Of a stretch of DNA of 13,907 nt, positions 1 through 13,907 are shown one piece after another; the first letter of the stretch is position 1, and each line of letters opens with the position of its first letter. Location of the stretch: contig CAYRPF010000070.1 in the NCBI GenBank assembly GCA_964426185.1, positions 1-13,907 of the forward strand, given 5' to 3'. The translations under genes were made by a program, and so were the position numbers. Source of the stretch: an uncultured archaeon (GTDB lineage Archaea; Asgardarchaeota; Lokiarchaeia; Sigyniarchaeales; Promethearchaeaceae). A model generated the notes under the pieces. The model ran no database searches. It was given only the letters and a program-made list of their open reading frames with translations, and had not been told where the DNA came from.

Positions 1-112
1 ACTACGTTATTGCGTTAGTTCTCACCATTAGATTTTCTCAAAAGTTCTATTTGGAGAAATTTTTAAGCGGAATGCTAAACCTTTTTAATGTGGTTTAATT
101 TATTGAAGCTAA

Positions 113-1834
113 ATGTCTCTAGTTATTCGAATTGATTTATCTTCCCAGCAAATTAATTCAGAAGAAATAACTGAAGAACATCCTCTTTATTATTATGCTG
201 GTCGATCTTTAACATCGAAGATTGTTTCAGAGGAAGTTCCACCGCGATCTAATCCTTTAAGTGCTGAAAATAAATTGATTGTGGCTGCTGGATTTCTGAC
301 CGGAACGCCATGTCCCAATTCGGGACGATTTTCAATAGGTGCTAAAAGCCCGCTAACTAATGGGATAAAAGAATCAAATGTCGGAGGCAGAGCTCCTGCA
401 TTAATGGGGCGGCATGATATCCGTGCTTTGATTTTGGAACATATCTCACCTTTTTGGGTAGTTTTAGTTATACAATCAGACGGAAAAGTTATTATTGATT
501 CTGCAAAAGATCTACAAGGCTTAAACAATTATGATTTAGCCGAGAAGCTTATGGAGAAATATGGAAAAAATATAGGAGTTCTTTCTATCGGTGTTGCGGG
601 AGAAAAACAATTAAAGGCCGCTTCTATTGCTTCAATTGATTTGGAAGGTTATCCGTCCAGACATGCTGGAAGGGGAGGGTTGGGTGCAGTCATGGGTTCC
701 AAGAAATTAAAAGCGATTGTGGTGATACCTCCTAAAAAAACTCGATTGACGTACCATGACATTTCCACTTTTAAAACGGAATCGAAAGAATGGGGATTAT
801 CGATTTATAAAGCCAAACGGATGTTATCCAAGTTTGGAACGTTGGTTGGTTTAACCACCATGAATTCTTTGAATGGATTACCCACTCAAAATTTCCGTCA
901 CGGCTCATATGATAAAGCTGAACAGATTAGCGGTGAAGCTTTATTTGATTATATTGAAGAGAATAACGGGAAAAGTGGGATTGCATGTTCTCCCGGATGC
1001 GTGATAAAATGCTCAAACTTGGTTACAAATTCCGAAGGAAAGCATTTAACATCCAGTTTAGAATATGAAACCGTTGCTTTAAACGGTTCTAATTTATTAA
1101 TAGATTCTATTGAAGATCTTGCGGAAATAGATCACGCTTGTGATGATGTGGGTTTAGATACCATTGAATTCGGTAATGCTACAGGAGTATATATGGAATC
1201 CGGTAAAATTGCTTGGGGTGATGCCAAAAAGGTAGTTGAGTTGATTTATGGTATTATGCAAGATAATCCCGATAGTATAACAGTGGCGAATGGAGCAGTT
1301 AATACAGGTAAAATTTTTCAAGTTAATCGAGTAGCACATGTTAAAGGTCAAGGATTTCCAGGATATGATCCACGTTCATTTAAAGCGATGGGAGTAACTT
1401 TCCTCACTTCTCCAATGGGAGCAGATCATACTGCTGGGTCTGCTATTTCGGGCAGAGTTCCTTATCCCGACCGGGAATACGGTAAATTAACAGAATCTGA
1501 TCATAAAGTAGAATTATCTAGGGGATTGCAGATTTTTACCATGATTCATGATTCAATTGGGCAGTGTTTCTTCGTAAATCCGACATATCAATCGACTCCG
1601 CATATTGTAAAGCTTTTAAATGCAAAATATGGTTGGAATTTAACCCCGAATGAATTAATTAACTGGTCAAAATCTTGGTTGAAAATGGAAATAGATTACA
1701 ACACCAAAGTTGGGCTCAAATCAGTGGATAATTTTCCTTCTTTTATTGAGAAGGAATGTCTGGAAGATAATTCTAAGCGTATTTGGGATGTGTCCCGAGA
1801 AGATCTTGAACATATTTGGAATGATCTAAAGTGA
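113..1834 (+). CDS. aor: Aldehyde:ferredoxin oxidoreductase family (tungstopterin, [4Fe-4S]) protein
   Basis: 573 aa. Family motifs: KSPLTNGIKESNVGG, AGRGGLGAVMGSKKLKAI, LPTQNF, Fe-S motif CSPGCVIKC, EYET, DDVGLDTI, VKGQGFPGYDPR, GADHT, and a fourth Cys in DSIGQCFF. Confidence 0.93.
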   Translation: MSLVIRIDLSSQQINSEEITEEHPLYYYAGRSLTSKIVSEEVPPRSNPLSAENKLIVAAGFLTGTPCPNSGRFSIGAKSPLTNGIKESNVGGRAPALMGRHDIRALILEHISPFWVVLVIQSDGKVIIDSAKDLQGLNNYDLAEKLMEKYGKNIGVLSIGVAGEKQLKAASIASIDLEGYPSRHAGRGGLGAVMGSKKLKAIVVIPPKKTRLTYHDISTFKTESKEWGLSIYKAKRMLSKFGTLVGLTTMNSLNGLPTQNFRHGSYDKAEQISGEALFDYIEENNGKSGIACSPGCVIKCSNLVTNSEGKHLTSSLEYETVALNGSNLLIDSIEDLAEIDHACDDVGLDTIEFGNATGVYMESGKIAWGDAKKVVELIYGIMQDNPDSITVANGAVNTGKIFQVNRVAHVKGQGFPGYDPRSFKAMGVTFLTSPMGADHTAGSAISGRVPYPDREYGKLTESDHKVELSRGLQIFTMIHDSIGQCFFVNPTYQSTPHIVKLLNAKYGWNLTPNELINWSKSWLKMEIDYNTKVGLKSVDNFPSFIEKECLEDNSKRIWDVSREDLEHIWNDLK

Positions 1835-2718
1835 AATTTGCTACGCTTTGGAATAATGGACAAGAAGAGTTGGCCGTGCAAATCCAGCAAAATTTTTTTT
1901 TGATTTCGCAAATTAACGCTAAATTTAAGCAAAATTGGCCTACATCATTGGATAAAGTTTTTCAAAGAGATATTTTCGATAATTTATGTACTTGGCTTAA
2001 TAAAAACATTATTAGCAGCTTCAATTTGCTTTCAAAAAAAATACCATTTATTCCATATTCTGAGGCGAATTTTGCACCTCTTTTTAGAAATCCTTCAAAA
2101 ATATGGGGTATTGGATTAAATTATCGAGATCATGCTGCAGATCTTGAAGAGTCCGTTCCCAGTAGATATCCTGCCAGTTTTATCAAAGGTAAGAATACCA
2201 TTATTGGTTTCGGTGAAGCAATTAAAATACCTATTATCTCTGAACGTACCACTGGTGAAGCAGAACTAGGGATAGTTATTAAAACTACTTGCAAGAATGT
2301 TCCTCGGTCAGAATGGAAATCAGTTGTTGCAGGTTTCGTTCCTATTTTAGATATGACAGCGGAGGATATACTGAGACAAAATCCCAGATATCTCACACTC
2401 TGTAAGAATTTCGATACTTTTTTTAGTTTTGGCCCAATTTTAATCACACCGGATGAAATCGCTGATGTTTCACAAATTAAAGTGTCTACTGTAATAAATA
2501 GCCAAGTTTATGCCAACAATATCGTTGCAAACATGACATTTCCTCCGGATTATTTAGTTTCATTCCATAGTAAAGTTATGACTCTCTATCCAGGGGATAT
2601 CATCTCTACTGGAACTCCACGTGCAGTCAAATTATCCCAAGGGGATATATTGGAAAGTCACGTTGATGGATTTCCGCCACTTGTAAACATTGTAGAAGAT
2701 CTTAAAAATTTTTCATAA
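1831..2718 (+). CDS. Fumarylacetoacetate hydrolase (FAH) family protein
   Basis: Motifs KIWGIGLNYRDH, GEAELGIVI, LDMTAED, KNFDTFFSFGP and LYPGDIISTGTP. The GTG start overlaps the aor stop (GTGA, 1831-1834). Confidence 0.92.
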   Translation: MKFATLWNNGQEELAVQIQQNFFLISQINAKFKQNWPTSLDKVFQRDIFDNLCTWLNKNIISSFNLLSKKIPFIPYSEANFAPLFRNPSKIWGIGLNYRDHAADLEESVPSRYPASFIKGKNTIIGFGEAIKIPIISERTTGEAELGIVIKTTCKNVPRSEWKSVVAGFVPILDMTAEDILRQNPRYLTLCKNFDTFFSFGPILITPDEIADVSQIKVSTVINSQVYANNIVANMTFPPDYLVSFHSKVMTLYPGDIISTGTPRAVKLSQGDILESHVDGFPPLVNIVEDLKNFS

Positions 2719-3343
2719 TCTTGTAAATTTGAACAAGAACTCTTTTTTGTTGATTATTAGATAGCGAATCCCAATTCGAGGGTAGATTTGACCAAGTCAC
2801 CTTGTAGAATTCGTATTCCATCCTTCTTTCATCTAAGGTTAAATTTTCTACTATTTCCTTGGATATTTCAAGTATATTCGATGGTTTCTCTGAAATATCG
2901 GATGTTTTAGATATATCGGATAATAATTCATGTATCACGTTACATGTAGAATTCATTTGGTTTAATTGCTTATGATCTTCCAAGATACAGTATATTAAGG
3001 GGAAAAATCGGCATTGTGCCGGCCGTGCTGTGTATACCTCACATAATTTAATTTTGGGATTATAAAACGGACATCCCTTCTGATTTGTCATCTGTAAGGC
3101 AAAAATTGGCAGAAAAATGGTTGTTCCAGTTGGTTCCAAATTATTATCCCGCACATGGTATTCGTATTCAACTATTTTCAAATATCTGTTGATGAATTTA
3201 TTTTCTGAGTATCCTAAAAATATATTTAAGCGAAAAAAATCATTAGGATAAAGGAAAACATCTCCTGATTGTGTTGCACTGCAACAAGCTCCACAAAGAG
3301 CACATTTCTTGAGGTAATGATCTTGATTGAAATTAACAACCAT
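2702..3343 (-). CDS. YkgJ-family (CxxCxxCC) Zn/Fe-chelating cysteine-cluster protein
   Basis: CALCGACC near the N-terminus, GCPFY...LCEVYTARPAQCRFFP, and a further distal Cys. Its 3' end overlaps the convergent FAH gene by 17 nt. Confidence 0.9.
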   Translation of the reverse strand: MVVNFNQDHYLKKCALCGACCSATQSGDVFLYPNDFFRLNIFLGYSENKFINRYLKIVEYEYHVRDNNLEPTGTTIFLPIFALQMTNQKGCPFYNPKIKLCEVYTARPAQCRFFPLIYCILEDHKQLNQMNSTCNVIHELLSDISKTSDISEKPSNILEISKEIVENLTLDERRMEYEFYKVTWSNLPSNWDSLSNNQQKRVLVQIYKIMKNF

Positions 3344-3429
3344 TAATTTTGTTAAAAGTAGCGAAAAATATTTTATTTTCTATAAGCAGAAATTTGTTAA
3401 TTTGAAAAATATTAAAATGAATCAGGATT

Positions 3430-4152
3430 ATGCAAACTTCAAAATTTACTGGTTGTGCGAAAATTGCAATTATCGCCAATTTTCCTAATGAAATACGAGA
3501 TAGGGCCAAAAGGTTCTTCCAACAAGTGTTTAAACCTTTTTCTGACAAATTAGAATGGGAATATATTTCGTATAGGGATTTATTAGATGAAAAAAATTTC
3601 AACAAAGCCAAAAAAAAAGATGCGCTTATTTTATCCAGTTCGGATTTTATTATCAGCGATCCTATTGTTCAGGAAAAAATGTTGGTTGAAATGTATCTGA
3701 TTAGGCAGTTTAAAGGACCAATTTTTGGGATGTGTTTTGGACATCATTTATTAGAATTCATGTACGGTGCTGATGTTACCGAGCAAATTCCGGTTGATTT
3801 TTTTAACAGCCAAGATTTAATTTCCATTGATTGGCAAAATAGCAGTAAATTGGAGGAAAAACACGAAAAAGACCATAAAAAACCATCATCAACCGATATA
3901 AAATTTTCTCCTAAAATTGAGGAAAATATTGGAAAAATTGTCAACCATCCATCAAAAATTGATTACATCCCTCTATTTCGCGATGATTTTTCAATTTATG
4001 ATCTTGCTCCCCAAGCCAAAGTTTATGCCAAACAACATAAATCACTGCCAATCTATGGTGTAGATTTAGGTATGAATGAAAATTCACCCGAGATTGCCTT
4101 CGCAACAGCAGTAAATGTGCTCCAGAAATTTATTACTTATTTCTTCAAATAA
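3430..4152 (+). CDS. Class I glutamine amidotransferase-like protein, probably catalytically degenerate
   Basis: DALILSSS (cf. DgiilSGG) and nucleophile elbow PIFGMCFGHHLL are present. The C-terminal KSLPIYGVDLG replaces the usual YGvQFHPE. Confidence 0.75.
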   Translation: MQTSKFTGCAKIAIIANFPNEIRDRAKRFFQQVFKPFSDKLEWEYISYRDLLDEKNFNKAKKKDALILSSSDFIISDPIVQEKMLVEMYLIRQFKGPIFGMCFGHHLLEFMYGADVTEQIPVDFFNSQDLISIDWQNSSKLEEKHEKDHKKPSSTDIKFSPKIEENIGKIVNHPSKIDYIPLFRDDFSIYDLAPQAKVYAKQHKSLPIYGVDLGMNENSPEIAFATAVNVLQKFITYFFK

Positions 4153-4162
4153 GAAATTATTA

Positions 4163-4169
4163 TTTTTTT
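4163..4169 (+). terminator. Putative archaeal oligo-T terminator of the GATase-like gene
   Basis: T7 run about 10 nt after the stop at 4152. Confidence 0.4.
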
Positions 4170-4352
4170 ATTGAAATTTATATCCAAAATTCTAATTTCT
4201 CTATTTTCCGATAGTATTGAACAATCTACAATACAATCAAGCAGCAAAGTATTGACGATTGCTTGGTGTTACAATGTAATAGCCGAATGGATTAATTTAT
4301 GGGATGCAATCATGCCAACAATTCTTAGCACAATAAGAAATAAAAAATTTGC

Positions 4353-4363
4353 AAAAAAAAAAA
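4353..4363 (-). terminator. Putative oligo-T terminator of the small zinc-finger gene
   Basis: A11 on the + strand is T11 on the - strand, about 42 nt after the stop at 4406. Confidence 0.45.
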
Positions 4364-4405
4364 TAGTGATAATTCTAAATGATTTTTGACATATATGGAT
4401 AGATG

Positions 4406-4579
4406 TTATTTAGAATTATTGCATGTAAAGTCCTCAAAACACTGTTTATGATACCATTTCTCCATTTGGGCATGGTAGAAGAGATATTCACCTTCAATTT
4501 GATGACATAGCACACATGGTTCTTGTTTCTTAACAATAATGTTGTTTTGGTTGTTATTTTGAGAGATCATATCTTCCAT
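4406..4579 (-). CDS. Uncalled 57-aa zinc-finger microprotein (C-x2-C-x18-H-x2-C; half-LIM/treble-clef-like)
   Basis: Manual translation: MEDMISQNNNQNNIIVKKQEPCVLCHQIEGEYLFYHAQMEKWYHKQCFEDFTCNNSK*. SD-like GGAGATGA lies 7 nt upstream of the ATG and a T11 run lies downstream. Confidence 0.75.
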   Translation of the reverse strand: MEDMISQNNNQNNIIVKKQEPCVLCHQIEGEYLFYHAQMEKWYHKQCFEDFTCNNSK

Positions 4580-4586
4580 TCTTTAA

Positions 4587-4594
4587 TCATCTCC
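4587..4594 (-). promoter_or_regulatory. Shine-Dalgarno-like site (GGAGATGA) of the 57-aa ORF
   Basis: One mismatch to the archaeal consensus GGAGGTGA, with 7-nt spacing to the ATG at 4579. Confidence 0.6.
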
Positions 4595-4763
4595 ATTTTA
4601 AAAATGTCGGTTATTGTTGGATAATCAAACAAATCACTGATAATTTCTATTAGATCGTACCCAAATAAAAGAATTTCGTTGCAAAAGAATTTAAGTCATG
4701 CAATTCTGAATGTTAGCAAGAAATTATGCAATCTCCGACAATAAAAATTTGTCTAATTTAATA

Positions 4764-4871
4764 ATAGTGTTATAATGAGATCCTTTGATTAGAACAAGGC
4801 GTTTTAAAATGTTATTTGGAAATGAATTATATATTTCATATACTTGGTTGAAAAGAATAATGCGATCGGCG
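4764..4871 (-). pseudogene. Decayed partial copy of the alpha/beta hydrolase 3' region
   Basis: Ungapped 108-bp match to 6071-6178 with 18 mismatches by hand count (about 83% identity). It encodes ADRIILFNQVYEIYNSFPNNILKRLVLIKGSHYNTI versus ADRIIPFNQAQEIYKTLPNNIFKRLVPIKGAHHNTI. Confidence 0.85.
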
Positions 4872-4976
4872 CTATCATGCTTAATGTTATGAAAAATTGA
4901 ATTTTGTATATTGAAAAAATGAAATTTAGAAATTGAGAATAACATTTTTATAGGTGAAAAATATATATCGAATGAA

Positions 4977-5990
4977 ATGGATTCCAGTAAAGGATTGAAT
5001 AAGAAAGTATTCTATCTCGCAATTATTATATTGATTCCTTCATTTTTGCATAACCTTTATTTTGTAAAAGCAAATCCTGTTCCAACTGAACCTTATTTTG
5101 GTAAATTACTAGTTGGATTATTTAATAATGGAACAAATGTACAACATGTTCGTTCTAATGTTTCTATAGATGTATATGATTTTGAATCTAAGGGACATGG
5201 AGATTATTTACTTAGAAATCATAACAATACATTAGTTAATGTACCGATTTGTTTTGTTACTGGTCCGATTTTCTATGATTACGAAAATAAGAATATATCA
5301 GTAAAAGTAAATGGAACCCCAATCACAGGAAATTCTTACAATTTTTGGGAAATGTCTTGGTTTGAAATAAATAACACATTTGAAGAAGAGGATTTGCGAG
5401 AATATCTCCAAAGTATTGGGATGGATTATTTCGAAAAAGAAATAAAGGTTTTTACTATTGAGATTCCTGCTTCAAGTGATATTCTATTCTCTGTAGATTG
5501 GAATTTTATATCGGGAACCATTGTTAAAGATTATCCACTTGGATTTTTCAGCCCGACTAGGGAATTGCTCTATTATTATTATACAGGATATACTATTAAT
5601 GGCGGTGAAAATTGGAACAATCAACCGATTCTTTCTGAAAAAATTTCGTTTTACTTTCATACAGATAAATTTTTTATTGGTGAACATAAAATTTTAACAA
5701 ACATCTCTAAAGATCCTTGGAAAGAGTTTAAAATTGATAATTATCAAGCCCAATGGGAATTTCTAATTGAAAATGGAGAAATAGAGACAAATTTGCAATC
5801 TGAAAATGGAATTCCTACATATGAATTGGAATATTTCGATATTTTTGATGATATTTACATTAATATTTTTAATGTCAAATCTAATACTGTTCTATCCATT
5901 ACGGGTTATTTCCTTATAGGAATTTTGGGCGCAGGAATGGTACTTATTATCATCATAATAAAAAATAAGAAATTTTCAAAAGAAAAATAA
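4977..5990 (+). CDS. Secreted, C-terminally membrane-anchored protein, DUF4424-like
   Basis: Signal peptide (KKVFYLAIIILIPSF...VKA/NPVP), beta-rich ectodomain with several N-x-S/T sequons, YTINGGENW..QPI (resembles the DUF4424 Y.l.tG..W.gpI pattern), and a C-terminal TM helix with a Lys-rich tail. Confidence 0.7.
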   Translation: MDSSKGLNKKVFYLAIIILIPSFLHNLYFVKANPVPTEPYFGKLLVGLFNNGTNVQHVRSNVSIDVYDFESKGHGDYLLRNHNNTLVNVPICFVTGPIFYDYENKNISVKVNGTPITGNSYNFWEMSWFEINNTFEEEDLREYLQSIGMDYFEKEIKVFTIEIPASSDILFSVDWNFISGTIVKDYPLGFFSPTRELLYYYYTGYTINGGENWNNQPILSEKISFYFHTDKFFIGEHKILTNISKDPWKEFKIDNYQAQWEFLIENGEIETNLQSENGIPTYELEYFDIFDDIYINIFNVKSNTVLSITGYFLIGILGAGMVLIIIIIKNKKFSKEK

Positions 5991-5997
5991 TTAACAA

Positions 5998-6804
5998 TTA
6001 AGAAGATGGAAAGAAAACACGACGACAAAAAACATTTAATTCATCAAAATACTCTTCTGTGAAAGTATGTATGGTGTTATGATGAGCCCCTTTAATAGGA
6101 ACAAGGCGTTTAAATATGTTATTTGGAAGTGTTTTATATATTTCTTGCGCTTGGTTGAAAGGAATAATGCGATCAGCGGTTCCATGAAGAATCAAAGTGG
6201 GTTTCTCGATTTTTGCTAATCTAGGTTTTGCTGTATAAGGTAATAAATCTTCATGTGAAATACCCGATAGATTTATCCCAAAAATTGTTTGAAAGAGCGT
6301 ATAAGAATCTGCAAATCCTGAATCAAAAATAATTCCCAGTATGTTGTCAAATCTATGAGCTCCAATTTCTGCGGCACAAATACTTCCTAAAGATCTTCCT
6401 AAAACAAATATTTTTGTTGAGAAGTTTTTTTCTTCCAAGAAGACAGTAAATTTATTAAAAATTTGAACTGCATCCGTAATTAAATTAAGATAATTTAGTG
6501 TTCCAGTGCTCCATCCATACCCCCTGAAATCAATCACTCCCACATTTACCCCGCAGCTCAAATATTCTTCTATCCCCATGCTATAATCACAAGCAATTTC
6601 CCCGTTTCCGTGAAAGATAAGCATGGTGGGATTTTCCGATTCATTTCCAAAAAATAGTCCGCCAATTGAAATACCTGAATTGATGACAAAATTAAGAATT
6701 TCAGCATTGAATTCCTCTGAACTTGGTTCAGCCATTTGTCGCGGATGAAATAAGCGTTCGGAAACGAAAGAACTGCATAAATAATCTTCTAACGAAAAAT
6801 TCAT
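5998..6804 (-). CDS. Alpha/beta hydrolase, ABHD13/ABHD17/Bem46-like serine hydrolase
   Basis: Motifs FHGNGE, DFRGYGWSTG, nucleophile GRSLG, acid LHGTADRII and base GAHHN. The Ser-Asp-His triad is complete. Confidence 0.92.
   Translation of the reverse strand: MNFSLEDYLCSSFVSERLFHPRQMAEPSSEEFNAEILNFVINSGISIGGLFFGNESENPTMLIFHGNGEIACDYSMGIEEYLSCGVNVGVIDFRGYGWSTGTLNYLNLITDAVQIFNKFTVFLEEKNFSTKIFVLGRSLGSICAAEIGAHRFDNILGIIFDSGFADSYTLFQTIFGINLSGISHEDLLPYTAKPRLAKIEKPTLILHGTADRIIPFNQAQEIYKTLPNNIFKRLVPIKGAHHNTIHTFTEEYFDELNVFCRRVFFPSS
6071..6178. repeat. Second, intact copy of the 108-bp direct repeat (partner 4764-4871)
   Basis: Same orientation, offset 1307 bp. Confidence 0.85.
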
Positions 6805-6933
6805 TGTTATAAATTTAATATTGTGTAAGAAAATAAAAATTTTGAATTGTATAAATAAGTATAAATGATCTTTTGACCAAAATTATATGTGAAGTAAAAT
6901 CTCAGAACTAAGGTATGTCTTCTACACAAATTT

Positions 6934-6949
6934 ATGCAGATGTCTGCAT
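6934..6949. promoter_or_regulatory. 7-2-7 inverted repeat ATGCAGA-TG-TCTGCAT, candidate operator in a divergent promoter
   Basis: Perfect 7-bp arms, relatively GC-rich within the AT-rich 6805-7014 spacer. Confidence 0.4.
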
Positions 6950-7014
6950 TTTCTAGTATTTTATCATTATTTGGTGATTTATGGAAATACAATTACTAAA
7001 ACGGGGAATATCTA

Positions 7015-7872
7015 ATGTTTCAATTAAATGAAAATAAACGAGAGAAAAAATGGGGTTTTATATTCATGGGAATTTATATATCCATCTTTCTTTTTTATCT
7101 CTTTTTCGATGGCTGGCATTTTGAATGGCTTCATTATGGATACAAAGGAGAAAATCAGCACTTTGATTTCAATATTTTTGGGGATATGAAATGGGATATT
7201 ATCAACGGTGAAAGAATTTACTATTCGACAAATAATCTGCATAATTTAGTATATATATGCTATTGGACAGGTACAATTTCGTATCTGGCTCTAATTACTG
7301 GAAATAAATGGTTAAGACAAGGTTCAGTGGCAACAATGGCATTCCCTGTCATTTCAGCATTCAGTACTATTAATCCATTTGTGGCTTCTGATATTTTTAC
7401 TACGGATATATTCTATTATCACTCGTATATTCTTCAAATTGTTTATGATATAAATCATATTTGCGGAATTATCATGGGTGTTTATAACTACAACATTTTA
7501 AATAAAAGCAATGAGAATATAGATTTTAAAAAAATTACTCCAACAATTTTGTTTACTTGGCTGCTTTTTATTCTAGCGCGGGTGTTTCTGCAGAAATGGC
7601 CATTTTGGGAACATGATCATGAATTAGGGATGATTTCTACTAACCAAATAAACAATATGCCCTTTGTTTTTTACGGATTAGAATATATTATTGTAATAGC
7701 ACTATTGTACTTAATCAATGGGCTTCTTTATTGGCTAGCTCCGAAAATTAAACGGAGTTGGGCACAAACTATGATTCCATTCTTGGTATTTGCGGTTTTA
7801 ACCATTATTCTTGTTCAAGTTGGTTTAATAGAACTTCAAGAAATACCATATACTGCATTTGTTCAAAATTAG
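7015..7872 (+). CDS. Polytopic membrane protein, YwaF/TMEM164-like (possible Cys/His intramembrane acyltransferase or hydrolase)
   Basis: About 6-7 hydrophobic segments. The pattern NLVYIC(82)YW...LALITGNKWL...SAFSTINP...DINH(148)ICG resembles the YwaF/TMEM164 layout. Family judged by eye only. Confidence 0.55.
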   Translation: MFQLNENKREKKWGFIFMGIYISIFLFYLFFDGWHFEWLHYGYKGENQHFDFNIFGDMKWDIINGERIYYSTNNLHNLVYICYWTGTISYLALITGNKWLRQGSVATMAFPVISAFSTINPFVASDIFTTDIFYYHSYILQIVYDINHICGIIMGVYNYNILNKSNENIDFKKITPTILFTWLLFILARVFLQKWPFWEHDHELGMISTNQINNMPFVFYGLEYIIVIALLYLINGLLYWLAPKIKRSWAQTMIPFLVFAVLTIILVQVGLIELQEIPYTAFVQN

Positions 7873-7986
7873 GTGTAAATATTTTTTTGTAATATTAATA
7901 TGTCCAATGAAAGCACAATTTTAATAATTTCAACATCTAATTACATTTAGTTAAGAAAAAATGTTTTGTAATAGTGAGAATTAACA

Positions 7987-8766
7987 GTGAGCAGCACACC
8001 TTCAAACGATGAAAAAAATGAACTTCGCGTCTTTCAATTAAATGATGAAAAAGCAACATTTGAAGAATTAGAACTCGAATCAAATGCAAAAATAACAGAG
8101 TTGCTAAAATCTGACATAATTCTATACTTTATCAAACCTAAAACCTTTCGTTCTTATATTTGGACTGGAGCTCAAGCTAGTACTCGAATGAAATTCATAG
8201 CTGCCAATGCAGCTACTAGAGTCAGAGATAAAGTCGGGCCTGCAATCAAAATCTCTACCGTGGAAGAAGATGAAGAGCCAATGGCATTTAAGATATTTTT
8301 AGGTTTGGAAGAACCCGTGAAATATGATGAAACACAAACCGGACCAGCATATGAAGGCCGGACAGAAGATGAAGGTTTACTGGAAGAAATGTCTTTGGAA
8401 AAAATTGTGCTCACTTTGGAAAAATTAGGCACTCCAGAAGATGCTGTACGTGAGATGGTTCTAGTAGGGAATGATATTTACGGCTATCATGAAAATTACA
8501 AAAAATATTTTGGTGAAATCATTAAAGAACGAAAGTTATATCCTTTGGAAGAAAAAGTCCCTGATGGAATGTATAAACAAGAAAATCTTTATCCCCGGTT
8601 TTTGATAAGTCACAATCGAGTAGTTTTAGTGGAATTTTTCCGCAAAATAACACCAGAAGAACAAGAACAAAATGAACGTGAAGCCGAAAAACTGACAGAA
8701 CTCGCTCAAGCAGCTAAACCTTTCTCAGAATCAAGCCCTGATTCTAATACAGAACAAGAAATATAG
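7987..8766 (+). CDS. Gelsolin-domain protein (one gelsolin repeat, an uncharacterised C-terminal domain and an acidic tail)
   Basis: Residues ~11-107 match the gelsolin fold consensus: LRVFQL...LLKSDIILYFI...SYIWTGAQAS...KFIAANAA...ISTVEEDEEPMAFKIFLG. SD-like AGTGAG precedes the GTG start. Confidence 0.85.
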   Translation: MSSTPSNDEKNELRVFQLNDEKATFEELELESNAKITELLKSDIILYFIKPKTFRSYIWTGAQASTRMKFIAANAATRVRDKVGPAIKISTVEEDEEPMAFKIFLGLEEPVKYDETQTGPAYEGRTEDEGLLEEMSLEKIVLTLEKLGTPEDAVREMVLVGNDIYGYHENYKKYFGEIIKERKLYPLEEKVPDGMYKQENLYPRFLISHNRVVLVEFFRKITPEEQEQNEREAEKLTELAQAAKPFSESSPDSNTEQEI

Positions 8767-8775
8767 TGATAAATT

Positions 8776-8919
8776 ATGTCTCCCGTTCCAACTAGAAAAA
8801 CTCGAAGATCTAACAGAAATCAAAGCCGTATTGCAAAAAAGCAATGGATCGCATATAGTATCATTTTAGTTGTCTTGATTTCAGTTATTATTACGATTGC
8901 ATTAGCTGGACATCATTAA
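8776..8919 (+). CDS. Uncalled 47-aa single-pass (tail-anchored-like) membrane microprotein
   Basis: Manual translation: MSPVPTRKTRRSNRNQSRIAKKQWIAYSIILVVLISVIITIALAGHH*. It starts 9 nt after the gelsolin stop, has AGTGAT upstream, and its stop overlaps the LRR gene stop (TTAA, 8916-8919). Confidence 0.75.
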   Translation: MSPVPTRKTRRSNRNQSRIAKKQWIAYSIILVVLISVIITIALAGHH

Positions 8920-9548
8920 TCCACTGATCTACAGAAATTTTTTACTGCTTCAAGACCTTTTGTGATGATTTTTTGTTCTTCAAGTGGAAATCTGGCCTTA
9001 TCCAAGCGCAATTCCACCAAATTTTCTAGTAAATGTAAGTTTTGCAGATGCTTAATAGGATTTTGCCGAAGATCTAAGATTTTTAAATTAGGTAGATTTA
9101 ATCGGGGAATTTCACAGATCATGTTATGAAATAAGTTTAAAATTTCCAACTCCTTCAAATTTTCCAGATTTTCCCATGATGAAAGGTGGTTATGGGATAA
9201 ATCCAGTGATTTTAGATGAGTTAACTTGGTGATCGGTCCCAAAACTGCGTTAGTTAAACGATTATCTTGTAGATTCAATGCTATTAAATTAGTACACCTT
9301 TCTAGATTTCGCAATTTTTTTAGTTGATTAGCGGGCAGCTGTAATTTTGTGAGAAATGGTAAATCTTTTAACTGTCGGGGAATAATAACTATTCCGGCCG
9401 AGATTAACTGTACTTCTTTAACATGCCCATTAGCAATCGTGAAATTAAAACCAAAATTTTGTTCAATCGATTCCATAATACTTTTTATTACCCTTACTTC
9501 TGAAGGAAATCGAATTTGACGCAAAGTGCGTTCTGGATTATTAAACAT
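8916..9548 (-). CDS. Leucine-rich repeat protein (SDS22-like, about 6 repeats)
   Basis: ~22-aa repeats LxxLxLxxNxL/I: LTKLQLPANQL, LIALNLQDNRL, LKSLDLSHNHL, LEILNLFHNMI, LKILDLRQNPI, LVELRLD. N- and C-terminal cap segments are present. Confidence 0.92.
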   Translation of the reverse strand: MFNNPERTLRQIRFPSEVRVIKSIMESIEQNFGFNFTIANGHVKEVQLISAGIVIIPRQLKDLPFLTKLQLPANQLKKLRNLERCTNLIALNLQDNRLTNAVLGPITKLTHLKSLDLSHNHLSSWENLENLKELEILNLFHNMICEIPRLNLPNLKILDLRQNPIKHLQNLHLLENLVELRLDKARFPLEEQKIITKGLEAVKNFCRSVD

Positions 9549-9590
9549 TATTAAGCATGATCTATGCGTTCTGGATTATTAAACATTATT
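9527..9590. repeat. Perfect 26-bp direct repeat TGCGTTCTGGATTATTAAACATTATT (9527-9552 and 9565-9590) with a 12-bp spacer
   Basis: Seen directly. It duplicates the LRR start codon and first 7 codons. Confidence 0.95.
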
Positions 9591-9660
9591 GGTTATGTTT
9601 ATCAAAACACACTAAAGGAGGAAAAGATAACTTCCTTTGATAATAAAAAAAGTGATGCTA

Positions 9661-11172
9661 ATGGAGGAAATAATAAGAATTCAAAAGATGGTCAAATCTA
9701 AAATCGTGGCCACTATTGGGCCTGCTACTTCATCTGTGGAAAAATTAAAAGAACTTGCACAAGCTGGTGTGGATGTCTTTCGGCTGAATTTTTCGCATGC
9801 TTCTAAAGAAGGAACTGAGATGCAAGAATTATTTGAATGTATCCGTCAAAATACTCCCGAAATTGCCATTCTTTGCGATATTCAAGGTCCGAAAATTCGA
9901 ATTGGAAAAATGGCTGAACCTGTAATTCTCAAATACAGCGAAAAATTCTATCTTTATGAAGAAGATCGAATTGGTGATCAAAACGGTGCCAGTATATCGT
10001 ATAAGGGCTTTTATAATGATGTAAATGAAGGCGACTCTATTTTTATCAATGATGGCTTGGTACGTTTACAAGTGAAGACAAAAGATCCAAAAAAGCGTAA
10101 AATCGAATGTGTAGTGGTTGCTGGGGGGCCTATTTCATCAAAAAAAGGCGTAAATATTCCTAGCGGTAATTTAAGTACCCAAAATCCCACAGAAAAAGAT
10201 ATTCATGATTTAAAACTTATTGCGAAATTAAACCCCGAATATCTTGCAGCTTCATTTATTGCCAATGCTAAAGAAGTTAAGAAAATTCGGGCAATTCTAA
10301 ATAATGCAGGTGCTTCACGCATTAAAATTATATCAAAGATTGAACGACCTATAGCGATCACCAATTTTGATGAGATATTAGAGGTGTCTAATGGAATTAT
10401 GGTAGCACGAGGGGACTTGGGTGTTGAAATTCCCGCGGAAGAAGTACCAATTCGGCAGAAGGAAATGATTCTAAAATGTAATCGTGCAGGAAAACCGGTT
10501 ATTGTGGCAACCCAAATGCTCGAATCTATGATCAATAATCCTGTTCCGACCCGTGCTGAAGTTAATGATGTGTTTAACGCTGTCTATGACCGTTCTGATG
10601 CCGTCATGCTTTCGGGAGAAACCTCTATAGGTAAATTTCCAATAAAGGCCGTGCGCTATATGGATCGAATAATTGCCAAGGCTGAAGAGCATATTCCAGA
10701 TATTGATCCCCGCTCTACCGACTCAGATGAACCGGATATGTATGAAGCTGTGGGCCACGCCGTTTATGAACTCGCCCGGGTCTTTAGGAATGTAAATTTT
10801 CGGGGTAAAATTATCATGTTCACCCGTGGCGGTAAATCACCCCGAAAGGCGGCGAAATACCGACCAGAATTCCCTATATATGCAATCACACATAATCCCC
10901 GCACAGCACGCCAATTAAATCTAGTTTGGGGCGTCCAATCAGTTTTTATACCCACACTAAAGATGGAAGATTGGGACTCCGAAGAAATCATGCAGTACGG
11001 CATTCAAAAATTGGTGGAATGGGGTATCTTGGAGATGAAAGAGCATGTGATATGCACTGTTCCTTCCCGAATAAGTCCCGGAAAATGCAGCGTGATTGGT
11101 TTGTATTATGTTGAAGATATTTTGAATAAAATTAAGTTAAAACCTTCACATTATTCCCCCGAATGGAATTAA
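9661..11172 (+). CDS. pyk: Pyruvate kinase (K+-independent type)
   Basis: Motifs SKIVATIGPA, FRLNFSH, DIQGPKIRIG, KGVNIP, IISKIE, GIMVARGDLGVE, VATQMLESM, PTRAEVNDV, DAVMLSGETS. Start placed at ATG 9661 (AGTGAT upstream); 9655 or 9688 are possible, and the TTG at 9637 is less likely. Confidence 0.97.
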   Translation: MEEIIRIQKMVKSKIVATIGPATSSVEKLKELAQAGVDVFRLNFSHASKEGTEMQELFECIRQNTPEIAILCDIQGPKIRIGKMAEPVILKYSEKFYLYEEDRIGDQNGASISYKGFYNDVNEGDSIFINDGLVRLQVKTKDPKKRKIECVVVAGGPISSKKGVNIPSGNLSTQNPTEKDIHDLKLIAKLNPEYLAASFIANAKEVKKIRAILNNAGASRIKIISKIERPIAITNFDEILEVSNGIMVARGDLGVEIPAEEVPIRQKEMILKCNRAGKPVIVATQMLESMINNPVPTRAEVNDVFNAVYDRSDAVMLSGETSIGKFPIKAVRYMDRIIAKAEEHIPDIDPRSTDSDEPDMYEAVGHAVYELARVFRNVNFRGKIIMFTRGGKSPRKAAKYRPEFPIYAITHNPRTARQLNLVWGVQSVFIPTLKMEDWDSEEIMQYGIQKLVEWGILEMKEHVICTVPSRISPGKCSVIGLYYVEDILNKIKLKPSHYSPEWN

Positions 11173-11251
11173 TAAAAATGAAAATATTTTTACCATTTCA
11201 GTGTAATACTATATTTAAACAATTATTTTTAAAAAGAACATTGTGATTATT

Positions 11252-11521
11252 ATGGTAGAAAAAGTATGTGATGTATGTGGCGGAAAAAGTTTTAGAGTCG
11301 CTCATGATGAATGGATGAAACGTACATTCAGATTTGTTGAAACAGGTACGCTCAATATGTGTGATGGCTGTGGAGCTAAATATTTAGTTTGTCCAAAATG
11401 TGGTGCATTAATGACTAGAGTTCATCCCGCATTAGAAAAATGGGAAGTTAAAGATACCTGTTCAAACTGCGGTTATGTTGATAAGGAAATAAAAGCATGG
11501 GATGGTGTGAGCGCCCGGTAA
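11252..11521 (+). CDS. Small zinc-ribbon protein with four CxxC motifs
   Basis: CDVC, CDGC, CPKC and CSNC. The ATG at 11252 is preceded by GTGAT, and a TATA-like TATATTTAAA at ~11210-11219 lies about 30 nt upstream. Confidence 0.85.
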   Translation: MVEKVCDVCGGKSFRVAHDEWMKRTFRFVETGTLNMCDGCGAKYLVCPKCGALMTRVHPALEKWEVKDTCSNCGYVDKEIKAWDGVSAR

Positions 11522-11566
11522 AATTTTTCTTAGATTTTCTATACATCAGCTGCAATATCCAATTAT

Positions 11567-11582
11567 TTTTTTTGAATTTTTT
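11567..11582 (+). terminator. Putative oligo-T terminator after the zinc-ribbon gene
   Basis: Consecutive T-runs (TTTTTTTGAATTTTTT). Confidence 0.35.
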
Positions 11583-11675
11583 GAATTGTTAAATGATATT
11601 TCTTTTTGCCCAGAGGTGAAAAACCTCCCTAAAAATAGAAAAATCTTTCTTAAGCCTTATCCTAAAGTTTAAAAA

Positions 11676-11704
11676 ATTGAAATGTTATGAGACATTGAAA
11701 TGTT
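11676..11704. repeat. 11-bp direct repeat ATTGAAATGTT (11676-11686 and 11694-11704) upstream of the MFS gene
   Basis: Seen directly, just upstream of a TATA-like TTTTTAAA (11708-11715). Confidence 0.45.
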
Positions 11705-11784
11705 TTCTTTTTAAATGGCGCTAATGTTATAAGGAGAAGCGAGAAATTTATATCAATTGCTAAAAAAAATGTAGTTGAAAAAAT

Positions 11785-13245
11785 ATGTCAGAGATAAATA
11801 ATGAAAATTATGAGAATAACATAGAAGATATGCCTTATAAGGAGAATCCTTGGTATATTAAGGCCAGTTATGGCTCCAGAGAAATGTTTGGACAGTGGAT
11901 AACAATTGTATTCGGTTCTTTTGGAATTTTTTTCTACAAACAAGTTATCGGCTTAGATGTGGGTTTGACGACCGCTGCTTTTATTATTTGGAGTATATGG
12001 AATGCGGTGAATGATCCTTTAACTGGTTATTTAATGGAAAAGCTTCACATGCCTTGGGAGAAGAAAAAAGGGTTCCGGCGTTTTCCGTGGATAGTTCTTG
12101 GTGCGATACCTTGGTTATTTTCATATCTTATGATATATTTAGTGCCGTTAAATTGGGATCCTGTAATTGATCGATGGAAAATTTTCATTTGGTTGTTGGT
12201 ATCTCTTTGTTTATATGATTTATTTTACACATTATATGATGTAAATGCAATATCACTTTATCCAATCAAATTCCAATCTCAAAAAGAACGTCGTAGCGCA
12301 CAAATGTTTGGAACACTTTTAGGTATTTTAGGATTATCGTTAGGATTTACCATTCCAACTGCATTTATGGGTGAAGGTGCCAAAACCTATCAAACTGCCG
12401 CTTGGGTGAGTGTTATAGGAGGCGTTATTCTCTTTAGTTTCATGCTGCCTGGAGTATTTGAAGATAAAAGATTGAGGTTACTTAATTTACAACGTTCAAA
12501 ACATATTTCCAGTGAAGTACCACAGAATTTTCTGAAAAGCGCAAGAGAAGTTTTTTCCAACAGACGATTTGTTATGAAAGTAATATTCTTTTTCGGATAT
12601 CAAGCGTCGGTGGCTCTTATTAATGGCTCGGCAGCTTTTATTGTTGCTTTTATTATTCGAAAAGATATGTTTGTGGTGTTAATGGCGGCTATGTTGGGAG
12701 GCGCATTACTTTCTGTGCCTCTTTGGTTATACATCGGAAATAAATTGAATGATAACAAAAAAACCAGTATATTAGGAGCAATATGCATGATTCTTTCTTA
12801 TATTCCTATGATTTTCGTTACAACTCCGATTGGTTGGATTTTAGCCTTGTTTTTATTTGGAGCAGGATTAGGTGGACAATGGTTCATGGATCCGCCAACA
12901 ATGGGAGATGTTTTAGATGATATTGCCGTAAAAACCGGAAAAAGACAGCAATCGATCTATTATGGTTATCAGTCTTTTATTATCCGCTTTGGTGAAGCAT
13001 TTAAGGCAATTACCATTGGTTTAGCTCATTACTTTACCCATCTTCCTTCAGGGGTTGAAACCTACGATGAATTAGTGGCAAACACGGACAATGTTTCTTT
13101 GGCAATTTTTGGAATTCGTATTCACACTGCTATAGTGCCCATGATCTTAGTAATTATTGCAACTTTTCTTTTCTGGAAGTACTATGATTTAACTCCTGAA
13201 GTGGTTGCAGAAAATAAGAAAAAGCTGGCAGAAATGAATCTGTAA
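11785..13245 (+). CDS. MFS transporter, glycoside-pentoside-hexuronide (GPH/MelB-like, MFS_2) family
   Basis: About 12 TM helices, with IWNAVNDPLTGYLME, RRFPWI, QKERRS, MGDVLDD...TGKRQQSIYYG and a C-terminal FWKYYDLT. Confidence 0.92.
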   Translation: MSEINNENYENNIEDMPYKENPWYIKASYGSREMFGQWITIVFGSFGIFFYKQVIGLDVGLTTAAFIIWSIWNAVNDPLTGYLMEKLHMPWEKKKGFRRFPWIVLGAIPWLFSYLMIYLVPLNWDPVIDRWKIFIWLLVSLCLYDLFYTLYDVNAISLYPIKFQSQKERRSAQMFGTLLGILGLSLGFTIPTAFMGEGAKTYQTAAWVSVIGGVILFSFMLPGVFEDKRLRLLNLQRSKHISSEVPQNFLKSAREVFSNRRFVMKVIFFFGYQASVALINGSAAFIVAFIIRKDMFVVLMAAMLGGALLSVPLWLYIGNKLNDNKKTSILGAICMILSYIPMIFVTTPIGWILALFLFGAGLGGQWFMDPPTMGDVLDDIAVKTGKRQQSIYYGYQSFIIRFGEAFKAITIGLAHYFTHLPSGVETYDELVANTDNVSLAIFGIRIHTAIVPMILVIIATFLFWKYYDLTPEVVAENKKKLAEMNL

Positions 13246-13365
13246 GGAATTTTTTCATGAAATCAAATTTTATCATTTTTTCATGTCCAACTCAGCAATT
13301 CTCAGAAAATGCCATAACTCACTATGAGAAAGATTTAAGCGGGATGATAGAATTTTTTTTAAGAT

Positions 13366-13907
13366 ATGATATATTTAAAGATATTTAGTAAATTCCAAGA
13401 TAAGGAGGAATATATTTTATTAACTGACAGATTCTTCTTTGATAATAAGGCAAAATCGAGTCTTTGGTATCGTTTCATTTTTAAATTGTGGCCCAAAGCA
13501 GAGAGAGCTTTAGATCAAACAATTTCCAAATTTAATCACCAATATCATGAGAAATTTTTATCATTTCATAATTTTCCTTCTTATCTTATGAGATCTGAGT
13601 TAACTGAACTTAGAAAATTGCTGAAAAATTTTAAAAAATCCTTGAGATGGAAAAGATTGATATTTCCTTCTATTTTTAAAGCAATATATCTCACCTTGGA
13701 TCAAGAATTGAAGTTTCTACAGCAATATTCTCAAAATTATTTGATTTTCCAAAAACAAAAAAATCAAGATTTTTTTTCAAGCTTAAACGATGAGCAAATA
13801 AATGCAATCTTGATCAATGAAAAAGAAAATATTCTGGTAGCGGGACCTGGCTCAGGAAAAACTCGGGTGATCATGGATAGGGTTGGATTTTATTCCTTAA
13901 AACAAGA
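13366..13907 (+). CDS. UvrD/REP (SF1) helicase, HelD/helicase IV-like, 5' part only (runs off the window)
   Basis: Open frame from ATG 13366 to the window edge, absent from the ORF track. It ends ...DFFSSLNDEQINAILINEKENILVAGPGSGKTRVIMDRV, containing the Q motif and Walker A. The start codon is uncertain. Confidence 0.85.
   Translation, partial: MIYLKIFSKFQDKEEYILLTDRFFFDNKAKSSLWYRFIFKLWPKAERALDQTISKFNHQYHEKFLSFHNFPSYLMRSELTELRKLLKNFKKSLRWKRLIFPSIFKAIYLTLDQELKFLQQYSQNYLIFQKQKNQDFFSSLNDEQINAILINEKENILVAGPGSGKTRVIMDRVGFYSLKQ

Follow-up and report, generated by a model that had tools for sequence, protein, structure and literature searches.

The window analyzed here is the whole stretch of 13,907 nucleotides examined (contig CAYRPF010000070.1 of assembly GCA_964426185.1), which derives from an uncultured Asgard archaeon of the Promethearchaeaceae. 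Within it, a gelsolin gene is followed on the same strand by a gene for a very small membrane protein, with these features:

7873 to 7986, forward strand: AT-rich intergenic sequence 5' of the gelsolin gene, read from the sequence as the likely promoter region for the gelsolin and microprotein pair
7987 to 8766, forward strand: gelsolin gene of the 1DGelX type, an open reading frame with a GTG start encoding 259 amino acids, TAG stop at 8764 to 8766
8023 to 8301, forward strand: gelsolin-homology domain, residues ~13 to 105, assigned by phmmer, Foldseek and VIA matches
8302 to 8394, forward strand: conserved acidic linker, residues 106 to 136, pLDDT 56 to 70, delimited in alignments
8395 to 8712, forward strand: domain X, residues 137 to 242, AF2 pLDDT about 75 to 89, conserved in all homologues
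8713 to 8763, forward strand: final part of the acidic tail, including a short 'PF' motif, delimited by comparing the tails of 91 sequences
8766 to 8770, forward strand: Shine-Dalgarno (SD)-like GTGAT, 5 nt before the microprotein ATG and sharing the final base of the gelsolin stop codon
8776 to 8919, forward strand: microprotein gene, an open reading frame with an ATG start encoding a predicted tail-anchored protein of 47 amino acids
8776 to 8844, forward strand: polybasic N-terminal segment of the microprotein, residues 1 to 23, net charge +8
8845 to 8910, forward strand: predicted transmembrane helix of the microprotein, residues 24 to 45, Kyte-Doolittle mean 2.9 over 19 residues

A preliminary description of this DNA, made from its letters alone, had already recognized both open reading frames and the 9 nt between the gelsolin TAG and the microprotein ATG, and we confirmed this layout. 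The SD-like motif that it placed ahead of the small gene also stood up, as GTGAT is complementary to AUCAC in the 3' end of the 16S rRNA (...GGATCACCTCCT) of G135, a genome of the same genus that was used instead of the window's own assembly, where no 16S gene was found. The motif is not a general trait of the locus; of the 63 loci compared, just 7 had a 5-nt SD-like motif, most of them from the window's family. After the microprotein gene comes a convergent LRR gene on the minus strand (8916 to 9548), and an Rfam scan of positions 7700 to 9100 returned nothing relevant.

Judged by sequence matches and its predicted structure, the 259-residue protein has a gelsolin fold at its N terminus. Searches against the PDB with phmmer matched Asgard gelsolin structures, namely 7c2f_B (E value, 2.2e-4; residues 26 to 108), 7c2g_G (2e-3), and 7c2h_G (2.5e-3), and also 7whf. 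The Pfam Gelsolin model (PF00626) gave no match to the window protein at E values up to 0.1, and none of the 49 full-length homologues in our set (243 to 262 amino acids; 80 genomic loci) carries a precomputed Pfam domain. Because the Pfam model misses divergent Asgard domains, the assignment rests on the fold and the PDB sequence matches. An AF2 model built from 91 sequences reached a pLDDT of 76.9 overall and 80 to 90 over residues 13 to 105; this model was used, as 23 sequences had given only 53.9. Residues 13 to 105 form the mixed beta sheet between a long and a short helix that defines the gelsolin fold, and the model matched 7c2f_B in Foldseek with a TM score of 0.83 (E value, 6e-6). The closest structure in VIA was Thor ProGel (Z score, 14.8; root mean square deviation, 1.6 Å over 88 residues), and another 20 chains, from gelsolin, villin, and fragmin, had Z scores above 8. 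The protein is thus the one-gelsolin-domain protein first proposed.

The C-terminal half, previously described as very acidic, is so only in part. Net charge is indeed -10 over residues 130 to 259, but the acidity lies in the linker and in the last 37 residues (-8), and between them is a folded domain, residues 137 to 242, whose core (residues 137 to 222) is charge neutral. The linker has a net charge of -6 over residues 111 to 136, and its residues Q117, G119, P120, Y122, and D128 are nearly invariant. Both domains of this two-domain layout (residues 13 to 105 and 137 to 242, with the linker between) are conserved across the 91 sequences compared, among which the acidic tail with its 'PF' motif is confined to the family of the window. 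In the AF2 model, domain X consists of five long beta strands and two helices, of which the C-terminal one is long, making it a predicted alpha/beta domain, whereas a coiled coil was predicted for this region of published proteins (PMC7444086). No known fold for domain X was recognized in whole-model structure searches, which the gelsolin domain dominates; the sole match, a dCache sensor domain with a Z score of 4.3, is not meaningful and was rejected as a relative. An ESM Atlas feature search with residues 125 to 259 returned only the protein's own Asgard clusters (0.81 to 0.82).

In the model, then, the protein has the published 1DGelX architecture and not a mere acidic tail, with the class assigned by domain layout. 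The 1DGelX proteins described by Akıl et al. (2020, PNAS, PMC7444086) likewise have a single N-terminal gelsolin/cofilin domain followed by a nongelsolin C-terminal domain, to which the window's family has added the acidic tail. Thor 1DGelX has actin-nucleating activity and a severing activity that does not depend on calcium; it was tested on rabbit actin and is the sole case of known actin binding or regulation in the class (PMC7444086). That paper mentions no partner gene, operon, or membrane protein. Two 1DGelX proteins have been counted in the cultured strain MK-D1 (PMC9433394).

The 47-residue protein has the makeup initially attributed to it, a basic 23-residue N terminus and a transmembrane helix that reaches the C terminus, with just two residues (HH) after the helix. 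This layout of a polar, basic N terminus and a single C-terminal helix, which is that of a tail-anchored protein, is identical in all 39 aligned relatives. Across the family, the polybasic segment has a median length of 23 amino acids and a net charge of +10, with essentially no acidic residues. The N-terminal sequence is weakly conserved save for its charge, although many relatives keep a short motif, M-S-H-V-R-R. The helix carries a small-xxx-small face (S36, T40), with S36 kept in 36 of 39 sequences and positions 40 and 26 occupied by small residues in 39 of 39. This conserved face suggests helix-helix packing, whether between copies of the microprotein in an oligomer or with a different membrane protein, for example, the VTT/DedA protein encoded next to many relatives. 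A membrane location is predicted from the sequence, and the N terminus would be cytoplasmic by the positive-inside rule. Since a helix at the very end of a 47-residue chain emerges from the ribosome only at termination, insertion would be posttranslational. The window's genome has a Get3/ArsA-like gene (contig C20; 86.7 bits).

The small gene had been called hidden, or uncalled, which is not generally true. A public protein collection drawing on NCBI, JGI, and ENA contains the exact 47-residue sequence, unnamed, as well as the orthologue in L. ossiferum, which is annotated as a hypothetical protein. Two start variants from MK-D1 (41 and 44 amino acids) were not found in that collection. Small membrane proteins of Asgard genomes can thus be missed or left unnamed.

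An open reading frame this short in an AT-rich genome could be a chance frame or a noncoding 3' element of the gelsolin transcript, and small frames are common, with 1,919 of 30 to 70 amino acids in the 464 kb of related loci that we scanned. We surveyed 80 related Asgard loci, of which 77 could be assessed. At 64 of these 77 loci, a frame of 41 to 56 amino acids with a basic N terminus and a C-terminal transmembrane helix lies directly after the gelsolin gene on the same strand. A lack of conservation or synteny in relatives had been named as grounds for dismissing the pair; the small frame is instead kept beside the gelsolin orthologue across an Asgard order, in most Lokiarchaeales. The specificity of this description is high, as 62 of the 1,919 frames fit it and all 62 are at this position, on the same strand. 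Substitution patterns (pN, 0.17 to 0.22; pS, 0.61 to 0.89) are similar to those of the gelsolin gene and indicate purifying selection at the amino acid level, and some alignment columns are invariant or restricted to small residues. A chance or noncoding origin is refuted by the position control, selection, and column constraint, and the lack of an Rfam match in the region also speaks against it; we give it practically no credence. By these comparisons, the small frame is a real gene, beyond chance. A profile of its family found a single match in the window's genome (E value, 1.8e-14), and no microprotein lies beside the three GelX paralogues of that genome.

The microprotein was found in 109 of 400 genomes of the phylum, concentrated in two families of one order (9 of 13 and 85 of 135 genomes). 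The pair is present in both cultured Lokiarchaeales, MK-D1 (gelsolin orthologue L004) and L. ossiferum (at the locus of NEF87_005016, UYP48731.1). Spacing between the two genes has a median of 28 nt, with gaps of 1 to 4 nt or overlap at some loci. At the other extreme, a 109-nt AT-rich spacer in Harpocratesius repetitus suggests that the small gene there may have its own promoter. Genes flanking the pair differ among lineages, and in one family (represented by G279) the gene order is reversed but the pair is still adjacent. Among the best 150 family representatives from an HMMER profile search of 1.84 billion cluster representatives (~15 billion proteins), no gelsolin fused to a transmembrane helix was found. 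The gelsolin is kept without the microprotein at 13 assessable loci, and whole genera lack the partner (0 of 6 in g12 and 0 of 4 in g13). Conversely, microprotein-like genes occur in two sister families where no orthologous gelsolin is encoded, either beside them or elsewhere in the genome. Overall, conserved adjacency, purifying selection, and adjacency despite reversed order make a functional linkage of microprotein and gelsolin well supported at the level of genomic comparison, whereas a physical tether to the membrane, co-transcription, binding, and any effect on actin are what we infer beyond it. Our literature search found no paper describing a gelsolin-microprotein pair, in agreement with the initial impression that none was known.

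The microprotein could instead have a general housekeeping role as a tail-anchored subunit associated with the translocon or ribosome, in the manner of Sec61-beta or RAMP4, and its proximity to a gelsolin would then be meaningless. Its architecture resembles that of the Get3/TRC40 clients Sec61-beta and RAMP4/SERP in its length of about 50 amino acids, basic cytosolic N terminus, and transmembrane helix at the extreme C terminus. The genes far from gelsolin in the two sister families are compatible with such a role, as are weak look-alikes that immediately follow Get3/ArsA genes in other families of Asgard archaea. However, neither the window protein nor 39 relatives matched Sec61_beta (PF03911) or any other Pfam family apart from scattered single chance matches, and a genuine Sec61-beta gene resides elsewhere in the window's genome (C8:17640-17756; 46.2 bits against a cutoff of 27). 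Unlike Sec61-beta and RAMP4/SERP, the microprotein is tied to the gene of an actin regulator and not to translocon genes; its adjacency to one gelsolin orthologue is held across the order while the flanks change, and whole genera would not lack a housekeeping subunit. We therefore consider this role very improbable.

The genes around the pair raise a different prospect, in which the microprotein serves membrane-lipid machinery (VTT/DedA, or inositol-lipid supply in the window's family) as an accessory subunit or regulator and the gelsolin shares the process, for example, membrane remodeling or protrusion growth, without contact. A gene encoding a VTT domain (PF09335; 39.6 bits against a cutoff of 33.9), the domain of the family that includes VMP1, TMEM41B, Tvp38, and bacterial DedA, comes after the microprotein gene at 48 of the 64 loci that have the pair and is the third gene of the cluster in most relatives. 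In the window's family, the usual neighbor is instead an inositol-monophosphatase-family gene, which adjoins the pair at 10 more loci, and in G279 such a gene is directly upstream. The small-xxx-small face also points to helix-helix packing within the membrane. The window itself has no VTT gene directly downstream, and thus no three-gene cluster, and no inositol monophosphatase gene anywhere within it; the pair persists there while the VTT homologues of the genome, at 33% identity, lie on other contigs (C12 and C34). Across the sampled loci, microprotein and gelsolin occur without VTT at 16 and gelsolin and VTT without the microprotein at 7, but microprotein and VTT were never seen without gelsolin. 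The literature that we searched held no link between DedA and gelsolin proteins. On balance, a purely lipid-related role without contact is somewhat unlikely.

The preliminary description proposed that the basic microprotein binds the acidic gelsolin tail, which is not supported as a mechanism shared across the family. Among 52 relatives with the partner, the stretch that follows domain X is short and uncharged overall (medians, 6 residues and net charge 0), so binding to the acidic tail cannot be what is conserved when most partnered gelsolins lack it. A broader charge hypothesis was rejected too, as the acidity of the gelsolin does not track the presence of the partner (net charge, -16 with it and -18 without). 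Complex prediction from gelsolin and microprotein alignments scored 0.00 against a mark of 0.32, which is no evidence either way.

This independence of gelsolin acidity is one point in favor of the microprotein binding Lokiactin and anionic lipids by itself, as a filament-membrane linker similar to the MARCKS effector domain, with the gelsolin only severing or capping and the two proteins not binding each other. The N terminus has a median net charge of +10 and is almost free of acidic residues, and its weak conservation beyond charge would be expected if binding were electrostatic. The M-S-H-V-R-R motif hints at a specific partner and not charge alone, and we regard a role confined to actin and lipids as improbable.

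The interpretation that we favor, tentatively, is that the microprotein is a membrane-resident partner that recruits or regulates the 1DGelX gelsolin, the two forming a conserved two-gene module of the Lokiarchaeales; we hold this to be quite possible. The first gene would supply a cytosolic 1DGelX-type actin regulator composed of gelsolin domain, linker, and domain X, and the second a single-pass tail-anchored protein of about 45 to 50 residues with its 23-residue polybasic N terminus facing the cytoplasm. At the inner face of the membrane, the polybasic segment would recruit or regulate the acidic gelsolin, with the conserved gelsolin domain, linker, or X regions as contact sites and no part for the tail, which is lineage specific. 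Binding of the segment to acidic Lokiactin filaments and anionic lipids may come in addition to this contact or take its place. Either way, actin severing and nucleation would be placed at the membrane.

Polybasic interfaces between membrane and actin are known in eukaryotes, for example, the MARCKS effector domain and the regulation of gelsolin by PIP2. The analogy is one of shared logic, a basic cluster at the inner membrane face combined with an actin regulator and anionic lipids. There is no homology between the systems, and here the gelsolin is acidic, the partner is basic, and that partner is an integral and not a peripheral membrane protein. A more elaborate version, which we consider speculative and unlikely as a whole, is that the polybasic microprotein docks the calcium-independent 1DGelX and/or Lokiactin on the membrane while its helix joins a VTT/DedA scramblase or the inositol-lipid supply, so that actin turnover is coupled to lipid remodeling in protrusions. 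If true, a membrane adaptor that serves an actin regulator would have been found for the first time outside eukaryotes.

To our knowledge, work on Asgard actin regulators has so far dealt only with profilins and gelsolins, which are soluble. GFP-tagged Thor 1DGelX in human cells concentrates at regions typical of the endoplasmic reticulum and nuclear envelope (PMC7444086), a localization that the pairing with a membrane protein may explain. The candidate is cheap to test, as the protein has only about 45 amino acids and its 23-residue cytoplasmic peptide can be synthesized. Asgard archaea are able to crawl and form protrusions filled with actin (PMC9834061, PMC13716822), and the microprotein offers a concrete candidate answer to how their actin is coupled to the membrane.

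The gelsolin gene and the small gene behind it were read as two open reading frames (ORFs) at the coordinates claimed for them in the preliminary description, and a leucine-rich-repeat-type (LRR) gene converges on the pair.

Features of the window around the gelsolin gene
7987-8766, forward strand: gelsolin gene, ORF with GTG start, 259 aa
8766-8770, forward strand: SD-like GTGAT, 5 nt ahead of the microprotein ATG
8776-8919, forward strand: microprotein gene, ORF with ATG start, 47 aa
8916-9548, reverse strand: LRR gene, 210 aa (LRR_4 + LRR_8), convergent, overlapping the microprotein stop codon by 4 nt

The gelsolin stop codon TAG occupies 8764-8766, leaving a gap of 9 nt to the microprotein ATG. 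The GTGAT motif is complementary to AUCAC in the 16S 3' end (...GGATCACCTCCT) from a complete same-genus genome, used instead of the window's own assembly, in which the 16S gene was not found. The window is a complete 13.9-kb contig from a parent assembly of 3.26 Mb (92% complete), which belongs to the same GTDB genus as the genome matching Candidatus Harpocratesius repetitus.

Scanning one genome per species gave 80 loci with a gelsolin orthologue, including those of MK-D1, L. ossiferum, and H. repetitus. A same-strand ORF of 41 to 56 aa, K/R-rich at its N-terminus and with a transmembrane (TM) helix at its C-terminus, follows the gelsolin gene at 64 of the 77 loci for which downstream sequence was available, so that the small ORF is both conserved and syntenic. 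As a control, all 1,919 ORFs of 30 to 70 aa on either strand of the 80 loci (464 kb) were screened for a hydrophobic 17-mer preceded by a net charge of +6 or more and followed by no more than 10 residues. Only 62 ORFs passed, and all 62 were the ORF directly after the gelsolin gene, confirming the pairing originally noticed in the window. Truncated remnants between the gelsolin gene (GelX) and a VTT/DedA-domain gene were seen in two more loci, L018 (~3669-3750) and L020 (~3679-3790); one is a frame break past the basic segment and the other an internal helix deletion, and they could be pseudogenes or assembly errors.

Compared with its two closest relatives, the microprotein gene shows 0.17 to 0.22 non-synonymous differences per site and 0.61 to 0.89 synonymous differences, the latter at or near saturation, and the gelsolin gene has the same substitution pattern. 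A 39-member profile matches the window's genome once (E 1.8e-14; next match, 0.05) and 109 of 400 genomes of the phylum, nearly all in single copy and mainly within two families of a single order (9/13 and 85/135 genomes). We consider it almost certain that the microprotein gene is real. Its description as uncalled holds only in part: two MK-D1 start variants (41 and 44 aa, the only ones looked up) were not found in a public protein collection, but the exact 47-aa sequence of the window is present there. In L. ossiferum, the orthologue carries the annotation hypothetical protein NEF87_005016, and a 49-aa orthologue on the closest relative contig was called by the gene caller; the microprotein is thus not universally hidden.

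Residues 1 to 23 of the microprotein carry a net charge of +8, residues 24 to 45 make up a hydrophobic helix with a mean hydropathy of 2.9 across 19 residues, and two histidines end the protein. Family members begin M-S, many continuing H-V-R-R, and have a basic segment (median, 23 residues; net +10) almost devoid of acidic residues, then a helix about 22 residues long and 0 to 5 terminal residues. Most helix positions interchange I, L, V, and F, and three are constrained: Ser fills position 36 in 36 of 39 sequences, and positions 26 and 40 admit only small residues (S, G, A, or T at position 40). Conserved small-xxx-small faces are a classic sign of helix-helix packing, so the helix is probably more than a passive anchor, judging from these alignments. 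Because the helix of a 47-residue protein leaves the ribosome only at termination, insertion must be post-translational; an ArsA/Get3-like ATPase is encoded in the window's genome. No Pfam family matches the microprotein or its relatives, and it belongs to no described family. Sec61-beta was ruled out by the same lack of a Pfam match and by a genuine Sec61-beta gene on another contig.

Related small ORFs occur in other settings. In other Asgard families, a 36- to 48-aa ORF with a C-terminal TM helix directly follows an ArsA/Get3-type ATPase gene (PF02374, E 1e-90) and weakly matches the microprotein profile (E ~1e-6), as in L101 (ATPase, 3131-4090; ORF, 3007-3153; both reverse) and L104 (3179-4171 and 3056-3166; both reverse). 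This neighborhood sets a tail-anchor targeting factor beside a possible client. Microprotein-like genes of two sister families (L098, 3050-3190; L099, 2954-3091; L100, 3013-3165; E 1e-8 to 1e-10) adjoin no gelsolin; two lie near a geranylgeranyl-reductase-like FAD protein and one near three small coiled-coil-like genes, and these genomes have GelX matches at the paralogue level only.

Pfam matched no Gelsolin domain in the 259-aa protein, and the top matches of a PDB sequence search were only Asgard gelsolins, led by Thor ProGel (7c2f_B; E 2e-4, residues 26 to 108) and followed by 2DGel3 and Heimdall 2DGel. In an AF2 model (91-sequence alignment; pLDDT 76.9), residues 13 to 105 superpose on Thor ProGel (Z 14.8; rmsd 1.6 Å over 88 residues), and more than 20 gelsolin, villin, fragmin, and adseverin domains come next with Z above 8. 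All homologues share a linker in which Q117, G119, P120, Y122, and D128 are nearly invariant, and a second domain (residues 137 to 242; one helix, five long strands, and a long terminal helix), for which structural comparison gave no convincing match. The C-terminal half, initially characterized as very acidic, is therefore more than an acidic tail, although a 37-residue tail of net charge -8 does exist in the window's family. The protein has the 1DGelX architecture and is a member of a published class (PMC7444086). Akıl et al. demonstrated actin nucleation and calcium-independent severing by a Thor 1DGelX; they mention neither an operon nor a membrane partner (PMC7444086).

Only the gelsolin-microprotein pair is constant, and the flanking genes vary between lineages. 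Upstream of the pair in the window lies a 285-aa membrane protein gene; the flanking gene is an ABC transporter in the closest relative, a beta-eliminating lyase in MK-D1, and Ogg in a more distant genome. Among relatives, only the closest contig, L117, has the LRR gene in the same place (78% identity). The spacer has a median of 28 nt, with several of only 1 to 4 nt or overlapping; that of H. repetitus, 109 nt and AT-rich, could hold its own promoter. The two genes remain adjacent but in swapped order in G279, a third-family genome, where the gelsolin gene comes directly after the microprotein gene. The three other GelX paralogues of the window's genome have no such neighbor. A GelX paralogue on contig C4 (L084; 253 aa, 1495-2256, reverse) has a small partner of another kind downstream on its own strand: a 129-aa protein (1076-1465) whose Roadblock/LC7 match is borderline (22.3 bits against a cut-off of 23). 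At L009 (2375-2760), L011, L013, L078, and L079, a second, single-domain (ProGel-like) gelsolin gene immediately precedes GelX, giving the order ProGel-GelX-microprotein-VTT; in L078 both gelsolin matches share one reading frame.

In most relatives the third gene encodes a VTT/DedA-domain membrane protein (PF09335), which is located elsewhere in the window's family.

Loci by neighbor of the gelsolin gene
Microprotein and VTT: 48 loci
Microprotein only: 16 loci
VTT only: 7 loci
Neither: 9 loci

The microprotein might accordingly be an accessory of lipid machinery with a role within the membrane beside the VTT protein, which we think rather unlikely. A microprotein-seeded sample contained microprotein and gelsolin genes without VTT and never microprotein and VTT without gelsolin. 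The link has exceptions: the gelsolin persists in some genera that lack the microprotein, and the two sister families have microprotein-like genes and no orthologous gelsolin. In the window's family, 10 more loci have a convergent inositol-monophosphatase-family gene (PF00459) abutting the downstream side of the pair. It abuts the pair at 3838-4716 (reverse) in L004 (MK-D1), 4076-4951 (reverse) in L001, and 2143-3027 (forward) in L107, and is also seen at L002, L003, L006-L008, L111, L115, and L116. In G279 it is directly upstream on the same strand, and in the window and its closest relative the LRR gene takes its place. Such a neighbor could point to some connection with inositol lipids.

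From the comparative evidence, it is likely that the membrane-embedded microprotein and this gelsolin, a soluble actin regulator, are functionally linked. Binding of the basic peptide to the acidic gelsolin tail, as proposed earlier, fails as a conserved mechanism, because that 37-residue tail is peculiar to the window's family (median in 52 partnered relatives, 6 residues and neutral) and gelsolins without the partner are as acidic as partnered ones. Any gelsolin-microprotein contact would instead use the Gel domain, the conserved acidic linker, or domain X. The polybasic segment might just as well bind acidic Lokiactin or anionic lipids directly through electrostatics; the reading of it as a direct actin/lipid linker rates as improbable. 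We tentatively see the microprotein as a membrane partner of the gelsolin, short of an even case, and a physical gelsolin-membrane tether is a plausible proposal. No fused gelsolin-TM protein was found among the best 150 family representatives.

A eukaryotic polybasic membrane element beside an actin regulator embodies the same concept as this pair, but with different parts, a different charge arrangement, and no homology. Our literature search found no paper combining Asgard gelsolins with tail-anchored or DedA proteins. The text of the recent L. ossiferum motility paper describes nine gelsolin-homology proteins, five of which co-precipitate with Lokiactin, and does not mention a gelsolin-partner gene of the window's type (PMC13716822). 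As both cultured Lokiarchaeales (MK-D1 and L. ossiferum) carry the pair, the hypothesis is directly testable.
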